Part shown: positions 1 to 64,000 of the stretch, piece after piece | Position numbering within the stretch: the stretch's first letter is position 1 | Layout: each line of letters opens with the position of its first letter | Assembly: GCA_022843945.1 (NCBI GenBank) | Contig: JALHMR010000002.1 | Location: 72,073-136,072 of the forward strand | DNA from: Rhodospirillaceae bacterium | GTDB taxonomy: Bacteria; Pseudomonadota; Alphaproteobacteria; CACIAM-22H2 | DNA length: 64,000 nucleotides | Direction of reading: 5' to 3' | Translations under genes and position numbers: made by a program | The notes under the pieces: model-generated | Seen by the model: only the letters and a program-made list of their open reading frames with translations | Database searches by the model: none | Told to the model about the DNA's origin: nothing

Positions 1-977
1 TCCACGCCGTCATAGGTGAATGCCGTTCCACCAGTCGTCGACGTGGCGTAGTCCGTCGTCGCGGTCGCCGATTCCCGATTGTGCGTGTCTGAGCGAAACA
101 CCACGAATACGATGTCAGCCTGGGCGTCGTAACGAGCCAGAAACGCCTCCAAACGGTGGTTTCGTGGCGCCATGATCGTCGAATCTGCCACCTCCTGCGC
201 GAGGGCGTTGTCCTCATTGGCGGATAGCGTCGCGTCAAAAATCGAGATAAAGCGGATCTGCCGGTCCCAATCATTCTGCCGCAGCAGGTCTTCTGCCATC
301 GTCAGCAGGCTGCGTACGCACGAGACTGACGCGCGGTGATAGCGGGCGCGGTCTGCCATGACGGGATCGATAACGAAATCACCCTCAATGGTCTCAATCC
401 CCGGATTTGCCGCGAGGGCGATGGTGTAGGGCCGATGCTTGGGCCAGCCTGAATACAGGGTGCGTGCTGTCTGCGGGGGGCCGGCGTTGACGTCTATCGG
501 GACAGGATTGCTTGTCCAGTTTGCCGAGCGCAGAGACACGACATTGCGTCCGAGCGGGATCTCGCTTGGCAGCGCCGTCAGAAATACGCAATGCGGCCGG
601 ACCATGTCCGGATCGACGGCGACCGTCATCGTGTCGCTGTCGAAGACGATCTCCACGTCAGGGGGGATATCGACGCCGCCGATGCTGTAAAAATCGCCGT
701 GAATGGCGGGCCCGACGGGGGAGATATCGAAGGCGCCAACCGTTACTTGCTCAATCTCCCAATTCGAATTGTATCGAGCTTCGATCGGGTAGCCGCTGAT
801 AAAGGCGCTGACGAGAAGATTCGCCATGACGGCCTTGCAGTGGAGAGTCGGTTCGCGGTCAACCGATCGGAACGCAATGAAGACGGCCCTATCGGCCAGC
901 GGCGGCGCCGCGATCGTCGCGACGACGGTATCGCCGATCCAGCTGATCAGTTGAACGGTTCCGGTCGACGTCGCCAT
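1..977 (-). CDS. Hypothetical protein, cut at the C-terminus by the window edge. It starts MATSTGTVQLISWIGD and no family was recognised.
   Basis: Continuous minus-strand reading frame from the ATG (complement of 975-977) to position 1 with no stop. It is absent from the ORF track only because it runs off the edge. GC3-rich codon usage typical of the host. Confidence 0.45.
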   Translation of the reverse strand, partial: MATSTGTVQLISWIGDTVVATIAAPPLADRAVFIAFRSVDREPTLHCKAVMANLLVSAFISGYPIEARYNSNWEIEQVTVGAFDISPVGPAIHGDFYSIGGVDIPPDVEIVFDSDTMTVAVDPDMVRPHCVFLTALPSEIPLGRNVVSLRSANWTSNPVPIDVNAGPPQTARTLYSGWPKHRPYTIALAANPGIETIEGDFVIDPVMADRARYHRASVSCVRSLLTMAEDLLRQNDWDRQIRFISIFDATLSANEDNALAQEVADSTIMAPRNHRLEAFLARYDAQADIVFVVFRSDTHNRESATATTDYATSTTGGTAFTYDGV

Positions 978-987
978 GGCGCGCGGG

Positions 988-1251
988 TTACGTCGGGCTG
1001 AGGCGCAGGCTGGTGATGCGCGCATCGTCGTCTGCATGGACGGCGACGACCTCGTGTCGGCTGACCTGGGCGGCGACCAGGGCGCTGATCATGGTGTTCC
1101 TCAGCGCGTCGACGGACATGGCCTCGTTTTCGCCGCCAGGCGCAACCAGCAGCAATTCGGCGATGGCGGGCGTCGGCCCGATCCAGACGCAGGCCATTGA
1201 ATCGCTGGGTATGACGGTCAGCCTCTGCACAAGCCCCGTGGTTTCCGTCAT
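988..1251 (-). CDS. Small hypothetical protein (87 aa)
   Basis: ORF in the track. High GC3 codon usage. Its stop lies 11 bp upstream of the start of the next minus-strand gene, so the two are probably co-transcribed. No recognisable motif. Confidence 0.3.
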   Translation of the reverse strand: MTETTGLVQRLTVIPSDSMACVWIGPTPAIAELLLVAPGGENEAMSVDALRNTMISALVAAQVSRHEVVAVHADDDARITSLRLSPT

Positions 1252-1271
1252 GACGCCCCCCTTGAATGGCT

Positions 1272-1646
1272 TTAGAGCGGTTCTTTAAGGATGCCCAGTG
1301 CCAGGGCGAGATCGCTGGCGTAGCGGAGGTCGCCGCGCACCCGAAACCCGCCCGCCAGAAAGTTCTTTCGCGCGTCTTTGGTGCCTGAAAGCACGGCGCT
1401 GATCTGCCGCGCCTTGCCGATGATCTCGATGGTGGGCGTGGCGGTCCCGGTCGCGGTGCGCTTCGCGAGCCGCACGCGCTTCTTGGAGCATTCCAGGAAA
1501 TACTCGCCCTTCTCGGTGCCGGTCGCCCGCACGAGGATTGTTCCCTGACGAACGATGGGGCGGCCTGCGAGGCGGCGAGTGAGTTGTTCGAGCGCACGCT
1601 CGAGAGGGGATAGGACCGTCGCCCGCGCGGGCTTCTTTGCAGCCAT
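1272..1646 (-). CDS. SCP2 (sterol carrier protein 2-like) lipid-binding domain protein
   Basis: The C-terminal GDLRYASDLALALGILKEPL motif and overall composition are typical of SCP-2 sterol-transfer domains. The ATG at 1646 is preceded by a GAGGGG RBS-like stretch; the track's GTG at 1652 is the alternative start. Confidence 0.55.
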   Translation of the reverse strand: MAAKKPARATVLSPLERALEQLTRRLAGRPIVRQGTILVRATGTEKGEYFLECSKKRVRLAKRTATGTATPTIEIIGKARQISAVLSGTKDARKNFLAGGFRVRGDLRYASDLALALGILKEPL

Positions 1647-1733
1647 TGTCACCCCCTCGTCCGGAGGGTACAGACTATATCAACTCGCGTTCAGGCCAAA
1701 GCAGGACACCGCCATCGCGGCATCGACGACGCG

Positions 1734-2681
1734 TCAGAGGTTCGTATAGGGGTTCGGGCGCATCATGCGATAGCCCTTGATCAGCTCGGCAATGCCCCGG
1801 TCCAGCGAGAACTCCGGCTTGTAGCCGGTGCGCTCGACGCGCTCGTTGGAGACGATGTAGTCGCGCTTGTCGGGGTCCTCGCCGATCGGGGCTTCCTGGA
1901 AGACGAAACTGGGAAGGTGCTTCTGAATCACCTGGCAGAGCTCCCATTTGGAGATGTTCGCGTCGGACAGGCCGACGTTGAATACGCCCTGCTGCTTCAT
2001 GGTGTCGAACTTGTCGATGCCGTGATGGAAGGCGCGCGCGATGTCGCGGACATGGATGTAGTTGCGCTTGAAGTGCGGCTCGAAGAGCATCACCGCACGG
2101 TCGGTGATGGCGCGGTAGACGAAATCGTTGACCAGCAGATCCATGCGCATGCGGGGGCTCATGCCGAACACCGTGGCCAGGCGGAAGCTGATGCCGTTGC
2201 CGCGATCGAGCACGATCTTCTCGGCATCCATCTTGGTGACGCCGTAGAGCGAAATCGGGTTGATCGGCGTCTCCTCGGTGCAGTGCTTGTCCTTTTGACC
2301 CACACCGTAGCCGCTGTTGGTCGTCGGGATGAGGATACGCTGGTTCATCGAGCTGAGCTTGGCCAGCGTCGCCACCGCGTCGCGGTTGGTGGTAATGCAG
2401 GCGGCCTGGTCGGAGTTGCAGGCCGGCGCGCCGACGATCGCCGCCATCGGGATGGCGATGTCCGCCTTGGCCAGCAGCGGCTTGAGGACCTTCTCGTCGC
2501 GGCAGTCGCCGCGCACCACGTCGAAGTTGGGATCGGCACAGAGCTGGTTGAGCGAGTTCTGGCGGTGCATGAAGTTGTCGAGCACCGTGACCTTGTGGCC
2601 GGCGGCCAGCAGGTGCGGCGTCAGGACCGAGCCGAGGTAGCCGGCGCCGCCGGTGATGAGAATCGAGTAGCTCTGGGCCAT
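1734..2681 (-). CDS. NAD-dependent epimerase/dehydratase (extended SDR, nucleotide-sugar modifying)
   Basis: N-terminal ILITGGAGYLGS Rossmann motif followed by an SDR YxxxK-type core. The true start is the internal Met (MAQSYSILITGG) at 2681; the 42 aa the track places upstream of it are GC-rich read-through. A 19-bp gap separates it from the upstream dehydratase gene. Confidence 0.85.
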   Translation of the reverse strand: MAQSYSILITGGAGYLGSVLTPHLLAAGHKVTVLDNFMHRQNSLNQLCADPNFDVVRGDCRDEKVLKPLLAKADIAIPMAAIVGAPACNSDQAACITTNRDAVATLAKLSSMNQRILIPTTNSGYGVGQKDKHCTEETPINPISLYGVTKMDAEKIVLDRGNGISFRLATVFGMSPRMRMDLLVNDFVYRAITDRAVMLFEPHFKRNYIHVRDIARAFHHGIDKFDTMKQQGVFNVGLSDANISKWELCQVIQKHLPSFVFQEAPIGEDPDKRDYIVSNERVERTGYKPEFSLDRGIAELIKGYRMMRPNPYTNL

Positions 2682-2700
2682 GGCTTGAGTTCCGGAGTGT

Positions 2701-3873
2701 TCAGTTGCAGGCGCGGTCGAGCACTTCGCGCAGGGTGTCGATCTGCTTCGACAGATCCACGGGCGCGTTGCCGACGAAGAAGCCGTAGTCGTGGGCGATG
2801 TCGGCATTGGGCGTCGACCCGCCGACGATCTCGTAGTCGTAGTACTTGATCACGTCATGGCGCAGGAAATTGCCGCCGGTGATGATGCGATAGCCGATAT
2901 CCGCCTTCTTCAGCGCCTCGAACACGCGCTTGCGGTTCAGGTTGCGCTTGGGGTTGAGGATAATGGTGAACGAGAAGCTCGAGCTCTTGCCGTTCTCGCG
3001 CTGGATGATGAATCGATCATCACCAGAGAACAATTTCTGGAAGCGCGCCATGTTGGTGCGGCGCTGGGCGGTCATGGCCGGCAGTTTCTTGATCTGCTCC
3101 AGGCCGACCGCACCCGAGAGCTCGATGGGCCGCACGTTGTAGCCGGGCAGGATGAAGCGGTAGGCCTCGTAGAAGTCGCTGTCCTTCTTCTCGAAGATCT
3201 CGGTGTCGGCCGGCACGTCGCGCGTCCAGCCGTGGTTGCGCATGGCGCGCAGGATATGGAAGAGCTCCTTGTCGTCGGTCAGGACGATGCCGCCTTCCAT
3301 GGTCGAGATGTGGTGCGAGAAGAAGAAACTGTAGGTGTTGAGGTGGCCGAAGGTGCCGGTCTTGCGGCCGCCGATCTCGGCGTCCATCGACTCGCAGTTG
3401 TCCTCCATGAAGTAGAGGCCGTGCTTGTCGGCAAGCTTGCGCATGGCGTCGACCGCCGCCGGGTTGCCGAGGATGCTGACCGCGACGATCATGCGGGTGC
3501 GCGGCCCGATGGCCTTCTCGATCAGCGACATGTCGGCGTTGAGCGTCTCGAGCTCGACATCGACGAATTTGAGCTTGAGCCCGTACTGGTGGAGCGGGTG
3601 GTAGGTCGTGGCCCAGGAGATGGCCGGCACGATGACCTCGTCGCCGCGCTGCAGCGGCCGGTCCTTCTTGTAGAACAGGCTGGCCACGGCCACGAGATTG
3701 GCCGACGAGCCCGAGTTGACCATGACGCCGTACTTCATGCCGAAGTACTTGGCGAACTGCTCCTCGAACCGGGCCACGTTCTCGCCCATGGTGAACATGC
3801 CGCTGTCGACGACACGTTCGATAGCCTTGATCTCCTCCGGCCCCCAGGACGGTGCGGCGAGCGAATAGAACAT
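2701..3873 (-). CDS. DegT/DnrJ/EryC1/StrS-family PLP enzyme; CDP-6-deoxy-D-xylo-4-hexulose-3-dehydrase (RfbH/DdhC, E1)-like
   Basis: Sugar-aminotransferase fold motifs (VNSGSSANLVAV, FHILRAMRNHGW). The C-terminal GNFLRHDVIKYYDYEIVG segment is characteristic of RfbH/DdhC-type 3-dehydrases. Start taken at the internal Met (MFYSLAAPSWG) at 3873; the 101-aa leader in the track is a spurious Arg/Pro-rich GC artefact. Confidence 0.8.
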   Translation of the reverse strand: MFYSLAAPSWGPEEIKAIERVVDSGMFTMGENVARFEEQFAKYFGMKYGVMVNSGSSANLVAVASLFYKKDRPLQRGDEVIVPAISWATTYHPLHQYGLKLKFVDVELETLNADMSLIEKAIGPRTRMIVAVSILGNPAAVDAMRKLADKHGLYFMEDNCESMDAEIGGRKTGTFGHLNTYSFFFSHHISTMEGGIVLTDDKELFHILRAMRNHGWTRDVPADTEIFEKKDSDFYEAYRFILPGYNVRPIELSGAVGLEQIKKLPAMTAQRRTNMARFQKLFSGDDRFIIQRENGKSSSFSFTIILNPKRNLNRKRVFEALKKADIGYRIITGGNFLRHDVIKYYDYEIVGGSTPNADIAHDYGFFVGNAPVDLSKQIDTLREVLDRACN

Positions 3874-3907
3874 CGTTACCCCTGAAAATTTGGCCGGCGG
3901 CGGCGCC

Positions 3908-5014
3908 TCAGAACGGTCCGCGGAACTGGCGCTGATAGGCCAGCACGGCGCGCTCGGGATCGGGCGTCCATTCGCCGGCCTTGGGCCTGACCATCTTGTG
4001 CGCGGCCTGCGCAATGCGGGCCGGGTTGGGATAGAACTGGTCCTCGATCGAGGGCGAGGTCGGGCAGATCGTCGGCGCGAAGCCCATGCGCTCCACCTGG
4101 AACTTGCCTTCGGGCCCGAGGGCCTCGGCGACGCGCGCCGCGATCTCGGCGCCGGCGCCGCACATCGTCCAGCCATTGTCGACGACGATCAGGCGGCGCG
4201 TCTTCTTGACCGACTTGACGATGGTGTCGGTGTCGAGCGGCGAGAGCCAGATCGGGTCGATGATCTCGGCCGAGACGCCGGCATCGGCGAGCAGCTCGCG
4301 CCCCCGCAGGCATTCGACCAGCATGTTGGAGATGCCGACCAGCGTCACGTCGTCGCCGGGCATGACCACGCGCGACTTGCCCGGCGGCAGCTCGAACTGC
4401 TCCTCCGGCACGTAGGCCTCGGTCGGGTAGAGCAGGCGATGCTCGACGAACATCACCGGATTGTCGTCGCGGATGGCCGAGAGCATGCAGCCCTTGGCGT
4501 CGTGGGCGTTGGACGGCGCCACGACCTTGAGGCCGGGGAAATGCATGAAGGTGGAGTAGAGACCCTGGCTGTGCTGCGGGCCCTGGCCCCAGGACTTGCC
4601 GATGATCGAGCGCACGACCAACGGCACCTTGATATTGCCGCCGTACATGTAGTGCGCCTTGGCCGCCATGTTGATGAGCTGGTTCATGCTCAACATGAGG
4701 AAGTCCATGCGGATATGCACATGGATCGGGCGCAGGCCGGCCATCGCGGCGCCGATCGCCGCACCGGTCATCGCGTCCTCGGCCAGCGGCGTCGTAAAGA
4801 TGCGGTCGGGGCCGAACTTCTGAAGGAGGCCGCGGGTCGAGCCCTGAAGCGCCTTGTGGTCGTCGACGTCGAGGCCCATGACGAAGACCTTGTCGTCGCG
4901 CTCCATCTCCTGCTCGACCGCCTCTTTCAACGCGTCGACATAGCGCAGCACGCGGCCGCCGGTATTGCCGGCGGCGTCGGGCGCGGGCTTGGTGGCCGTC
5001 TTAAGCGTAGACAT
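3908..5014 (-). CDS. Thiamine-diphosphate-dependent dehydrogenase E1 component, beta subunit (transketolase C-terminal-like)
   Basis: Pyrimidine-binding and C-terminal transketolase-like domains of 2-oxoacid dehydrogenase E1-beta proteins. Overlaps the E1-alpha gene by 14 bp. Confidence 0.8.
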   Translation of the reverse strand: MSTLKTATKPAPDAAGNTGGRVLRYVDALKEAVEQEMERDDKVFVMGLDVDDHKALQGSTRGLLQKFGPDRIFTTPLAEDAMTGAAIGAAMAGLRPIHVHIRMDFLMLSMNQLINMAAKAHYMYGGNIKVPLVVRSIIGKSWGQGPQHSQGLYSTFMHFPGLKVVAPSNAHDAKGCMLSAIRDDNPVMFVEHRLLYPTEAYVPEEQFELPPGKSRVVMPGDDVTLVGISNMLVECLRGRELLADAGVSAEIIDPIWLSPLDTDTIVKSVKKTRRLIVVDNGWTMCGAGAEIAARVAEALGPEGKFQVERMGFAPTICPTSPSIEDQFYPNPARIAQAAHKMVRPKAGEWTPDPERAVLAYQRQFRGPF

Positions 5015-5960
5015 GGGTGTAGAGCTCTTTGGCGGCCGGGAAGGGGCTCTTCTCGGCGAACGCGATGGCGGCGGCGACGTCCTTCTCGACCTGGGCGTCG
5101 ATGGCGGCGCGCTCGTCGGGATCGAGCATCGCCGCGACGCGCGGGATCTGGTCGTTGTCGACCCACGGCTTCAGATCGTCGGTCGAGCGATAGCCGGAAT
5201 CGTAATCGTTGGCCGGACCCACGTGTTCACGCCAACGATAAGTATGGCACTCGATGAAGATCGGACCGTACTCGCCGCGCCGCATCTTGGGCAGCGCGTC
5301 CATCATGATGTTGCGGATCTTGAAGACGTCGGCGTCGGTCACCCGGTAGGCGGGGATGCCGTAGGTCTGCACGCGCTCGCAGATCGCGTCGGGCACCGCC
5401 TGGCGGCGAGCGATCGGCGTATGGATGGCGAAGAAATTGTTCTCGAGCACGAAGACCACGGGCAGGCGCTTGAGCGCCGCGAAATTCAGGCTCTCGTGGA
5501 AGACGCCTTCTTCCGTCGCGCCGTCGCCCATGAAGCTGGCGATGACCCGGCCCTTGCCCTCGCGCTTGAGGGCGAGGGCATAGCCCAGCGCGATCGGCAC
5601 GGTCGTGCCGACCACGGCCGATGAGCCGACGACGTTGTTCTGGATGTCACAGAGATGCATGGACCCGCCCTTGCCGCGGGTGCAACCGGTGTCCTTGCCG
5701 TAGAGCTCGGCCATCAGGCCGTTGATGTCGCCGCCCTTGGCGATATACGTCGCATGACCACGATAAGTGCCGCCGGCAAGATCATCCTTGTTCAGCGCGT
5801 CGCAGACGCCGACGGCGACCGATTCCTGGCCGATCGACAGGTGGACGGGGCTCTTGATCTTGTCTTCGGGGTAGATGCGCGCGACCTCTTCTTCGAAGCG
5901 CCGGATCAGGCGGAGAGAGGCATAGACGCGGCGGATGGTCTGGGTGTCAGCTTCGGGCAT
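5001..5960 (-). CDS. Thiamine-diphosphate-dependent dehydrogenase E1 component, alpha subunit
   Basis: GDGATEEG...NN ThDP-binding motif and E1-alpha fold (pyruvate/acetoin dehydrogenase-like). First gene of a minus-strand operon running through the dehydratase and epimerase. Confidence 0.8.
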   Translation of the reverse strand: MPEADTQTIRRVYASLRLIRRFEEEVARIYPEDKIKSPVHLSIGQESVAVGVCDALNKDDLAGGTYRGHATYIAKGGDINGLMAELYGKDTGCTRGKGGSMHLCDIQNNVVGSSAVVGTTVPIALGYALALKREGKGRVIASFMGDGATEEGVFHESLNFAALKRLPVVFVLENNFFAIHTPIARRQAVPDAICERVQTYGIPAYRVTDADVFKIRNIMMDALPKMRRGEYGPIFIECHTYRWREHVGPANDYDSGYRSTDDLKPWVDNDQIPRVAAMLDPDERAAIDAQVEKDVAAAIAFAEKSPFPAAKELYTHVYA

Positions 5961-6020
5961 GAGCGACCTGAACTAGAGAATCCGACGGCGCCGGAATCAT
6001 CCGTCGCCATAATGGATTAT

Positions 6021-6091
6021 AGGGTTAACAGGTCAACAAAACCCTAAAGTGCCTAAAAACCGCGTGGGTTTTAGTGGTATTATTATACCAC
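6021..6091. promoter_or_regulatory. AT-rich promoter/operator region upstream of the E1-alpha operon, containing two palindromes
   Basis: Local GC drops sharply here. Inverted repeat AGGGTT-N13-AACCCT at 6021-6045. Palindrome GTGGTAT-tatt-ATACCAC at 6074-6091. Both lie within about 140 bp upstream of the start at 5960. Confidence 0.35.
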
Positions 6092-6161
6092 AATTGTCCA
6101 ATGGGATGACACGACCACGCCATCCCCGGTTACCGGATGGCCTGGAGCCTCCCCCGGGCAC

Positions 6162-6623
6162 TCAGTCGAGTTCGGCCACGACCAGTACGACGCCCTGAAT
6201 CTCGGCGCTGTACAAGCCGGTCGGCCCGAGCACCGTAACCTTGCCGGTGACGCTCTTCGTGCCGGTTGTCGTCCATTTGCAACCGGGCTTGAGCACGAAC
6301 GTCGTCAGAGAACTTTGACTGAAAGCGGGGTTGTTGTGCTCTGCCTTGGCGTGGTCGGCAACCTCGAGCGTCGCGTCAAAGCGGTGGTTTACCCGCTCGA
6401 TGTTGAGAATCGTGAAGAGAAACCGGATGTCGGTCGTCTGGCCAACCAGGACCTTCTCGCGCGTCGCGGTGAGATGGACATCGGTGAACTGGATGCTGGG
6501 CGGCCGGGGCCGCGGGTTCAGGATCTTCTCCAGTAGCCACAAGACCGCCATCCCGAGAAGCACGAGAACGCAGATCGCAACGATGGCGATAACGACGACG
6601 GCAGCGATTTCGATTGGAGTCAT
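6162..6623 (-). CDS. Hypothetical membrane-anchored protein (single N-terminal transmembrane helix)
   Basis: ORF with a hydrophobic N-terminus (IEIAAVVVIAIVAICVLVLLGMAVLWLL) followed by a soluble domain. No family recognised. Confidence 0.45.
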   Translation of the reverse strand: MTPIEIAAVVVIAIVAICVLVLLGMAVLWLLEKILNPRPRPPSIQFTDVHLTATREKVLVGQTTDIRFLFTILNIERVNHRFDATLEVADHAKAEHNNPAFSQSSLTTFVLKPGCKWTTTGTKSVTGKVTVLGPTGLYSAEIQGVVLVVAELD

Positions 6624-6728
6624 GTCACGAGGCCCCCCACCTGCGGAGTGATCACGACATTAGCGGTGCGAGTATACACGCAACGATTGCATGTGTGAAC
6701 GAGCGCCTGCAGGCCGCCACGACCGGGG

Positions 6729-7334
6729 CTAGCCCGCCTGGCGCCGAAAGAGCACCGACAGGTTATTGGCCGGCATCTCGACCACCTCGGCGAGATTGAA
6801 TCCGGCTTTTGCCGCCAGGGCCGAGACGTCCCCCAGGTCACGCACCCCCCAGGCCGGATCCCGGGCCCGCAGGCTGGCATCGAAGGCGGCATTGCTGGGG
6901 GCGGTGTGCCGTCCGTCGCGCTTGTAGGGCCCATAGAGGAAAAGCAGGCCGCCCGCCGGCAGGATTCGGGCGGCACCGGCCACCAGGCCCTCGGTCGCCG
7001 GCCATGGCGCGATATGAATCATGTTGATGCAAAGGACGGCATCGGCAGCACTCAGCGGCCAGGTTGACGAGGCCGCATCGAGGGCAAGCGGCGGCCGCAC
7101 GGTGTCTATGCCCGCCGTCCAGGCGGCGATGGAGACGCGAGAAGCCGGATCGGCATCGCTCGGTTGCCAGGCCAGCCGGGGAAACTGGGGAGCGAAGAAC
7201 GCGGCGTGCTCGCCGGTCCCGCTGGCGACTTCTAGCACGGTGCCCTGGCTCGGCAGCGTCCGGCGCAGGACCTCGAGAATCGGCTCGCGGTTGCGCTGCG
7301 TGGCCGGGGCGAACTGGCGGTCATCGTCTGACAT
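6729..7334 (-). CDS. SAM-dependent methyltransferase (DUF938-like)
   Basis: LEVASGTGEHAAFFA is a class I methyltransferase motif I. A DUF938-like RQFAPATQRNREPILEVL segment precedes it. Start chosen at Met (MSDDD) 7334; alternative starts at 7343 or 7373. Confidence 0.65.
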   Translation of the reverse strand: MSDDDRQFAPATQRNREPILEVLRRTLPSQGTVLEVASGTGEHAAFFAPQFPRLAWQPSDADPASRVSIAAWTAGIDTVRPPLALDAASSTWPLSAADAVLCINMIHIAPWPATEGLVAGAARILPAGGLLFLYGPYKRDGRHTAPSNAAFDASLRARDPAWGVRDLGDVSALAAKAGFNLAEVVEMPANNLSVLFRRQAG

Positions 7335-7369
7335 GGCCCGCATTATGCACGTCTGCTCCCTCAGGTGCC

Positions 7370-7603
7370 CCATGACCGACAGTCTGCCGAGTCTTGGCCA
7401 TAACGGCGGCCCGCCGCTGGAGGAACCGCCCCCGGATAGTGGGGGCGGCTGGAATGGCTATTGCTGGCGCCGGGCGCACCGTGCCGCCTGGAAAACGCCG
7501 GGACGCGAGATCGCGCTGCGCCGCCTGAAGCGCGCCGAAGAACTCGGCATGACCTATCGCGAATACACGGCCGTGATCCTCGATCGCGGGATATACCTTT
7601 GAC
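7370..7603 (+). CDS. Small hypothetical protein (77 aa) immediately upstream of the GH19 lysozyme-like gene
   Basis: The in-frame ATG at 7370 gives MTDSLPSLGHNGGPPLEEPP...AWKTPGREIALRRLKRAEELGMTYREYTAVILDRGIYL. It is the C-terminal part of the 7021..7602 frame in the track. GC3-rich; no known motif. Only about 35 bp of divergent spacer separates it from the methyltransferase gene, so the call is uncertain. Confidence 0.3.
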
Positions 7604-7663
7604 AGGGTTGTAGCCGACTACCCTGAGTTGTTAAGCTTCCGGCCGAACAACCGGAGCCTAGCC

Positions 7664-8437
7664 ATGTGCCTGAGAGGCGCGGTCGGCCGGGGTGCGGCAA
7701 ACGCCCGGCCCGACGTGACAGCGGTGCAGGCTCTTCTCAATCTCAATGGCGCCGATCCGCCTCTCGCGATCGATGGCCGCAGCGGTCCCAGTACGGTCCG
7801 TGCCATCCAGGCCTATCAGCGCGATGTGCTTGGCCAGGACCCGGCCAGCGGGATCATCGAACCGGACAGCGCCACCCTCGAGGCGTTGCGCCGCGGCATG
7901 CCGGCGGGACTCTCGCCGACCAAGCTGTGCGCCATCATGCCGGAATGCACGGCCGAGCGGGCCGAGCGCTACTTTCCCGGGCTGACCGAGACGATGCGGC
8001 AATACGCCATCGACACGCCCCATCGGGCCACGCATTTCCTGGCCCAGATCGGCCATGAGAGCGGCGGTTTCCGCTACGCCGAGGAACTGGCCAGCGGCGA
8101 AGCCTATGAGGGCCGCGCCGACCTCGGCAATACGGAGCCCGGCGACGGACGGCGCTTCAAGGGCCGCGGGCTCATTCAGCTCACCGGCCGCGCCAACTAT
8201 CGGGCTTACGGGCGCGCCATCGGCCGGGACCTGACCGTCGGGGGCAACTGGGAGCAGGTGGCGGCGGATCCGGCTCTCTGTGTCGGCGTCGCCGGCTGGT
8301 ACTGGGCCAACCGCAAGATCAACGCGCTGGCCGATCGCGACGATCTCGAGGCAGTGACGCGGGCGATCAATGGCGGCCTCAACGGCCTCGCTGACCGCCA
8401 GGCGAAGCTCGAACGGGCAAGGTTTTTCCTTGGGTAG
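7664..8437 (+). CDS. Glycoside hydrolase family 19 (chitinase/lysozyme-like) with an N-terminal peptidoglycan-binding domain; endolysin-like
   Basis: HFLAQIGHESGGFRYAEE and GRGLIQLTGRANY are GH19 catalytic-region motifs. The N-terminal VQALLNLNG...VRAIQAYQ matches the PG_binding_1 repeat. No signal peptide. ATG 7664 lies 8 nt downstream of GGAG. Confidence 0.8.
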   Translation: MCLRGAVGRGAANARPDVTAVQALLNLNGADPPLAIDGRSGPSTVRAIQAYQRDVLGQDPASGIIEPDSATLEALRRGMPAGLSPTKLCAIMPECTAERAERYFPGLTETMRQYAIDTPHRATHFLAQIGHESGGFRYAEELASGEAYEGRADLGNTEPGDGRRFKGRGLIQLTGRANYRAYGRAIGRDLTVGGNWEQVAADPALCVGVAGWYWANRKINALADRDDLEAVTRAINGGLNGLADRQAKLERARFFLG

Positions 8438-8484
8438 CGCTCATGGTCGCCGCCGCGCGACCACGCCTGTGCTATGAAGCGACA

Positions 8485-9275
8485 ATGACCGCCCGCTACT
8501 GGAAAGACCTGACCACCGAGGACTTCTCCGGCCTCGATGCCGCGCGCACCGTAGCCCTCCTGCCGGTCGCGGCGATCGAGCAGCATGGTCCGCATCTGCC
8601 GCTGGGCACGGATGCGGCGATCAACACGGGCGTGCTGGCACGGGCGGTCGAGCTCGCGCCGATGGAGCTGCCGCTGCTCGTGCTGCCGCTGCTTTCTGTC
8701 GGGCTGTCGCCCGAGCATCGTGACTTTCCCGGTACGCTCACCCTGTCGGCGTCGACGCTGCTCAGCGTCGTCACGGAGACGGCCGAGGGCGTGGCGCGCG
8801 CGGGCTTGCGCAAGCTCATCCTGTTCAACAGTCACGGCGGACAGCCGCAGGCGCTGGAGATGGTGGCGCAGGATCTGCGCGCCCGTCACGCCATGGTCGT
8901 GATCGTCGCCAATTCCTGGAAGCTGATGCGGCCGGGTGAATTCTTTCCGCCCGCCGAGCGCGAGGCCGGCATCCATGCCGGCGCCATCGAGACCTCGCTG
9001 CTGCTGCATCTGCAGCCGGGTCTGGTGCGGCGCGACAAGGTCGGCAATTTCACCGCGGCGCCGCGCGGCTACGAACGCGACCATCCCGAGCTGGCGGCCG
9101 GCGGGCGCTTCCACTTCGCCTGGCAGGCGCAGGATCTCAATCCCGCCGGCGCGGTGGGCGATGCGCGGCTGGCCAGCGCCGAAGCCGGGCAGGCGATGGT
9201 CGAGCAGGCCGCGCACGGCCTGGTCGGGCTGGCCGCGGATCTGGCGCGGCTGCCGCTCGATATCCTGAAGCAGCG

Positions 9276-9279
<4 letters not shown>
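8485..9279 (+). CDS. Creatininase-family amidohydrolase
   Basis: The LLPVAAIEQHGPHLPLGTD metal-binding motif is typical of the creatinine amidohydrolase family. Start at the internal Met 8485 (MTARYWKDL). Confidence 0.7.
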
Positions 9280-11822
<2,543 letters not shown>

Positions 11823-11960
11823 GCTCCCCGCCGGTCGGCCTCAGTCTAAGTGAGGCGCTCGCTGGTCACCGTCTGCCACTGGACAGACCGGTTCCGCCGC
11901 CGGAGTCTAGAAAGCCTTGGTTAAGGAACCCTAACCTGCCTGGCAGGCGGAATCCGGCGC

Positions 11961-12470
11961 TCAGTACTGGACGAGCGCCTCGAAGGGCAGGTCGACGCGT
12001 TTGCGTCCGTCGAGGAAGGTCAGCTCGATGATGCAGGCGGCAGCCCGGACGTCACCGCCAGCCTTGCGCAGCAGCGACACCGCCGCCGCCAGGGTACCCC
12101 CGGTGGCGAGCACGTCATCGAGAATGACGACGCGCTGTCCCTTCTTTACGGCGTTGTCCTGGATCTCGATCGTATCGGTACCGTACTCGAGGGAGTAGGT
12201 GTGCGGGATGGTGCCGCCGGGCAGCTTGCCGCGCTTGCGCACCATCATGAAGCCGCAGCCAAGCTCGAGCGCCAGGGGAGCCGTGACCAGGAAGCCGCGC
12301 GATTCGATCCCGGCCAGCATTTCCGGCTTGTAGGGGCGGACGAGATCGGCGAGCTGCTTGATGGTCGCGCGCCACGCGTCCTTGTCGGCCAGCAGCGGCG
12401 AGATATCGCGGAACAGGATTCCCGGCTTCGGGAAATCCTGCACGTCGCGGATGAACGGCTTCAGATCCAT
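11961..12470 (-). CDS. apt: Adenine phosphoribosyltransferase
   Basis: Conserved APRT sequence (FRDISPLL..., PRPP-binding [13 protein letters not shown]). Start at Met 12470 (MDLKPF); upstream residues in the track are read-through. Confidence 0.9.
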
Positions 12471-12575
12471 GAAAATCCCCCAACGGCCGGTCGAATCCGG
12501 CCCACGCCGCAAAATTCGGCCGCAGCCTATCGGGCCGGCGCAGTTGCGCCAAGCCCTGTCATGCCGGCTGACGGC

Positions 12576-12950
12576 TTACTTCAGTGTCAGCAGATATGCG
12601 ATCAGGTTCTCGCGCTCGTCGTCTTTCTTGACGCCGGCGAAGGCCATGATCGTGCCGGGGATGACGCCCTTGGGATCCTTGAGGTAGGGATCGAGGGTCT
12701 GGGCGGACCAGGCGATGTTGGCGTTCTTGTTGGCCGCCGAATAGCGGAAGCCCTCGACCGAGCCTGATGTGCGGCCGACCAGGCCGGCCAGCGTCGGGCC
12801 CAGGCGCTTGGGGCCCTCGGCCGCGGTGATATGACAGGCGGTGCAGTACCGCCGGAAGACCTTTTCGCCCTCGGCGGCGTCGGCGGCCAGTACGGGGGTG
12901 GCCGTCATCGCCAGAAACGTCGCAACCGCTGCAAATCCTGCGCTCTTCAT
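12576..12950 (-). CDS. Class I c-type cytochrome (cytochrome c2/c550-like), periplasmic
   Basis: Signal peptide (MKSAGFAAVATFLAMTATPVLA), the CTACH haem-binding motif, and a distal Met region. Start at Met 12950. Confidence 0.8.
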   Translation of the reverse strand: MKSAGFAAVATFLAMTATPVLAADAAEGEKVFRRYCTACHITAAEGPKRLGPTLAGLVGRTSGSVEGFRYSAANKNANIAWSAQTLDPYLKDPKGVIPGTIMAFAGVKKDDERENLIAYLLTLK

Positions 12951-13032
12951 TGTCTCTCTCTCCCAATCACCTGCGCGTCGATATAAGCGATAACGCGCCA
13001 CTGTCAACCTTGCTTCCCCGAAAACGGCTTCC

Positions 13033-14418
13033 CTACACGGACGGCCGCGAAAACGGCCGTGCTGCCTCGAAGGCGCGCGCCGCCCGCAGGACCGTGGCGT
13101 CGTCATGCCAGCGGCCGACCAGATGCAGGCCGATGGGCAGGCCCGCCTTGGTCAGGCCGCAGGGCACGCTCGCCGCCGGCTGGCGGCTCATGTTGAAGGG
13201 GTAGCTGAACGGTGTCCAATCGATCCAGTGCTCCTGGTTGTGCGGATCGCTGAGGTCGTAGCCGACCGGCAGGGCGGGCACCGCGACCGTGGGCGTGAGG
13301 AGCAGGTCATAGCGCCGGTGGAAGGCGACCATGGTCTGGATCAAATCGTTGCGGACCGCGTCGGCCGCGTACCAGTCGACGGCGCTCTTGGTGGCGCCGA
13401 AGCGCGCCGAGGCGACGAGACCGGGATCGATCTTGGTCTGCTGCTCGGGCGTGAACGCGGAAAGGACCTTCGCGGCGCCGCTCGTCCACAGCACCTTGAA
13501 GGCTTCGCGCGGGTTGGGGAAGCCGGGATCGACCGTGTCGACGATGGCGCCGAGCTCGCCGAAGACCTGCGCCGCGCGATCGAGCGAAGCGCGTACCTCC
13601 GGGTCGACCTTGGCGTAGCCCAGCGTCGGACTGTAGGCGATGCGCAGGCCCTTGATCCCGGTATCGAGGCCGGCGCTGACGCTCGGCTGATTGGGAGCGG
13701 CCCATGGGTCGCGCTCGTCATAGCCCGACAGCACGTCGAGCATCAGAGCCGTGTCCGCCACCGTGCGCGTCATCGGGCCGACATGGGCGACGATGCCGAA
13801 GGCGCTGGGCGGATAGGCCGGCACGCGGCCGAAGGTCGGCTTGATGCCGACGATGCCGGAGAAGGCGCACGGGATGCGGATCGAGCCGCCGCCATCGGTG
13901 CCCACGGCGAGCGGGCCCATGCCGGCGGCGACCTGCGCGGCGGCGCCGGCGCTGCTGCCGCCCGGCGTGTGCTCTGTATTCCAGGGGTTGCGCGTGATGC
14001 CGGTGAGCGGCGAATCGCCCAGCGCCTTCCAGCCGAATTCGGGCGTCGTCGTCTTGCCGAGGATGACGGCATTGGCCTCGCGCAGCCGGGCGGTGGCCGG
14101 CGCGTCCTCGGTCCAGGCCTGGTTCGGATCGACGAGCTTCGAGCCACGCAGGGTCGGCCAGCCCTTGGTCAGCAGGATGTCCTTGATCGACGCCGGCACG
14201 CCGTCGAGCGCGCCGGCCGGCGCGCCCTTGCTCCAGCGCGCTTCGGAAGCCTTGGCCGAAGCGAGCGCGCCGTCGGAGTCGATCAGGTTGAAGGCGTTGA
14301 GCTTCGGATTGAGCTCTTGGATACGCTCCAGTACGGCGCTCGTCGCCTCGACCGGCGACAGCGCCTTCTTGCGGTAAGCCGCGAGCAGCTCCGTGGCGGA
14401 CAGGTCAGCCGGGTTCAC
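13033..14418 (-). CDS. Amidase (amidase-signature family; GatA-like)
   Basis: GGSSGG amidase-signature stretch (TPGGSSAGAAAQV) and the catalytic Ser-cisSer-Lys context. The likely start is the GTG at 14418, which overlaps the upstream gene's stop by 14 bp. The track's longer ATG start would overlap the upstream gene by 143 bp. Confidence 0.85.
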   Translation of the reverse strand: MNPADLSATELLAAYRKKALSPVEATSAVLERIQELNPKLNAFNLIDSDGALASAKASEARWSKGAPAGALDGVPASIKDILLTKGWPTLRGSKLVDPNQAWTEDAPATARLREANAVILGKTTTPEFGWKALGDSPLTGITRNPWNTEHTPGGSSAGAAAQVAAGMGPLAVGTDGGGSIRIPCAFSGIVGIKPTFGRVPAYPPSAFGIVAHVGPMTRTVADTALMLDVLSGYDERDPWAAPNQPSVSAGLDTGIKGLRIAYSPTLGYAKVDPEVRASLDRAAQVFGELGAIVDTVDPGFPNPREAFKVLWTSGAAKVLSAFTPEQQTKIDPGLVASARFGATKSAVDWYAADAVRNDLIQTMVAFHRRYDLLLTPTVAVPALPVGYDLSDPHNQEHWIDWTPFSYPFNMSRQPAASVPCGLTKAGLPIGLHLVGRWHDDATVLRAARAFEAARPFSRPSV

Positions 14419-15553
14419 GCGTGGTCTCGAGCCATTTCCCGGCGATGACCATGCCCGCCGGAAACAGGCGCTGCTCGCCGCGGAAGGTTTCACCGACCAC
14501 GTCGACGTAGTCGTAGGCGCCCTTTTCGAGGGACAGCACCGAGACATCGCCGATCCCGCCGGCTTTCAGGCTGCCCAGCTCCGGCCGGCGCAGGGCCGCG
14601 GCCGGGGCGGCGGTCGACGCCTTGATCACGGCTTCGAGGCTCATGCCCAAACAAAGCATCTTGGACATCGTGACCAGTTGGTCGAAGGCCGGCCCGTTGA
14701 TGCTCAGCTCGTGGGCGTCGCTGGAGATGACATCGGGCTCGAAGCCGGCGGCCAGGGCTGCGCGCGCCGTGCGGAAGCCGAACGAGCCGCCGCCATGGCC
14801 GATGTCGAAGATGATGCCGCGCTCGCGCGCCTCCAGGACCTCTTCGCGCAGGCTGCCGTCGCCCATCGCCGGCCCGCCGGGAAAGGGCCGGAAGCAGTGG
14901 GTCAGGACGTCGCCGCGGCGCAGGCGGGTCAGCACCTCGCGGCTCGACGGCGGCGGCCGGTCGAGATGGGCCATGATCGGCACGCCGAGCTCGTCGGCGG
15001 CGGCGAGCGCGATGTCCATCGCCGCGATGCCGGTGCCGAAGCTGGCGACGCCGCCGACCCGCACCTTGATCCCGACGATCAGGTCCATGTGCTGGCGCGC
15101 GACGCGCACGCATTCGACCGGATCGACGAGGCGGATGTCGCTGTTCTCGCCGACCATCACCGCCTTGGCGAAGGCGAAGATGCCAGCGAAAGAGATGTTG
15201 ATGTAGGGCAGGATGCGGACCGGCGAGGGCTCGATGATGTGCTTGCGGAAGCCCGGGAAGTTGCCGGGTCCCGCGCTGCCGGCATCGACCAAAGTCGTAC
15301 AGGCGCTGCGCCTGGCCAGCATCTCCGGATCGACGCCGAGCGATGTGCCGCCCCAGTAGACATGGGTGTGCAGGTCGATCAGGCCGGGGGTGACGAGCTT
15401 GCCGGTGACGTCACGGGTAGCGCGCGCCTGGCGGGCCAGGTCGGGGCCGATGGCGGCGACCTTGCCGCCGGCAAAGGCGACATCGGCACGGGTATCGAGC
15501 TTCTGGGCCGGGTCGAGGACGCGCCCCCCGGTCAGGACGAGATCATAAGTCAT
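14405..15553 (-). CDS. Amidohydrolase-superfamily metal-dependent hydrolase (dihydroorotase/deacylase-like)
   Basis: N-terminal LIDLHTHV metal-binding HxH motif and an overall amidohydrolase fold. Translationally coupled to the amidase gene. Confidence 0.75.
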   Translation of the reverse strand: MTYDLVLTGGRVLDPAQKLDTRADVAFAGGKVAAIGPDLARQARATRDVTGKLVTPGLIDLHTHVYWGGTSLGVDPEMLARRSACTTLVDAGSAGPGNFPGFRKHIIEPSPVRILPYINISFAGIFAFAKAVMVGENSDIRLVDPVECVRVARQHMDLIVGIKVRVGGVASFGTGIAAMDIALAAADELGVPIMAHLDRPPPSSREVLTRLRRGDVLTHCFRPFPGGPAMGDGSLREEVLEARERGIIFDIGHGGGSFGFRTARAALAAGFEPDVISSDAHELSINGPAFDQLVTMSKMLCLGMSLEAVIKASTAAPAAALRRPELGSLKAGGIGDVSVLSLEKGAYDYVDVVGETFRGEQRLFPAGMVIAGKWLETTREPG

Positions 15554-15936
15554 GGTGGCGCACTATCGGGCAGAGCGCCCCGCGCGACAAGTCAGGGAAG
15601 ATAAAGGCCGGTCTGAAAAGAGCTGCGGGCCCATCGCCTTCGCGATGGGCCCGCGCGCGCCGGCCTTCCCCCCCGGGAGGCGGCGCTAGTCTCAAACCGG
15701 CCGGGAGGATGGCAGGATGCCCCGGCCCGTGCAATCGTTTGCGGCGCCCGCCGTGCACGGAGCCGGAGCACTGTTGCAAAATGGCAGCGCCTTGCCGGGT
15801 GCCCCGGGTTATGCCTCAATGTTAAGCATACCCGCGTCATCGGGGAGGCGATGACCGTGTGGCATAAGATTCGCAGACCGTGATCTGCAGGGCTGGGTCG
15901 TATCCGCGCGAAAATCGCGCTCAGGGAGGTTATCCG

Positions 15937-17532
15937 ATGAAGCTTTCGTTCTCGTCCGTGCTCAAGGCCTCGGCGCTGGTCGCCGCGGCCGTCTTGCTGG
16001 CGCCGTCCGACGCCACCGCCCAATCCGGCGGCAAGACGCTGCGCTTTATCCCGCAATCGGATCTGCGGGTGCTTGATCCGATCTGGACCACCGGCTACGT
16101 GGTGCGCAACCACGCTTACATGATCTACGACGTGCTCTTCGCCGTGGATGCGGACTTCAACGTCAAGCCGCAGATGGCCGAAGGCTATACGCTGAGCGAC
16201 GACAAGCTCACCTACACCATCACGCTGCGCGACGGCCTCAAGTGGCATGACGGCGCGCCGGTGACGTCGGCCGATGCGATCGCCTCGCTCGAGCGCTGGA
16301 GCAAGAAGGACCCGTTCGGCGGCACGCTGTACCAGAACGTCGCCTCGGTGGAGAAGGTCAACGACAAGTCCTTCAAGATCGTCCTGCGCAAGCCGTTCCC
16401 GCTGATCATGGACGCGCTGGCCAAGCCGTCGTCGAACGTGCCCTTCATCATGCCGGAGCGCGTCGCCAAGACCGACGCCAACGAGCAGATCAAGGAGACC
16501 ATCGGCTCCGGCCCGTTCCGCTTCGTGGCCGGCGAATGGGTACCCGGCGTCAAGGCGGTCTATGCCAAGAACACCGACTACGTGCCGCGCAAGGAGCCGC
16601 CGTCCTGGGGCTCGGGCGGCAAGGTGGTCAAGGTCGACCGCGTCGAGTGGGTAACCATCCCCGACACGGCGACGGCCGCCGCGGCGCTGGCTGCCGGCGA
16701 GGTCGACTGGTGGGAGCAGCCCCCCGGCGATCTCGTGCCGCTGCTGTCGCGCAACCGCGACATCAAGGTCGAGAACATCGATCCGCTGGGATCGATCGGT
16801 ATCGTGCGCTTCAACCACCTGCACCCGCCGTTCAACAATCCCAAGATGCGGCAGGCGCTGTTGCACGTCATCAACCAGCGCGACTACCTGCTGGGCATTG
16901 CCGGCGACGAGAAGAACGGCAAGCCCTGCATGTCGTTCTTCACCTGCGGCACGCCGATGGCGAGCACCGTCGGCAGCGAGGTGATGAGCGCTGCGCGCAG
17001 CCTCGACAAGGGTAAGGCGCTGGTCGCCGAGTCCGGCTACAAGGGCGAGAAGGTGGTGGTGCTTTCGGCCACCGACCAGCCGATCGTCCATGCCCAGGCG
17101 CTGCTGACCACCGACGCGCTGAAGAAGATCGGCGTCAACGCCGAGGTCGCGGTCAGCGACTGGGGCACGCTGCTCAACCGCCGCGCCAACAAGGAAACCA
17201 ACGACAAGGGCGGGTGGAACATCTTCCACACCTGGTGGGTGGGCACCGACCTGGCCAACCCGGCCGTCAACGCGCCAATGCGCGGTAACGGCGAGCGCGG
17301 CTGGTTCGGCTGGTCCAACGACGAGGAGCTGGAGAAGCTGCGCACTGCCTGGTTCGATGCGCCCGACGTCGCGGCCCAGAAGAAGATCGCCGAGGACATC
17401 CAGAAGCGCGGCTGGGAAGTAGTGCCGTTCATTCCGACGGCACAGTTCATCCTGCCGACGGCGTTCCGCCGGAACATCGAGGGCGTGATCATCGCCCCCG
17501 TTACCTTCCTCTGGAACGTTGAGAAGAAGTAA
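15937..17532 (+). CDS. ABC transporter substrate-binding protein, family 5 (peptide/nickel/opine type)
   Basis: Signal peptide (MKLSFSSVLKASALVAAAVLLAPSDATA) and the SBP_bac_5 fold. A GGGAGG RBS lies 6 nt upstream of ATG 15937. Confidence 0.9.
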   Translation: MKLSFSSVLKASALVAAAVLLAPSDATAQSGGKTLRFIPQSDLRVLDPIWTTGYVVRNHAYMIYDVLFAVDADFNVKPQMAEGYTLSDDKLTYTITLRDGLKWHDGAPVTSADAIASLERWSKKDPFGGTLYQNVASVEKVNDKSFKIVLRKPFPLIMDALAKPSSNVPFIMPERVAKTDANEQIKETIGSGPFRFVAGEWVPGVKAVYAKNTDYVPRKEPPSWGSGGKVVKVDRVEWVTIPDTATAAAALAAGEVDWWEQPPGDLVPLLSRNRDIKVENIDPLGSIGIVRFNHLHPPFNNPKMRQALLHVINQRDYLLGIAGDEKNGKPCMSFFTCGTPMASTVGSEVMSAARSLDKGKALVAESGYKGEKVVVLSATDQPIVHAQALLTTDALKKIGVNAEVAVSDWGTLLNRRANKETNDKGGWNIFHTWWVGTDLANPAVNAPMRGNGERGWFGWSNDEELEKLRTAWFDAPDVAAQKKIAEDIQKRGWEVVPFIPTAQFILPTAFRRNIEGVIIAPVTFLWNVEKK

Positions 17533-17586
17533 TCGCGGGTATAGCCCCTTACCCGCCGACTAGCGGGTGAGGGGCCTTCAACAGAC

Positions 17587-18528
17587 GTGTTCGCCTACAT
17601 CGTTCGACGACTGCTGGCGACCATCCCCGTCATGGGGGTGGTTGCGCTCTTCGTCTTCTCGCTGCTCTATCTGACGCCCGGGGACCCGGCCGTCATCATC
17701 GCCGGCGACTTCGCCACCGGCGACGACGTCGCGCGCATCCGCGCCAAGCTCGGCCTTGACCGCCCGTTCGGCGTGCGTTTCGGCGAATGGGCGTGGGCCA
17801 TCCTGCGCGGGGATCTTGGGATCTCGATCTTCACCAACCTGCCGGTGACCACGCTGATCGGCCAGCGCGTCGAGCCGACCGTGGCGTTGACCTTGTCGAC
17901 GTTGCTGGTCGCCGTGGTGCTCGCCGTGCCGATGGGCGTGCTGGCGGCGTGGAAGGCGGGGCGCTGGCTCGACCGGCTGGTCATGGGCTTCGCGGTGCTG
18001 GGATTTTCCGTGCCGATTTTCGTGCTGGCGTATCTGCTGATCTTCTTCTTCTCGATCTATCTCGAGTGGCTGCCGGTCCAGGGCTACACCAGCATCAGCC
18101 AGGGCTTCTGGCCGTTCCTCGAACGCCTGATCCTGCCCAGCGTGGCGCTCGGCGTGACCTACATCGCGCTCATCGCCCGCATCACCCGGGCCTCGATGCT
18201 CGAGGTCCTGTCCCAGGACTACATCCGCACCGCCGAGGCCAAGGGCCTCGCGGCCGACAAGGTCCTGGTCGGCCACGCGCTCAAGAATGCCGCCGTGCCG
18301 ATCATCACCATCATCGGCATCGGCATCGCGCTGCTCATCTCCGGCGTCGTCGTCACCGAGACGGTATTCGCCATTCCCGGCATCGGTCGGCTGGTGGTCG
18401 ACGCCATCCTGCGCCGCGACTACCCGATCATCCAGGGCGTGATCCTGATCTTCTCGGCCGTCTACGTGCTGATCAACCTCGCGGTCGACATCAGCTACAC
18501 CTTCCTCGACCCGCGGATCCGCTACTGA
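17587..18528 (+). CDS. ABC transporter permease (DppB/OppB-like)
   Basis: BPD_transp_1 permease with the EAA-like loop. GTG start at 17587. Confidence 0.9.
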   Translation: MFAYIVRRLLATIPVMGVVALFVFSLLYLTPGDPAVIIAGDFATGDDVARIRAKLGLDRPFGVRFGEWAWAILRGDLGISIFTNLPVTTLIGQRVEPTVALTLSTLLVAVVLAVPMGVLAAWKAGRWLDRLVMGFAVLGFSVPIFVLAYLLIFFFSIYLEWLPVQGYTSISQGFWPFLERLILPSVALGVTYIALIARITRASMLEVLSQDYIRTAEAKGLAADKVLVGHALKNAAVPIITIIGIGIALLISGVVVTETVFAIPGIGRLVVDAILRRDYPIIQGVILIFSAVYVLINLAVDISYTFLDPRIRY

Positions 18529-19409
18529 TGGCGACCGTCCCTTCCGCCGCCCCGCTTGATATCGCCACTCCGCCCCGTGGCATGGTCCGCGACGCGCTGC
18601 GTCGCCACCCGACGATGATCGTCGGCATCATCCTCCTCGTCGCCATGGTGCTGATGGCGGTCTTCGCCCCCTATCTCTGGACGATCGATCCGCAGGACCT
18701 GTCGCCGGTCCGGCGCCTGCGCCAGCCTTCCGAACTCTACTGGTTCGGCACCGACATGCTGGGCCGCGACGTCTACAGCCGCACCGTCTACGGGGCGCGT
18801 ATCTCCCTGATCGTCGGCATCGCGGTCGCGGTGCTGAGCGTCGGCATCGGCCTGTTCTTCGGCCTGATCACCGGCTACGTGCGCCTGGCCGACACGCTGA
18901 TCATGCGGGTGATGGACGGCTTGATGTCTATCCCGCCGATCCTGCTAGCCATCGCGCTCATGGCGCTGACCAAGGCCAGCCTGGAGAACGTGATCATCGC
19001 CATCACTATCGCCGAGGTGCCGCGCGTCGCGCGCCTGGTGCGCAGCGTGGTGCTGTCCTTGCGCGAGCAGCCCTTCGTCGAGGCGGCGGTCGCCTCGGGC
19101 ACGCGCTTCCACCGCATCCTGCTGCGCCACATTTTACCGAACACGGTCGCTCCGTTGCTCGTTCAAGGCACCTATATCTGTGCCTCGGCGATGATCACCG
19201 AGGCGATCCTCAGCTTCATCGGCGCCGGCACGCCGCCGACCATCCCGAGCTGGGGCAACATCATGGCCGAGGGGCGGAGCCTGTTCCAGATCGCCTGGTA
19301 CATCATCCTGTTCCCCGGGATCTTCCTCTCGGTCGCCGTGCTGGCGGTCAACCTGGTCGGCGACGGGCTGCGCGACGCCCTCGACCCGCGTCTCGCCCGG
19401 CGCATGTAG
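18528..19409 (+). CDS. ABC transporter permease (DppC/OppC-like)
   Basis: Permease fold. Its ATG overlaps the upstream TGA (ATGA overlap at 18526-18530). Confidence 0.9.
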   Translation: MATVPSAAPLDIATPPRGMVRDALRRHPTMIVGIILLVAMVLMAVFAPYLWTIDPQDLSPVRRLRQPSELYWFGTDMLGRDVYSRTVYGARISLIVGIAVAVLSVGIGLFFGLITGYVRLADTLIMRVMDGLMSIPPILLAIALMALTKASLENVIIAITIAEVPRVARLVRSVVLSLREQPFVEAAVASGTRFHRILLRHILPNTVAPLLVQGTYICASAMITEAILSFIGAGTPPTIPSWGNIMAEGRSLFQIAWYIILFPGIFLSVAVLAVNLVGDGLRDALDPRLARRM

Positions 19410-19411
19410 CC

Positions 19412-20397
<986 letters not shown>

Positions 20398-20401
<4 letters not shown>

Positions 20402-21402
20402 GCGTGCCCCTCCTTCAGGTCGCCGACCTCAAGAAGCATTTCCCGGTGCGCAAGGGCCTCCTGTCACGCACCGTGGGGCAGGTCTATGCGGTCGACGGCA
20501 TCACCTTCTCCCTCGACAAGGGAGAGACGCTCGGCCTGGTCGGCGAATCCGGCTGCGGCAAGTCGACGGCCGGCAAGACCATCCTGCGCCTGATCGAGCC
20601 GACCTCGGGCACCATCCGGGTCAACGGCGAGCGGATCGACGCGCTGAGCCGCGGCGCCATGCGGCCGTGGCGGCGCGAGCTGCAGGTCGTCTTCCAAGAC
20701 CCGTATTCCTCGCTCAATCCGCGCATGAATGCCGGCGATATCGTGGCCGAGCCGCTGGTCAATTACGGCCTCGCTTCCGGCCAGGCGCTCAAGGACAGGG
20801 TGTCCGGCCTGTTCGCCAAGGTCGGCCTGCGGCCGGAGCAGATGCAGCGCTACCCGCACGAATTCTCCGGCGGCCAGCGCCAGCGCATCGGCATCGCCCG
20901 GGCGCTGGCCCTCAATCCCGGCCTGATCGTCTGCGACGAGCCGGTCTCCGCATTGGACGTCTCGGTGCAGGCGCAGGTGATCAACCTGCTGATGGACCTG
21001 CAGGGCGAGTTCGGCCTGTCCTACCTGTTCATCGCCCACGACCTGGCGGTGGTCGAGCACATCAGCCACCGCATCGCGGTCATGTATCTGGGCAAGATCG
21101 TCGAGCTCACCGACAAGCGCTCGCTCTTCGCCAGCCCGCAGCATCCCTATACCGAGGCGCTGCTCTCGGCCGTGCCGGTGCCCGACCCCAAGGCAAGGCG
21201 CAAGCGCATCATCCTGTCGGGCGACGTGCCCAGCCCGATCAATCCGCCGCCCGGCTGCCGCTTCCACACCCGCTGTCCCTATGCCGAGGCGCGCTGCAAG
21301 GTCGAGGAGCCGGCGATGCGCGAGGTGCGACCCGGGCATTTCGTCGCCTGTCACCTGCGCAAGGTCGACGAGACGGCCTTCGCCACCATCGCGCGCGCCT
21401 GA
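20398..21402 (+). CDS. ABC transporter ATP-binding protein (DppF/OppF-like)
   Basis: Walker A (GESGCGKST), LSGGQRQR and ILVCDEP. ATGA overlap with the upstream gene at 20398-20401. Confidence 0.9.
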
Positions 21403-21414
21403 CGCTCCCGCACC

Positions 21415-21440
21415 CCCGCGATATGACATCGCGCTTTTGG
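21415..21440 (+). terminator. Putative intrinsic terminator after the ABC operon
   Basis: Inverted repeat CGCGAT-atgac-ATCGCG (21417-21433) followed by CTTTTGG. Confidence 0.35.
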
Positions 21441-21497
21441 TGTCCCGGTACGAACCGTTTTTCAGAACCCATGTTATGACGGGGGCGGCGGTCGGGT

Positions 21498-21923
21498 TTG
21501 GGGTTCTGGTTCCTGGGGGTCTACGTGTTCCTGCTCCAGCAGATCGTGGCGCTGCCATCGGTCAGCCATCCGGTCGTCGTCTTCGGGCTCTATGGCGTGG
21601 GCGCCATCGCCGGCGCGGTCATCGGCAGTGCCATCAGCCCGCGGCTGCAGCAGCTTGCCGTCCGTGTCGCGCCGGTAAGCCAGGGCTTCAGCGTGGCGCT
21701 GGGCGTGCTGCTGGCCTCCGCGCTCCTCTCCGCCATCGGCTGGAGCTACCTGTGGAACGCGCCGGTGGCCGGCCTCTGCGTGCTCGGCAGCTACGTGGTC
21801 TGCGGCCTGGTCTATCGCACGCAGCGCTGGCCGTTCGGCAACGCGGTGATGGACGGGGTGTTCTGCGGCTTCCTGCTCTCGCTGGTCGGCGTCGCGCTCG
21901 GACTCGATCCCGCCGTCATCTAG
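21498..21923 (+). CDS. Small polytopic membrane protein, paralog 1; prepilin-peptidase (A24)-like but lacking the Asp pair
   Basis: Hydrophobic, GC3-rich frame. Clear paralogy to the next gene (GWSYLWNAPVAGL...GNAVMDGVFCGFLLSLVGV versus GWGLWWNLPLSIL...GDAVAMGLLAGFMPAFVGL). Confidence 0.5.
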   Translation: MGFWFLGVYVFLLQQIVALPSVSHPVVVFGLYGVGAIAGAVIGSAISPRLQQLAVRVAPVSQGFSVALGVLLASALLSAIGWSYLWNAPVAGLCVLGSYVVCGLVYRTQRWPFGNAVMDGVFCGFLLSLVGVALGLDPAVI

Positions 21924-21942
21924 CGCGCCGCGGCAGCACCCC

Positions 21943-22350
21943 ATGTTCCTGCTGCTGGATCTCCTGGCGCTCCAGCCTTTCTGCCCGTCCTTCGCGGTCG
22001 GCTTCCTCTATGTCGTCGGCGGCGTGGCCGGCGTGTTTGCCGGCGACACGCTTCATGTGCGCTGGAAGGAGCTGGGCGAGGAGCGCGCCATCACCCTGAT
22101 GACCGATGTCGAGCTGGCGCTGCTCATCCTGGTATCCACCGCGGTCTTCTCCGCCCTCGGCTGGGGCCTGTGGTGGAACCTGCCGCTCAGCATCCTGATC
22201 GGCGCGGTGTTCTACATCTTGGGCGGGGTGTGCTTCTGCAAGCCGACCGACCTGCGCCCCGGCGATGCGGTCGCCATGGGCCTGCTCGCCGGTTTCATGC
22301 CGGCCTTCGTCGGGCTCGGCTATCGCTATCTTGAAGCCGGGATCAGCTAG
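21943..22350 (+). CDS. Small polytopic membrane protein, paralog 2; prepilin-peptidase (A24/CpaA)-like with both candidate Asp residues
   Basis: AGDTLHVR near the first transmembrane helix and LRPGDAVAMGLLAGF near the C-terminus resemble the two Asp motifs of type IV prepilin peptidases. The resemblance is recalled from memory and should be treated as a hypothesis. Confidence 0.5.
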   Translation: MFLLLDLLALQPFCPSFAVGFLYVVGGVAGVFAGDTLHVRWKELGEERAITLMTDVELALLILVSTAVFSALGWGLWWNLPLSILIGAVFYILGGVCFCKPTDLRPGDAVAMGLLAGFMPAFVGLGYRYLEAGIS

Positions 22351-23240
22351 GCCAGCGCCGTCCGCAGCCGCTTGGCGGCGAAGTCGACGAACGCCCGGAC
22401 CCGCGCATTGGCCCGCCGCCCCTCCAGGTGAACGAGGTGGATGGGGATGGGCGGCGGCTCATAGTCTTCCAGCACGGCTTTCAGGCGCCCACTCTTGAGC
22501 TCGCGCGCCACCTGATAGGAGAGCACGCGGGTCAGCCCACGCCCCTCCGTCGCGGCGGCGATCGCCACCTCGGTATCGTTGACCTGCAGCAGGGTGCGCG
22601 GCGCGGCGGGGATGCGGCGGCTGCCGACCTTGAACGCCCAGGGATCACCCACCGAGACCGGAGCGAAGGCAATCCCGTCGTGACGGGCGAGATCCGCCGG
22701 GCGTCGCGGCGTGCCCCGGGCCTTGAGATAGGCCGGCGAGGCGCAAACCACGCGTCGGACCTCGCCGACCCGCGCAGCGCTCAACGCTGAATCGGCGAGG
22801 GGCGCGATACGTACCGCCACGTCGAGCCCTTCCTCGATCAGGTCGGTGACGCGGTCGAGCAGGACCAGGCGACCCTCGACCTGCGGGTAGCGGTCGAGGA
22901 AGGCGAGCATGACCGGCGCCACGAAGCGCCGGCCGAACATCTGCGAGGCGGTGACCGCCAGCGGGCCGCGCGGCTCGGCTTGTGCCCCGGCGGCAGTCGT
23001 CTCCGCCTCTTCGATCTCGCCCAGGATACGGCGGGCATCGGCCAGGTAGCGCTCGCCCGTGTCGGTGAGGCGCACCTGCCGGGTGGTGCGGTGGAAGAGA
23101 CGCGTCCCCAGCCGCGCCTCGATCGCGGCGACGGCTCGCGTCACGGCCGGGGGCGAAAGACCCAGGCGGCGCGCCGCGGCGCCGAAGCCCTGAAGCTCGG
23201 CGACGGCCACGAAGGCGCGCATGGCGTCGAAACGGTCCAT
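22347..23240 (-). CDS. LysR-family transcriptional regulator
   Basis: N-terminal HTH (MRAFVAVAELQGFGAAARRLGLSPPAVTRAVAALE), a LysR substrate-binding domain, and a 4-bp convergent overlap with the upstream membrane-protein gene. Confidence 0.9.
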   Translation of the reverse strand: MDRFDAMRAFVAVAELQGFGAAARRLGLSPPAVTRAVAAIEARLGTRLFHRTTRQVRLTDTGERYLADARRILGEIEEAETTAAGAQAEPRGPLAVTASQMFGRRFVAPVMLAFLDRYPQVEGRLVLLDRVTDLIEEGLDVAVRIAPLADSALSAARVGEVRRVVCASPAYLKARGTPRRPADLARHDGIAFAPVSVGDPWAFKVGSRRIPAAPRTLLQVNDTEVAIAAATEGRGLTRVLSYQVARELKSGRLKAVLEDYEPPPIPIHLVHLEGRRANARVRAFVDFAAKRLRTALA

Positions 23241-23244
23241 GTCA

Positions 23245-23265
23245 CTATTTCAATATATGAAATAG
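23245..23265. promoter_or_regulatory. LysR-type operator palindrome (T-N11-A class) in the divergent LysR/GST intergenic region
   Basis: CTATTTCA-atata-TGAAATAG: perfect 8-bp inverted arms with a 5-bp AT spacer, 5 bp upstream of the LysR start codon and about 85 bp upstream of the divergent GST start. Confidence 0.5.
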
Positions 23266-23350
23266 TTCCTTGTCAACTGTCGGTATTAACAACAACGATG
23301 GCAAGTATCATCTTTACCGGCATCAAGACCTCATCAGGGAGATCGCCCCC

Positions 23351-23977
23351 ATGCCCACCCCCAGCATTCGTGTCCACGGCTTCCCGCTTTCCGGCCACGC
23401 GCATCGCGTCGAGCTCATGCTCTCGCTGCTCGGCCTGGATTTCGAGCGGATCGAGGTCGATCTGTTCAATGGCGCCCACAAGCAGCCGGCCTTTCTCGCC
23501 AAGAATCCTTTCGGCCAGATCCCGGTGATCGAGGACGGCGCGGTGACGCTGGCTGACAGCAACGCCATCCTCGTCTACCTGGCGAGCCGCTACGACCAGG
23601 AGCGAAACTGGCTGCCGCAGGACCCGGTCGCCGCCGCGCAGGTCCAGCGCTGGCTGTCCGTCGCCGCCGGCGAGCTGGCCTATGGCCCGGCGATGGCGCG
23701 GCTGGTGGCCCTGTTCGGCGTGCCGTTCGATGCGGCGCGAGCCAAGACCACCGCGAGCGCCCTCTATACGGTGCTCGATGCCCATCTCAAGGGACAGCCC
23801 TTCCTGGTCGGCGGGGCGCCGACCATTGCCGACGTGGCGCTCTACTCCTACACGGCGCACGCCCCCGAAGGCGGCGTGTCGCTCGACCCCTATCCCAGCG
23901 TGCGCGCCTGGCTGGCCCGCATCGAAGCCTTGCCCGGCTTCGTGGCGATGCCGCGCAGCGCAGCGAAGGCGGCCTAA
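23351..23977 (+). CDS. Glutathione S-transferase
   Basis: N-terminal thioredoxin-like GST domain (hGFPLSGHAHRVELML, FGQIPVIEDG) and a C-terminal alpha domain. Start at Met 23351. Confidence 0.85.
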   Translation: MPTPSIRVHGFPLSGHAHRVELMLSLLGLDFERIEVDLFNGAHKQPAFLAKNPFGQIPVIEDGAVTLADSNAILVYLASRYDQERNWLPQDPVAAAQVQRWLSVAAGELAYGPAMARLVALFGVPFDAARAKTTASALYTVLDAHLKGQPFLVGGAPTIADVALYSYTAHAPEGGVSLDPYPSVRAWLARIEALPGFVAMPRSAAKAA

Positions 23978-23989
23978 ACAATGCACGCG

Positions 23990-24095
23990 ATACCCCCCTC
24001 CCTAACCCTCCCCCACAAGGGGGGAGGGGATTCAAGAGCGCGCCTCCCTTCTTACTCCCTCCCCCTTGATGGGGGAGGGTGGGGTGGGGGTGATC
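23990..24095. repeat. REP-like hairpin repeat (CCCTCCCCC...GGGGGAGGG family), two hairpins
   Basis: CCCTCCCCC-acaag-GGGGGAGGG at about 24005-24027 and CCCTCCCCC-ttgat-GGGGGAGGG at about 24057-24080. Related copies at 39.9, 44.5 and 32.1 kb. Confidence 0.55.
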
Positions 24096-24114
24096 CCGAC
24101 GCTTGGTCTATTCC

Positions 24115-25107
24115 ATGACTCTCATGCCGCTGCCGGGCTGGCCCTACGAAGAGTCGCCCTATCATGCGGGCGAGATCGCCCTGCAGGAGCGGGCCGGCGT
24201 GCGCGTCCGGGCCGAGCGGATGGGCCGGGGCGGGATCCGCAACTTCATGCCCGACCAGCACCGCGAGCTGTTCACCAAGCTGCCCTGCCTGCTGGTCGGC
24301 AGCGTGGATGCGGACGGGCAGCCGCAGGCCTCGATGCTCGTCGGGTCACCGGGGTTCATCCGTTCGCCCGATCCCTGGACGCTGGCGATCGGGGCGGTAC
24401 CTGCCGCCGATGATCCGCTGGCGGCCAACCTTGCCGCCGGGGCCGCCGTGGGGTTGCTCGGCATCGAGCTCGACACCCGCCGGCGCAACCGCATGAACGG
24501 CGTGGTGACGGCGCGCGACGGGCAAGGCTTCGTCGTCCACGTCGGCCAGAGCTTCGGCAACTGCCCGCAATACATCCAGGCGCGGGCGCCGTTCTTCGTC
24601 CTCGACGGCGAGGCAGCGAAGCCGCCATCGCCGCGTCCGGAAGGCCCGCTTCTGTCCGCGACCGCGGTGTCTCTCCTGCGCCAGGCGGATACCTTCTTCA
24701 TCGCCACGGCGACGCCGCTCGAGAGGCGCAAGGGTGCCGCCCACGGTGCGGACGTCTCGCACCGGGGCGGCAAGCCCGGCTTCATCCGCGTGACCCGGGA
24801 GGATGGCGCGAGCGTCCTCACGGTCCCCGATTTTCGCGGCAACAATGCCTTCAACACGCTGGGCAACATCGCGCTGGAGCCGCGCAGCGGACTCCTGGTC
24901 GTCGACTTTTCGACCGGCGATCTGCTGTCGTTGACCGGCGAGGGATCGATCGTCTGGGACGGACCGGAGCTCGCGTCCTTTGCCGGCGCGCAGCGGCTGC
25001 TGAAGCTGCGCGTCACAGGCGGACTCCTGCGGGCGAATGCCGTGCCCCTGCGCTGGTCGCAGCCCCAGCCGGCGCCGCAGCTCGCGGCCACGGGATCGTG
25101 GGAGTGA
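24115..25107 (+). CDS. Pyridoxamine 5'-phosphate oxidase-like FMN-binding protein (tandem split-barrel domains)
   Basis: Two PNPOx-like split-barrel segments (LPCLLVGSVDADGQPQASML; FFIATATPLERRKGAAHGADVSHRGG). Confidence 0.6.
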   Translation: MTLMPLPGWPYEESPYHAGEIALQERAGVRVRAERMGRGGIRNFMPDQHRELFTKLPCLLVGSVDADGQPQASMLVGSPGFIRSPDPWTLAIGAVPAADDPLAANLAAGAAVGLLGIELDTRRRNRMNGVVTARDGQGFVVHVGQSFGNCPQYIQARAPFFVLDGEAAKPPSPRPEGPLLSATAVSLLRQADTFFIATATPLERRKGAAHGADVSHRGGKPGFIRVTREDGASVLTVPDFRGNNAFNTLGNIALEPRSGLLVVDFSTGDLLSLTGEGSIVWDGPELASFAGAQRLLKLRVTGGLLRANAVPLRWSQPQPAPQLAATGSWE

Positions 25108-25178
25108 GGCCCGTCACTGGATTTCGCCCGGGGCGCGTGCTTAGCTGACGCCTCATCATTCGTGGGGGCGCATCGGCG

Positions 25179-26045
25179 ATGGAGTATTTCCTGCTTGGCC
25201 TGGTCGGCCTGCTGATCCTGATTGCGCTGTCCGGCGTCAAGATCGTTCCCCAGTCCCATGAATACGTGGTCGAGCAGTTCGGCAAATACACGGTGACCCT
25301 GCGGGCGGGCCTGAACTTCATCGTGCCGATCCTCAACCGGGTGGCTTCCAAGGTCAGCATCCTCGAGCGCCAGCTCGAGCCCCAGGAAATCAGCGTCATC
25401 ACCAAGGACAACGTCGAGATCCACCTGACCACAGCGGTCTTCTTCCGGGTGGTGGATGCGGCAAAGTCGGTCTATCGGATCAACGACATCGACCTGGCGG
25501 TGAAGACCACGGTGACCAGCATCGTGCGCTCGACCGGCGGCCAGATGGAGTTCGACGAGGTCCAGGCCAAGCGCGACTTCATCAACGAGAAGATCAAGGA
25601 CTCGCTGTCGGAGGCCTGCGCGGTGTGGGGCATCGAGATCACCCGCACCGAGGTGCTCGACGTCTCGGTCGACGCCGCGACGCGCACGGCGATGCAGCAG
25701 CAGCTCAATGCCGAGCGCGAGCGCCGGGCCGCGGTGACCAAGGCCGAAGGCGACCGCCAGGCACAGCAGCTCCATGCCGACGCCGAGCTCTACACCGCGC
25801 AGAAGAAGGCCGAGGCGCGGCGCGTGCTGGCCGATGCCGAGGCCTACGCCACGACCCAGGTCGGCGCGGCCATCCAGTCCAACGGCCAGGCGGCCATCGA
25901 CTTCGAGATCATGAAGCAGCAGATCGCCAGCGTTTCCGAGATCGCGCGCTCGCAGAACTCGAAGCTGATCGTCATCCCGACCGATATCACCAAGACGCTG
26001 GGCAGCCTCGCCGCCCTGCTCGAAGGCCTGCGGGCAACGAAATGA
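25179..26045 (+). CDS. SPFH/band-7 (stomatin/prohibitin-like) domain protein
   Basis: N-terminal membrane anchor, then the SPFH domain (IVPQSHEYVVEQFGKY...) and a coiled-coil tail. Confidence 0.85.
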   Translation: MEYFLLGLVGLLILIALSGVKIVPQSHEYVVEQFGKYTVTLRAGLNFIVPILNRVASKVSILERQLEPQEISVITKDNVEIHLTTAVFFRVVDAAKSVYRINDIDLAVKTTVTSIVRSTGGQMEFDEVQAKRDFINEKIKDSLSEACAVWGIEITRTEVLDVSVDAATRTAMQQQLNAERERRAAVTKAEGDRQAQQLHADAELYTAQKKAEARRVLADAEAYATTQVGAAIQSNGQAAIDFEIMKQQIASVSEIARSQNSKLIVIPTDITKTLGSLAALLEGLRATK

Positions 26046-26323
26046 CCGCCGCCCTCGACCTGGTGGCGGAGTATCCGGTCCTCTTCTGGGCGGCGCTCGG
26101 CGTGCTGCTGCTGGTGGCCGAGGTGCTGCTGGCTCCCGGCTTCTTCCTGTCCTTCGCCACGGCGGCCTTCCTGGTGGCGCTGGCCACGGCGCTCGGCCTG
26201 CTGCCGGTCGACTTCCTGTGGAAGGCCTTGATCTTCGCGGTGATCGGCGTGGCCACCATCCCGCTCTTCCGCAGCCTGCTGCGCCGGTATTTCGACCGCA
26301 CGCCGGATATCAATCAATACTAG
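26042..26323 (+). CDS. NfeD-like small membrane protein partnered with SPFH
   Basis: ATGA overlap with the SPFH stop. Two hydrophobic helices in 93 aa, the typical partner of SPFH operons. No OB-fold domain, so this is a short form. Confidence 0.5.
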   Translation: MTAALDLVAEYPVLFWAALGVLLLVAEVLLAPGFFLSFATAAFLVALATALGLLPVDFLWKALIFAVIGVATIPLFRSLLRRYFDRTPDINQY

Positions 26324-26379
26324 GCCCTGCGACGTTCTCTCAATGCACGACGAGAGAGTGAGATTAATTGTGAGACGGA

Positions 26380-27228
26380 ATGACGCTGATTGTCGCTCGA
26401 AAGACTAATGACGCGACATACATTGTCGGAGACACACTTTTTACCGGTGGAAAGGAAAACCTCCGCAAGCCCGACGTTGGTCTAAAAGTTTTTGCGATTG
26501 ATGCTGAAACGATGCTTTCTTACGCCGGTGTAGCACCAGAGACGGCACATTAAATATTCGTCTCGGTTGTCAGCGAGCTAAAACAAGGCTCTGACGTCCT
26601 TACTTTGTTGGATGCCGCTCAACGCAAGCTCGGTGCGCCTGCACTTGATCTTCTAGTCGTTCGTAGAGGCCAGATCACCGTCTTTAAGAATGGTCAGGTC
26701 TCGAAAGATCTGGCCGTCGGGTGGATTGGTGACCACGCGGCGTTCGAGGCATTTCAGGAGGCGATGGAAGGACAAACTGCCGGAGCCTTCTCATTTCATG
26801 CAGCAATGAGCGCAGTTGTTCGGAATCACAAGGTGGCTACAGTTGGAGGGCATGCTGTAACAGCCCGCTCTGGGTCATCCGGGGCCAGCTATGAATGTCT
26901 GATGGCGCTAACTTCTCCTCGCTATGTTCCTAAGCCGGAAGACTGGGAAACGGTTGATTGGGCTGATGCTGCGCGCGGAGGGTATGGCTTTACAACAATC
27001 ACGCCCCCTGAAAAGGGGATTTGCGGCTGGGGAATTTTCTATTTTCAAGCATTTAGGGGCATCTATTTTTCGGTGAATTTAAGAGAGAATAAATTCGAAC
27101 GGCTGACGGCAAGCGCAAGAACTGCCGAACAGTTTTGCGGTGTTTTAGAGCCGGCGTTAGGCTATCGGCCTCTGCACTGCGGGGATCTTTTTGCCGCAAC
27201 GGGCCCCGCAACTACCCCGCTTTCCTGA
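26380..27228 (+). pseudogene. HslV/proteasome-beta-like Ntn-hydrolase gene (Anbu/BPH-like, with a roughly 130-aa C-terminal extension) interrupted by an in-frame TAA at 26551-26553; lies in a low-GC islet
   Basis: A single frame runs 26380-27228. The N-terminus MTLIVARKTNDATYIVGDTLFTGGKEN...KVFAIDAETMLSYAGVAPETAH matches the HslV pattern TTIVSVRRNGHVVIAGDGQ...[22 protein letters not shown], including Thr1, Asp17 and Lys33(+2). After the TAA the frame continues with LAVGWIGDHAAFEAF, which corresponds to the HslV GSGG segment. The track lists only the downstream 207-aa piece (26605-27228). Local GC is visibly about 50% against roughly 68% in the flanks. Confidence 0.5.
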
Positions 27229-27892
27229 ACGTCAGGTTGAAGCGGCAGCGGCCGGTCAGCGGATCGCTGCCCTCGGCCAGCTTGTCGACGCCGTGGAAGG
27301 TGAGCCGCGCCGGGCCGCCCCAGACTGCCACGTCGCCGCTGGCCAAGGGGATGCGCTTCACCTTGTCCTTGCGCGTGGCCCCGCCCCACAGGAATTTCGC
27401 CGGCAGGCCGAGCGAGACCGAGACGATGGGCTGCGTAAAGTCGCGCTCGTTGCGGTCCTGGTGGAGCGTGAGGCGCGCGCCCGGTGTGTAGCGGTTGATC
27501 AGGCAGCCATCGGGCGCGAAACCGGGAAAGCCGGCCGCTTCGGCGGCGCGTGCGGCGAGGGTGCGGAAGGACTCAGGCATCGCCGGCCAGGGCCTGCCGA
27601 TTTCGGGATCGAGAGGGTCGTAGCGATAGCCGCTGCGGTCGGTGACCCAGCCAAGCGCGCCGGCATTGGTCATGGCCACGGACATGGTGTGCCCGCCGGG
27701 CACGATCATGTGGCGGAAGGGCGAGCCGGCGGCGACACCCTGCAGATCGATCACCAGCCGCGGCGTCTCGCTCGCGGCGAAGCCGCGCAGCAGCACGGCA
27801 CCGTCGGCCAGGGTTTCGCGGTCTGGTCTTTCAAACAATTCGTCATGCCGGCGAAAGCCGGCATCCAGGGGCGTGTGCGTGGTGCTTGCCAT
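27212..27892 (-). CDS. alkB: Alpha-ketoglutarate-dependent dioxygenase AlkB (DNA/RNA alkylation repair)
   Basis: Collinear with E. coli AlkB (SPFRHMIVPGGHTMSVAMTNAGALGW, LTLHQDRNE, IVSVSLGLPAKF, RYNLTFR). HxD...H iron-binding triad. The 3' end overlaps the islet pseudogene by 17 bp, convergently. Confidence 0.85.
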   Translation of the reverse strand: MASTTHTPLDAGFRRHDELFERPDRETLADGAVLLRGFAASETPRLVIDLQGVAAGSPFRHMIVPGGHTMSVAMTNAGALGWVTDRSGYRYDPLDPEIGRPWPAMPESFRTLAARAAEAAGFPGFAPDGCLINRYTPGARLTLHQDRNERDFTQPIVSVSLGLPAKFLWGGATRKDKVKRIPLASGDVAVWGGPARLTFHGVDKLAEGSDPLTGRCRFNLTFRKAG

Positions 27893-27932
27893 GCCTCAAG
27901 ATGGATTGCCGGGTCGAGCCCGGCAATGACGA
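27840..27932. repeat. PGHD-type palindromic repeat element (TCGTCATGCCGGC...GCCGGGTCGAGCCCGGCAATGACGA), overlapping the alkB 5' end
   Basis: Hairpins CATGCCGGC-gaaa-GCCGGCATC and TTGCCGGG-tcgag-CCCGGCAA. The same motif family recurs at 37.6-37.9 kb. Typical Bradyrhizobiaceae intergenic repeat. Confidence 0.5.
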
Positions 27933-27996
27933 AGGTAGGCAAGGCGGAACCGCCGCCGGCGGCGCCGGCGGCGGTCCCTAGGGACAGGCCGTAGGG

Positions 27997-28341
27997 TCAG
28001 TTGACCTTACGAGTGTCGCCCTTGTTCGTATCGGTCTTGGCGCCGTCCTTCTTCACGCCGTCGGCTTTCACCGCCGGCGCCGTGCCGGTGGTGGTGCCCG
28101 GCGTGCCGGCGGCGGCCGGCGCCTTCGGGGGGACCTGCGCCTGCTGCTTGCTGTGGTCGATGGTCTGCGAAGATTTGCCCTTCGCCTTATCGGCCTTGTC
28201 CTTCTCGGTCTTGGCGGCGTCGGCCGGCGCGGCCTTGGCGGCCGGAGCCGGGGTGGCGGGAGTCGCCGGGATGGCCGTCTGCGCCATCGCCGGGGCGGCG
28301 AGCAGCAGGGCCAGGGCGGCGGCAGTCAAAGTCGTACGCAT
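27997..28341 (-). CDS. Small secreted Pro/Thr- and Lys/Ala-rich protein, paralog A (114 aa)
   Basis: Signal peptide (MRTTLTAAALALLLAAPAMA), a PATPATPAPAAKAAP stretch, the EKDKADKAK repeat, and a C-terminal ...TNKGDTRKVN. Start at the second Met (28341), which has a GAGGA RBS. Confidence 0.6.
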   Translation of the reverse strand: MRTTLTAAALALLLAAPAMAQTAIPATPATPAPAAKAAPADAAKTEKDKADKAKGKSSQTIDHSKQQAQVPPKAPAAAGTPGTTTGTAPAVKADGVKKDGAKTDTNKGDTRKVN

Positions 28342-28495
28342 GGGGTATGTCCTCATCGGTTGGGGAAGCCTTCAGGGGTTGTCCCTGCCATCCCACAACG
28401 CCACCCCGGACCCGCCTATTCGCGGAGAATTTTGCAGCCAAGGCTGGAATAAGCCCGGCGGGCAAAACGTGCGCGTGCCCCCGCGGACCAGCCGC

Positions 28496-28530
28496 CGAAA
28501 CGAAACCGCCGCCGGGGTCACCGGCGGCGG
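28496..28530 (-). terminator. Intrinsic terminator downstream of paralog B
   Basis: ACCGCCGCCGG-ggtca-CCGGCGGCGGCT hairpin followed on the minus strand by TTTCGTTTC. The same CCGCCGCCGG stem recurs after paralogs A and C. Confidence 0.45.
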
Positions 28531-28551
28531 CTCAAGCGTCGGTGGCGACGT

Positions 28552-28884
28552 TCAGTTCGTCTTGCGGGTGTTGTTCTGGTCCCGGACGTCGTTCGCGCGG
28601 TCCGGGCCGCGCGTTGCGCCCCCCTTGTTCGCGCGTTCGTTCGCCTTGTCGCCGGGGACGGTGGCCTGCTGCTTGGCCTTGTCGGCCTTCGCTTTATCGG
28701 CCTTCTGCTTGTTGGCCTTGTCCTTCTCGGCCTGGCTGACGGTCGCCGGGGCTTTGCCGGCGGCCGGCGGCGCGCTGCCCACCGGGGCCGGCGTGACGGG
28801 CGTCGGGCCCGGATTGGCCTGCTGGGCCATGGCCGGAGTGATAAGGGCGAACGCCAGGGTGGCGGCAACGAGAGTTTTACGCAT
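28552..28884 (-). CDS. Small secreted Pro/Thr- and Lys/Ala-rich protein, paralog B (110 aa)
   Basis: Signal peptide (MRKTLVAATLAFALITPAMA), a PGPTPVTPAPVGSAPP stretch, KADKAKADKAK, and a C-terminal ERANKGGATRGPDRANDVRDQNNTRKTN. GAGGAG RBS. Confidence 0.6.
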   Translation of the reverse strand: MRKTLVAATLAFALITPAMAQQANPGPTPVTPAPVGSAPPAAGKAPATVSQAEKDKANKQKADKAKADKAKQQATVPGDKANERANKGGATRGPDRANDVRDQNNTRKTN

Positions 28885-29062
28885 GGGAGCTCCTCGGGGA
28901 TCGTGGGGGAGATGAAGACGGATCGAGTTCGACTGGCTCGTGTCGCCCCCTATAACGCAGCCCGCCCGCTGGCTGCTCCGGGAACATTGGAGACTGCCGG
29001 CGCAAATAAGGAAAAGGGCGGGGAACTATTGCGCGCCGCAGCGGCGCCTCGCTGCTGGCCAG

Positions 29063-29803
29063 CTACCGCGCGTCGTGGAAGATGACGCCCAGGGTGAAGC
29101 GCCGGCCGGTGCGCACCACGCTCACGCCATGCCGCATGGCCACCCGGTAGGTGCCGTGCGTGCCCGCCACCGGCCGCTCGTTGACCGCGAAGATCACGGC
29201 TTCGCCGCGCGCCAGCCTCACCACCGCGGCGCGCGATTGCATCCGCGGCCGCTGTTCGGTGAGCACGAATTCGCCGCCGGTGAAATCCGCTTCGGGCTCG
29301 CTCAGCAGGACAGTGGCCTGCAGCGGAAAGACCAGGTCGCCGTAGAGATCGCGATGCAGGCAGTTGTAGTCGCCGGCCTCGTATTTCAGCAGCAGCGGGG
29401 TGGGGCGTTTCTGCCCGGCGGCATGGCAGGCCGCCAGGTAGCGCTTGAGATCGTCTGGAAACTTTGCGTCGCGTTTCAGCGCCCGGTTCCAGGCCTTGGC
29501 GATCGGTGCCAGCCTTGGATAGAGCGCCGCCCGGAGGTCCTGAACCACCTCGGGCAGCGGATAGGCGAAATACTGGTACTCGCCGCGCCCGAAACCGTGG
29601 CGCGCCATGACCACCTTGCTGCGGAAGGCGGTCGCGTCGTCGTAGGCAGCGATCAGTGCCGCGCATTCTTCCGGGCTCAGCAGCGGTCCGGTCGTGGCGT
29701 AGCCGTCGCTGTCAAGCGCGGCCGCGAGCTGCGGCCAGTCCAGCGCCGCGAGGCGATCGTCGATCGTCGCGCGGGCGGGCTTGCGAAATTGTGTCACGGT
29801 CAT
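29063..29803 (-). CDS. 2OG-Fe(II) oxygenase, prolyl-4-hydroxylase-like, cytoplasmic
   Basis: HxD...H iron triad (LHRDLYGD ... RVAMRHG) and a 2OG-binding Arg in an overall P4H-like fold. Start at Met 29803 (MTVTQF). No signal peptide. Confidence 0.7.
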   Translation of the reverse strand: MTVTQFRKPARATIDDRLAALDWPQLAAALDSDGYATTGPLLSPEECAALIAAYDDATAFRSKVVMARHGFGRGEYQYFAYPLPEVVQDLRAALYPRLAPIAKAWNRALKRDAKFPDDLKRYLAACHAAGQKRPTPLLLKYEAGDYNCLHRDLYGDLVFPLQATVLLSEPEADFTGGEFVLTEQRPRMQSRAAVVRLARGEAVIFAVNERPVAGTHGTYRVAMRHGVSVVRTGRRFTLGVIFHDAR

Positions 29804-29879
29804 GGGCACAATCTGGGACAACCGGACCGCCGCCGCCACCCGCTTCTTGCGCCCCAAAACAAAACCGCCGCCGGACATG

Positions 29880-29915
29880 TCCGGCGGCGGCGTGTTTGCG
29901 ACGCGCTATCGTGCC
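29880..29915 (-). terminator. Intrinsic terminator downstream of paralog C (possibly bidirectional)
   Basis: CCGCCGCCGGACA-TGTCCGGCGGCGG hairpin followed on the minus strand by TTTTGTTTTGGGG. Confidence 0.45.
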
Positions 29916-29919
29916 AGCG

Positions 29920-30186
29920 TCAGTTGGTCTTGCGCTGGTTGTTCATCTCCTTGACCTGGCCGGCGCGATCTTCGCCGCGCGTGGCGCCGCCCTTGTTGGC
30001 GCGCTCGTTGTCCTTGGCGGCCTTCGCGTTCTTGGCCTTTTCGGCCTTGGCCTTGTCAGCCTTCGCCTTGTCGGCCTGGGCCTTCTGCGCATTGCCGGTG
30101 GCCGGCGCGGGCGTGGGGGTCTGCTGGGCCAGGGCCGGCGTGGCCAGGATCAGCGCAAAGGCAGCGAGGACAGGGATCAGACGCAT
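29920..30186 (-). CDS. Small secreted Pro/Thr- and Lys/Ala-rich protein, paralog C (88 aa)
   Basis: Signal peptide (MRLIPVLAAFALILATPALA), a TPTPAPATG stretch, DKAKADKAKAEKAK, and a C-terminal ERANKGGATRGEDRAGQVKEMNNQRKTN. GGGAGA RBS. The track's longer N-terminus is read-through. Confidence 0.6.
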   Translation of the reverse strand: MRLIPVLAAFALILATPALAQQTPTPAPATGNAQKAQADKAKADKAKAEKAKNAKAAKDNERANKGGATRGEDRAGQVKEMNNQRKTN

Positions 30187-30331
30187 CGGATTCTCCCAAA
30201 AGTGACAGCCGCCCTCGAATCTGGGTGTCGGGCCGGTGCGGATCAAGCCCGGAGTACCGCGCCCCATCCTTGCCTTCCCGCCGCCGGAGGCGCACGCTGG
30301 GCGCCTTCCGTTCAGCCTCAGGAGTTCTCCG

Positions 30332-30559
30332 ATGGCGATGGATATGACCCAGCTCGAAGCCGCGCTTTCGCTCCTGCTCACCGAAATGGACGGCGAGATC
30401 GAGGACCGCCACGCGGTCTATCAGCGGCTTGAGCACATCCTCGGCCAGATGCGGGCCACCGGGCAACCGTTGCCCGACGATCTCGTGCGCATGGAGCGTC
30501 AGCTGGCGGCCGGGTTTGCCGCGGACGCGGCGGCTTCGCCGCGCCTGACCGAGCTCTAG
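30332..30559 (+). CDS. Small hypothetical acidic protein (75 aa)
   Basis: ATG 30332 is preceded by an AGGAG RBS. Host-like codon usage; no recognised family. Confidence 0.35.
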   Translation: MAMDMTQLEAALSLLLTEMDGEIEDRHAVYQRLEHILGQMRATGQPLPDDLVRMERQLAAGFAADAAASPRLTEL

Positions 30560-30626
30560 GCGTCAGGCTCTCGCGGCTCTTTACGGCTGCGGCTTCCTGG
30601 GCGAGGCTGGCGGCTGGAGGGCCTTC

Positions 30627-32135
30627 ATGAACAGCCGCGCGCCGACGCCGACCCCGACCCCGACTCTTACACCGACCAGGACCACCCGCATCAAGAGCGC
30701 CGCCTGGGTCATCGCCTGGGATGCCGGGGAGAAGCGTCCGGTCTATCGCCGCGACATCGACGTGGTGTTTCGCGGCAACCTGATCGTGGCGGTGGGTGGC
30801 GAGTACCGGGAGCCGGTCGACGAGACGGTGGACGGGCGCCGCTATCTGGTGATGCCGGGCCTGGTCGACGTCCACTCGCACGCCATGTCGGAGAATGCCG
30901 GGCGCGGCGTCACCGAGGAACTGGGCAATCCCCAGCTCTATATGAGCGGGCTGTTCGACCTCAAGCCGCCGTTCCTGATCGGCCATTCGATGGCCAAGTC
31001 CGCCGAAACCGCTGAGAGCCTGCGCGCCGCCAACGAGGTGGCGATGGCCGAGCTGCTGATGTCCGGCGTCACCACTATCGCCGATCTCGGCATGCCCTAC
31101 GAAGGCTGGGCCGATACGCTCGCTGGCTCCGGCATCCGCGCCGTGCTCGCGCCGATGTACCGCTCGGCCAAGTGGGTGGTGCGCACCGGCCATTCGGTCG
31201 AATACGACTGGGACGAGAAGGCCGGCGAGCAGGCCATGCGCGAGGCGCTGGAGCTCATCGACCGGGCCAACCAGCATCCCAGCGGCCGGATCACCGGCAT
31301 GGTCTCGCCGGCCCAGGTCGATACCTGCAGCAAGGAGCTGCTGCTCGACTCGCTCGCCGAGGCCAAGCGCCGCGACCTGCCGGTGACCCTGCATTGCGGC
31401 CAGGCGGTATGGGAATTCCTCGAGATGACCCGCCGGCACGGCAAGACGCCGGTGCAGTGGCTGGGCGATATCGGCTTCCTTTCGGAGCGCACGCTGCTGG
31501 CCCATGCCATCTTCATCGACACACACTCCTGGCTGCGCTGGCATACGAAGCGGGACGTGTCGCTGCTGGCCGAGACCGGGACCAGCGTCGCCCATTGCCC
31601 GACCGTGTTCTCGCGCTACGGCCAGATGATGGAGAATGTCGGCGCCTATATCCGCGCCGGGGTGAATGTCGCCATCGGCACCGACACCCAGCCGCACAAC
31701 ATGTTGGAGGAGCTGCGCAACGCGCTGATCCTCGGGCGCATCGCCGCCGAGGACGTGACCGCGGTGAACGCGGCCGAGATCTTCGCCGCTGCGACATCCG
31801 CGGGCGCGCGCGCCCTGCTGCGCGACGACATCGGCCGCATCGCGGTCGGCGCCAAGGCCGATCTGGTGCTGGTCGACCTCGAGGAGCCGACCATGATGCC
31901 CGCGCGAGACCCTTTGCGGAGTCTTCTGTTCACCTCGGCCGAGCGCGCGGTGCGCGAGGTCTATATCGATGGCGTGCGCGTCGTGGCTGACGGCGAGCCG
32001 CTCTTCGTCGACCGGCACAAATCGGCCGCGCGGCTGGCCCGGGCGCAGGCCGAGATCATCTCGGCGGTGTCGCAGACCGACCTCCGCAAGCGCCGGCCGG
32101 AAGCCATCTCGCCGCTCACCCTGCCGCTGGCTTGA
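30627..32135 (+). CDS. Amidohydrolase-family enzyme (chlorohydrolase / aminohydrolase / deaminase, SsnA/TRZ-ATZ-like)
   Basis: VDVHSHAM metal-binding HxH motif and LHCGQ/HxxE downstream motifs. The unusual N-terminal PTPTPTPTLTPT leader is encoded by a CCGACC-type microsatellite at about 30645-30680. Confidence 0.8.
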   Translation: MNSRAPTPTPTPTLTPTRTTRIKSAAWVIAWDAGEKRPVYRRDIDVVFRGNLIVAVGGEYREPVDETVDGRRYLVMPGLVDVHSHAMSENAGRGVTEELGNPQLYMSGLFDLKPPFLIGHSMAKSAETAESLRAANEVAMAELLMSGVTTIADLGMPYEGWADTLAGSGIRAVLAPMYRSAKWVVRTGHSVEYDWDEKAGEQAMREALELIDRANQHPSGRITGMVSPAQVDTCSKELLLDSLAEAKRRDLPVTLHCGQAVWEFLEMTRRHGKTPVQWLGDIGFLSERTLLAHAIFIDTHSWLRWHTKRDVSLLAETGTSVAHCPTVFSRYGQMMENVGAYIRAGVNVAIGTDTQPHNMLEELRNALILGRIAAEDVTAVNAAEIFAAATSAGARALLRDDIGRIAVGAKADLVLVDLEEPTMMPARDPLRSLLFTSAERAVREVYIDGVRVVADGEPLFVDRHKSAARLARAQAEIISAVSQTDLRKRRPEAISPLTLPLA

Positions 32136-32174
32136 TGTCTTCCCCTCTCCTCTTAGAGGGTAGGGTGAGGAGGC
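32136..32174. repeat. Degenerate REP-like hairpin between convergent genes
   Basis: CTCCTC-ttagagggtagggt-GAGGAG. It shares the CCCTCTCC core with the 44.5-kb copy. Confidence 0.3.
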
Positions 32175-32879
32175 CTATTCCGCCGCGCGGGCGCCGACGC
32201 TGGCTTCGAGCAGGGCGATGGTCTCATCGACCGTCCGTACGTCGCCGAAGGACTGGATGAAGGCGTTGAGCGTGGCGACATGGTTGGCCTCGACGCGCGA
32301 CGCGTTGGCGTCGGAGACCATTACCGTCTTGAAGCCGAGTTGCATGGCATCGCGGGCCGAGGATTCGCAGCAGACATGGGTGAGGGTGCCGGCGATCAGC
32401 ACGGTGTCGGCGCCACGCTGATGCAGCCAGGCCTCGATATCGGAGGAGCCTCGGGTGAAACAGCTGAAGCGGTACTTGTCGAAGACATGATCGCCAGCCT
32501 GCGCCTCCATGCCGGCGGCCAGGGCGTGGCCGGGGGCGCCGGGCCGCAGGGTGGCGATCACCGTCTCGGCCACCGGCTCGGACACCGCGTAACCGAAGAA
32601 GGTGTTCCAGCCGCCGTCCTTCGCGCCGGTGAAGCTGGCGCGCGACCAGGCGACGCTGCCGCCGGCGCGGCGCACCGCCGCCGCCAGCCGGTTCACCGCC
32701 GGCACGATGGCGCGCGCCGCCGGCACGTAAGACGGCGTGCCGGGATCGACGAAGGCCGACTGCATGTCGATGACGATCAGCGCCGTGCGCCGGGCGTCGA
32801 GACTCTCGTAGGCGTGCAGGCGTCCGCGGCGCTTTTCCAGGAGCGTGCGGACCTCGGGCCAGAACAGGGTGTCGCTCAT
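32175..32879 (-). CDS. Isochorismatase-family cysteine hydrolase
   Basis: ALIVIDMQSAF motif (Asp-Lys-Cys triad context) and VCCESSARDA with the catalytic Cys. Confidence 0.85.
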   Translation of the reverse strand: MSDTLFWPEVRTLLEKRRGRLHAYESLDARRTALIVIDMQSAFVDPGTPSYVPAARAIVPAVNRLAAAVRRAGGSVAWSRASFTGAKDGGWNTFFGYAVSEPVAETVIATLRPGAPGHALAAGMEAQAGDHVFDKYRFSCFTRGSSDIEAWLHQRGADTVLIAGTLTHVCCESSARDAMQLGFKTVMVSDANASRVEANHVATLNAFIQSFGDVRTVDETIALLEASVGARAAE

Positions 32880-34114
32880 GGGTTTGCCTTTGCTCGCTCC
32901 AGGATGGCGTGCAGCAGGACGTTGGCGCCGGCGGTCAGGTCCTCCGGCGTCGCGTCCTCGATCTCGTTGTGGCTGATGCCGTCGCGGCAGGGCACGAAGA
33001 TCATGCCGGTGGGTGCGACCTTGGCCATGTAGACGGCATCGTGACCGGCCCCGCTGACGATGTCGCGGTGGCTATAGCCGAGCTGCGTCGTCGCCTGGCG
33101 CACGGCGTTGACGCAATCGTCGGCGAAGGGTGTGGGCGCGAAATACCAGAAGTCCTTGATCTCGACCTCGACCTTCGCCGCCTCGGCGATGACCTTGCAC
33201 TCGGCGTGCAGCGCCTCGTGCATCTGGGTGAGGGTGGCATCGATGGGATGACGGAAGTCGACGGTGAAAAAGACCTTGCCGGGGATGGTGTTGCGCGAGT
33301 TGGGCGACACCTGCATGAAGCCGACCGTGGCGCAGGCCAATGGCGCGAACTTGTGGCCGATGCGGTTCACGGCATCGACCATGCGTGAGGCGGCGACCAG
33401 CGCGTCGCGGCGGCGCGGCATCGGCGTGGGGCCGGCATGGGCCTCCTGACCGGTGACGAAGATCTCATACCAGCGCTGCCCTTGCGCGGCGGTGACCACG
33501 CCGATCGTCTTCTTTTCGGCTTCGAGAATCGGGCCCTGCTCGATATGCGCCTCGAAATAGGCGCCCACCTCGCGGCCGCTGAGCTGGTCTTTGCCGGCAT
33601 AACCGATGCGCTTGAGCTCGTCACCCATGGTCTTGTTGTCGATGTCTTTTTTGGCCAGCGCCTCGTCGAGCGCGAAGACGCCGGCATAGACGCCCGAGCC
33701 GACCATGGCGGGCGAGAAACGCGAGCCTTCCTCGTTGGTCCAGGCGACGACCTCGACCGGCGCCTGCGTGGTGATGCCCAAGTCGTTGAGCGTGCGGATG
33801 ACTTCGAGCCCCGCGAGCACGCCGTAGGCGCCGTCGAACTTGCCGCCGGTGGGCTGTGAATCGAGATGGCTGCCGGTGACGATCGGCGGCTGCGAATTAT
33901 CCTTGCCGGCGCGCCGGGCGAAAATATTGCCAATCGGATCAACGCTGATCGTGCAGCCGGCGTCCTTGCACCAGCGGATGAACAGGTCGCGGCCCTGGCG
34001 ATCGAGATCGGTGAGGGCGAGGCGGCAGACGCCGCCTTTTTCGGTGGCGCCGATTTTCGCCAGCTCCATCAGGCTCTGCCACAGCCGGTCGCCATCGATC
34101 TTGAGGTTTTGCAT
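32876..34114 (-). CDS. M20-family Zn-dependent hydrolase (allantoate amidohydrolase / N-carbamoyl-L-amino-acid hydrolase type)
   Basis: AllC/AmaB-like sequence (GSHLDSQPTGGKFDGAYGV, WTNEEGSRF). Start at the internal Met 34114 (MQNLKIDGDRLW). The 228-aa leader in the track is a GC artefact. ATGA overlap with the downstream isochorismatase gene. Confidence 0.85.
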   Translation of the reverse strand: MQNLKIDGDRLWQSLMELAKIGATEKGGVCRLALTDLDRQGRDLFIRWCKDAGCTISVDPIGNIFARRAGKDNSQPPIVTGSHLDSQPTGGKFDGAYGVLAGLEVIRTLNDLGITTQAPVEVVAWTNEEGSRFSPAMVGSGVYAGVFALDEALAKKDIDNKTMGDELKRIGYAGKDQLSGREVGAYFEAHIEQGPILEAEKKTIGVVTAAQGQRWYEIFVTGQEAHAGPTPMPRRRDALVAASRMVDAVNRIGHKFAPLACATVGFMQVSPNSRNTIPGKVFFTVDFRHPIDATLTQMHEALHAECKVIAEAAKVEVEIKDFWYFAPTPFADDCVNAVRQATTQLGYSHRDIVSGAGHDAVYMAKVAPTGMIFVPCRDGISHNEIEDATPEDLTAGANVLLHAILERAKANP

Positions 34115-34165
34115 CGCCTCGTGCTCTGTTGTTTTCACGTGAAACAATAGCACCGGGCGGAACCC

Positions 34166-34951
34166 ATGTCCTTGGAAGCAATCGATTTCAGCCGCCTCGG
34201 GCCCGTACCCGGCAAGCGGCTGCTGGTGGTTGGCGGCTGCGGCGGCATTGGCCGCGTGCTGGTCAAGGCGGCGCTGGAGACCGGCCTCAAAGTCGCGGTT
34301 TTCGACGTGCCGATTGCCATCGAGCAGCACCGGCCCCCCGCCGAGGCCGTGGCCGAAGAGCTCGACGCCACCAAGGCCGACGCGGTGACCGAAGCCTTTA
34401 CCGCCCTCGACCGCCAATGGGGCGGGCTCGACCACCTGGTGAACCTCGCAGGCTTCACCAATGCCCGCGTGCCGCTCACCGAGATCGGCCCCGAGGAGTT
34501 CGACGCCATCCACGCCGCCAGTCTGCGCAGCACCTACCTGGTGGCGCATGCGGCCCTGCCGCGGCTCAAGGCGGGCGGCGGCGGCAGCATCGTCCACACC
34601 GCCTCGGGCCTGGCGACCCGCGTGCTGCCGGGTTTTGCGCCCTATGCCGCGGCCAAGGCGGGCGTCATCGCCCTGACCAAGGCGATCGCCGTGGAAAATG
34701 CACCGACGATCCGCGCCAACACGGTCGCGCCGGGCGCCACCGATACCGAGTTCCTGCGCGGCGGCACGGGCCGCGCCCCGACCCATGGCGGCGAGCGCCA
34801 CGTGGACGCCAATGCGGTGAAAATGACCCCCATGGGCCGCCTCGGCCAGCCGGAAGACGTGGTGGGCCCGATTCTCTTTCTGCTGGGCCCGGCCTCGCGC
34901 TTCATGACCGGCCAGACGCTCTACATCAATGGCGGGGGCCTAACGCCCTGA
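34166..34951 (+). CDS. SDR-family oxidoreductase
   Basis: VVGGCGGIG Rossmann motif, YAAAKAG catalytic YxxxK, and NTVAPGATDT. Confidence 0.85.
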   Translation: MSLEAIDFSRLGPVPGKRLLVVGGCGGIGRVLVKAALETGLKVAVFDVPIAIEQHRPPAEAVAEELDATKADAVTEAFTALDRQWGGLDHLVNLAGFTNARVPLTEIGPEEFDAIHAASLRSTYLVAHAALPRLKAGGGGSIVHTASGLATRVLPGFAPYAAAKAGVIALTKAIAVENAPTIRANTVAPGATDTEFLRGGTGRAPTHGGERHVDANAVKMTPMGRLGQPEDVVGPILFLLGPASRFMTGQTLYINGGGLTP

Positions 34952-35061
34952 AACCAGCCCCTTAACCCCCCTTTAACGTTATGGAACTACAACCTTTTTC
35001 GGACCCTTCCGACTAAGGTAGTACTGGGCGCCCGGCGCCCCAACCATGATGTGTTTCGATC

Positions 35062-36672
35062 GTGCCTGGACTGGCGGACGCCGTGGCTGAAGCGTGCGTC
35101 CTTGCTGTTGATGTCGGCTCGACGACGGCGCGCGCCGCGGTCGTCGACATTGACGGCCGCATGCTGTCCTCGGCCAGCGAGCCCTTCTCCACCAACCGTC
35201 CGGCTCCCAATCATGCCGAGCATGACTCGGAGGAGATCTGGCGCGCCGTCTCGGCGGCCTCCCGTCGTGCCGTAACCGGCGTCCAGGGGCGGGCGATCTC
35301 GGGCGTGGCCTTCGACGCGACGTGCTCGCTGGTCATGCTCGGCCACGGCGGCAGCCCGGTCACCGTCTCGACCACGGGCGACGATCGCTGGAACGTCGTG
35401 ATGTGGGCGGACCATCGCGCGACGCGCGAAGCGGAAGAGATCACCGAGGGCCGCCACCGCGCGCTTGATTATGTCGGCGGTACCATGTCGCCCGAGATGG
35501 AGCTGCCGAAGCTGCTCTGGCTGAAGCGCAACCTGCCCCAGGCCTGGTCGCGCTACGGCCTGGCCTTCGACCTTGCGGACTTCCTCACCTGGCGCGCCAC
35601 CGGCGTCTTCGCCGCCTCGGCCTGCACCATCACCTGCAAGTGGACCTACCTCAACCACCAGAAGACCGGCTGGCAGATCGACCTGCTGGAGCAGATCGGC
35701 CTCGCCGACATGCTGCCGCGGCTGCATCTGCCGCAGCGCGCCATGCAGCTCGGCACGACGGTCGGCGGCCTGACGGTGCGCGCCGCCGCCGATCTTGGCC
35801 TGTCTCCGGGCACCCCGGTCGGTGTCGGCCTGATCGACGCGCATGCCGGCGGGCTTGGCGTTCTGGCCGGCGTGCCCACCGAGCAGCTCAACCAGCGGCT
35901 GGCGGTGATCGCCGGCACCTCGACCTGCCACATGGCCATCTCGCCGGATCCGCGGCCGGTGCCGGGCATCTGGGGCCCTTATTTCGGCGCCATGCTGCCC
36001 AATCTCTGGCTCAACGAGGGCGGGCAGTCCGCCACCGGCGCCTTGCTCGACCATATCCTCGAATGGCATGTCGAAGGCCGCAACCTCGGTCCCGACCCGC
36101 ACGAACGCCTGGGCCAGTACATCATGCAGAAGCGCGCCGAGAACGGCGCAAGCTATGCCAGCGATGTCGTGGTGCTGCCTGACTTCCGCGGCAACCGTTC
36201 GCCGCTCGCCGATTCAGGCTTGCGCGGCGTGATCCACGGCCTCGATCTCGACTCCTCGCTCGACAGCCTGGCGCGCATCTATCACGCGGCGATCGTCGGC
36301 CTGGGCTACGGCACGCGCCACATCATCGATGAGCTCAACCGCCACGGCTATCGTATCGGCCGCCTGCATCTGACCGGCGGCCATTCGAAGAGCGCCCTGA
36401 TGATGCAGCTCTACGCCAACGCCACGGGCTGCGACATCGCCCTGCCGCGCGAGGCCGATGGCGTGCTGCTGGGGACGAGCCTGGCCGCGGCGACGGCCGC
36501 CGGTCTCTATCCGGACCTGCGCGCCGCGGGCCGCGCCATGGTCCACGAGAGCAAGGTCGTCCAGCCGGAGCCTGGCGCCATGGCGGTTCACGCCCGCGGC
36601 TACAGCGCTTTCCGCATGATGATCGAGCAGCGCAAGGACGTCGTCGCCGCCCTGTCCCGCGACTTCCGCTAA
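35062..36672 (+). CDS. FGGY-family carbohydrate kinase (pentulose/ribulokinase-like)
   Basis: N-terminal LAVDVGSTTARAAVVD and C-terminal HLTGGHSKSALMMQLYAN are FGGY sugar-kinase signatures. GTG start. Confidence 0.85.
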   Translation: MPGLADAVAEACVLAVDVGSTTARAAVVDIDGRMLSSASEPFSTNRPAPNHAEHDSEEIWRAVSAASRRAVTGVQGRAISGVAFDATCSLVMLGHGGSPVTVSTTGDDRWNVVMWADHRATREAEEITEGRHRALDYVGGTMSPEMELPKLLWLKRNLPQAWSRYGLAFDLADFLTWRATGVFAASACTITCKWTYLNHQKTGWQIDLLEQIGLADMLPRLHLPQRAMQLGTTVGGLTVRAAADLGLSPGTPVGVGLIDAHAGGLGVLAGVPTEQLNQRLAVIAGTSTCHMAISPDPRPVPGIWGPYFGAMLPNLWLNEGGQSATGALLDHILEWHVEGRNLGPDPHERLGQYIMQKRAENGASYASDVVVLPDFRGNRSPLADSGLRGVIHGLDLDSSLDSLARIYHAAIVGLGYGTRHIIDELNRHGYRIGRLHLTGGHSKSALMMQLYANATGCDIALPREADGVLLGTSLAAATAAGLYPDLRAAGRAMVHESKVVQPEPGAMAVHARGYSAFRMMIEQRKDVVAALSRDFR

Positions 36673-37628
36673 CCCCGCAGCCGGCCCAGGCGCGCCAGCG
36701 CCGTGTCGCATTCCTCGACCAGCCGCCGCACGAGCTCGCCGGCCGGGGGCAGGTCATCGATCAGGCCGATGCCCTGGCCGACCTCCACCTTGCCCTCGTC
36801 TATGTTGCCTTCCAGGGCCGCCAGCTTGAGCGAGCTCGATTTGAAAATTTTCTCGCGCTCTTCCTTCGGCGCGGCCGCCATCTCGGCCGCGGCATAGCGC
36901 TCGGCGAAACTGTTCTTGAGCATGCGGATGACGCCGAGGCCGCGGCCGACCAGCGCCGTGTCATCGACCTCGGCCTGCAGGAGGCGTTCCTTGTAGGCGG
37001 CATGCACGCCGGCTTCCTGCGTCATCAGGAAGCGCGTGCCGAGCTGCGCGCCGTCGCAACCCAGCGCCAGCACGGCGGCGATGCCCGCGCCGTCGGCAAT
37101 ACCGCCCGAGGCCACGACGGGCAGGTGAGGGACGGCCGCCACCACGCGGCGCGCCAGAACCAGCGTGCCGACCTCGTTGGGCGGCGGATGGCCGCCGGCT
37201 TCGGAGCCGACGACGATCAGGCCGTCGACCCCCGCCGCCGCGGCCTTCTCGGCATGCGAGGGCGCGGCCACGACGTGCAGGCATTTCCGGCCGCCGGCCT
37301 TGAATCGCTCGATGTATTTCTGCGGGCCGCCCTGGGCCGCCATCAGGATCGGCACCTCTTCCTCGAAGATGATGTCGAGGATGAGGTCGGCCTGGTTGCG
37401 ATAGAGCGGCACGTTGACCGCATAGGGCCGGTTGGTGCGCTCCTTGACGAAGCGGATGGCGGCGCGCAGGGCATCGGGATACATCGGCCCGGCGCCGATC
37501 ACGCCGAGCGCACCGGCCTGCGACACGGCGAGCGCCAGCTCCGGACCGGCCGCCCAGCTCATGCCGCCCTGGATGATCGGATGCTCGATGCCGAGAAGCT
37601 CGGTGAGGCGGGTGCGCAGGCGGGTCAT
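36669..37628 (-). CDS. Nitronate monooxygenase (NMO, 2-nitropropane dioxygenase family; FMN TIM-barrel)
   Basis: HPIIQGGMSW and the NMO fold. Start at the internal Met 37628 (MTRLRTRL). The 88-aa leader in the track runs through the repeat region and is spurious. Confidence 0.8.
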   Translation of the reverse strand: MTRLRTRLTELLGIEHPIIQGGMSWAAGPELALAVSQAGALGVIGAGPMYPDALRAAIRFVKERTNRPYAVNVPLYRNQADLILDIIFEEEVPILMAAQGGPQKYIERFKAGGRKCLHVVAAPSHAEKAAAAGVDGLIVVGSEAGGHPPPNEVGTLVLARRVVAAVPHLPVVASGGIADGAGIAAVLALGCDGAQLGTRFLMTQEAGVHAAYKERLLQAEVDDTALVGRGLGVIRMLKNSFAERYAAAEMAAAPKEEREKIFKSSSLKLAALEGNIDEGKVEVGQGIGLIDDLPPAGELVRRLVEECDTALARLGRLRG

Positions 37629-37960
37629 CGTCTTTATCTTGTCATGCCCGGGCTCCGACCCACGGCTGTCCGGTTTACGAATTTCGGTTGCACGCGAGCA
37701 GCGGAAAGACTCGTAAAGGTCGTCATGGCCGTGCTCGTCACGGCCATCCACGTGTTTTTGGCCGGCGGAGAAGACCGTGGATGGCCGGCCTTCGCCGGCC
37801 ATGACGATTGTTGCTGGTTTGTGCGTTGCGATTGAATCGCGGCGGTTGCGACAAAGGCTAAACCGGACAGCCGTGGGCTCCGACCCGGGCATCCATCGCG
37901 CCGCTGAACCATGGATCGCCGGGTCAAGCCCGGCGATGACATTAGAAAGAACCTCATAGG
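37629..37960. repeat. Composite repeat-only spacer inside a minus-strand operon: inverted elements, an 88-bp cruciform, and a PGHD-type unit
   Basis: GCCCGGGCTCCGACCCACGGCTGTCCGGTTT at 37644-37675 versus AAACCGGACAGCCGTGGGCTCCGACCCGGGC at 37858-37892. Long hairpin TCGTCATGGCCG...CACGGCCATCCACG...CGTGGATGGCCGG...CGGCCATGACGA at 37720-37807. GATCGCCGGGTCAAGCCCGGCGATGAC at 37914-37940. Confidence 0.55.
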
Positions 37961-37961
37961 G

Positions 37962-38714
37962 TCATTCTTTGCGCTTCTTGAAGGCCTCGACGCCCGCACT
38001 CCATTCCTTGCCGGCCAGGTTCTCCTCCACCGCTTCCTGCTCGAGCGCGATGCCGCGTTCGAGCGTCGTCTGCATGCCCTGATCGATGCAGCGCTTGGCG
38101 AGCTTCATGGCCAGCGGCGGCGCCTTGGCGATCTGCGCGGCCAGCGCCCGCGCGTCGTCCCAGAGCGAAGCGGAAGGTACGACGCGGTTGACCAGTCCGA
38201 TGGCCTTGGCTTCGTCGGCGAGGATCGCGCGATTGGTGAAGAGCAGTTCCTTGGCCATGGCTTTGCCGGCGAGGCGGGGCAGGCGCTGTGTTGCGCCAAC
38301 CGTGCCCCATTGCGCCTCGGGATAGCGGAACGAGGCCTTGTCCGAGGCCCAGATGAAATCGCAGATCGCCGCGATCTCGCAGCCTGAGCCGGCGGCCGGC
38401 CCGTCGACGATGGCGACCATGGGAATGCGGATCGACGCCAGCGCCTCGTAGGCGGCGTAGGAGCGTTTGCGGCGCTCGCGCACCCAATCGGCGTCCTTGT
38501 TCTCCCGCTCCTTGAGATCGGCACCGCCGGAGAAAGCGGGCCCGTTGGCCGCGACCAGAAGCACGCGCAAGCTCGCATCGGCCGCCACCGCTTCAGCCGC
38601 GGCCTTGAGGTCGTCGCACATCTGCATGTTGAGGGCGTTGCGCTGATCCGGCCGGTTGAGGGTCAGAGTGGCGATGGGGCCCTGGATGTCGAGCAGAACG
38701 GTCGCATACGTCAT
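37962..38714 (-). CDS. Enoyl-CoA hydratase/isomerase (crotonase) family protein
   Basis: Oxyanion-hole segments (AFSGGADL; GPAAGSGCEIAAICD). Confidence 0.85.
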   Translation of the reverse strand: MTYATVLLDIQGPIATLTLNRPDQRNALNMQMCDDLKAAAEAVAADASLRVLLVAANGPAFSGGADLKERENKDADWVRERRKRSYAAYEALASIRIPMVAIVDGPAAGSGCEIAAICDFIWASDKASFRYPEAQWGTVGATQRLPRLAGKAMAKELLFTNRAILADEAKAIGLVNRVVPSASLWDDARALAAQIAKAPPLAMKLAKRCIDQGMQTTLERGIALEQEAVEENLAGKEWSAGVEAFKKRKE

Positions 38715-39898
38715 TAGATCACTCTCTCCGCGCGCAAGGCGGCGATCTCCTCAGGCTTCAGGCCCAGCATATCGCGCAGCACGTCGTCGGTATGCTCGCC
38801 CAGCACCGGTGGCCGGCCGATCTCCGGGTTCTCGTAGCCGTCATAGCGCAGGGGCAGGCGCAGGGCGGGGAACCTGCCGACCACCGGATGATCGAAGCTG
38901 CCGACGAGGCCACGGGCCTTGGTGTGCTCATCGGCCAGCACCTCGTCGAGCGCGTTCACCGGACCGGCCGGCACGTCGGCTTTCTCCAGCGCCTGGAGCA
39001 GAGGGGCACGGTCGAGCTTGCCGATGGCTTCACGCAACGCCGTCATCACTTCATCGCGGCGCTTCACGCGGGCGGCGTTCTTTCTGAGATCCTCATCGGC
39101 GAGCAGCTTTTCCATACCCAGCGCCTTGAGCAGCGGCTCCCAATGCTGATCGCTGCCGGTGATATGCAGCCAGCGCCCGTCGCGGCATTCGAAGGCGGCC
39201 GACGGCACGCGGCCGGGATGCTCGGTACCGGTGCGCGCCGGCACTTCGCCGAGTGCGAAGTAGCGGGCCGCGGCAATGGTGAGCTGGGCGACCTGGGCGT
39301 CGAACATCGACAGGTCGATGAAGCAGCCGTGGCCGCTCTGCGCCCGCGCCGCAAGGCCGGAGAGGGCGGCGACAGCGATCCACAGGCCCGACGTCAGATC
39401 GGACATCGGCAGGCCGGCCTTCACCGGGCCGCCGCCCGGCTCGCCGGTCAGCGCCATCAGGCCGCTCATCGCCTGGAAGATGGTGTCGTAGCCCTTGCGG
39501 TCGGCATAGGGCCCGGTCTGGCCGAAGCCGGTATTGGCGACGTAAATGGCGCGCGGGTTGACCGCCTTGATGTCGTCGTAGCCGAGGCCCATCGTGGCCA
39601 TGGTGCCGGGCGGAAAGTTCTCGACCACGATATCGGCCTTGGCCGCCAGCTGCCGGGCGATTGCCTGCGCTTTCTTGGATTTGAGATTGAGCGTCAGCGA
39701 GCGCTTGGCCCGGTTGAAGGCGAAGAAATAGCCGCTCTCGTTGCCAATCGTCGGCTCCCATTGGCGGGTTTCGTCGCCGCTGCCGGGGCGCTCGATCTTG
39801 ATCACGGTGGCGCCAAGTTCCGCGAGGATCATGGTCGCCAGCGGCGCCGCCAGCACGCGCGAGAAATCGAGAACGATAAGACCGTCGAGGGGCTTCAT
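38714..39898 (-). CDS. Family III CoA-transferase (CaiB/BaiF/Frc type)
   Basis: LDGLIVLDFSRVLAAP N-terminus and the family-III fold. Start at Met 39898 (MKPLDG). The 48-aa leader in the track translates the upstream REP-like repeat (...SPLLSPPPLRGRVRVGG...). Confidence 0.85.
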   Translation of the reverse strand: MKPLDGLIVLDFSRVLAAPLATMILAELGATVIKIERPGSGDETRQWEPTIGNESGYFFAFNRAKRSLTLNLKSKKAQAIARQLAAKADIVVENFPPGTMATMGLGYDDIKAVNPRAIYVANTGFGQTGPYADRKGYDTIFQAMSGLMALTGEPGGGPVKAGLPMSDLTSGLWIAVAALSGLAARAQSGHGCFIDLSMFDAQVAQLTIAAARYFALGEVPARTGTEHPGRVPSAAFECRDGRWLHITGSDQHWEPLLKALGMEKLLADEDLRKNAARVKRRDEVMTALREAIGKLDRAPLLQALEKADVPAGPVNALDEVLADEHTKARGLVGSFDHPVVGRFPALRLPLRYDGYENPEIGRPPVLGEHTDDVLRDMLGLKPEEIAALRAERVI

Positions 39899-40082
39899 TG
39901 CGAGAGGAGCACCCCCCACCCTAACCCTCCCCCGCAAGGGGGGAGGGGATAAGAGGGGAGAGGGTCCGGAAAATCGCTCTCTCTTACTCCCTCCCCCCAG
40001 TTTTGCTTTCGCGCCCGCCGGCGCTTCGCGGCGGCGCAGCACAAGGCGGGGGAGGGTTGGGGTGGGGGTGGTGAAAACTTGT
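39899..40082. repeat. REP-like hairpin repeat cluster (CCCTCCCCC...GGGGGAGGG family) in an intra-operon spacer
   Basis: CCCTCCCCC-gcaag-GGGGGAGGG, then CCCTCCCCCC...GGGGGAGGG enclosing a GC palindrome (GCGCCCGCCGGCGCTTCGCGGCGGCGC). Confidence 0.55.
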
Positions 40083-40817
40083 TCATTTCTTGGAAGAGCG
40101 ATAGCCGCGCATGGCGATGTTGGCGTCGCGGCCGGCGATCATCGCCTCGTCGTAAGGCAGCTCCATCACCTTGTAGAACAGCTCCTTGGTGGCCCGCATG
40201 GCGACCGGGTCGATGGAAGCCAGGCGGGTGGCAAGGGCGACGGCCTCGTTGAGCAACCCTTCGTCGGGGACCAGCCGGTTGATCAACCCCAGACTTTGCG
40301 CCTGCTGGGCGGTGAGCGGCTCGCCCAGCGCCACCAGCTCGAAGGCTTTCTTCGGTCCGAGCTGGCGCACCAGGCCGGTCATGACGATGGCGCCGACGAT
40401 GCCGTGCTTGGTCTCGGGATAGCCTAATTTGAGAGTCGGCGAGGCGACGACGAGGTCGCTGGCCAGGCACAGGCCGGCGCCGCCGCCGACGGCGTGGCCG
40501 CGGGCCGCCGCGACGATCGGCTTGCCGAGCGTGGGAAAGGCGACGTGCAAGCGCCGAGAAAGATCGGCGCGCTGGAACACGGCCTCCGGATTGTCGCTGG
40601 TCAGGGTGGCGAACTCGGAAGTGTCGGCGCCGGCGCAGAAGGCGCGGCCGGCGCCCGTCACCACGACGGCGCGCACGCTGTCGTCGTCGCGCGCGGCCTC
40701 CAGCCCTTTGAGCAGCTCGGCGGTCAGCTCGCTGTTGAGGGCGTTGAGCTTGTCCGGACGGTTCATCGTCAGGATGCGGACCGCTTCACGATTTTCGACC
40801 AGGAGCACGTCAGGCAT
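40083..40817 (-). CDS. Enoyl-CoA hydratase/isomerase family protein
   Basis: RAFCAGADTSEF and GHAVGGGAGLCLASD crotonase motifs. Start at ATG 40817, with an 8-bp overlap with the upstream gene; the track's TTG start is 40841. Confidence 0.8.
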   Translation of the reverse strand: MPDVLLVENREAVRILTMNRPDKLNALNSELTAELLKGLEAARDDDSVRAVVVTGAGRAFCAGADTSEFATLTSDNPEAVFQRADLSRRLHVAFPTLGKPIVAAARGHAVGGGAGLCLASDLVVASPTLKLGYPETKHGIVGAIVMTGLVRQLGPKKAFELVALGEPLTAQQAQSLGLINRLVPDEGLLNEAVALATRLASIDPVAMRATKELFYKVMELPYDEAMIAGRDANIAMRGYRSSKK

Positions 40818-41793
40818 GGGCGGTTTCCGCGGCAAGGCCAAGACCGGTGCGCGTCACTTTGCCGAACAACTGGCGGCCGAGAGTTTCCTCGCACAGCCGG
40901 GCGACGTCGATCAGGCGGTCGAGATCGAGGCCGGTATCCACACCCATGGCCTCGAACATCGCCACCAGGTCCTCGGTGCAGACATTGCCGGTGTAGCCGC
41001 CGCCGTATTTCACCTGGGCCGGATGGCCGCCCACGCCGCCGAACGATGAGTCGAAATGCCGTACGCCGGCATCGAGCGCAGCGACGCAATTGGCGAGGCC
41101 GGTGCCGCGGGTATCGTGGAGATGGGCGATCGGCGTGACCTCGCGGAGATCGGCCACGACCCGGCCGAACAGCGCGGCGATGGAACGCGGATCGCCATGG
41201 CCGGTCGTGTCGCCCAGCGCCACGTGGGCCACGCCAAGCTCGGCGAAGCGGCGGACGTCCGCCATCACCACGCCGGGGTCGACGGCACCCTCGAACGGGC
41301 AGCCGAAGGCGACGGAAACCACACCGATCAGCCGGAACTTGCCGCTGGCGGCACGCGCCATCTCCGTGATCCGCGCCCATTGCTCGGCGCGCGAGGATTT
41401 GAGATTACGTTGACTATGAGACTCTGTGGCCGAGACCAGCAGGCTGATCTCATTGACGCCGATACCGGCGTCGCGATCGGCCAGGGCGCGCTCGACGGCT
41501 TTCAGGTTGGCGCAGGTCGCCTTGTAATAGACGCCGGGCCGGCGCTTGAGGACGGCCAGCACCTCAGAAGCATCAGAAAACTGCGGCACCACCTTGGGGT
41601 TCGAGTACGAGGTCGCCTCGACCCGGCTGAAGCCCAGCTCGGCGAAGCGCTCGACCAGCGCGACCTTTTGCGCGGTCGGCACGAAACCGGGCTCGTGCTG
41701 CAGCCCGTCGCGGGCAAAGCATTCGCAGATGACGACGCGTTCGCTCAAGAAAGTCTCTTCATGAAAGGGACGCTGCAACGGTGTTCTTATCAT
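40810..41793 (-). CDS. HMG-CoA-lyase-like (DRE-TIM metallolyase) protein
   Basis: ECFARDGLQ N-terminal motif and the HxH metal site (AHLHDTRG) typical of hydroxymethylglutaryl-CoA lyase and related acyl-CoA lyases. Confidence 0.8.
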   Translation of the reverse strand: MIRTPLQRPFHEETFLSERVVICECFARDGLQHEPGFVPTAQKVALVERFAELGFSRVEATSYSNPKVVPQFSDASEVLAVLKRRPGVYYKATCANLKAVERALADRDAGIGVNEISLLVSATESHSQRNLKSSRAEQWARITEMARAASGKFRLIGVVSVAFGCPFEGAVDPGVVMADVRRFAELGVAHVALGDTTGHGDPRSIAALFGRVVADLREVTPIAHLHDTRGTGLANCVAALDAGVRHFDSSFGGVGGHPAQVKYGGGYTGNVCTEDLVAMFEAMGVDTGLDLDRLIDVARLCEETLGRQLFGKVTRTGLGLAAETAHA

Positions 41794-41858
41794 ATGAGTT
41801 CATACATTTACGGCCGTCAATCACCATGTCATAGAAGCAGAGCGCAGAGGAGGTGGAT

Positions 41859-42269
41859 ATGAAGCTCAAAGATTTCATTCGAGAAAGCTTGGTTGAGATC
41901 GCCTTCGGAGTTCACCAGGCAAAGGTTGCAGCGAAGGATCTGGTGGCAATATCACCAGGCCATCTTAATGGTCAGATTGTTCAGGAAAAAATCTACGTGG
42001 ATTTCGACGTTGCAGTAACTGTCAACGAAGTTCGAGAGACAGATAAAGAAGGGAAGCTGGGGATCCAGGCTCAAATTGAGGTGCTGGGCAACAAGTTAGG
42101 CGGCGAGTTGGGTGGCGGTGGGGCCGTTAGCCAGTCATCAAGCACTCAGACGGCAAGCCGAGTAGTCTTCAAGGTGCCGGTCTATCTCAATTCTCACTTC
42201 CGCAACGACGCTGGTTTCGACAAGGAGGTGAAATTTATGGAGGAGCTTTCGAATCGGACCAACAAGTGA
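41859..42269 (+). CDS. Trypco2-like (trypsin-co-occurring domain 2) protein, in a low-GC islet
   Basis: ATG 5 nt after AGAGGAGG (the track ORF begins at the upstream GTG 41853). The pattern helix...IYVDFDVAVTVNEV...GKLGIQAQIEVLGNKLGGELGGGG..SQSSSTQTASRVVFKVPVYL matches the trypco2 pattern as recalled (E-L-E-F-Q-V ... K-F-W-V-L-E-L-G-G-K-G..SQ..TQ..K.SL.P). GC is about 50%. My own base numbering here differs from the track by 1 nt; the track frame was used. Confidence 0.45.
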   Translation: MKLKDFIRESLVEIAFGVHQAKVAAKDLVAISPGHLNGQIVQEKIYVDFDVAVTVNEVRETDKEGKLGIQAQIEVLGNKLGGELGGGGAVSQSSSTQTASRVVFKVPVYLNSHFRNDAGFDKEVKFMEELSNRTNK

Positions 42270-42282
42270 CTGGAAGAACAAA

Positions 42283-42903
42283 ATGCCAAATGGTTCGGCG
42301 CAGCAAAAGTACTTAGCGTTGATGGCGATGATACGGCGGCGCTTTGACATCATCCGCGCGTTGAACGATTCAAACTCTAATTTCGTTGCCGCTGAGACGG
42401 CGGCGTTTCATGGCCGGAAAATCGTAGAAGGAATCGCATTTGGATGCTTGGTGGCTTTGGAGAATGGAATTCGCCATGTTCCTCGCGATGCAAAGGGCCA
42501 ATGGAAAGCGGATGCAATATTCAAATCTCTGCTTGCTAAGGGGCTTCCCGTTTTCCCCTCACCCAGCATCATCCGGGCTGCCACTACTGATGAAAAAGTA
42601 GCTCACGCAAGCAACATTGTAATCGAAGGCCAACCTGATCGGCGTTTAACTCACGAACAAATACAAGGGATGTACGAACGGCTGCATCGATGGGCTCACG
42701 AATTGAATCCCTATGTTGAGGAGGGGCACGCAGAGTTTTTTGATAAGCACACGGAGCAGTTGAGGGATGATTTGATGCGTTTAGAGCGGTTTATCGAACG
42801 GCATACTATATCCATCCGCGGCGCGATGTTTTTCAGTGTTTTAAGAGATGCGGCTGACGGATCAGTGAAAGTGATACCGCTTACTAAGGTTGCAGACACC
42901 TAA
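42283..42903 (+). CDS. Hypothetical alpha-helical protein, possibly HEPN-like; second gene of the low-GC islet
   Basis: 206-aa ORF 13 bp after the trypco2-like gene. Predicted to be all-alpha. Candidate Rx4-6H motif (ERLHRWAHEL). No other family recognised. Its stop lies 1 bp before the acyl-CoA synthetase ATG. Confidence 0.4.
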   Translation: MPNGSAQQKYLALMAMIRRRFDIIRALNDSNSNFVAAETAAFHGRKIVEGIAFGCLVALENGIRHVPRDAKGQWKADAIFKSLLAKGLPVFPSPSIIRAATTDEKVAHASNIVIEGQPDRRLTHEQIQGMYERLHRWAHELNPYVEEGHAEFFDKHTEQLRDDLMRLERFIERHTISIRGAMFFSVLRDAADGSVKVIPLTKVADT

Positions 42904-42904
42904 G

Positions 42905-44527
42905 ATGCGACGCGGTTTTCTTCGCGAACAGCTTGAGCCCTGGATGCTCCGAACCTTCGGTTCGGTGCTGGCCGACGTTGCGGTGCGCCAGCCGGAGGCC
43001 GAGGCCCTGGTCGTCGGCGCGCGGCGCCTGACCTATGCCGGGCTCCAGGAGGCGGCGCGCCGTGTCGGGTCGGGGCTTCTCCGCCTGGGTATCCGCCGGG
43101 GCGACCATGTCGCGGTCTGCATGGAGAACGGCCTGGAATGGGTCCAGGTGTTCTACGGCTGCGCCCTGATCGGCGCGGTGGTGGTGCCGGTCAATACGCG
43201 CTTCAAGGAGGCGGAGCTGCGCTACTGCCTGGCGCAGTCTGACGCCAAGGCGCTGGTCGTCGTCGACCGCTTCCTGAAGATCGACTTCATCGCCATGCTG
43301 CGCGCCATCGAGCCGGCGATCGATGAGGGGTTGCCCGGCTCCACGCTACCGCAGTTGCGGCAGGTGATCGTGCGCGGCACGGACGTGCCCCCAGGAGCCT
43401 TGCCGTTCTCTGTCCTGGAAGAGCCGGCCTCGGCGTTGGAAACCGCCGTGCAGCCGGCCGACGTGGTGCTGATCCAGTACACCTCGGGCACCACCGCCGA
43501 GCCCAAGGGCGTGATGCTCAGCCACGACAGCATGCTGCGCAACGCCGCCAACGCCGCGGCACGTATCGGCATCCGGCCCGACGACCGCTATTTCAGCCCG
43601 CGGCCGTTCTATCACGTGGCCGGCACCACGCTCGCCATCCTGGCGGCGCTCAGCGCCGGCGCCTGCCTCGTGACCCTGCCGATGTTCGACACCGACGAGG
43701 CGCTTGCTTTGATGTCGCGCGAGCGCTGCACCCTGATCTCGGGTAACGACACGATCTTCCTGATGGTGATGAACCATCCGCGGCGGGCCGAGTTTCCGCT
43801 GTCCTTGCGCGGCGGCTGGGCGGCGGCCGGGATCGAGGTCATGCAGCAGGCCCACGACCGGCTCGGCCTCAAGGACCTGGTCTACGCCTACGGCCTGTCC
43901 GAGGCCTCGCCCAACGTCATCATGACCGGATACGACGAGCCCCTGGCCGATCGCCTGGCCGGCATCACCCGCACGCATAAGGGGCTCGAGATCCGCATCT
44001 GCGACGTGGAGAGCGGCGCCGTGTTGCCGGCCGGCACGCCGGGCGAGATCCAGGTGCGCGGCTGGAGCGTGATGAAGGGCTATTACAACAAGCCGGCTGA
44101 AACGGCGAAAGCCCTGCTGCCCGAGGGCTGGCTGCGCACCGGCGACCTGGGCGTGCTGGACGGACAGGGGCGGCTGCGCTTCATCGGCCGAGCCAAGGAT
44201 ATCTTCCGCGTCGGCGGCGAGAACGTGGCGCCGGCCGATGTCGAGGAGGTGCTGCACGGCCATCCCAAGGTCAAACAGGCCCAGGTGATCGGCGTGCCTG
44301 ACCAGCGGCTGGGCGAGGTGGCGGCCGCCTACGTGATCCTCAACGAGGGGCAGAGCGCCCGGCCGGCGGAGCTGATCGAGTGGTGCCGCGCGCGCTGCGC
44401 CAATTTCAAGGTGCCGCGCTACCTGCGGGTGATCGAGACCTTCGACGGCATCGGCATGACCGGCAGCAGCAAGGTGCAAAAACACAAGTTGCGCGAGCAG
44501 GCGCTGAAGGACTTTAATCTGGGGTAA
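42905..44527 (+). CDS. AMP-dependent acyl-CoA synthetase/ligase
   Basis: AMP-binding signature (IQYTSGTTAEPKGVMLSH), the YGLSE motif, and a C-terminal ...GKVQKHKLRE. Start is ambiguous: ATG 42905 sits immediately after the islet, and ATG 42944 is the alternative. Confidence 0.85.
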   Translation: MRRGFLREQLEPWMLRTFGSVLADVAVRQPEAEALVVGARRLTYAGLQEAARRVGSGLLRLGIRRGDHVAVCMENGLEWVQVFYGCALIGAVVVPVNTRFKEAELRYCLAQSDAKALVVVDRFLKIDFIAMLRAIEPAIDEGLPGSTLPQLRQVIVRGTDVPPGALPFSVLEEPASALETAVQPADVVLIQYTSGTTAEPKGVMLSHDSMLRNAANAAARIGIRPDDRYFSPRPFYHVAGTTLAILAALSAGACLVTLPMFDTDEALALMSRERCTLISGNDTIFLMVMNHPRRAEFPLSLRGGWAAAGIEVMQQAHDRLGLKDLVYAYGLSEASPNVIMTGYDEPLADRLAGITRTHKGLEIRICDVESGAVLPAGTPGEIQVRGWSVMKGYYNKPAETAKALLPEGWLRTGDLGVLDGQGRLRFIGRAKDIFRVGGENVAPADVEEVLHGHPKVKQAQVIGVPDQRLGEVAAAYVILNEGQSARPAELIEWCRARCANFKVPRYLRVIETFDGIGMTGSSKVQKHKLREQALKDFNLG

Positions 44528-44650
44528 CGGAAACAGACCCCCTCACCCGACGCCTTCGGCGTCACCCTCTCCCGCGAGGGGAGAGGGTCAGTGGGTGCAC
44601 TGCAATTAAACCTCTCCCCTTGCGGGAGAGGTCGCGAGCGGCAGCGAGCG
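44528..44650. repeat. Structured REP-like element (CCCTCTCCC...GGGAGAGGG family): outer stem plus two inner hairpins
   Basis: Outer inverted repeat CCCCTCACCCG...CGGGTGAGGGG. Inner hairpins ACCCTCTCCC-gcga-GGGGAGAGGGT and ACCTCTCCCC-ttgc-GGGAGAGGT, plus GACGCC-ttc-GGCGTC. Confidence 0.6.
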
Positions 44651-44674
44651 GGTGAGGGGTAACGGGAGAAGCGT

Positions 44675-45457
44675 ATGTCCAACGTCGTCAAGAAGCCGGA
44701 TACCCGCAAAGCCCTGCGCGAGCGCGTCAGCGCGGCGGAGTGGCAGATGCGTGTCGATCTCGCGGCCTGCTACCGCCTGATCGCCCATTTCCGCTGGACG
44801 GACATGATCTACACCCACATCTCGGCGCGCGTGCCGGGCGAGCCGGATCATTTCCTGATCAACGCCTACGGCCTGATGTTCGACGAGATGAAGGCCTCGA
44901 ACCTGGTCAAGGTCGACCACGAGGGAAACCTGCTCGACGACCCCACGGGCCTCGGCATCAATCCCGCCGGCTTCACCATCCACAGCGCCGTCCACATGGC
45001 GCGACCGGATGTCGACTGCGTGCTGCACACGCACACCTCGGCCGGCATGGCGATCGCCAGTCAGAAGCAGGGACTGTTGATGCTGAACCAGCACGCCATG
45101 CGCTTCCACAACCGCATCGGCTACCACGACTACGAAGGTGTGGCGCTCAACCTCGACGAGCGCGGCCGGCTGCAGAAGAATCTCGGCGACAAGTTCGTGC
45201 TGATCCTGCGCAACCACGGCCTGCTGACCTGCGGGCGCACGGTGCGCGAGGCCTTCGACCTGATGTACTACCTGCAGCGCGCCTGCGAGGCGCAGGTCGT
45301 GGCGCAGTCGACCGGCGCCGAGCTCATTCTCGGCGACGATACGGTTGCCGAGCACGTCGCCCGCCAGTTCGAGCGCCCGGGCCGGCCCTCGGCGCAGAAG
45401 GACTGGCCGGCGCTCACCCGGATGCTCGACCGCATCGATCCGTCGTACAAGGACTGA
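44675..45457 (+). CDS. Class II aldolase/adducin-family protein
   Basis: Metal-binding His cluster (VLHTHTSAG) and VLILRNHGLLTCG. Confidence 0.85.
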   Translation: MSNVVKKPDTRKALRERVSAAEWQMRVDLAACYRLIAHFRWTDMIYTHISARVPGEPDHFLINAYGLMFDEMKASNLVKVDHEGNLLDDPTGLGINPAGFTIHSAVHMARPDVDCVLHTHTSAGMAIASQKQGLLMLNQHAMRFHNRIGYHDYEGVALNLDERGRLQKNLGDKFVLILRNHGLLTCGRTVREAFDLMYYLQRACEAQVVAQSTGAELILGDDTVAEHVARQFERPGRPSAQKDWPALTRMLDRIDPSYKD

Positions 45458-45475
45458 AAACGCGCGCCGCTGAAA

Positions 45476-46822
45476 CTAGCGTGGTGGCGGCTTCAAGTCG
45501 TCCGGGCGGTCAGGCGTAGACGGCTCGATACGCCCGACGCTAGGTCTCCTGCTACACAGGGTCGTCGGCTCGTTGATGTTCGTCGGATCGATCAGGTCGA
45601 CGATCATCTGCCGAATGTCATCGGAGACGCGGGTCGGGGCGAGCACCGCCGCCCGCCTCAGGAAACGCCGGATACCGTAGTCCTTGTCGCCGACCTCCCA
45701 GTCGGTTGGGAAGTCGCTGCCCGGCCGTCCGCGAAACAGCTTCAAAATCTCCCAGATGGTGAAAGCAGGCCATTTCGGACACACGATATCCGGCCGCAAA
45801 AAATCCCGCTCGATGATTACATTGGGGGACACGCCGTCACTGGCCGCACCGAACTGGTAGCGCTCAAGATTCGGCGTGACGAGGCAACGCAGCGCTGAGC
45901 GAACCCCGTTCTGGCTCCGCTCGGAATCGGCCAGCGAGGTCAACGGTGGCGAGACACTTTGGGTGATGAAGGCCCGTCGAAACGGCAAAGGTCTCTCGCG
46001 GCCGAAAAGCTCATGCAACAGCTCTTCGGCGGCGAACTCGCTGAACGCCTCGTGGAAGGCGATATTCGGCCACTCTTGCCGGCCGGCCGTGCCTTCGAAG
46101 CCAAAACGGCGGCTGCAGACGCCCTTGTGCCAAGCGGTCACACCCTTGTTGTGGTCGTAGTTCCAGATATGCATCATCTCGTGCAGCAGCGTGATCAGGA
46201 GCTGGGGGTCGGTGTCGGTGAGGTCGTTGTCGAGGCCGACTCTGCGGTTGGCGATGTGGGTGGCGTATGAAGCGTTGAACACGGTCGGGGCCGGCCATTG
46301 GATCCGGATGTGGCCGCCGAAGGCTAGCCAGGGGTCGGCGCGCCGCAGCCGCCGGATGAGGGTCATGGCGGCGTACCACAGAAGCGCGCGTGTATTGTTT
46401 CGGCGGCTCGCCAGCGCCTCGGTTGCCGAATCTGGATGGAAGTAGAGATCGCCCAGAGAGCGCGTCGTCTCGGCCGACCGTTCCTCATCCTCGTACACCG
46501 AAAAACGTACGACGTCGCTGTCTTTCTTGTGGGCAGTTATGGAGAGATCGTCACTGACAAAGGCGATCTCGACACTAAGCCGTCGGGCCCGGTCGGACAT
46601 GTCCTTTTCAATAAGGAAGTTGCCCTGCTCGTCCGCGTGGCTGCGGGCAAGAACGTTATCGCCATTGCAAAGCAGGACTGTGATGCCGATGAGCGGCTTT
46701 GGCCGCACCGCCTCGAAGTGGGAGCTGGCTGGCGCTCCCGCAATCACCGGAGGCGGGGGAGGTATGGGGTTCGTCAGGTCGTCGCGCGCGATCAAGCGGC
46801 CGGAAATACGCCATGCAACCAT
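45476..46822 (-). CDS. Hypothetical protein with a zincin HExxH motif (putative metallopeptidase)
   Basis: LLHEMMHIWNYDH gives HExxHxxNxxH, a metzincin-like spacing with Asn where Gly is usual. N-terminal Pro-rich linker. GC somewhat lower than the host. No family assigned. Confidence 0.5.
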   Translation of the reverse strand: MVAWRISGRLIARDDLTNPIPPPPPVIAGAPASSHFEAVRPKPLIGITVLLCNGDNVLARSHADEQGNFLIEKDMSDRARRLSVEIAFVSDDLSITAHKKDSDVVRFSVYEDEERSAETTRSLGDLYFHPDSATEALASRRNNTRALLWYAAMTLIRRLRRADPWLAFGGHIRIQWPAPTVFNASYATHIANRRVGLDNDLTDTDPQLLITLLHEMMHIWNYDHNKGVTAWHKGVCSRRFGFEGTAGRQEWPNIAFHEAFSEFAAEELLHELFGRERPLPFRRAFITQSVSPPLTSLADSERSQNGVRSALRCLVTPNLERYQFGAASDGVSPNVIIERDFLRPDIVCPKWPAFTIWEILKLFRGRPGSDFPTDWEVGDKDYGIRRFLRRAAVLAPTRVSDDIRQMIVDLIDPTNINEPTTLCSRRPSVGRIEPSTPDRPDDLKPPPR

Positions 46823-46850
46823 GTCGTCCCCCTAGCGATTGGCGCGGCGA

Positions 46851-48023
<1,173 letters not shown>

Positions 48024-48087
48024 CGCTGCTCCTAAAGTAGGGAATCACGGGGTCGGGTTCAAACGGGGGATCACGGGAGGGCCGGAA

Positions 48088-48900
48088 ATGACCGCGATTG
48101 CCGCGCCGACGATCCGCAAACCCGCCGTGGCCGGGCTGTTCTACCCCGGCGACGCGGCTACGCTCGCGGCCGAGGTCGATGCGCTGCTGGCCGCCGTGCC
48201 GGCAGCGCCGGGGCCGGTGCCCAAGGCGCTTATTGTTCCTCATGCGGGGTATCAATACTCGGGCCCGATCGCGGCGAGCGCCTATGCCCGGTTGCGGCCG
48301 GCGCGCCAGACGATCCGCCGGGTGGTGTTGCTCGGCCCGGCCCACCGCGAATGGTTCCCGGGGCTGGCGCTGCCCTCGGTCACCCAGTTCCGCACGCCGC
48401 TGGGCGACGTGCTGCTCGACGGCGAGCGGGCGGCGCATCTCGCCGCGCTGCCGGGCGTGGTGATGCGCGACGACGCGCACCGGCTGGAGCACAGTCTCGA
48501 AGTCCACCTGCCGTTCCTGCAGCGCCTGCTGGCCCAGTTCACGCTGCTGCCGATCGCCGTCAGCGAGGCCACGCCGGGACAGGTGGCGCGCGCGCTGGCC
48601 GCGGTATGGGGCGGCCCGGAGACCGTAATCGTGATCTCCTCCGACCTCAGCCATTATCACGACTACGCCACCGCGCAGGGCATCGACGCGCGTACGGCCG
48701 AAGCCATCGAGCGGCTGGAGGGCGGCGAGCTCGATGGCGAGCGCGCCTGCGGCTACATCCCGGTCCAGGGCCTGCTGCTCGAGGCCGCCTCGCGTGGGCT
48801 CCGCGTGGCGCGGACGGACCTGCGCAACTCCGGCGACACCGCGGGTCCGCGCGGCGAGGTCGTCGGCTACGGCGCCTGGACCTTTGCCGAGCGGGGATGA
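48088..48900 (+). CDS. MEMO1-family protein (AmmeMemoRadiSam system protein B)
   Basis: LIVPHAGYQYSG and SSDLSHYH are MEMO-family motifs. Start at Met 48088 with a GGGAGG RBS. Divergent from the radical SAM gene. Confidence 0.75.
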   Translation: MTAIAAPTIRKPAVAGLFYPGDAATLAAEVDALLAAVPAAPGPVPKALIVPHAGYQYSGPIAASAYARLRPARQTIRRVVLLGPAHREWFPGLALPSVTQFRTPLGDVLLDGERAAHLAALPGVVMRDDAHRLEHSLEVHLPFLQRLLAQFTLLPIAVSEATPGQVARALAAVWGGPETVIVISSDLSHYHDYATAQGIDARTAEAIERLEGGELDGERACGYIPVQGLLLEAASRGLRVARTDLRNSGDTAGPRGEVVGYGAWTFAERG

Positions 48901-48913
48901 CTCCCAGGCCGAG

Positions 48914-50908
48914 GTGATCGCCTTCCTGGCGGCGGCCGACACCCACGGCGCTGGCGCGGTCGAGCGCCACGAGACGCATGGCGCGCTGGTCTTCCTGGCG
49001 GGCGACCGGGCTTACAAGCTCAAGCGCGCGGTCAAGTTTCCCTACATGGATTTCTCGACGCGCGAGCGGCGGCGCGACGCCTGCGAGAAGGAGCTGCAGG
49101 TCAACCGGCGCACCGCACCCGAGCTCTATCTCGAAGTCAGCCCCGTCGTCCGCCAGGCCGGCGGACCCTTGCAGCTCGGCGGCGAAGGCGAGGTGCTCGA
49201 CTGGGTCGTGGTCATGCGCCGCTTCGCGACCGAGTCGCTGCTGGAGCGCCGGCGCCAGGCCGGGAAGCTCGACGCGCCGCTGCTGCGCCGGCTGGCCGAG
49301 ACCATCGCCGCCTTCCACGGCAGCATCGAGGCCGTGCCCGGCTTCGGTGCCGCCAACGGCCTCGCCGATGTCGTCACCAAAAACCTGACCGTCATCAAGG
49401 GCATGACTGGCCGCGTCTTCGAAGCCGAGCGGGTCGAGCGCCTGGCCCGCCAGGTCTGGCATCTGCTGGACCGTCTCGGTCCGATGCTCGACGCCCGCCG
49501 CGATGCCGGATTGGTGCGCCGCTGTCATGGCGACCTCCACCTCAACAACATCTGCGTGCTCGAAGGCCGACCGGTGCTCTTCGATGCTATCGAGTTCAAC
49601 GACGACTTCGCCTGTATCGACGTGTTCTACGACCTCGCCTTCCTGCTGATGGACCTCGATCGGCACGGCCTCCGCGACTTCGCCAACCTGGTGCTCAACC
49701 GCTATCTCGAGATCCGCCAGGACTATGCCGGCCTCGCGACCCTGCCGCTGTTCCTGTCAACCCGCGCCGCGATCCGCGCCCATGTCACCGTGTCGACCAC
49801 TGTGGCCAAGGGCCAGCCTGACGATCCCGCGCGCCTGGCCGAGGCGCGCCGGTTGCTCGACCTGGCCATCGCCTATAGCGAGCCGCCGCCGCCCCGCCTG
49901 GTCGCCATCGGCGGCCTGTCGGGGACCGGCAAATCGAGCGTGGCCCGGGCGTTGGCCCCCTCGGGCGGACCGTCGCCGGGGGCGGTGGTTCTGCGCAGCG
50001 ACGTCATCCGCAAGCGGTTGATGAATGTGCCGGAGACGACGCGCCTGCCGGAATCGGCGTACGAGCCAGGCGTCACCGTGCGGGTCTTCGCCAGCCTGGC
50101 GGAGACGGCCGGCGTGGCGCTGACCGCCGGCCACGCCGTCGTCGCCGATGCGGTCTACGGCGATCCCGGCCAGCGCGCGGCCATCGCCGCGGTCGCCCGG
50201 GCGGCCGGGGTGCCGTTCGCCGGCTTCTGGCTCGAGGCGCCGCGCGACGTGCTCGAGGCCCGCGTCGCCGACCGCCAGGGCGATGCCTCCGATGCCACGG
50301 TCGAGGTGCTGCGCAGGCAGGTCCAGGGAATTACCCCGCCGGCCGACTGGCTGCGCATCGACGCGATCCGTCCGGTCGCCGACATCGCGCTGGAGCTGAA
50401 CCGGCTCCTGGACGAATCACGCATCGAGGATCTGCCGGGTCTGAATGCGGTGGTGCTGCGTCCGGTACGGCCGGGCGACGAGCCGGCGTTGCAGCGCTTC
50501 TTCGATCGCATGACGGCCGAGGACATCCGCCTGCGCTTCTTCGCCCCCTTGCGCGAGCTGCCGGAGCAGCACCTGGCCCGGCTGGTAGATCTCGACCGCG
50601 AGCGGGAGCTGGCCTGCATCCTCGAAAGCCCGGATGGCATCCTGGGCATCGCCCGTATCGCCGCCGATGCGCAAGGCCGGCGCGCCGAGTTCGCCGTCAC
50701 CGTGCGCAGCGACCTGCAGGGGCGCGGGCTCGGCACGCACCTCCTGCGCCGGCTGGTGACGCATGCCCGCGAACGCGGCCTCGAGGAGATCTACGGTGAC
50801 ATCCTGGCCGAGAACGCCACCATGATCGCCATCTGCCGCGACCTGGGTTTCGAGATCCAGCCGCTGCCCGAGACCAAGGACATCGTCCGGGCGACGCGCC
50901 GGCTTTAG
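48914..50908 (+). CDS. Multidomain protein: phosphotransferase (APH/Kdo-kinase-like) + P-loop kinase + GNAT acetyltransferase
   Basis: HGDLHLNN catalytic-loop motif, P-loop GLSGTGKSS, and a C-terminal GNAT (QGRGLGTHLL). Start uncertain: GTG 48914 is the first in-frame start after the MEMO stop, while the track ORF starts at 48734 inside the MEMO gene. Confidence 0.6.
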   Translation: MIAFLAAADTHGAGAVERHETHGALVFLAGDRAYKLKRAVKFPYMDFSTRERRRDACEKELQVNRRTAPELYLEVSPVVRQAGGPLQLGGEGEVLDWVVVMRRFATESLLERRRQAGKLDAPLLRRLAETIAAFHGSIEAVPGFGAANGLADVVTKNLTVIKGMTGRVFEAERVERLARQVWHLLDRLGPMLDARRDAGLVRRCHGDLHLNNICVLEGRPVLFDAIEFNDDFACIDVFYDLAFLLMDLDRHGLRDFANLVLNRYLEIRQDYAGLATLPLFLSTRAAIRAHVTVSTTVAKGQPDDPARLAEARRLLDLAIAYSEPPPPRLVAIGGLSGTGKSSVARALAPSGGPSPGAVVLRSDVIRKRLMNVPETTRLPESAYEPGVTVRVFASLAETAGVALTAGHAVVADAVYGDPGQRAAIAAVARAAGVPFAGFWLEAPRDVLEARVADRQGDASDATVEVLRRQVQGITPPADWLRIDAIRPVADIALELNRLLDESRIEDLPGLNAVVLRPVRPGDEPALQRFFDRMTAEDIRLRFFAPLRELPEQHLARLVDLDRERELACILESPDGILGIARIAADAQGRRAEFAVTVRSDLQGRGLGTHLLRRLVTHARERGLEEIYGDILAENATMIAICRDLGFEIQPLPETKDIVRATRRL

Positions 50909-50919
50909 TCGCGCCGGTC

Positions 50920-52530
50920 TTAAATACGACGGTCTTCGGCGATCATTGCCGCGGCTTTCTCGGCAATCATGATCACCGGCGAGTTGGTATTGCCGGAGGT
51001 GATGGTCGGCATGATCGAGGCATCGGCGATGCGCAGACCCGAGAGGCCGCGCACCCGCAGCCGTTCATCGACCACGGCGCCCGGGTCCTGGCCCATCTTG
51101 CAGGTGCCGACCGGATGGAAAATCGTCGTGCCGATGTCGCCGGCAGCCTTCGCCAGGTCGATGTCGCTGCTGATCTGCGGGCCCGGGCGGTACTCTTCCG
51201 GCGTGAAGCGCTTCAAGGCCGGGGCGGCACAGATGCGCCGGGTCAGGCGGATGGCATCGGCGGCGACCTGCCGGTCTTCCGGCGTCGCCAGGTAGTTCGG
51301 CCGGATCGCCGGGTGGGCACGCGGGTCCGGGCTCTTGATCCGCACATGCCCGCGGCTGGTCGGCCGCAGGTTGCAGACCGACGCGGTAAAGGCCGGGAAG
51401 GGATGCAGCGGGTCGCCGAACTTGTCGAGCGACAGCGGCTGCACGTGGTATTCGAGATTCGCCGTGTCCTTCGAGGGATCGCTCCTGGCAAACGCACCGA
51501 GCTGGCTCGGCGCCATGGTCAGCGGGCCCTTTTTCATCAGGAAGTATTCGAGGCCCATGCCGAGGCGCCCCATGAGGCGGTTGGCCCGTTCGTTGAGGGT
51601 AACGGTGTTGCTGACCTTGAACACGGTGCGGACCTGGAGATGGTCCTGCAGGTTCTCGCCCACACCCGCCAGATCATGGCGCACGGCGATGCCGTGCTCT
51701 TGCAGTAGCGCCGCCGGGCCGATGCCGGAAAGCTGCAGGAGCTGCGGCGAGCCGATGGACCCGGCCGACAGGATCACCTCGCCCGCATCGGCGTAGTACT
51801 CAATGCCGTGCTGGAAGAACTCGATGCCGGTACAGCGCTTGCCGTCGAGGCGCAGCGCCTTGGCCTGGGCATGGGTAAGGACCTTGAGGTTGGGGCGCTT
51901 GGCCGCCGGCCGCAGGAAGCCCTTGGCCGTGGTCCAGCGCACGCCCTTCTTCTGGTTGACCTGGAAGTAGCCGCAGCCTTCGTTGTCGCCCCGGTTGAAG
52001 TCGTCGGTCTTGGGAATGCCAGTCTCCGCCGCCGCCTCGCGGAAGGCGTCGAGAATCTCCCAGCGCAGGCGCATCTCCTCGACACGCCATTCGCCGCCGG
52101 CACCATGCGCCTCGTCGGCGCCGTGGACGAAGTCTTCGGACTTTCGGAAGTAGGGCAGCACGTCATCCCATGACCAGCCGGGATTGCCCATCTGGCGCCA
52201 GAGGTCGTAGTCGCGTGCCTGGCCGCGCATGTAGATCATGCCGTTGATGGCCGAACAGCCGCCCAACACCTTGCCGCGCGGGTAGTTGAGCGCCCGGCCG
52301 TTGAGTCCCGGCTCGGCCTCGGTCTTGAAGCACCAGTCGGTGCGCGGGTTGTTCTGGGTGTAAAGGTAGCCAATCGGGATGTGGATCCAGATGTAGTTGT
52401 CGCGGCCGCCCGCCTCGAGCAGCAGGACGCGCACGTTGGGATCGGCCGACAGGCGGTTGGCCAGCACGCAGCCGGCCGAGCCGGCGCCGACGATGACGTA
52501 GTCGAATTTCCCGATGGCGGCCGCGGTCAT
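50920..52530 (-). CDS. GMC-family FAD oxidoreductase (choline/alcohol dehydrogenase-like)
   Basis: DYVIVGAGSAGCVLANRLS FAD-binding motif plus GMC signatures. Start at Met 52530. Confidence 0.85.
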   Translation of the reverse strand: MTAAAIGKFDYVIVGAGSAGCVLANRLSADPNVRVLLLEAGGRDNYIWIHIPIGYLYTQNNPRTDWCFKTEAEPGLNGRALNYPRGKVLGGCSAINGMIYMRGQARDYDLWRQMGNPGWSWDDVLPYFRKSEDFVHGADEAHGAGGEWRVEEMRLRWEILDAFREAAAETGIPKTDDFNRGDNEGCGYFQVNQKKGVRWTTAKGFLRPAAKRPNLKVLTHAQAKALRLDGKRCTGIEFFQHGIEYYADAGEVILSAGSIGSPQLLQLSGIGPAALLQEHGIAVRHDLAGVGENLQDHLQVRTVFKVSNTVTLNERANRLMGRLGMGLEYFLMKKGPLTMAPSQLGAFARSDPSKDTANLEYHVQPLSLDKFGDPLHPFPAFTASVCNLRPTSRGHVRIKSPDPRAHPAIRPNYLATPEDRQVAADAIRLTRRICAAPALKRFTPEEYRPGPQISSDIDLAKAAGDIGTTIFHPVGTCKMGQDPGAVVDERLRVRGLSGLRIADASIMPTITSGNTNSPVIMIAEKAAAMIAEDRRI

Positions 52531-53243
52531 GACGCGCTGTAGCCGCCGTCCACGGGGATGGTCACGCCGGTGATCAGTTTCGCCGCCGGCGAGGCCAGGA
52601 ACACCGCCGCGCCGCCGATGTCCTCCGGCTCTCCCCAATTCCCGTCGGGCAGCCGCTCCGACACCTTGCGGAAGAATTCGGGGTTTTCGCGGCCGGGACG
52701 GGTCAGCTCGGTCTTGATCCAGCCCGGGGCGATGGCGTTGACCCGGATGCCGTCCTTGGCCCAGGCCAGGGCCAGCGACTTGGTGAGCTGCACCAGCGCC
52801 GCCTTGGCGGCGCCGTAGGCCGGCGCGTGGGGGCTTCCGAAGTAGGAGTACATCGATCCGATATTGATGATGCTGCCCTTGGCCGCGGCGAGTTGCGGCT
52901 TGAAGGCGGTGGCCATGCGAAAGCTGCCGAAGAGATGCGTGTTGATCGTGTCCTGGAAGGCCTCAAACTCGTATTCGCGGCCCCGGTTGATCTTGCCGGC
53001 GCACTGCACCAGAACATCCAGCTTCGGTGTTCCTTCGGCCAGCTTCTGGATGGCCGCCGCGTCGCAGACGTCCAGCACCACATGCTTGAACCCGTCGCTG
53101 CCGCCTGTGGCGGGAGACAGGTCGGCGAGCGTCACCGTGGCACCGAGATCGCGGAAGGCCTCGCCGATTGCCAGGCCGATGCCGCGGCGACCTCCGGTCA
53201 CCATCACCTGCTTGCCGGAGACGTCGAAACTGGGCGCCGCCAT
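52527..53243 (-). CDS. SDR-family oxidoreductase
   Basis: VTGGRRGIG motif and YGAAKAA YxxxK. ATGA overlap with the GMC gene. Confidence 0.85.
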   Translation of the reverse strand: MAAPSFDVSGKQVMVTGGRRGIGLAIGEAFRDLGATVTLADLSPATGGSDGFKHVVLDVCDAAAIQKLAEGTPKLDVLVQCAGKINRGREYEFEAFQDTINTHLFGSFRMATAFKPQLAAAKGSIINIGSMYSYFGSPHAPAYGAAKAALVQLTKSLALAWAKDGIRVNAIAPGWIKTELTRPGRENPEFFRKVSERLPDGNWGEPEDIGGAAVFLASPAAKLITGVTIPVDGGYSAS

Positions 53244-53345
53244 CGTTCCCCCTTTTTATGGTCGCCGACCCTGCCGCAAATTGCGGCCAAGGGCAAATGC
53301 CTCCGGGCGGTAGACGCCGCGCCGCCATATCCGTAGCCTCGGCAG

Positions 53346-54596
53346 ATGCACAGCGCAGTCTGGCCCCTGGCGGCGATCATTGCCGGCATCTTCATCCTGC
53401 AGGGCGGCAACGGCCTGCTCGGCACCTTCCTGTCGCTGCGCCTGGCCCTCGAGGGGGTGCCGTCCTTCCTGATCGGCGTGGTCGTCGCCTCCTACTCGGG
53501 CGGCTTCCTGGTGAGCTGCCTCTTTGGCCACCGGCTGATCCGGAATGTGGGCCATATCCGCGCTTTCGCCGTCTGCGCGGCGGTGATGTGCTGCGTGACC
53601 CTGGCCTTTGCCCTGCGCGTCGATCCCTACGTCTGGGCCGGGCTGCGCTTTCTCACCGGCGTGGCGGCCGCCGGCATGTTCATGATCGGCGAAAGCTGGC
53701 TCAACGATCGTACGCCGTCGTCGATCCGCGGCCGGGTCTTCGCCACCTACACAACGTCCAACATGATCGCGCAGAGCAGCTGCCAGCTCCTGCTGTTCGT
53801 CGCCGACCCGGCCGGGCTGGCGCTGTTCATGGTCACCGCCGGCCTCTTTGCCGCCTGTCTCATTCCCGTGGCGCTGACCAGCGCCTCGGCGCCGGCCCTG
53901 CCATCGATCGAGGCCTTCGGCTTGCGGCAGCTCTTCCGGGTGTCGCCGGTGGCTGTGGTCGGCTGTATCACGGCCGGACTGGTCAACGCGTCGGTCGGCG
54001 GCCTGGCGCCCGTCTTCGCGCTGGGTGTCGGGCTCGGCAGCTCGGAGGTCGGCGTGTTCACCGCCGCCCTGGTGCTCGGCGGCCTGCTACTGCAGTGGCC
54101 GCTCGGTCGCCTCTCGGACCGCTACGACCGGCGCCTGGTGCTGCTCGGCGCCGTCGTCGCGGCCGTGGCCGTCGGCCTGACCCTCGCGGTCTCGACGGGC
54201 GGCCCGGCAGCAGGCCTGGTGGTGCTGGCCATGGCCTTCGGCGGCACCGCCTATTCCGTCTATCCGATCTCCGCGACGCATGCCAACGACCATGCCCACC
54301 GCCAGCACGCGGTCTCGGTGTCGAGCGGCCTGCTGCTGTCCTGGGCGATCGGCTCGATCGTCGGTCCGCTCCTGGCCACGGCGACCATGGGCCTGCTCGG
54401 TCCAGCCGGCCTCTTCCTCTACACGGCCAGCATCGGCGCGCTGCTCGCGCTCTACATCGTCTGGCGCATGACGCGCCGCGCTCCCGTGCCAGCGGAGCAG
54501 CGCGGTGCTTTCGTCGCGCAATCGCAGACGACCACCCAGGTCGCCACGGAGCTCAACCCGCGCCTTGACTCGGGCGCCCATCCCAAGAATCAGTGA
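53346..54596 (+). CDS. MFS transporter
   Basis: Twelve predicted transmembrane helices and an MFS-type loop (GRLSDRYDRR). Confidence 0.85.
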   Translation: MHSAVWPLAAIIAGIFILQGGNGLLGTFLSLRLALEGVPSFLIGVVVASYSGGFLVSCLFGHRLIRNVGHIRAFAVCAAVMCCVTLAFALRVDPYVWAGLRFLTGVAAAGMFMIGESWLNDRTPSSIRGRVFATYTTSNMIAQSSCQLLLFVADPAGLALFMVTAGLFAACLIPVALTSASAPALPSIEAFGLRQLFRVSPVAVVGCITAGLVNASVGGLAPVFALGVGLGSSEVGVFTAALVLGGLLLQWPLGRLSDRYDRRLVLLGAVVAAVAVGLTLAVSTGGPAAGLVVLAMAFGGTAYSVYPISATHANDHAHRQHAVSVSSGLLLSWAIGSIVGPLLATATMGLLGPAGLFLYTASIGALLALYIVWRMTRRAPVPAEQRGAFVAQSQTTTQVATELNPRLDSGAHPKNQ

Positions 54597-54638
54597 CCCC
54601 AAGGATCAGTGACACGACAACGAATTCGGGAGAAAACG

Positions 54639-55415
54639 ATGCAGCTTGGTCTCAAGAACAAGCGGGTGCTGGTGACGGCGGGCGCGGCCGGCATCGGCCG
54701 GGCCACGGCGCGGGCTTTCGCGGCCGAGGGCGCCAAGGTCTTCATCTGCGATGTCGACACGGCCTCGCTGGCTGACTTCGCCAAGGAGAATCCCGGCATC
54801 GGCACCACGGTGGCCGACGTCTCGGACGAGAAGGCAGTCGATCACCTGTTCGCCGAAGCGGGCAAGTTCCTCGGCGGCCTCGATATCCTGATCAACAATG
54901 CCGGCATCGCCGGGCCGACCGGCCCCGTGGAGACCCTGAGCCTGGAGGACTGGCGTCGGACGCTCGACATCAACATCACCGGTCAGTTCCTCTGCGCCCG
55001 CAAGGCCGTGCCGCTGCTGCGCAAGGCCGGCGGCGGGAGCATCATCAACCTGTCGTCGGCCGCCGGCCGCTTCGGCTTTCCGCGGCGCACGCCGTACTCG
55101 GCCTCCAAATGGGCGGTGGTCGGCTTCACCAAGAGCCTGGCGATGGAGCTGGGGCCCGACAAGATCCGGGTCAATGCCATCCTGCCGGGAGCGGTGGATG
55201 GGCCGCGCATCCGCCGTGTCATCGAGGCCAAGGCGAAATCGGTCGGTGTGTCGTTCGCGGAGATGGAGAAGAAATACGTGACGCAGGCCTCGTTGGCCCG
55301 CATGGTCTCCGCCGACGACATTGCCAACCAGATCCTGTTCGTCTGCTCCGATGCCGGGCAGAACGTGTCCGGACAGCCGCTGGCGGTCGACGCCGACACC
55401 CAGTACCTCATCTGA
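54639..55415 (+). CDS. SDR-family oxidoreductase (3-hydroxybutyrate-dehydrogenase-like)
   Basis: VTAGAAGIGRA motif and YSASKWAV YxxxK. GGGAG RBS. Confidence 0.85.
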   Translation: MQLGLKNKRVLVTAGAAGIGRATARAFAAEGAKVFICDVDTASLADFAKENPGIGTTVADVSDEKAVDHLFAEAGKFLGGLDILINNAGIAGPTGPVETLSLEDWRRTLDINITGQFLCARKAVPLLRKAGGGSIINLSSAAGRFGFPRRTPYSASKWAVVGFTKSLAMELGPDKIRVNAILPGAVDGPRIRRVIEAKAKSVGVSFAEMEKKYVTQASLARMVSADDIANQILFVCSDAGQNVSGQPLAVDADTQYLI

Positions 55416-55425
55416 AAGGACGCCC

Positions 55426-56367
55426 ATGGAGAGTATCGGCATCGTAGGCGCTGGTCTGATCGGCCGGGCCTGGGCGATCGTCTTTGCCCGCGCCGGGCAC
55501 ACGGTGCGGCTGTGGGATGGCATGGCCGAGCAGCGCCAGGCGGCGCTGTCGATCATCGGCGAGCGTCTGAAGGATCTGGAAGCAGCCGGCCTGGTCAAGG
55601 ATCCGCCGGCCATCCTGGCGCGCATCACGGCCGTCGACACAATGGGCGAGGCGGTACGCGACGCCGACTACGTGCAGGAATGCCTGCCGGAGATCCTTGA
55701 CCTCAAGCGCGAGACCTTTGCCGAACTGGACAGGCTGGCGAAGCCGGAGGCCATCCTCGCCAGCTCGACCTCGACCATGCCGGCTTCGTCCTTCACCGAG
55801 GGCGTGAAGGGGCGGGCGCGCTGCCTGGTGGCGCATCCCGTCAATCCGCCTTACCTCGTGCCGCTGGTGGAGCTGTCAGGCGCGCCGTGGACGAGTGCCG
55901 CGACCCTGGAGCGCGCCCGCGCCATCCAGGCCGCCGCTGGCCAGAAGCCGATCACCGTGCAGCGCGAGATCCACGGCTTCATCCTCAACCGTTTGCAGGG
56001 GGCGCTGCTCAACGAGGCCTTTCGGCTGGTCGAGGACGGCTACGTCACGCCCGAGGATCTCGACACGACCATCGCGCACGGCCTGGGCCTGCGCTGGTCG
56101 TTCATGGGTCCGTTCGAGACCATCGACCTGAATGCGCCGGACGGCCTCGCCGATTACTGCCGGCGCTACGGCGCGGTCTATCACGACATGGCCAAGCAGC
56201 AGGCCGACCCACGCGTCTGGAGCGACAGGCTGGTGGCGTCGTTGGAGAGTGGGCGGCGTCAGGCGCTTCCGGCCGCGAATCTGGGCGAGCGCCAGGCCTG
56301 GCGCGACCGGCGGCTGATGGCACTGGCGGCGCACAAGCGCGCCATGGACGCCAGGGACGGCGGCTGA
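55426..56367 (+). CDS. 3-hydroxyacyl-CoA dehydrogenase family protein (NAD-binding; L-carnitine/3-hydroxybutyryl-CoA DH-like)
   Basis: IGIVGAGLIGRAWA Rossmann motif and the 3HCDH fold. AAAGGA RBS. Confidence 0.8.
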   Translation: MESIGIVGAGLIGRAWAIVFARAGHTVRLWDGMAEQRQAALSIIGERLKDLEAAGLVKDPPAILARITAVDTMGEAVRDADYVQECLPEILDLKRETFAELDRLAKPEAILASSTSTMPASSFTEGVKGRARCLVAHPVNPPYLVPLVELSGAPWTSAATLERARAIQAAAGQKPITVQREIHGFILNRLQGALLNEAFRLVEDGYVTPEDLDTTIAHGLGLRWSFMGPFETIDLNAPDGLADYCRRYGAVYHDMAKQQADPRVWSDRLVASLESGRRQALPAANLGERQAWRDRRLMALAAHKRAMDARDGG

Positions 56368-56514
56368 TGGGAACGAGCAAGCCCGAGCGCGCTCGGAAAT
56401 AGGAGACGGGCGGCTGCACGGGCGGATATCAAAAGGACGTTCTTGTGCCGCGGGATGACAGGCCTTATCTGAGTATAGAAGTCCCGGCATGTCTGTCTGA
56501 CGAGGACGCGTAGC

Positions 56515-57027
56515 ATGCTGTCCAAGGTGACCTTTTTCCTCGCGCTGTTCGTGGCGGTTCAGGCGCACGCTGGCGACCTTGGGATCACCGTCCATACCGT
56601 GCGGTCCAATGCCGGGTCACTGATGATCGGGCTTTATGACACGGGAGAGGGGTTCCGGGCGGCGGTCCGGAACTCGACCGAGGCTGGTCTGCTGAACGAC
56701 CGGGCGCGTGTCGCCGGCATTGCCTTGCGGGCGGTCGCCGGCGCTCAGACTATCGTCATCAGCGGCCTGAAGCCGGGCCGCTATGCGGTCATCGCGTTCC
56801 ATGACGAGAACGACGACGGAAAGCTGGGTCAGTCACCCTGGGGGGTGCCGACCGAAGCTTACGGATTCAGCAACAACGCCCGCGGCTTCCTGCGGGCGCC
56901 TTCCTTCTCTGCCGCCGCGTTTGAGGTCGGTGAATCCGGCGCGACGACGGCCATCTCGCTGATTTACCCCGAATTCTTCCTGCCGGAAGACCTAATCGTC
57001 GACAAGCCGCCCGTCGACAAACAGTAA
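56515..57027 (+). CDS. DUF2141-family secreted protein
   Basis: Signal peptide and the conserved DUF2141 core (VIAFHDENDDGKLGQSPWGVPTEAYGFSNNARG). Confidence 0.65.
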   Translation: MLSKVTFFLALFVAVQAHAGDLGITVHTVRSNAGSLMIGLYDTGEGFRAAVRNSTEAGLLNDRARVAGIALRAVAGAQTIVISGLKPGRYAVIAFHDENDDGKLGQSPWGVPTEAYGFSNNARGFLRAPSFSAAAFEVGESGATTAISLIYPEFFLPEDLIVDKPPVDKQ

Positions 57028-57121
57028 TATAGATCTGGAAGCCGCGTTGCGGCCGCCCGCGGCGTTATGTTCCCGGTGGGGAGTTGCCCATGGCCCCGCC
57101 GATCCGGGAGTTCAATCCCCC

Positions 57122-57727
57122 ATGCGTCTGCCCCGTCTCGCTGCCGTCGGTCTCGCCATCGGGCTGACCCTGCCTGCGTTACCTAGCTTCGCCGCCAGCG
57201 ATGCCGTCACCCTGGTTACCGAGTTCTGCGATGCGACCTTGAAGATCGTCAACGATCAGCGGATCGGAGCGGTCGATCGGGAGCGCCGGTTCCGTGGGTT
57301 GGTCGGCAGTTATCTCGATTTTCCGGCGATCGCGACCTTCGTGCTGGGACGCTTCTGGCAGAAGGCGAGCGAGAGTGAACGCCAGGAGTTCACCGAGGCC
57401 TTCGAAGAGAACATGGTTCGTGCCTATATTGCGCGCTTCAAAATTCTGTATCGCGGTGAGACAATCAGGGTCAGGGGTGCTCGCCCGGACGGTGCCGGCG
57501 TTACCATCGTGCCTGTCGAGATCCTGCGTCCCGACGCCCGACCGCCGTTGATCCTGGAATGGAAGGTTCAGGGAGTATCGCCCAATCTGCGAATCCATGA
57601 CGTCAGCGTCAGTGGCGTCAGCATGGCTCGTACCTACCGGGATGAATTCGCTTCGGTGATCCTGCGCAGCAACGGGCAGCTCGCAGTTCTCATCGCCGCC
57701 CTGCGCGAGAAGCCTGACGAGGACTAG
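57122..57727 (+). CDS. MlaC/Ttg2D-like periplasmic (phospho)lipid-binding protein
   Basis: Signal peptide and FVLGRFWQKASESERQEF...FEENMVRAYIARF, typical of the toluene-tolerance Ttg2D/MlaC family. Confidence 0.6.
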   Translation: MRLPRLAAVGLAIGLTLPALPSFAASDAVTLVTEFCDATLKIVNDQRIGAVDRERRFRGLVGSYLDFPAIATFVLGRFWQKASESERQEFTEAFEENMVRAYIARFKILYRGETIRVRGARPDGAGVTIVPVEILRPDARPPLILEWKVQGVSPNLRIHDVSVSGVSMARTYRDEFASVILRSNGQLAVLIAALREKPDED

Positions 57728-57764
57728 CCGTGTCTTCCCGCCGCTCACGAGTACGACCGCGGCA

Positions 57765-57880
57765 GAGAGTGGGCGGCGTCAGGCCCTTCCGGCCGCGAAA
57801 CTCAACGAACGCCAGGCCTGGCGCGACCGGCGCCTGATGGCGCTGGCGGCGCACAAGCGCGCCATGGACGCCTAGGACGG
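57765..57880 (+). pseudogene. Decayed duplicate of the 3' end of the 55426-56367 dehydrogenase gene
   Basis: About 115 bp, roughly 88% identical to 56253-56367 (GAGTGGGCGGCGTCAGG...GGCGCGACCGG...GCGCACAAGCGCGCCATGGACGCC...), carrying a premature TAG. Confidence 0.6.
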
Positions 57881-57883
57881 CGG

Positions 57884-60800
57884 CTAGTACGAGCGGGCCC
57901 TGAAGACCTTGGCGGACGTCAACCGGTCGCGATCCGCCACGATGCGGCCCGTGAAAAGGCCGGCGCCCTGTGCCTCGGCGATCTCGGAGGCCTCCGTGAG
58001 AAGGCGCAGCGCTCCCTCCCGGTCGCCATCCCGGTCGGCCAGCAACCTGGCCTCCAGCCGGCACAATTCGGACCGGAACCGCACGTTGCCGTATTCCATC
58101 ATCCGCCTGGCCTCATTGAGCATGCGGCTGCATTCGTCAAAGAGGCCGGCTGCCAGGCAGGCCTCGGCGTGCAGCAGCGGCCAGAAGTTATGATAGACCC
58201 GGTGGGCTGAGAGCATCTCGACCCCGCGCCGGGCCGTGGCCAGGCCATCGGCCACAGCGCCACGCCGTGTCGCCACGAGGCCCAGAAAAAGGTCGGAAAA
58301 ACCGGCCCAGGCCGGCAGCGGCTCGGCCCGCATCACCTCGGCCAGTTCGCGCGCGTGGTATTCGACGTCGGCGTCTTCTCCCAGAAGGTAGGGATGCAGA
58401 CAGCCGGCGAAGGTCAGCGTATGACAGCGGTCATACAGGCGCCTGGAGGTCCGCGCGTACTCGACGGTGCGCTTGCGCCAGGCATCGGCCTCGGCGCGGT
58501 TGCCCGCCAGCGTATGGACTTCGGCAATGCCCATCATCACCACTGCCGTGTGATCGGTATGCCCGGTTCGCAACTGGTCGCCATGGCGATCGGGGTCGAG
58601 CAGTTCCATGTAGCTCTGGTAATTCTTAAGCGCCGTGCGCAGGTCGCCGCAGAACAGGTCCGACGTCGCGCACATCCGCAGCACGATCAGGCGGTCGACA
58701 TCCGGACTGTCGGCAGTGGTCTCGCGAACCTGATACGCGAAATCCCGGGCCGTGCCGGCCAGGTTCGCGGTCAGCATCTGGACCCACTTGATGTGGAGCG
58801 TGGGAACCATCCGCGCCGAGGGGCCGAGCGTTCGTCCCAGCGTCATGACATGCGCGATCTCCTCGGCGACATCGGACCCGCGATGGCCGCGTGCGCAGAT
58901 CAGCGCCGCGACCAGGCTGAGCCTCTGCCCCAGCTCGCGCTCGTCCCGTTCGGGAGAGGGGGCTGCGCGCCTGGTCAGCTCGATGGCATTCCTGAAGAAG
59001 CCGACCGCTTCGGCATAGGCCGACCGGCGCGAGGCCTCCTGTCCGGCCTTGTCCCAGGCGCTTGCGGCTTCGGTGAACTGTCCGGCCGCGGCGCGCTGGA
59101 TGGCTACCAGATGCGGCGCCGCGGTGGCGATGTCGGGAAACTGCTTGCTCAACGTATCGGCGATCCGGGCATGCAGGATGGTGCGCTTGCGGCGCAGGAG
59201 CAGCCCGTAGGCGGCGTCGCGCACCAGGTTGTGCCGGAACTTGATCGCCTCGCCGAACGGGCTCTGGCCCGGCACGATGATGTTGGCGGCCAGAAGTTCC
59301 CCGATGCCGGTGTGGACGACGCTGGGCGGCAGGTCGGACACCGCCGTCAGGACGGAAATCGGGAATTCGCGGCCGATGGCTGCGGCGATCGAGGCGATCT
59401 GGCGCCCGTGAACCAGCCTGTCCAGGCGCGCCAGAAGCGATTCGGACAAGGAGAGCGGCACCTGTTCCAGGGGATTGGCGCTGAGCCCCTGCCGTATGGA
59501 ATCCAGATAGCCGCGAACCAGCTCCTCGGCGTAGAGCGGCACACCGTCAGATCGAGTGACCAGGGCCTCGGCGATCTCGGCGGTCATCGCTACCCCGGCT
59601 GCCAGGCTGAGCACCATCTCTCCAATGTCGGCAGGGGCGAGGCGGCGCAGGCGCAGGGTCTCGGCCCCGTCATTGGCCAACCAATCCGGTAACGGACCGG
59701 GCTGTGCGGTACCCACCATCAGATACCCCGCGTCACGGAAGTCAGGCAGAACGGAATTCAGCAATTCGATTGTCGAGGGGTCGATCCACTGGACGTCCTC
59801 GACGATCAGCGCGCCGGACTCGCTCACCGCTCCACGCAAGATCAAGGCAAGGAGTGCCATTGTCCGCGCCCGCAGCTCGACCGGCGCCAGGCGGGTCAGG
59901 ACTCCTTCGGCTGGACGCGCCGGATCCAGCTGTGCCGCCAGAAGCTCGATCGCCAGATCGGGCAGCGGGTCGACCGCGCTCCGCAGCCATTCCGACAGGC
60001 GGACAGCGGTCGCTGCCGCCGGCTCGTCGGCGATCAGCCCGGCGGCCTGCCTCACGTAATATCGTATCGCGTAGAACGGCACACCGATGGCGTAGGGCGA
60101 ACACTGCAGTACCACGGGCCGGTCGATGCCGGCCGTGGACAGCGCCTGCCGGATCAGGCGCGACTTGCCGATTCCGGTTTCGCCGTTGACCACGATTATC
60201 CGCCCTTTGCCGGCGCGCATGGTGGCAAAGCGCAGCGCCAGATCGGCCCGCTCGGCCTGCCGGTCGACGAAGGCCTGGCTTCGCCGTGCCGCGCGCAGGG
60301 CGTCATAGCGGCTGGCGGTGCTGGACCGCCCGCGCACCCGCCAGACCCGTACCGGTGCGGTGATGCCGTGGATCCGGACATCGCCCAGATCCGCGCAGTC
60401 GAATATGTTGCCGATGAGCTCCCGGGTCTGATCCGCGATGATCAGGCTGCCGGGCTCGGCGACTGCCTGCAGTCGCGCAGCCAGGTTCGGCGTTTCGCCG
60501 ATGGCGCTGTCGTCGCGCAGCGACAGACCCTCGTCGAAAGCACCGACGACTGTCAGGCCCGTGGCGATGCCGACCCTGACTTCCGGCTGCCGACCTTCGA
60601 AAGGCAGAATTCGGGAAACGGTTTCGATCACCGCAAGGCCAGCGGCTACGGCCCGTTCGGCGTCATGACCCGAGGCTACCGGAAAGCCGAAGCTCGCCAT
60701 GACGCCATCGCCCAGGAACTGCGACACCGTGCCGCCAAAAGGCAGGATCGCGGCTTCGATCTCGTGCCTGAAATGGGTGATGAATTCGCGAAAATCTTCG

Positions 60801-61120
60801 GGATCGCTGACGGCCGAGAGGGCCGTCGAGCCGACCAGGTCGCAGAACATCACGGTCAGAATGCGGCGTTCGGCCGCCGCGGGCGGAGCTTCCGACGCCG
60901 CCCCTGTGACGGGCGCGGCGACATTCCGCAGGGTCGCTGCCGCTGTCAGGATGCGCCGGCGATGCCCCACCGAGGCGACGCCGATGTCACGCAGGTCGTC
61001 GGCCGTCAGATCGGGCAGGGCCTGGCCGTCGATGTCGTTGTCGCGAAAGGCCTCGACGTAGATGCCAAGCCCCAATGACTCCAGCCAGGGCGCCACGTCG
61101 ATATGTTTCTGCCGCGCCAT
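57884..61120 (-). CDS. SAM-domain / class III adenylate-guanylate cyclase / AAA-ATPase / TPR multidomain signalling protein
   Basis: N-terminal sterile-alpha-motif-like region, a class III cyclase core (LTVMFCDLVGSTAL...), a P-loop (VNGETGIGKSRL), and a long helical-repeat tail. Confidence 0.8.
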   Translation of the reverse strand: MARQKHIDVAPWLESLGLGIYVEAFRDNDIDGQALPDLTADDLRDIGVASVGHRRRILTAAATLRNVAAPVTGAASEAPPAAAERRILTVMFCDLVGSTALSAVSDPEDFREFITHFRHEIEAAILPFGGTVSQFLGDGVMASFGFPVASGHDAERAVAAGLAVIETVSRILPFEGRQPEVRVGIATGLTVVGAFDEGLSLRDDSAIGETPNLAARLQAVAEPGSLIIADQTRELIGNIFDCADLGDVRIHGITAPVRVWRVRGRSSTASRYDALRAARRSQAFVDRQAERADLALRFATMRAGKGRIIVVNGETGIGKSRLIRQALSTAGIDRPVVLQCSPYAIGVPFYAIRYYVRQAAGLIADEPAAATAVRLSEWLRSAVDPLPDLAIELLAAQLDPARPAEGVLTRLAPVELRARTMALLALILRGAVSESGALIVEDVQWIDPSTIELLNSVLPDFRDAGYLMVGTAQPGPLPDWLANDGAETLRLRRLAPADIGEMVLSLAAGVAMTAEIAEALVTRSDGVPLYAEELVRGYLDSIRQGLSANPLEQVPLSLSESLLARLDRLVHGRQIASIAAAIGREFPISVLTAVSDLPPSVVHTGIGELLAANIIVPGQSPFGEAIKFRHNLVRDAAYGLLLRRKRTILHARIADTLSKQFPDIATAAPHLVAIQRAAAGQFTEAASAWDKAGQEASRRSAYAEAVGFFRNAIELTRRAAPSPERDERELGQRLSLVAALICARGHRGSDVAEEIAHVMTLGRTLGPSARMVPTLHIKWVQMLTANLAGTARDFAYQVRETTADSPDVDRLIVLRMCATSDLFCGDLRTALKNYQSYMELLDPDRHGDQLRTGHTDHTAVVMMGIAEVHTLAGNRAEADAWRKRTVEYARTSRRLYDRCHTLTFAGCLHPYLLGEDADVEYHARELAEVMRAEPLPAWAGFSDLFLGLVATRRGAVADGLATARRGVEMLSAHRVYHNFWPLLHAEACLAAGLFDECSRMLNEARRMMEYGNVRFRSELCRLEARLLADRDGDREGALRLLTEASEIAEAQGAGLFTGRIVADRDRLTSAKVFRARSY

Positions 61121-61138
61121 GGGATTTCCGCTGACCGC

Positions 61139-62794
61139 TCAGCGCGCCCTTGACGGTTGCGCCGGTGCCCGTCCGGCTGGAGCGCGTCCGCCGGTGTAGT
61201 CGATCTCCTTTGCCAGGGCCGCGGCCAGGGCATCGGGAATGACCTGCTTCTCCAACGGCACGGAAATCTGATACGGGACCTGCTGGGCGAACGTGAACAG
61301 GCGACCGGGGTCGTACTTGTTCTTGACCTTCACCAGTCCCGGCAGGGCGCTGCCCCAATAGTTATTCGCGTAGTCCGGGACGTTGATCTTGCAGTAGTTC
61401 TGGTAGACCTCGCCGTTCCACATGGTCTCCATCATCTGGATCCAGCCGTTCAGGAAGGCCTCGTTCGCCTTGCGCTCGTTGGGCAGGTACCAGTAGACAT
61501 CCATCACCGCGTCGAAATGCGCGTCACGGTGGATGAAGGCGCTGCTCCCGATGGGATAGCGGGCAATCGCGCCGCCATAGAACTCCAGGTACATGTAGGT
61601 CAGAGCGTTCGGCGCGTTGTTGACGAAATAGGTCAGGATCTGGCTCCATTGCGTAGGCGTCAGATCGCTGGCGACATAGCGTGAGGCCTTGTCCTGATTG
61701 GGCTTGCCCTGGTCCTCGACGGGCTGCTCCTGCGGCTTGTTCAGCAAGGCGTCGAGGACTTCGGGGTAACTACCGAAGGTCGCGAACTGAATGATGCAGC
61801 CCGGCATATCGGCGATAGCCGCCATCGCGGCCAAGCCGGACTTCAGGTCCCCCACCCACAGCCCGCGCACCATGAAAACGGGGATCGACTGGTTCAGCGG
61901 CGGCATTTGGGGATCGAGGATTGTCTGATAGACCACCAGCACCTGCAGGGTGAGGTTGTCCGGCGCTCCCGTGCCCAGCATGTACTGATTTTGCAGCAGC
62001 ATCATCACGTTGGTCGCGTTCGCGATATCGTCGGCGGTGACCAGCGGCCAGGCCAGTGCGATGCCGCTCACTTCTTCCATGGGGTAGAGCTGATATGTGA
62101 CGCTGAGCAGGACGCCGAAGTTACCGCCGGTGCCGCCGCGCATCGCCCACCACAGGTCGTAGTTCTGCTGCTCATTGGCGACGACGATGCTGCCGTCCGC
62201 CAGCATGACGCGCATTTCGATCACGTTGTCGCAGTTCATGCCGTAGGTCGTCGAGGTGAAGCCGATGCCGCCTCCCTGCACGTAGCCGCCGATGGCGACG
62301 TCGTCACATTCCCCGCCGGGCACGTGCAGTCCGTAAGCGGCGAGTGCCTGGTTGAAAGGACCGAAACGGAGGGCAGCGCTGACCGTCGCTATCCGGGTCA
62401 GCGGATTGATCTGCGGCTCGGCAGCAAGACCCGCAATGTCGATCAACATGCCGAAGCCGGCCGAGAACCCGGCTGTGCAATGCCCGCCGGAGCGCACGGT
62501 GAAGGGAAGGCCGTTGGCATTCGGGAGCCCGATCGCCACGGCGACGTCGTTTTCGCTCTCGCACATCGCAATCACGCAAGGGTTCGGATTGAACGCCGGA
62601 TTGGACAACTGGCGGAGATCGTCGTAGCCCGGATCGCCGGGCATCACGAACACACCCTGGAAGGCCGCCTGCGCCGCCTTCAGCGACGCCCGCGTGATGC
62701 CCATCTTCTTGAAGTCGGCGTCGTCCCGCTTGTCCCAAAGCGAGAACAGCTCGGCGTCCCGAGCATTCTTTCGGGAATAGATCCTCTTAGGCAT
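61139..62794 (-). CDS. FAD-linked oxidase (PCMH/berberine-bridge-enzyme-like)
   Basis: FAD-binding PCMH domain (VRSGGHC...) and a BBE-like C-terminus. GC3 slightly lower than the neighbours. Confidence 0.8.
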   Translation of the reverse strand: MPKRIYSRKNARDAELFSLWDKRDDADFKKMGITRASLKAAQAAFQGVFVMPGDPGYDDLRQLSNPAFNPNPCVIAMCESENDVAVAIGLPNANGLPFTVRSGGHCTAGFSAGFGMLIDIAGLAAEPQINPLTRIATVSAALRFGPFNQALAAYGLHVPGGECDDVAIGGYVQGGGIGFTSTTYGMNCDNVIEMRVMLADGSIVVANEQQNYDLWWAMRGGTGGNFGVLLSVTYQLYPMEEVSGIALAWPLVTADDIANATNVMMLLQNQYMLGTGAPDNLTLQVLVVYQTILDPQMPPLNQSIPVFMVRGLWVGDLKSGLAAMAAIADMPGCIIQFATFGSYPEVLDALLNKPQEQPVEDQGKPNQDKASRYVASDLTPTQWSQILTYFVNNAPNALTYMYLEFYGGAIARYPIGSSAFIHRDAHFDAVMDVYWYLPNERKANEAFLNGWIQMMETMWNGEVYQNYCKINVPDYANNYWGSALPGLVKVKNKYDPGRLFTFAQQVPYQISVPLEKQVIPDALAAALAKEIDYTGGRAPAGRAPAQPSRAR

Positions 62795-62951
62795 CGAAAG
62801 CTCTCCCCCGCCGCAGGCATCAAAGCATCAGGCAACTCATCGATCTGTTGTGTGAAACTTTAAGGACCTTAGCTGATCCTTGAGAAAAAGCACAATCACG
62901 GCAATCGCCGGTAGTGCGGTAGTCTCCTCGGCGGTTGCAGCGCAGGTCGAG

Positions 62952-64000
62952 TCAGTACGAGCGCGGCAGGCCGAGGACGTGCTCGGCGATATAGGCGAGG
63001 ATCAGGTTGGTCGAGATCGGCGCCACCTGGTAGAGCCGCGTCTCGCGGAACTTGCGCTCGACGTCGTATTCCTCGGCGAAGCCGAAGCCGCCATGGGTCT
63101 GCAGGCACATCTCGGCGGCTTGCCATGAGGCTTCGGAGGTCAGCATCTTGGCCATGTTGGCTTCCGAGCCGCAGGGTTCGCCCGCCTCATAGAGCGCGAT
63201 GGCCTTCCTGAGCATCAGTTCCGCCGCTTCGGTGGCGGCATAGGCGCGGGCAATGGGGAACTGGATGCCCTGGTTCTGGCCGATCGGTCGGCCGAAGACC
63301 ACGCGCTCCTTGGCGTAGGCGCTGGCCTTGGCGATGAACCAGCGCGCGTCACCGATGCACTCGGCGGCGATCAGGATGCGCTCGGCGTTCATGCCGTCGA
63401 GGATGTAACGGAAGCCCTTGCCTTCCTCGCCGATCAGGTTCTCGGCCGGGACCTCGAGATTGTCGAAGAACACCTCGGTGGTGGCGTGGTTGATCATGGC
63501 GCGCAAGGGGCGGATGGTCAGGCCCTTGCCCTTGGCTTCGCGCATGTCGACCAGCAGCACCGAGAGGCCGTCGGTCTTCTTCTTCGTCTCGCCCTTGGCC
63601 GTGGTGCGGGCGAGCAGCAGCATCAGGTCGGAATGCTCGGCCCGCGAGGTCCACACCTTCTGGCCGTTGACCACGTACTTGTCGTTGCCCTGGCGCGTCG
63701 CGGTGGTGCGTAGCGAAGTCGTATCGGTGCCGGCGGTGGGTTCGGTGACGCCGAAGGCCTGCAGGCGAAGTTCGCCACTGGCGATGCCGGGCAGGTACTT
63801 CTGCTTCTGGGCCGGGCTGCCGTGCCGCAGGATGGTGCCCATGGTGTACATCTGGGCGTGGCAGGCGGCGGCGTTGCCGCCGCTCTTGTGGATCTCCTCC
63901 AGGATGGCGCAGGCGGCGCCCAGGGGCAGGCCGCTGCCGCCGTATTCCTCGGGGATCAGCGCGCCGAGATAGCCGGCCTCGGTCAGCGCCTTGACGAAGT
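62952..64000 (-). CDS. Acyl-CoA dehydrogenase, N-terminally cut by the window edge
   Basis: ACAD middle and C-terminal domains (YTMGT..., GGFGFAEEYDVERKFRE). The frame runs past 63851 to the window end (...FVKALTEAGYLGALIPEEYGG...). Confidence 0.85.
   Translation of the reverse strand, partial: FVKALTEAGYLGALIPEEYGGSGLPLGAACAILEEIHKSGGNAAACHAQMYTMGTILRHGSPAQKQKYLPGIASGELRLQAFGVTEPTAGTDTTSLRTTATRQGNDKYVVNGQKVWTSRAEHSDLMLLLARTTAKGETKKKTDGLSVLLVDMREAKGKGLTIRPLRAMINHATTEVFFDNLEVPAENLIGEEGKGFRYILDGMNAERILIAAECIGDARWFIAKASAYAKERVVFGRPIGQNQGIQFPIARAYAATEAAELMLRKAIALYEAGEPCGSEANMAKMLTSEASWQAAEMCLQTHGGFGFAEEYDVERKFRETRLYQVAPISTNLILAYIAEHVLGLPRSY

Follow-up and report, generated by a model that had tools for sequence, protein, structure and literature searches.

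Introduction

A short islet of low GC content in the genome of a Rhodospirillaceae bacterium (GenBank assembly GCA_022843945.1) carries a reading frame that resembles a proteasome subunit and is interrupted by a TAA codon, which raises the questions of what the gene encodes and whether the interrupted copy is dead, wrongly sequenced or still expressed. The whole stretch of DNA analysed, hereafter the window, comprises 64,000 nucleotides of contig JALHMR010000002.1. To our knowledge, proteasome homologues other than HslV and the 20S particle have hardly been characterised, and connectase, a specific protein ligase that is of use in biotechnology, is the one divergent homologue that has been studied in depth. 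A first-pass annotation, made from the letters of the window alone, read the frame as an HslV-like gene and proposed either an inactivated orphan or a case of stop-codon suppression. In this study, the frame, its homologues and its surroundings were analysed computationally. The following features are present at the locus:

25179..26045, + strand: SPFH/Band-7 gene of the host (PF01145, E 4.8e-31; GC3 0.92), upstream context outside the islet
26042..26323, + strand: host gene for a 93-aa membrane protein, an NfeD-type SPFH partner (homologues all 91-93 aa, 100% coverage)
26324..26379, + strand: AT-rich leader of 56 nt, from the host stop codon to the ATG of the islet gene
26380..26550, + strand: codons 1-57, predicted N-terminal catalytic block (Met1-Thr2 nucleophile, Asp18, Lys36 and Gly50), from the profile alignment to HslV 4hnz
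26551..26553, + strand: in-frame TAA, codon 58, the sole lesion of the frame, aligned with Arg57 of the homologue P0001
26554..26913, + strand: codons 59-178, remaining Ntn core (H1-H4, S5-S10 and the WIGD loop), from the AF2 secondary structure and Foldseek
26914..27228, + strand: codons 179-282 and TGA, a linker and then the family-specific C-terminal domain, from AF2; the tail enters alkB
27212..27892, - strand: alkB of the host, convergent with the islet gene (PF13532, E 1.6e-55; GC3 0.86)

Results

The frame of the islet gene spans 26380-27228 on the forward strand and comprises 283 codons, with the TAA at 26551-26553 as the only internal stop, after residue 57, and the terminal TGA at 27226-27228, as the first-pass annotation had read it. 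The conceptual protein is 282 aa long. The ORF listing breaks the frame in two, namely a 57-aa ORF with an ATG start (26380-26553) and a 207-aa ORF with a TTG start in the same frame (26605-27228). The conceptual protein was aligned end-to-end with P0001, an intact metagenomic protein of 279 aa, at 39% identity (BLASTP E 8e-74; database E 1.2e-58), and the frame therefore did not arise by chance. At the column of the TAA, a sense codon was present in all 35 of the 35 aligned homologues, encoding R, E, K, Q, A or S. Moreover, the window copy carried 3 private changes at columns that are invariant in its 8 closest relatives, which themselves have 1-6 such changes each. One of the three, a G to F substitution at the conserved ...CG.LG C-terminus, might add a subtle lesion to the TAA, at the right-hand junction. 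In these alignments, the window copy appears to be under full constraint everywhere but at the TAA.

The TAG stop of the gene for the 93-aa membrane protein forms the left edge of the islet. The homologues of this protein bear the JGI name 'membrane protein implicated in regulation of membrane protease activity', and the protein itself has no Pfam match. They include P0158 and P0168, which are 98% identical to it, the latter encoded on a 283-kb NCBI/JGI contig. The idea that insertion of the islet had cut short this upstream gene was ruled out by the length of these homologues at full coverage. In the 56-nt leader, a promoter-like site was looked for and none was found, and RNA structure was not significant (z +1.37). 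On the right-hand side, the islet gene and alkB overlap by exactly the 17 bp that had been described, which consist of the last 5 codons and the stop of each gene. The neighbours in the window are the SPFH gene, the gene for the 93-aa membrane protein, alkB and an Oxygenase-NA gene. The earlier statement that no hslU-type ATPase is adjacent was upheld, as the examined surroundings of the window gene and of its homologues contained no gene for an AAA+ partner. Genes for transglutaminase, ATP-grasp and alpha-E proteins were likewise absent from the window and from all homologous loci examined. The search for homologues and their gene neighbours thus yielded an intact relative, P0001, and no Anbu-type operon at the loci examined. 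A non-coding RNA or regulatory structure in the islet was also ruled out, as Rfam returned only a match of 19 bits (E 0.13) and no fold was significant.

The base composition along 26320-27100 gave a GC content of 0.47-0.58, compared with 0.67-0.73 in the flanks. The islet gene itself had a GC of 0.52 and a GC3 of 0.48, against a GC of about 0.67 for the host genes; in 22 of the 23 correctly framed long ORFs, host GC3 was 0.78-0.92, and in the remaining one it was 0.69. Furthermore, the homologue gene had a lower GC than its flanks at 13 of the 14 further loci with measurements, or at 9 of 10 when only distinct loci are counted, with values of 0.46 against 0.60 and 0.41 against 0.56 as examples. 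The low GC and GC3, together with the same pattern of low-GC singletons in unrelated genomes, support the conclusion that the islet is about 0.9 kb of foreign DNA with one horizontally acquired gene, as had been proposed from its low GC.

No target-site duplication or terminal repeat was found above chance around the islet in the window (p 0.41). The same check of flanking repeats at 7 other loci gave nothing above chance, with L089 alone having a 14-nt flanking repeat (p ~0.025). A tblastn search with P0001 returned zero matches in 50,697 phage records and zero in 72,556 plasmid records, and a single match among 2.9 million viral contigs, which adjoined an integrase at a prophage edge; no viral match was obtained for a second subfamily. 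A phage or plasmid origin was consequently not backed. A plasmid blastn search with the neighbourhood matched only the alkB and PNPOx genes, at 66-71%. In species-representative genomes, a narrow scan with a two-sequence pattern detected no relatives of the islet gene, and an alkB scan detected no close relative of the host, the best identity being 70%.

Three lines of evidence, namely profile matches, structural matches of the predicted model and conserved active-site residues, support the assignment of the islet gene product to the proteasome/HslV-type Ntn hydrolases by fold, and this earlier call, made from the N-terminus, can be confirmed at the level of sequence and model. When a family profile of 36 sequences was compared with solved structures, 27 of 30 matches were HslV or 20S subunits, aligned in register. 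The best profile match was HslV 4hnz (E 1.3e-4), whose alignment is in register from the first residue and pairs WIGD with IGSGG. The AF2 model (pLDDT 90, pTM 0.87) contains strands S1-S10 and helices H1-H4 in an alpha-beta-beta-alpha sandwich. A Foldseek search of the PDB with this model returned 20S beta subunits (E 1.5e-8, probability 1.0, target-normalised TM 0.6-0.72), which places the protein inside the Ntn fold; the alignments to these subunits covered about 195 columns at an rmsd of 3.3-4 A and a sequence identity of 10-19%. The 50 best Foldseek matches in the PDB were 20S subunits without exception, and phage HslV/proteasome-like proteins were matched in a viral structure library. By contrast with these results for fold, the window protein had no match in Pfam or NCBIfam and did not reach the gathering threshold of PF00227, a model that gave weak matches for 5 of 36 relatives (best E 0.0013).

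The first-pass annotation had listed Thr1, Asp17 in a GD pair, a Lys at about position 33-35 and GWIGDH, and the corresponding residues T2, D18 (in GD), K36 and WIGDH are all present in the window protein. Residue 2 was Thr or Ser in 150 of 150 family sequences (T in 121 and S in 29), and high conservation was also observed for D18 (145/148), K36 (149/150), G50 (145/151) and G117 (155/156). In the HMM alignment to HslV 4hnz, D18, K36 and G50 were in register with Thr1 as the equivalents of Asp17, Lys33 and Gly47. The protein started with M-T/S-L/F or V-T-L in 128 of 153 family proteins.

The Ntn core extends to about residue 178, and the extra C-terminal part is therefore about 100 aa in length rather than the roughly 130 aa first estimated; the accompanying statement that it has no counterpart was sustained. 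The C-terminal domain consists of a four-strand meander and a helix, with the motif GGYGFTTITP...GWG..FQ, and AF2 modelled it alone with an overall pLDDT of 84.5 and values of more than 95 in its core. No PDB match to this domain was obtained by sequence and none by fold (best E 0.66), so that a known fold was ruled out among solved structures. Within the family, conservation is highest in this domain. In distant relatives, it is replaced by TPR repeats or has TPR repeats after it.

The islet gene belongs to a family of 578 cluster representatives (clusters at 50% identity) at E<=1e-3, 33 of them at E<=1e-30, and most representatives are 270-300 aa long and start at residue 1. The comparisons of sequence indicate that the family is real, unnamed and of considerable size, and it reaches beyond Proteobacteria, for example into a Kiritimatiellales MAG. 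The description of the gene as an orphan stood with respect to the missing AAA+ partner and the missing conserved neighbour, but the gene is not unique. No Pfam, NCBIfam or PADLOC model covers the family. The defence-protein HMMs of PADLOC-DB gave 0 families at E<=1 and the only PHROG match was non-significant (E 0.27), and a known anti-phage defence system was ruled out on these grounds. The relatives are solitary low-GC genes, and their neighbours differ at every examined locus and include no AAA+ ATPase. Three other copies are broken, with a TAA at codon 21, in the N-terminal block, in L086, a frameshift near codon 119 in L099, and a frameshift plus an early stop in L103. Short representatives as a sign of frequent truncation were partly ruled out, since P0019 and P0032 proved to be intact genes with mis-called starts; P0018 and P0143 were truly broken.

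Discussion

The islet gene was very probably killed by a single premature stop codon, and the inactivation would be very recent because the rest of the frame is without decay. The locus as a whole is likely to be a foreign single-gene islet for a proteasome-family Ntn hydrolase with an extra domain, made a pseudogene by a recent nonsense mutation to TAA. If the TAA instead arose by error in sequencing or assembly, the gene would be intact and a functional proteasome-like hydrolase would be expressed. Such an error is suggested by a frame that is otherwise flawless, with no surplus substitutions at conserved columns and with all conserved family residues present, and by a TAA only one base away from CAA, AAA or GAA at a position where homologues carry Q, K or E besides R, A or S. 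However, substitution errors that create stops are rare in finished assemblies, and independent copies in other assemblies are broken too, which indicates that members of this family are often genuinely inactivated. An error is thus considered unlikely, and we infer that the TAA is a real mutation.

The same stop codon could in principle be decoded usefully by programmed read-through or suppression, whereby the full-length enzyme would be made, perhaps in a way that limits the dose of a dangerous protease. The 225 downstream codons are intact and apparently constrained, and L086 is a second family member with an in-frame TAA in the N-terminal block, but the two stops do not coincide, one being codon 58 and the other codon 21, neither is common to any homologue, and in L099 and L103 the break is due to frameshifts. 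Moreover, no structured element follows the stop (z -0.82 for a 101-nt fold around and downstream of it), Rfam offers no credible match, and the window has no tRNA gene and hence no suppressor tRNA. UAA is the bacterial stop codon with the most efficient termination, and in this host TAA ends 3 of 24 long ORFs; a reassignment of TAA in the genetic code was ruled out by these same ORFs, together with the integrity of the long ORFs under table 11. Recent inactivation is favoured over suppression because the stop occurs in no homologue, other copies are broken elsewhere, downstream structure is missing and UAA is a normal stop of the host. Of the two outcomes originally proposed, inactivation is thus retained and suppression, which is very improbable, is abandoned. 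Least credible is a split gene, in which a 57-aa N-terminal peptide and a C-terminal product from the TTG at 26605 would reassemble, or the C-terminal fragment would have a function of its own. The presence of the 207-aa ORF with its TTG start and the strong conservation of the C-terminal domain are in keeping with such a split, but no Shine-Dalgarno-like sequence lies upstream of 26605, residues 59-75 would go missing, and the break falls inside the beta-sandwich core after S4, parting the nucleophile from the remainder of the active site. Furthermore, a two-gene organisation is natural in no family member, the short representatives checked being copies with mis-called starts or broken ones.

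For the family, we infer a peptidase chemistry and a role of the C-terminal domain as follows. In intact relatives, methionine aminopeptidase would remove Met1 and expose Thr1 (Ser1 in some members), which would act as the nucleophile with Asp17, Lys33 and the oxyanion hole at Gly47, as in proteasomes; these enzymes would work with neither a propeptide nor a dedicated AAA+ unfoldase, and the C-terminal domain would probably serve in substrate recognition or oligomer contacts. In the window copy, the TAA at codon 58 would halt translation after strand S4, and only a non-folding fragment of 57 residues would be made, for which reason this copy is regarded as a pseudogene. A more speculative and rather doubtful reading is that the family represents a mobile single-gene proteasome-like enzyme whose C-terminal domain targets specific proteins in conflicts between genomes, as a stand-alone protease for abortive infection or defence or as a specific, connectase-like transpeptidase, and that its recurrent early inactivation reflects host cost or toxicity. 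If this were true, the host would only recently have disarmed such a gene, and the window would show the result.

Through this locus, a family comes into view that comprises several hundred sequence clusters or more. It has a complete predicted Thr1/Asp17/Lys33 active site, travels as a naked single gene and is repeatedly found broken. The intact relatives P0001, P0002 and P0009 are good targets for structure and activity work because of this active site, the lack of propeptide and unfoldase, the unmatched domain, the single-gene travel and the repeated breakage. For this genome, little follows in practice. The appropriate annotation is a pseudogene for a proteasome-like Ntn hydrolase; neither a pair of hypothetical proteins nor a recoding site should be entered.

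Among known systems, HslV (ClpQ) shares with the islet protein the Thr1 nucleophile, Asp17, Lys33, the Gly at the oxyanion position and a glycine loop at the position of GSGG, which reads WIGD in the islet protein. However, HslV is a single-domain protein of about 175 aa, whereas the islet protein has 282 aa with its C-terminal domain and no match to the NCBIfam HslV models; HslV is encoded in a housekeeping operon, whereas the islet gene is a foreign low-GC singleton without hslU adjacent or nearby. The 20S beta subunits (PF00227, MEROPS T1) are the best fold match of the islet protein, which differs from them in the absence of a propeptide, with Thr right after Met1, in the absence of an alpha-subunit partner and in the presence of the extra domain. 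The archaeal connectase is a proteasome-fold protein ligase with added structural elements, which stands outside the classical degradation barrel and illustrates that divergent members of this fold can perform non-degradative chemistry (PMC7980362). Unlike the islet protein, connectase is archaeal, has no helices H1/H2 and carries a helical insertion between S3 and S4, and it gave no sequence or fold match among the matches listed.

Anbu and BPH, like the islet family, are bacterial proteasome-like proteins that stand alone, carry Thr immediately after Met and lack an AAA+ partner (PMC8665760, PMC5777263). However, Anbu lies in a conserved operon (transglutaminase, ATP-grasp and alpha-E) that is missing at all islet-family loci examined, neither protein has the C-terminal domain of four strands and a helix, and neither ranked above HslV or 20S subunits in the family profile search. 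In description, the islet family also resembles the RPC and DPH clusters that Fuchs et al. (2021) defined, whose representatives are WP_140207863 (RPC) and WP_074989469.1 (DPH). These clusters hold proteasome homologues of group I (HslV/BPH-like) that are rare, come from Proteobacteria, and have no propeptide and a C-terminal domain without sequence match to known structures (PMC8665760). Rarity, a propeptide-free proteasome-like core and a C-terminal domain without structural match are common to both. RPC has been described as lacking helix H2 (PMC8665760), whereas the present AF2 model has helices at 53-66 and 73-84 between S4 and S5, a difference that speaks against RPC but not against DPH, although the two descriptions come from different prediction methods; in addition, RPC/DPH are proteobacterial, whereas the islet family also occurs outside Proteobacteria. 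Compared by description, the islet family probably corresponds to the RPC/DPH clusters.

Results

The gene in the low-GC islet occupies a single forward-strand frame from ATG 26380 to TGA 27226-27228, and its sole interruption is the in-frame TAA at 26551-26553 (codon 58) recorded by the first-pass annotation. The ORF listing splits this frame into a 57-aa ATG ORF and a 207-aa TTG ORF, with no ORF longer than 52 aa on the opposite strand of the islet. GC content is 0.47-0.58 over approximately 26320-27100 against 0.67-0.73 in both flanks, and GC3 of the gene is 0.48, compared with 0.78-0.92 in 22 of 23 long, correctly framed host ORFs (0.69 in the remaining one). The islet region is compositionally foreign, as had been proposed. 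The neighbouring features are as follows:

25179-26045, upstream, co-directional with the islet gene: SPFH/Band-7 gene (PF01145, E 4.8e-31)
26042-26323 (+), upstream, co-directional: 93-aa membrane protein, its start overlapping the SPFH stop
27212-27892, downstream, convergent: alkB (PF13532, E 1.6e-55)
Farther away: PNPOx-like gene, LysR regulator, Oxygenase-NA/2OG gene, amidohydrolase, isochorismatase

The overlap between the frame and the 3' end of alkB is exactly the 17 bp previously noted. The whole window lacks an AAA+ ATPase, integrase, transposase and tRNA, in agreement with the statement that no hslU-type ATPase is adjacent. The 93-aa membrane protein has close public relatives (P0158, identical at 98%, and P0168, from a 283-kb contig), and a scan of species-representative genomes yielded no close alkB relative. 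These matches indicate that genomes near the host exist in public data despite the alkB result, and such genomes could be a source for the empty insertion site. Beyond alkB, two small secreted Lys/Ala/Pro-rich ORFs (28552-28884 and 29920-30189, both on the minus strand; BLASTP E 1e-13) form a paralogous pair with a common signal peptide ending in A(M/L)AQQ and a common C-terminal NERANKGGATRG.DRA...N.RKTN, and are interleaved with alkB and the Oxygenase-NA/2OG gene. A third ORF (27997-28356, minus strand) resembles them in composition without significant similarity, and none of the three has a Pfam match.

Searches of Pfam, NCBIfam and PADLOC gave no match to the conceptual window protein, translated through the TAA, and its sole PHROG match was not significant. 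A word-indexed search of 5.8 billion proteins returned one relative, P0001, which is encoded intact (279 aa) on a metagenomic contig of 1.15 kb and shares 39% identity across 99% of the query (E 1.2e-58, BLASTP 8e-74). An exhaustive HMM search with a two-sequence profile against 1.84 billion cluster representatives yielded 578 proteins at E<=1e-3, 153 at E<=1e-10 and 33 at E<=1e-30, nearly all of 270-300 aa and matching from residue 1. They comprise at least two subfamilies that share one architecture (alignments A2 and A5), and both the islet gene and its family are genuine. A few longer relatives of 430-490 aa carry C-terminal TPR repeats. Among these distant members (P0091, P0097, P0105, P0106 and P0140, 428-486 aa; TPR_1 E 4e-27 in P0105), the repeats lie C-terminal to the proteasome-like core, an arrangement suggesting that the hydrolase has been joined to a module for protein binding or sensing.

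The N-terminus reads M-T/S-L/F or V-T-L in 128 of 153 family sequences. Conservation at the key positions, counted in a 158-row alignment of 157 family proteins and the window protein, is as follows:

Window position 2: Thr (121) or Ser (29), 150/150
Window position 18: Asp, 145/148
Window position 36: Lys, 149/150
Window position 50: Gly, 145/151
Window position 117: Gly (in WIGD), 155/156

When a 36-member profile was compared with all PDB sequences, the top match was HslV (4hnz, E 1.3e-4), and 27 of 30 matches were HslV or 20S alpha/beta subunits. Family and HslV residues line up in register, beginning at the N-terminus (Thr2=Thr1, Asp18=Asp17, Lys36=Lys33), with WIGD on IGSGG of HslV, where the first-pass annotation had placed the GSGG equivalent within GWIGDH; five of the 36 members also match PF00227 weakly. 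AlphaFold2 modelled the conceptual protein confidently, with a mean pLDDT of 90 and pTM of 0.87, residues 1-178 following the order S1-S4, two helices, S5-S8, two helices, S9-S10. Over 1,000 PDB matches passed E<=0.001 in Foldseek, with 20S subunits filling all of the first 50 places (best E 1.5e-8, probability 1.0, approximately 195 aligned columns, rmsd 3.3-4 A), and the matches in the viral structure library were phage HslV/proteasome-like proteins. Because sequence profile, predicted structure and conservation pattern agree, the assignment to the N-terminal-nucleophile (Ntn) hydrolases, originally made from the sequence alone, is supported.

The C-terminal extension described earlier is present and has no match among solved structures, but it measures approximately 100 aa (about 75 folded) rather than 130. 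Residues ~186-262 comprise an antiparallel meander of four strands and, after it, a helix, and this domain is the best-conserved stretch of the family (W.TVDFG.AA.GGFGYTTITP...G.NGWG...FQG..G.FF). Modelled alone, its core reached pLDDT >95, and neither sequence nor fold comparison with solved structures gave a match (best Foldseek E 0.66). Many members end a few residues past a conserved ...CG.LG (0-5 in most). In the window copy this end (27181-27228) reads CGDLF and continues for 11 further codons into the alkB 3' end; this tail probably derives from the place where the insertion abuts alkB, and the right-hand junction may have replaced the native gene end.

The family gene is solitary at every locus with sufficient flank, among unrelated housekeeping genes:

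L089: Macro / gene / SBF transporter
L093: methyltransferase / gene / DHDPS
L097/L101: GreA / gene / DUF4410 + UbiA
L098: RecG / gene / small ORFs
L099: amino-acid kinase + DUF6756 / gene / DUF4124

No AAA+ gene, conserved partner or Anbu operon was found at the homologous loci. Among the other loci, gene GC was below that of the flanks in 13 of the 14 for which it was measured, or 9 of 10 when each distinct locus is counted once; low GC at L089 and L093 is confined to a ~1-kb patch covering nothing but the gene, the situation also found in the window. Contexts hinting at mobility or conflict are few: one copy (L094) adjoins a phage integrase gene where a prophage ends, and another lies near a resolvase and an SDH-type protease. 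At L082 (1696-5232) the homologue is immediately upstream of a 357-aa protein without Pfam match, a DUF4062-SIR2_2 protein and a HEPN (RiboL-PSP) protein, a setting that resembles a defence island. Transfer by phage or plasmid is disfavoured, since tblastn against phage and plasmid collections gave zero matches and scans of 2.9 million viral contigs gave one. Consistent flanking repeats were not found. At L089 (FLOH01000016.1) a 14-nt direct repeat, GGCC[C/A]TCAAATGAG, at 9838-9851 and 11003-11016 brackets the ~1.1-kb low-GC islet with the homologue, its two copies overlapping, respectively, the Macro-domain gene stop upstream and the SBF gene start downstream. It may be a target-site duplication; no such repeat was seen at the window or seven other loci.

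Discussion

The simplest reading of the TAA is a very recent nonsense mutation that freshly inactivated the gene in the host genome. The codon is one substitution away from CAA, AAA or GAA, and lies in a variable column (R, A, S, E, K, G and others; Arg57 in P0001, AHRAI versus AH(stop)IF) preceded by an Ala that is almost invariant and a His that is mostly conserved. At columns invariant in the eight closest relatives, the window copy has 3 private changes and the relatives 1-6 (leave-one-out), and in the 36-sequence alignment it has 3 against a range of 0-10, so the frame shows no further decay apart from the stop. The main alternative is a base-call error. The first-pass annotation had left inactivation and stop-codon suppression side by side; recent inactivation is favoured, and programmed read-through is unlikely, because the column holds a sense codon in 35 of 35 aligned homologues, predicted folding of the 101 nt surrounding and following the stop was no better than that of shuffled sequences (z -0.82), Rfam gave no credible family match, and TAA terminates host genes (3 of 24), long ORFs being intact under table 11. 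Furthermore, other broken copies carry independent lesions differing in site and type: a TAA at codon 21 in L086 (1021-1023), a frameshift near codon 119 in L099 (~8351), and a frameshift plus early stop in L103 (1-556). A split gene with two products is also unlikely, as restart at TTG 26605 would give a product without the nucleophile, and the 57-residue product, ending after S4 in the model, cannot form the sandwich. Recurrent inactivation may mean that the gene is costly or dispensable.

In intact members, Thr or Ser directly after Met1 should allow methionine aminopeptidase to expose the nucleophile co-translationally, and autocatalytic propeptide removal would not be needed. Fuchs et al. 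(PMC8665760) describe this for every proteasome homologue apart from HslV and the beta subunits. The catalytic scheme would be that of Thr1/Lys33/Asp17, and Gly47 would serve as the oxyanion hole. Since no unfoldase partner accompanies the gene and an extra domain is present, the substrates may be peptides, loosely folded proteins or specific protein targets, with which the TPR repeats of distant members agree; processive ATP-dependent degradation looks unlikely. Patchy low-GC singletons, occasional defence-island or prophage-edge contexts, TPR fusions and recurrent inactivation are compatible with a role in genetic conflict, which we nevertheless consider rather improbable.

Overall the first-pass observation holds, and the analysis bears out its interpretation. 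The islet gene is a horizontally acquired orphan of the proteasome-type Ntn hydrolases, in an uncharacterised family whose closest characterised relative is HslV by sequence and the 20S beta subunit by fold. It is not HslV, as HslU and an NCBIfam match are absent and an extra domain is present, nor Anbu, whose operon is absent. Of the 22 additional proteasome-homologue clusters listed by Fuchs, Alva and Lupas (2021), RPC and DPH are rare, proteobacterial and of group I (HslV/BPH-like); the C-terminal domain of RPC, and apparently that of DPH, is without match to known structures (PMC8665760). The literature searched contained no experimental characterisation of either cluster. Compared by published description, RPC/DPH are the best literature match for the islet family. 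RPC is described without helix H2 (PMC8665760), whereas the window model has both H1 and H2. The product of the islet gene is a known kind of protein and not a new kind of system, and the interest resides in its family, less so in the broken window copy.

Follow-up and report, generated by a model that had tools for sequence, protein, structure and literature searches.

Organisation of the locus

The window, by which we mean the whole 64,000-nucleotide stretch of DNA that was analysed, contains three small genes (A, B and C), two 2OG-Fe(II) oxygenase genes and three G+C-rich hairpins, all on the minus strand:

27212..27892, minus strand: alkB, DNA oxidative demethylase (NCBIfam PRK15401, E 8.2e-99; Pfam 2OG-FeII_Oxy_2, E 1.6e-55)
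27947..27977, minus strand: hairpin after A, same stem as the two below, 3-nt loop, no T-run (-37.4 kcal/mol, z -3.8)
27997..28341, minus strand: gene A, ORF for a 114-aa precursor, divergent paralog
28492..28533, minus strand: hairpin/terminator of B, 10-bp stem, loop GUGACC, interrupted tail TTTCGTTTC (-41.1 kcal/mol, z -4.2)
28552..28884, minus strand: gene B, ORF for a 110-aa precursor
29063..29803, minus strand: 2OG-Fe(II) oxygenase gene, PF09859 (Oxygenase-NA), 246 aa from the ATG at 29803
29854..29891, minus strand: intrinsic terminator of C, 12-bp G+C stem and 4-nt loop, then TTTTGTTTT (-41 kcal/mol, z -4.3)
29920..30186, minus strand: gene C, ORF for an 88-aa precursor
30218..30246, minus strand: candidate sigma-70-like promoter of C, TTGATC-N17-CAGATT, read from the sequence

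The initial annotation had described A, B and C as three paralogous small exported proteins, and the ORFs, the predicted signal peptides and the homology found among them bear this out. GC3 of the three genes was 0.88-0.89 and was equally high in the matched antisense frame. GC3 was thus unable to separate the frames, and synonymous and non-synonymous changes were therefore counted instead. Among gene A orthologs, the synonymous/non-synonymous counts were 26/13 in the sense frame vs 13/22 or worse in the antisense frames, and among gene C orthologs they were 20/16 in the sense frame vs 17/21 or worse. Judged from these counts, the A and C proteins are under purifying selection. The same counts bear on the possibility that the small ORFs arose by chance in G+C-rich DNA and that the plus-strand ORFs at 28001-28915 and 28940-30205 are the true genes. 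The high antisense GC3 would fit this, as would the absence of the exact A, B and C sequences from a collection of 15 billion proteins that does include the oxygenase and AlkB encoded on that contig. However, the best ratio was that of the sense frame, the signal peptides and the motif described below are kept in 83 homologs, and an 88-aa gene was called by JGI at the position of C in the identical contig. Furthermore, the plus-strand ORFs lie antisense to the confirmed oxygenase gene and run across the terminators. We consider chance ORFs exceedingly unlikely; the absence of the products from so large a collection illustrates how readily such genes are missed in G+C-rich genomes.

The small proteins and their family

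Each of the three proteins begins with a 20-residue Sec-type signal peptide, as read from the sequence, and in A, B, C and most homologs this peptide consists of MR/K, a hydrophobic stretch of 12-15 residues and an AxA end directly before Q. The mature chains of A, B and C are 68-94 aa long, have a pI of about 10 and a net charge of +7 to +8, and contain neither Cys nor aromatic residues. In the gene C product, the 20-aa signal peptide is followed by QQTPTPAPATG, (A/E)DKAK repeats and the C-terminal motif ERANKGGATRGEDRAGQVKEMNNQRKTN. The gene A product carries PATPATPAP after its signal peptide, then a few KADKAK repeats and a terminal TRKVN, and the gene B product combines an A-like N-terminal half with a C-like C-terminal motif. 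The repeats have a 15-nt period, corresponding to five residues (Lys/Ala/Asp), with 4.1 copies in B, 4.5 in C and 1.9 in A. An AF2 model of C consisted of a single helix spanning residues 34-87, with an overall pLDDT of 64 and values of 86-89 for the last 20 residues. CopC, cytochrome c2 and NosL were the only PDB matches of the small proteins, and these aligned through their signal peptides. The label 'RcnB' that JGI attached to P0045 was rejected, having no support in the sequence.

Homology between B and C is clear (BLASTP 1e-13), and the two have in common the sequence ERANKGGATRGxDRAxxVxxxNNxRKTN. The match between A and B (BLASTP 1e-8) was limited to the signal peptide and the P/T tract, apart from the terminal TRKVN. 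A C-terminus shared by all three proteins had been claimed; this stands for B and C, which share the ERANKGGATRG core, but A shares the terminal TRKVN and lacks the NKGG..RG..RA core. The motif [RH][SA]NKGGxxRGxxR[AS]xxV was found in B as NKGGATRGPDRANDV and in C as NKGGATRGEDRAGQV and was absent from A. The family HMM scored C at 98 bits and B at 71 bits; A reached only 25 bits, to which nothing but its signal peptide and repeats contributed. Orthologs of C were 49-83% identical to it.

A word-index search returned no matches for B and 6 close homologs only for C, and a profile search was needed to recover the family. This yielded 33 representatives at 50% identity from 1.84 billion proteins, and 83 matches, nearly all metagenomic, were found in a set of 5.8 billion. 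A scan of genome contigs with patterns from a narrow alignment hit a single MAG and is uninformative on the spread of the broad family. Three features define the family, namely a signal peptide, a charged linker that varies and the C-terminal motif [RH]SNKGGxxRGxxRAxxVxxMN. Of these, the C-terminal motif alone is conserved across the family; the P/T tract is not. A minority of the homologs, phage ones included, have no signal peptide, and the same motif occurs in signal-less, very basic proteins of phage head-gene modules. Searches of Pfam, NCBIfam and PDB with single sequences and with a 35-member alignment returned signal-peptide or low-complexity noise only. By these comparisons, B and C are members of an uncharacterised family for which there is no database model, in agreement with the initial annotation, which had not recognised the family.

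With its small size, high hydrophilicity, Gly and Lys residues and lack of a fold, the A/B/C family resembles the KGG-repeat stress proteins and hydrophilins, and the tripeptide KGG is central to its motif. KGG-repeat stress proteins (YciG/GsiB, Pfam KGG) are cytoplasmic and carry a repeated motif, whereas in the present family there is one motif, at the C-terminus, and a signal peptide is present. None of the 35 family members matched Pfam KGG (hmmscan, E<=1).

Hairpins and transcription of the small genes

The pattern CCGCCGCCGG-N(5-6)-CCGGCGGCGG occurred three times in the 64 kb vs 0 expected (none in 100 shuffles). Each copy lies 20-30 nt 3' of A, B or C and has the same 10-bp stem, and the predicted folds ranged from -37 to -41 kcal/mol with z-scores of -3.8 to -4.3. 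A terminator scan called only the hairpin of C and not those of B and A; the hairpin of B aligns with the terminator of C, tail included. The hairpin of A is positioned between A and alkB. In the related loci L003 and L031, its orthologs have a TTTTT tail, and in L003 the pairing is kept by a two-sided compensatory change (G-C to A-T). The terminator of C has an invariant stem and a variable loop in L002, L003, L028, L029 and L031. That the terminator forms part of the gene unit, as had been proposed from the duplication, is supported, in that the same stem lies 3' of all C orthologs (five other loci) and 3' of a distant family member, L016, in a different genomic context. Rfam had no match anywhere in the 64-kb window.

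A GGGAGA Shine-Dalgarno sequence directly precedes the ATG of C. Equivalents of the candidate promoter are found upstream of C orthologs (TTGAAC...TAGATT in L003, TTGATC...TAGATT in L028); a strict consensus scan reported no promoter, the candidate upstream of C included. An EcfG general-stress promoter (GGAAC-N16-17-CGTT) was considered and dropped as unproven, since the regions upstream of 14 family genes did not match it consistently. GCGAAT-N17-CGTT is conserved upstream of A orthologs, and L016 has GGAAT-N16-CGTT.

The hairpins argue against one transcript across the cluster, and A, B and C are most likely monocistronic, individually transcribed genes, as far as sequence signals can tell. 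Since the hairpin of A has no U-tract here, A and alkB may be co-transcribed. The hairpins also raise the question of whether each small gene with its hairpin serves in cis, as an insulator or attenuator that allows low read-through to the oxygenase gene and alkB, the peptides themselves being of little importance. A hairpin stands immediately upstream of both oxygenase genes, and the weak-tailed hairpin of A in this window would permit read-through. Against this, the proteins are under purifying selection, conservation of the C-terminal motif is evident in the protein sequence, and the family is conserved in many contexts that have no downstream oxygenase. A role mainly in cis is highly improbable.

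The oxygenase and AlkB

The product of the gene between B and C had been described as P4H-like. Its best match was instead PF09859, over model positions 1-172 of 172 (Pfam; E 2.3e-85, 284.8 bits), and the P4H-type model 2OG-FeII_Oxy_3 gave 24.5 bits, below the cutoff of 27 (E 5e-5). The HxD...H...R residues, read from the translation, correspond to LHRDL, MRHGV and RRFTLGV, which by analogy only would serve as Fe(II)/2OG ligands. The true start is probably the ATG at 29803, because the first ATG, at 29878, which is the annotated one, falls within the loop of the terminator of C; the oxygenase gene call in L003 begins at the ATG equivalent to 29803. Automated annotation has thus begun the oxygenase gene within the loop of a terminator. 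The stretch between the terminator of C and the oxygenase start contains a conserved GCGCAAGAA box.

The alkB gene lies 1.2 kb downstream of the oxygenase gene on the same strand, and its product passed the NCBIfam equivalog cutoff (329.4 bits vs 267, PRK15401). The PF09859 and PRK15401 matches uphold the statement that two 2OG oxygenases are adjacent here and that one of them is AlkB. The alkB gene is of the E. coli type and is ordinary except for its neighbours. In a literature search under PF09859, DUF2086 and Oxygenase-NA, we found no relevant paper or biochemical characterisation. The enzyme resembles the PF09859 proteins of Ada-type clusters (predicted nucleic-acid oxygenases, formerly a DUF) in its full-model match and in having an alkylation-repair gene nearby, as its orthologs do. 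The locus differs from other PF09859 loci in that one or two small secreted-protein genes stand between the oxygenase gene and alkB and a third lies upstream of the oxygenase gene. No ada or ogt gene was present within the 64-kb window. From family assignment and neighbourhood, the PF09859 enzyme and AlkB are most likely a pair of cytoplasmic enzymes that repair alkylation damage, as is usual in Ada-type clusters.

Gene order in other genomes

Among PF09859 orthologs elsewhere (n=10 replicons, 53-67% identity), 7/10 directly adjoin ada, ogt, alkA or alkB. The initial annotation had itself held that a lack of co-occurrence of the small proteins with P4H-like genes in other genomes would speak against its proposal, and such a lack was observed. 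A family member within 4 kb was found at 0/10 of these ortholog loci, and PF09859 or alkB was found near 0/20 family loci outside one alphaproteobacterial clade, although many of these 20 contigs are short, eight of them less than 3 kb, and the absence carries less weight for it. Within the clade, C lies directly upstream of the oxygenase gene in 6/6 distinct loci, and the order C, terminator, oxygenase, A, alkB is kept in every locus long enough. A follows the oxygenase gene in the four loci that reach that far, and alkB follows A in three (the window, L003 and L031). Among the syntenic relatives, B is present in this window only; L002, L003 and L031, each of which has an A ortholog, pass directly from the oxygenase gene to A. 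In L028, the adjacency of C and the oxygenase gene is kept despite identities of 49% for C and 72% for the oxygenase, and this persistence could reflect selection for the arrangement. On the loci compared, the linkage of oxygenase and small genes is real within one clade only, where it is indistinguishable from inherited gene order.

These comparisons weigh on the proposal that the oxygenase hydroxylates proteins, acting on Pro or Lys of the small proteins before their Sec export, and that the genes form an enzyme-substrate module. The order of C followed by the oxygenase gene in all six clade loci, the diverged pair included, is compatible with such a module, as are the Pro- and Lys-rich tracts and the weak, sub-threshold 2OG-FeII_Oxy_3 match of the PF09859 enzyme. 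Like prolyl 4-hydroxylases, the oxygenase belongs to the 2OG-Fe(II) double-stranded beta-helix superfamily, and A, B and C have Pro-rich tracts. Unlike prolyl 4-hydroxylases that act on Pro-rich or collagen-like substrates, however, it fails the P4H-type Pfam cutoff and its orthologs accompany DNA-repair genes, lying in ada/ogt/alkA/alkB clusters and never beside a family member in the 10 loci. The Pro tracts of A, B and C are short and are not conserved in the family, no such oxygenase is near the 20 family members outside the clade, and between C and the oxygenase gene there is a strong intrinsic terminator. In addition, the enzyme has no signal peptide, whereas its supposed substrates are exported. 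Neither the family assignment nor the genome comparison supports a P4H-like enzyme that hydroxylates the Pro-rich tracts before export, and we regard a hydroxylase-substrate module as very unlikely.

Alternatively, the small proteins could be functionally linked to the alkylation response and yet not serve as substrates; they might be co-induced, lysine-rich exported protectants against electrophiles, for example, or scavengers of them. Their many nucleophilic lysines fit scavenging, each oxygenase gene has a small gene ahead of it on its own strand in all clade loci of sufficient length, and the conserved box upstream of the oxygenase start is also in keeping with such a link. However, the linkage is restricted to a single clade, family members are found in about 20 further contexts that are unrelated, and the 64-kb window has no ada gene. 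A part in the alkylation response is, on this evidence, quite unlikely.

A model for A, B and C

The explanation that we regard as probable is that A, B and C are separately transcribed genes for exported polycationic envelope proteins, and that their adjacency to the oxygenase gene reflects inherited order and not an enzyme-substrate relation. Each gene, with its own Shine-Dalgarno sequence, upstream region and 3' G+C hairpin, would be transcribed separately, and each product would be exported by Sec and cleaved between AxA and Q to give a mature chain of 68-94 aa. This chain would comprise a short P/T/A linker and a segment of five-residue Lys/Ala/Asp repeats, predicted to form a single long helix, to which B and C add the conserved C-terminal motif. 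The result would be an extended, polycationic protein without enzymatic activity, located in the periplasm or at the cell surface, whose lysine-rich helix and Arg/Gly motif would bind anionic polymers of the envelope or matrix. A, B and C are most likely helical or disordered envelope proteins. We infer polyanion binding from the net charge, the lack of a fold and the occurrence of the motif in signal-less basic proteins of phage head modules. In one alphaproteobacterial clade, the small genes would have become positioned upstream of both oxygenase genes (C, terminator, oxygenase, A, alkB), and in the lineage of the window a third copy, B, would have been placed between the oxygenase gene and A. 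No family member has an experimental or annotated function, which we count against this explanation, as we do the low overall confidence of the AF2 model.

What is new here is a hitherto undescribed family of small, exported and polycationic proteins, which share a conserved motif of 20 residues and for which no database model exists. As it stands, the finding is of modest importance, and it corrects a tempting enzyme-substrate story that has no support. Should the linkage to PF09859 and AlkB within this clade prove functional, envelope proteins would be connected to the adaptive response to alkylation, which would be new. A broader proposal, which we consider improbable, is that SNKGGxxRGxxRAxxV is an unrecognised short polyanion-binding module common to Sec-exported envelope proteins and signal-less basic proteins of phage head modules, and that the exported versions in this clade were recruited to the alkylation-damage response beside PF09859 and AlkB, as protectants or as targets of the oxygenase.

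Histone-H1-like bacterial proteins of the AlgP/Hc1 type are rich in Lys, Ala and Pro, with low-complexity repeats of the AKxAK type and a high positive charge. A, B and C, strongly positive and with AKxAK-type repeats, can be set beside them by description, but their canonical Sec signal peptides lead us to expect them outside the cytoplasm. Those phage proteins of the motif family that have no signal peptide resemble DNA-associated basic proteins.

Gene order and coding status of the three small genes

Three small genes (A, B and C), a 2OG-Fe(II) oxygenase gene and alkB, which encodes a DNA oxidative demethylase, follow one another on the minus strand of the window (G+C content 66.5%), and two long plus-strand ORFs overlap the small genes and the oxygenase gene.

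Features of the locus (window coordinates)
30186-29920, minus strand: C, first in the 5' to 3' order, followed by a hairpin
29878-29063, minus strand: 2OG oxygenase ORF, after the C hairpin
28884-28552, minus strand: B, after the oxygenase, followed by a hairpin
28341-27997, minus strand: A, after the B hairpin, followed by its own hairpin
27892-27212, minus strand: alkB, last, after the A hairpin
28001-28915, plus strand: long antisense shadow ORF (304 aa) spanning A, B and the terminators
28940-30205, plus strand: long antisense shadow ORF (421 aa) spanning the oxygenase and C

GC3 was 0.88-0.89 in all three small ORFs and was the same in the antisense frame with common third codon positions. 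Because of this equality and the overlapping plus-strand ORFs, orthologs were compared codon by codon in the sense and antisense frames, with the oxygenase as a control. Ortholog differences fell mostly at third codon positions, and the sense frame gave the highest synonymous/non-synonymous ratio (20/16 for C, 26/13 for A and 62/45 for the oxygenase control), all antisense frames being poorer. On this codon-level evidence, the small ORFs A, B and C are real genes. A collection of 15 billion proteins contains AlkB and the oxygenase from this contig but no exact match to the product of any of the three small genes, which gene callers may have missed or misplaced.

Each small gene is followed by a related hairpin

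The pattern CCGCCGCCGG-N(5-6)-CCGGCGGCGG occurred three times in 64 kb, once directly 3' of each small gene, and in none of 100 shuffles. The RNA folds were predicted at -37 to -41 kcal/mol (z-scores -3.8 to -4.3). The C hairpin is a textbook terminator of 12 pairs followed by TTTTGTTTT, and the tail of the B hairpin is TTTCGTTTC; the A hairpin has no T-run in the window and TTTTT in its orthologs on L003 and L031, two contigs from close relatives. In the L003 copy, pairing was preserved by G-C to A-T changes on both arms. When the DNA of the gene and its 3' flank was aligned for the three small genes, two orthologs of C and L016, a more distant member with different genomic surroundings, the stem was invariant, the loops were variable and the T-rich tail was homologous, and the same stem was found 3' of all other C orthologs fetched. 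We therefore regard the terminator as an ancient component of the gene unit, in agreement with the initial annotation; a common terminator is the expected outcome for duplicated gene units. Another perfect inverted repeat, of 8 bp (TTGCCGGG-CTCGA-CCCGGCAA), lies at 27893-27945 between the A hairpin and the alkB start and is not conserved in L003.

A, B and C and their protein family

The first 20 residues of all three proteins form a signal peptide, in which MR or MK is followed by a hydrophobic stretch of 12-15 residues and an AxA cleavage site before Q. The mature chains have 68-94 aa, a pI of 9.8-10.1, a net charge of +7 to +8, a GRAVY of -0.9 to -1.7 and no Cys, Trp, Tyr or Phe. Five-residue (15-nt) repeats were detected by Tandem Repeats Finder in 4.5 copies in C, 4.1 in B and 1.9 in A. 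B and C are homologs (BLASTP 1e-13) with ERANKGGATRGxDRAxxVxxxNNxRKTN in common, and their description as paralogs with a common C-terminus stands. The similarity of A to B (1e-8) lies in the signal peptide and P/T tract; the core motif has been lost from A, which ends in TRKVN.

Pfam, NCBIfam and PDB returned only signal-peptide or low-complexity noise for this family, which we defined by the C-terminal motif SNKGGxxRGxxRAxxV. When 1.84 billion representatives were searched exhaustively with a profile, 33 proteins were recovered (E<=1e-3), and a profile search of a 5.8-billion set recovered 83, nearly all unannotated and from metagenomes or MAGs. In members, a signal peptide leads into a charged, variable linker (K/A/D/E, sometimes G/H-rich), which is followed by the motif [RH]SNKGGxxRGxxR[AS]xxVxxMN. 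The N, G, G, R and V of the motif never vary, and one subgroup extends it as GLDRADEVAGEHGxQGRxNA; the P/T tract is not conserved beyond the close clade. AlphaFold2 with the family alignment predicted a single long helix (residues 34-87) and no globular fold, with a pLDDT of 64 overall and 86-89 across the last 20 residues. The family is new as a described entity, without a Pfam or NCBIfam model; in kind, these are ordinary small secreted low-complexity proteins.

On the unrelated metagenome contig L041, a secreted K/E/P-rich protein without the motif (614-958) precedes a member that bears it (979-1497), a tandem reminiscent of motif-less A beside B. Phage contigs from IMG/VR also encode small, extremely basic proteins that lack a signal peptide and carry the same motif (SNKGGxxRGxxRAxQV): one (L040/L046, 3486-3737) lies two genes upstream of a major head protein (phrog_1328), and the other (L045, 4920-5246) comes after a 663-aa portal-sized ORF. 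Because of their charge, their lack of a fold and this motif in very basic phage structural-module proteins, we tentatively suggest that A, B and C might bind anionic envelope or matrix polymers non-enzymatically.

The oxygenase and its genomic company

The oxygenase, initially called P4H-like, matched Pfam PF09859 (Oxygenase-NA) instead, with an E value of 2.3e-85; a P4H identity was rejected, the P4H-type model 2OG-FeII_Oxy_3 scoring 24.5 bits against a cutoff of 27. No solved structure was found for any oxygenase homolog. The identity of alkB at 27212-27892 was confirmed by NCBIfam PRK15401 (329 bits vs a cutoff of 267). Within the oxygenase ORF, the first ATG (29878) falls in the loop of the C terminator, and the JGI call is this longest form (271 aa). 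The L003 gene call (238 aa) starts at the equivalent of ATG 29803, which is probably the conserved start; from there the oxygenase has 246 aa, and a cluster mate has 264 aa.

Ten oxygenase orthologs (53-67% identity, on plasmids and chromids) were sampled from Azospirillum, Roseateles, Pseudosulfitobacter, Thalassospira, Rhizobium, Paracoccus, Novosphingobium, Burkholderia, Cupriavidus and Streptomyces. The ortholog was directly adjoined, often with overlap, by ada, ogt, alkA or alkB in seven loci, among them Novosphingobium, with alkB immediately 3'. Neighbours of this kind are typical of an alkylation-damage response gene and would explain why alkB lies near the oxygenase in the window. The oxygenase and AlkB would form an alkylation-repair pair.

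The association with the small genes is limited to one lineage

Six loci of alphaproteobacterial close relatives were compared: the window (identical to L001 and L027), L003, L002/L030, L031, L029 and L028. The order C, terminator, oxygenase was found in 6/6, and in L028 the linkage was kept although C is 49% and the oxygenase 72% identical. A follows the oxygenase in all four loci reaching that far (window, L002, L003 and L031), and in the window, L003 and L031 the next gene after A is alkB; contig L002 stops within A. Among these relatives B occurs in the window only. There it makes up, together with its own terminator and upstream region, a segment of ~600 bp that separates the stop codon of the oxygenase from the conserved GGGCTTATTCC at the head of the A upstream region.

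Outside the clade, neither PF09859 nor alkB was found near the family gene at any of 20 distinct loci (7 from exact-protein look-ups with 6-kb flanks and 13 from a metagenome scan, 8 of these being contigs of <3 kb), where the neighbours were unrelated (Rieske/AsmA, two-component systems, HTTM, GntR/PhyH, YchF, RlmN). Likewise, no family member lay within 4 kb of the oxygenase ortholog in the 10 loci sampled. The association is therefore limited to one lineage, and within the clade it is, as far as gene order tells, indistinguishable from inherited gene order. It had been proposed that the oxygenase hydroxylates the Pro-rich tracts of the small proteins before Sec export. Clade-internal synteny and the sub-threshold P4H match favour this model, but the mutual absence at the 20 family and 10 ortholog loci and the repair genes adjoining seven orthologs argue against it, and we consider it very improbable. 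Instead, A, B and C would be autonomous monocistronic units whose products are exported, polycationic and extended and belong to an undescribed family, and their interleaving with repair genes would reflect lineage-specific synteny, plus the extra paralog B in this genome; we are confident in the genomic and architectural part of this reading.

A single distant family locus, L011, has a nearby 2OG-superfamily gene (4354-5160), a PhyH-family member in a divergent GntR-regulated operon beside the protein P0075. The PhyH family differs from PF09859, and this proximity is probably coincidental.

Regulatory signals and neighbouring DNA

A candidate C promoter is sigma-70-like (TTGATC-N17-CAGATT) and is accompanied by a GGGAGA Shine-Dalgarno, with equivalents in L003 and L028. 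A orthologs have a conserved upstream block that includes GCGAAT-N17-CGTT, and no EcfG-type promoter was consistent across the family. Between the C terminator and the oxygenase start, all clade members carry a conserved box, GCGCAAGAA(G/C)CGGGTGG, ~29 nt upstream of a CAGAGT/CAGATT element. We take this box to resemble the Ada box of E. coli (AAAGCGCAAGA); a homolog of ada was not found within the 64-kb window.

Conserved-box region
Window: 29815-29860
L002: 6262-6310
L003: 1228-1285
L028: 5300-5355
L031: 5290-5345

Divergent from C, a 107-aa ORF (30236-30559, plus strand) without a Pfam or NCBIfam match is conserved in L003 (445-768, minus strand); the JGI call in L001 has 75 aa. Just downstream of alkB, a patch at 26200-27200 has a G+C content of 51-55% vs ~68% and contains two ORFs (26380-26553 and 26605-27228; GC3 0.49) without Pfam or NCBIfam matches. 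In L003, alkB abuts a PNPOx-family gene and the patch is missing, which together with the low G+C suggests a foreign insertion. The same L003 stretch also lacks the Band7/NfeD genes (25179-26323), whose G+C is normal.

Follow-up and report, generated by a model that had tools for sequence, protein, structure and literature searches.

The locus examined here raises the question of what two small, low-GC genes are doing between the start codons of two divergent catabolic genes, and whether they act there as a unit. The genes lie in a 64,000-nucleotide stretch of a Rhodospirillaceae bacterium (GCA_022843945.1, JALHMR010000002.1:72073-136072), hereafter the window, in which positions are counted from the first letter. 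A first-pass annotation, made from the sequence alone, had described them as a two-gene islet pairing a trypco2-like protein with an alpha-helical, HEPN-like partner, and had proposed a conflict or defence module.

The composition of the islet sets it apart from its surroundings, as that annotation had observed. GC content is 0.494 over 41794-42904, the lowest of any stretch in the window, where 1.1-kb segments across the 64 kb average 0.666 (sd 0.033; z = -5.2). Overall GC is equal in the two islet genes (0.499 and 0.494), and their GC3 values of 0.57 (gene 1) and 0.51 (gene 2) contrast with 0.80-0.92 in the flanking lyase, ECH, ACS and aldolase genes; the neighbours of the islet in the window comprise a lyase, an ECH, a CoA-transferase, an acyl-CoA synthetase and an aldolase. 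The DNA is foreign, being absent from all five syntenic related loci (78-90% nucleotide identity). Homology by blastn to three of these (L038, L087 and L089) ends at 41742-41743 and restarts at 42913-42932, while the overall comparison with the relatives places the right-hand resumption at 42905-42932; together with GC and a profile of the relatives' intergenic block, these breaks delimit a foreign low-GC segment of ~1.16 kb (41744..42904, no strand), a little bigger than the earlier limits of 41794-42950 suggest at their start, with its left edge at 41743/41744.

Both junctions fall at gene starts. At the protein level the left break corresponds to TTG 41746-41748, the probable native start of the host HMGL-like lyase gene (40810..41748, minus strand; 312 aa, as in the relatives), which is the first gene of the divergent operon and whose ORF now runs on to an ATG at 41791-41793, within foreign DNA. 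On the right, the gene 2 stop codon (TAA, 42901-42903) is followed by a single G and then by the ATG, at 42905, of the host acyl-CoA synthetase gene (AMP-binding, 540 aa; 42905..44527, plus strand), exactly the 1-bp spacing first described. This ATG is the native start: the protein has 540 aa in L087-L090, and in L038, whose copy seems to be broken by a frameshift, the start codon aligns with it. As previously noted, the islet has no integrase and no direct or inverted flanking repeats beyond chance 10-15-mers, and an Rfam search returned nothing relevant. An integron cassette, a transposon and a target-site duplication were considered and rejected, there being no terminal repeats and no attC after either ORF, where gaps of 13 nt and 1 nt hold no suitable inverted repeat.

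What the insertion displaced can be seen in the relatives, in which the lyase and synthetase genes are 64-87 bp apart and, in three cases, share a conserved intergenic block of ~58 bp. A profile of this block found nothing in the window, and because the block is missing we conclude that the native divergent promoter region has been replaced, in agreement with the proposal that the synthetase gene had lost its promoter and RBS region. What looked like a leftover of the native spacer at 41780-41811 was rejected, being significant neither by shuffle test nor by nhmmer. Upstream of gene 1 there is now a leader (41749..41858, plus strand; GC 0.46) with no similarity to the native intergenic region of the relatives and no match to the sigma-70 consensus. 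It carries a Shine-Dalgarno box, AGAGGAGG, at 41846-41853, its GGAGG lying 5 nt 5' of the gene 1 start, and it now has to double as upstream DNA for the divergent lyase operon. The segment was acquired laterally, as a cassette of two accessory genes that displaced the promoter region. No terminator was found between gene 2 and the synthetase gene, which is therefore probably co-transcribed with the islet; with the cassette ending 1 nt before its ATG, the synthetase operon would be read through from the cassette, and the divergent lyase operon would also have been deprived of its native control region. A catabolic operon has probably come under foreign transcriptional control, and the locus offers a clean natural case of a tiny islet replacing a conserved divergent promoter/operator, base-for-base between two start codons.

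Gene 1 (41859(ATG)..42269, plus strand) encodes a small protein of 136 aa, which we place as a divergent member of the Trypco2/Pepco superfamily; an alternative GTG start at 41853 would give 138 aa, and all its homologues begin MKL/MRL. Judged by sequence, it is related to that superfamily transitively only, via intermediate sequences, and the trypco2-like label survives in this qualified sense. The Trypco2 model (PF19631; gathering score 24.2 bits) does not match gene 1 at E<=1, nor the 13 members of its close family (gene 1 and 12 close homologues, represented by profile A1) at E<=10, and the direct HMM match on which the first-pass annotation had staked the label is formally absent. In a library of 1.84e9 proteins, the A1 profile finds 2372 relatives at E<=1e-3; PF19631 is matched at E<=0.01 by 16 of the 95 remote relatives taken at E<=1e-10. 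When ten remote relatives were tested individually, eight matched Trypco2, which was the best-scoring family in seven, over HMM positions 1-75 of 78; a single one, P0349, passes the gathering score (24.9 bits against 24.2).

Among known systems the nearest to gene 1 is Trypco2/Pepco (PMC7159879, 2020; Evans et al. 2025, bioRxiv 10.1101/2025.11.14.688446). Pepco relatives are toxins by experiment, and SsPepco forms an SDS-resistant 9-10-mer barrel whose toxicity is released by precise C-terminal cleavage. Gene 1 resembles these proteins in its small size (136 aa versus ~117 aa), in the match of its remote relatives to PF19631 over the whole domain, and, as far as the prediction goes, in its layout: an N-terminal amphipathic helix (residues 2-24; hydrophobic moment 0.38), three amphipathic beta-strands plus a Gly-rich loop (residues 45-110; strand moments 0.49-0.57) and a charged C-terminal tail (residues 111-136; 38% charged versus 40%). 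It differs in that neither it nor its close family matches PF19631 directly, in a longer Gly-rich loop and in a helical tail. The structural model places its elements at H3-24, E45-61, E67-76 and E95-108, followed by the tail helix; this monomer model is poor (pLDDT 55) and was set aside for fold searches. Neither gene 1 nor gene 2 has a usable match in Pfam, NCBIfam or PADLOC, and the A1 profile and its gene 2 counterpart, A2, returned only noise against the sequences of solved structures.

A further difference from Pepco/Trypco2 systems, whose genes associate with a trypsin-like or caspase-like protease that is often fused to a sensor, is that no serine/cysteine protease, STAND NTPase or other sensor stands beside gene 1 or at ~48 loci of its family. 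The window holds no adjacent protease, the first reading having likewise seen no trypsin-like one, and none recurs at those ~48 loci; a search of ~45 loci for a conserved partner or protease likewise gave none. The sole protease-like exception is a signal-peptide Peptidase_C13-like gene ~370 bp downstream of the copies on three related contigs (L044, L047 and L048). Members of the gene 1 family are likewise solo low-GC inserts, one of them adjoining a phage integrase and another carried by a viral contig. Pepco/Trypco2-like proteins, lately found to be pores triggered by proteases, can evidently circulate without a linked protease as well, and one must ask what keeps such copies in check.

Gene 2 (42283..42903, plus strand) encodes a 206-aa protein of an unannotated family with a predicted HEPN fold, related to phrog_13799. 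Its AF2 model (pLDDT 90) comprises helices H1 (6-29) and H2 (34-59), an insert (60-123), helices H3 (124-139) and H4 (149-172), and a C-terminal beta-hairpin. The Rx4-6H motif suspected at the outset is in the right place. Conservation and position point to a candidate HEPN motif running from R133-x5-H139 to Y144 (42679..42714, plus strand), in which the histidine is nearly universal: among close homologues H139 is present in 119 of 120 and N142 in 118 of 120, P143 and Y144 are invariant, and H139 is also kept in remote homologues. The arginine fares less well, R133 being kept in only 93 of 120 (78%), with E or K instead in P2-phage and Halomonas plasmid relatives. Helix 2 carries the invariant polar residues E38, R45, K46 and E49 (42394..42429, plus strand), found in all 120 close homologues and in two remote ones; they may supply the acidic residue expected in HEPN helix 2 and an alternative basic one. 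In the A2 alignment (41 sequences) 27 residues are invariant, His, Glu, Arg and Lys among them. The position of the motif, of the helix-2 Glu and of the H2-H3 insert is consistent with the published HEPN definition, which covers motif position (PMC3710099).

Set beside MNT-associated HEPN toxins (PDB 5yep, 8xdj, 7ae2) and an AF0298-type HEPN (2hsb), gene 2 has in common with them a predicted bundle of four helices, in which a large insert separates helix 2 from helix 3. It differs in having no sequence-profile similarity to any HEPN family, in its 78% conserved motif Arg, in whose place helix-2 Arg45/Lys46 are invariant, and in an extra beta-sheet subdomain; unlike HEPN-MNT systems, it has no MNT or other antitoxin partner and is mostly solo. 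Pfam and NCBIfam gave no HEPN match at E<=1, the A2 profile found nothing beyond noise among PDB sequences at E<=10, and Foldseek returned nothing significant from PDB or BFVD (best PDB E-value 0.22). The assignment is one of fold, with no sequence-level tie to HEPN families or solved structures found, and four-helix bundles are easily matched by fold. A cysteine/serine protease triad (C55/S, H174, D192) was also considered and rejected; C55 more likely has a structural role, because it sits in a hydrophobic, small-residue helix-packing context (AF[GAS][CS]L).

The gene 2 family is well conserved, with 50-60% identity across phyla, is spread over several of them, and is found in no protein-family or defence database. 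Its members, usually of lower GC than their flanks, occur as solo genes in low-GC islets and in toxin-antitoxin and restriction-modification neighbourhoods. The neighbours include HicAB-like, BrnT-like and nucleotidyltransferase-like genes (identified by visual inspection of the sequences), a DNA methylase, a HEC-04 ATPase and integrases (by profile match), and, around the Halomonas plasmid homologue, cytosine methyltransferase/Toprim/ISL3 genes (by record annotation). Clustering of neighbours at 30 genome loci revealed no conserved partner, bar integrases in six loci, and in both families many host loci lie amid ordinary housekeeping genes. On viral contig L077 a homologue lies as an opposite-strand moron between tape-measure and tail genes. 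The islet itself resembles phage morons and small genomic islets, one of which this tail-module copy exemplifies, in having 1-2 genes of deviant GC, without mobility genes, between conserved genes; it differs in lying outside any prophage and in standing flush with two start codons, where it has replaced a conserved regulatory region.

One branch of the gene 2 family occupies the best-validated phage defence hotspot of E. coli, the P2-like gpA-gpQ site that carries old, tin and others (Rousset et al. 2022, PMC9122126). The homologue in question, WP_021519103.1 / phrog_13799, is listed only as 'hypothetical' in the hotspot catalogue (PMC9122126). It is 29% identical to gene 2 (BLASTP E=1e-16) and forms the principal cargo of the interval from gpA to the portal gene gpQ, both in a P2-like phage of Yersinia and in 28 of 5426 E. 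coli genomes. Gene 2 and the phage protein have R20, E38, R45, K46, E49, Y131, H139, N142-Y144 and H174 in common; the phage protein belongs to a distant branch in which C55 is replaced by S and R133 and H135 are lost, and the window copy is chromosomal, without a prophage. Because of this branch, the function of the family is directly testable in a standard host. In a PHROGs search gene 2 matches phrog_13799 alone (E=2e-15), a family without function annotation. The comparison with defence models suggested at the outset gave no match: no model in PADLOC-DB v2.0.0 fits either islet protein, the P2 and L077 homologues, or the gene 1 of the Nitrotoga locus described below, and no Pfam or NCBIfam model fits the P2 homologue.

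The idea of a dedicated gene pair did not withstand a survey of the window, 30 genome loci (L001-L030), two viral contigs, the P0015 contig and ~48 gene 1 loci. Beyond the window itself, a single Nitrotoga MAG (L005) showed the pairing. None of the ~48 other gene 1 loci has a gene 2 relative, and a gene-1-like gene accompanies 1 of ~38 gene 2 loci outside the window, the pair being absent from the other 29 genome loci, the viral contigs and the P0015 contig; nor do the annotations of the phage and plasmid loci list a gene-1-like neighbour. Even the nearest homologues of the two genes (65% and 61% identity) are unpaired. In L005 the gene order is the same; the gene-1-like protein there is only 29% identical, and a single nucleotide separates its stop codon from the start of gene 2. 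The genes do not form a conserved pair, and each family mostly circulates alone, as single-gene cargo. A type II toxin-antitoxin pair is unsupported, such a pair requiring an obligate co-occurrence that these loci lack.

The explanation that best fits the whole, which we put at about even odds (roughly 0.5), is acquired cargo from two solo families: a HEPN-fold, RNase-like gene 2 and a Pepco-type gene 1. We judge the islet to be conflict-type cargo with a putative, plausibly anti-phage function. Gene 2 would act on its own as an enzyme of HEPN fold, most probably a metal-independent endoribonuclease, whose catalytic centre may combine His139 at the end of helix 3 with helix-2 Glu38/Glu49 and Arg45/Lys46 and with Asn142/Tyr144. 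As an abortive-infection or exclusion factor it could cut RNA on sensing an invader such as a phage, with the 60-residue insert and C-terminal beta-hairpin as its likely regulatory or sensor part. Gene 1 may form an oligomeric barrel through its amphipathic beta-strands, with its N-terminal amphipathic helix at the membrane and its charged tail inhibitory until removed; because no protease gene adjoins it, it would be triggered by a host or phage protease from another locus, or released in some other way. Counted against this explanation is that an HEPN RNase acting solo, with no antitoxin, would need some way to restrain itself.

Three other explanations were weighed against this one. The two genes could form one cooperative system, in which an HEPN-like sensor, activator or co-effector acts with a Pepco-like membrane-killing effector, or gene 1 is antitoxin-like. 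Their shared strand, 13-nt gap and equal GC suggest one acquisition event, and two adjacencies among ~39 gene 2 loci far exceed random placement, given that gene-1-superfamily proteins make up ~1e-6 of protein clusters; the repeated order in Nitrotoga points the same way. We nevertheless hold such a system to be rather unlikely, in view of the ~48 gene 1 and ~37 other gene 2 loci in which the partner is missing, of the unpaired closest homologues and of the phage and plasmid copies without such a neighbour; occasional adjacency could come from shared insertion sites, because both families favour small accessory islets. A facultative two-component abortive infection, with the HEPN-fold protein licensing or cooperating with a Pepco-type pore, combined with a gene 2 family that is a new single-gene HEPN defence family, is unlikely in our estimation; if true, it would imply protease-independent control of Pepco effectors.

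We also regard as improbable, to much the same degree, that the islet is non-defence cargo: an inactive HEPN-like RNA- or nucleotide-binding regulator or moron with a structural or stress gene 1, or near-neutral hitch-hikers that rewire operons. Such a role would accord with the lack of a defence-model match for either protein, with the loss of a conserved promoter/operator block by insertion, with the unconserved motif Arg, inactive HEPN domains being known as binding modules (PMC3710099), and with several homologues in housekeeping surroundings, such as a site between sdhA and sdhB or one next to an ABC transporter. It fits poorly with the 27 invariant residues, whose His, Glu, Arg and Lys cluster where the HEPN active site lies and so argue for an enzyme, with the experimental toxicity of Pepco relatives, and with the combination of high identity across phyla, low-GC islets, a phage hotspot and TA/RM neighbours that is the usual signature of conflict genes. 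That the low-GC block is instead an assembly chimera or contamination is a far slighter prospect. The source is a WGS/metagenome-type contig and the composition breaks abruptly at both ends, but each junction coincides exactly with a gene start and is flanked by intact ORFs, and an independent JGI metagenome contig from another sample (L037) is 100% identical over 1824 bp spanning the gene 2/synthetase junction, which makes misassembly unlikely at least at the right-hand junction.

The window also contains a 448-aa HExxH ORF (45476-46822), which was considered as the missing protease and rejected, being a separate insertion with a differing GC3 of 0.78. A diverged counterpart of this ORF occupies the same site in L087 and L088, both of which are without the islet.

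The interval 41794-42904 is the lowest-GC stretch in the 64-kb window, with a GC fraction of 0.494 (z = -5.2 relative to 1.1-kb windows across the 64 kb; mean 0.666, sd 0.033), and forms a two-gene islet between a lyase gene on the minus strand and a divergent acyl-CoA synthetase (AMP-binding) gene on the plus strand. Gene 1 (41859-42269, 136 aa) begins at an ATG rather than at the GTG at 41853, because a GGAGG box lies 5 nt upstream of this ATG and all homologues start with MKL or MRL. Gene 2 (42283-42903, 206 aa) ends in a TAA, and a single G separates this stop from the synthetase ATG at 42905. GC3 is 0.57 in gene 1 and 0.51 in gene 2, compared with 0.80-0.92 in the surrounding lyase, enoyl-CoA hydratase, acyl-CoA synthetase, and aldolase genes. 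The first-pass annotation, which had described a low-GC islet abutting the synthetase start codon and lacking an integrase or flanking repeat, is thus borne out: no integrase, terminal repeat, terminator, or sigma-70 consensus was found inside the islet or at its edges. Identification as an integron cassette, a transposon, or an RNA element found no support. An independent JGI metagenome contig (L037), from a different sample, matches the window at 100% identity over 1824 bp spanning the gene 2/synthetase junction, which argues against chimeric assembly.

Both islet genes are missing from all five syntenic related loci (L038, L087, L088, L089, and L090), which share 78-90% nucleotide identity with the window over common genes and have only 64-87 bp between the lyase and synthetase starts. 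The synthetase is 540 aa long in L087-L090 and in the window, and the start codon of the L038 copy, which is split by an apparent frameshift, aligns at ATG 42905, so this is the native start. The lyase length in the relatives (312-319 aa) points to TTG 41746-41748 as the native lyase start in the window, where the ORF now continues to an ATG at 41791-41793, within foreign DNA. Immediately 5' of the synthetase ATG, three distinct relatives carry a nearly identical block of about 58 bp containing …CTTGACCGTAGGATAGACGTTGGATTTTTGCCATAGGTTTCATAGTCTTGGAC… (spacers at L087 3910-3996, L089 5295-5358, and L038 2066-2146), probably a shared divergent promoter/operator. Searched at E<=1000 and without any filters, 41600-43100 gave no match to a profile of the relatives' spacer, and the rest of the window gave only noise; a weak likeness to the native spacer at 41780-41811 failed a shuffle test. 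The window has thus lost the native divergent promoter/operator region, confirming the earlier claim that the promoter region of the synthetase had been displaced, and the islet is better described as replacing native intergenic DNA than as simply inserted into it. Since no terminator follows gene 2, transcription probably passes through the islet into the synthetase operon. As a side effect, two catabolic operons now lie under foreign upstream DNA.

Gene 2 belongs to a family of more than 210 clusters at 90% identity, with members 50-60% identical across Planctomycetota, Acidobacteriota, Bacteroidota, Deinococcota, and several proteobacterial classes, all annotated as hypothetical and none with a Pfam domain. 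Its confident AlphaFold model (pLDDT 90) predicts a four-helix bundle (residues 6-29, 34-59, 124-139, and 149-172), helices 2 and 3 being separated by an insert of 60 residues, and a beta-hairpin at the C-terminus. In HEPN proteins, by definition, helix 3 ends with an Rx4-6H motif and helix 2 carries a conserved acidic residue; inserts between helices 2 and 3 are frequent (PMC3710099). Gene 2 has R133-x5-H139 at the expected helix 3 end, followed by E140, N142, P143, and Y144, and invariant acidic residues E38 and E49 in helix 2; R20, E38, R45, K46, E49, Y131, H139, N142-Y144, and H174 are invariant throughout. The motif arginine, however, occurs in just 93 of 120 homologues, and two remote homologues lack it. 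Foldseek returned nothing significant, its best matches being HEPN toxins, and sequence-profile searches found no HEPN family. On fold and motif position, with the arginine partly lost, we therefore assign gene 2 to a HEPN-fold family whose active site is partly atypical, and predict by inference that its product is a putative RNase.

The strongest argument for a role of gene 2 in defence or exclusion, an indirect one, comes from a 29%-identical homologue that is the founding type of phrog_13799, which the window protein matches at E = 2e-15. In Yersinia phage vB_YpM_50, this homologue forms the principal cargo in the interval from the replication endonuclease gene (gpA) to the portal gene (gpQ), and it holds the same position in 28 of 5426 complete genomes of E. 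coli. Old and tin reside in this interval, the anti-phage hotspot of P2, in whose listing WP_021519103 appears only as 'hypothetical', neither discussed nor tested (PMC9122126). The E. coli homologue offers a ready way of testing the reading. Among 30 species-representative genomes with a gene 2 relative, there was no conserved neighbour save integrases at six loci. The relatives usually fall below their flanks in GC (0.43 vs 0.65 in Pseudomonas kuykendallii; 0.51 vs 0.74 in Aquariibacter). Their neighbours include HicA/HicB-like, BrnT-like, and nucleotidyltransferase-like proteins, recognised by eye, and a DNA methylase fragment found by profile match. In Aquariibacter albus, a HEC-04 candidate-defence ATPase (L015 8701-10158; PADLOC E = 1.5e-46; AAA_15/AAA_21) lies directly 3' of the homologue, within one low-GC islet (0.51-0.55 vs 0.74). 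A Halomonas plasmid copy adjoins annotated cytosine methyltransferase, Toprim, and ISL3 genes, and viral contig L077 carries a homologue as a moron, on the opposite strand, between tape-measure and tail genes. A 192-aa ORF immediately 3' of the P. kuykendallii homologue (L007 8678-9256), also of GC 0.43 and with no Pfam or PADLOC match, has a HEPN-like '…THKLTKL' stretch by eye and may be a second HEPN-type gene in that islet.

Gene 1 has only 13 close homologues in a search of 5.8 billion proteins; its family profile matches 2372 proteins at E<=1e-3 among 1.84 billion cluster representatives, all of them small (about 100-150 aa). Pfam Trypco2 (PF19631) gave no match to gene 1 or to any of its close homologues, even at E<=10. 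Among more remote relatives, 16 of 95 match this model at E<=0.01, with no other family recurrent; tested singly, 8 of 10 match over most of the model (top-scoring family in 7), and one, P0349, exceeds the gathering score (24.9 vs 24.2 bits). By sequence, gene 1 is thus a divergent branch of the Trypco2 superfamily rather than a Pfam-defined member, so that the initial trypco2 call holds at superfamily level and not as a direct match. Trypco1 and Trypco2 take their definition from conflict systems, in which they occur beside trypsin-like peptidases (PMC7159879). A recent study that calls them Pepco showed that they preassemble as 9-10-mer beta-barrels, each with an amphipathic helix at its base; the barrels turn into lethal pores once an adjacent protease cuts off a charged C-terminal tail (bioRxiv 10.1101/2025.11.14.688446). 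Gene 1 has elements that resemble these: a predicted N-terminal helix (hydrophobic moment 0.38), three predicted strands of strongly alternating hydrophobicity (moments 0.49-0.57), and a tail of 26 residues, 38% of them charged; a Gly-rich loop is also present. With a poor monomer model (pLDDT 55), this architecture is a resemblance to Pepco. Unlike Trypco2/Pepco genes, gene 1 has no adjacent protease in the window, as had been noted from the sequence, and a protease neighbour is absent from about 48 family loci examined, with one possible exception. There (L044 3995-5777; also L047 and L048), a family member 41-44% identical to gene 1 interrupts the succinate dehydrogenase operon 4 nt past the sdhA stop and is followed by a ParD-like ORF on the other strand, a signal-peptide Peptidase_C13-like protein, and sdhB. 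Family members are typically single lower-GC genes amid unrelated neighbours; one adjoins a phage integrase, one adjoins CcdA, and one is on a predicted viral contig.

Whether the two genes form one system was weighed from their spacing and from their homologues. Equal GC and a spacing of 13 nt suggest that they arrived together. A Nitrotoga MAG (L005) has the same gene order, the stop codon of its gene-1-like protein (only 29% identical) lying 1 nt from the gene 2 start, and because the gene 1 superfamily is so rare, two such adjacencies exceed chance. No gene-1-like ORF was found at any other gene 2 locus examined, nor a gene 2 relative at any other gene 1 locus examined, and the nearest relatives of the two genes (65% and 61% identity) stand unpaired. 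At most, then, the two genes combine facultatively; the evidence does not support an obligate toxin-antitoxin or sensor-effector pair, and the two-gene module originally proposed is not conserved. The islet itself is real, and at the level of superfamily and fold the original recognition was largely correct. The likeliest reading, at roughly even odds (about 0.5), is acquired conflict-type cargo, which would comprise a solo HEPN-fold putative RNase and a protease-less, Pepco-like putative pore former.

Other sites also vary. A variable insertion at 45456-46869 contains a minus-strand 448-aa HExxH (HEMMH) ORF (45476-46822; GC3 0.78) with only weak SprT-like/YbeY matches. L087 and L088, both without the islet, have a diverged 460-aa counterpart, and L038, L089, and L090 have 20-23 bp instead. 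As a separate insertion with a counterpart in islet-less loci, this ORF was rejected as the missing protease of gene 1; it may be a fast-evolving zincin-like accessory gene, independent of the islet. Between the synthetase and aldolase genes, L087 and L088 (5956-6781) carry a cold-shock protein gene and a 213-aa hypothetical ORF (GC 0.53-0.56 vs 0.66-0.68), where the window has nothing; across relatives, small low-GC islets therefore occupy three different intergenic sites of the catabolic locus. The second-lowest GC region of the window (26000-27300, about 0.54) includes a plus-strand 207-aa hypothetical ORF (26605-27228) between an SPFH/NfeD pair and an AlkB-like gene. The 724-aa ORF at 48734-50908 has a GNAT acetyltransferase domain at its C-terminal end; L087 and L089 have only a 163-166-aa acetyltransferase at this site, the window carrying about 1.5 kb extra.
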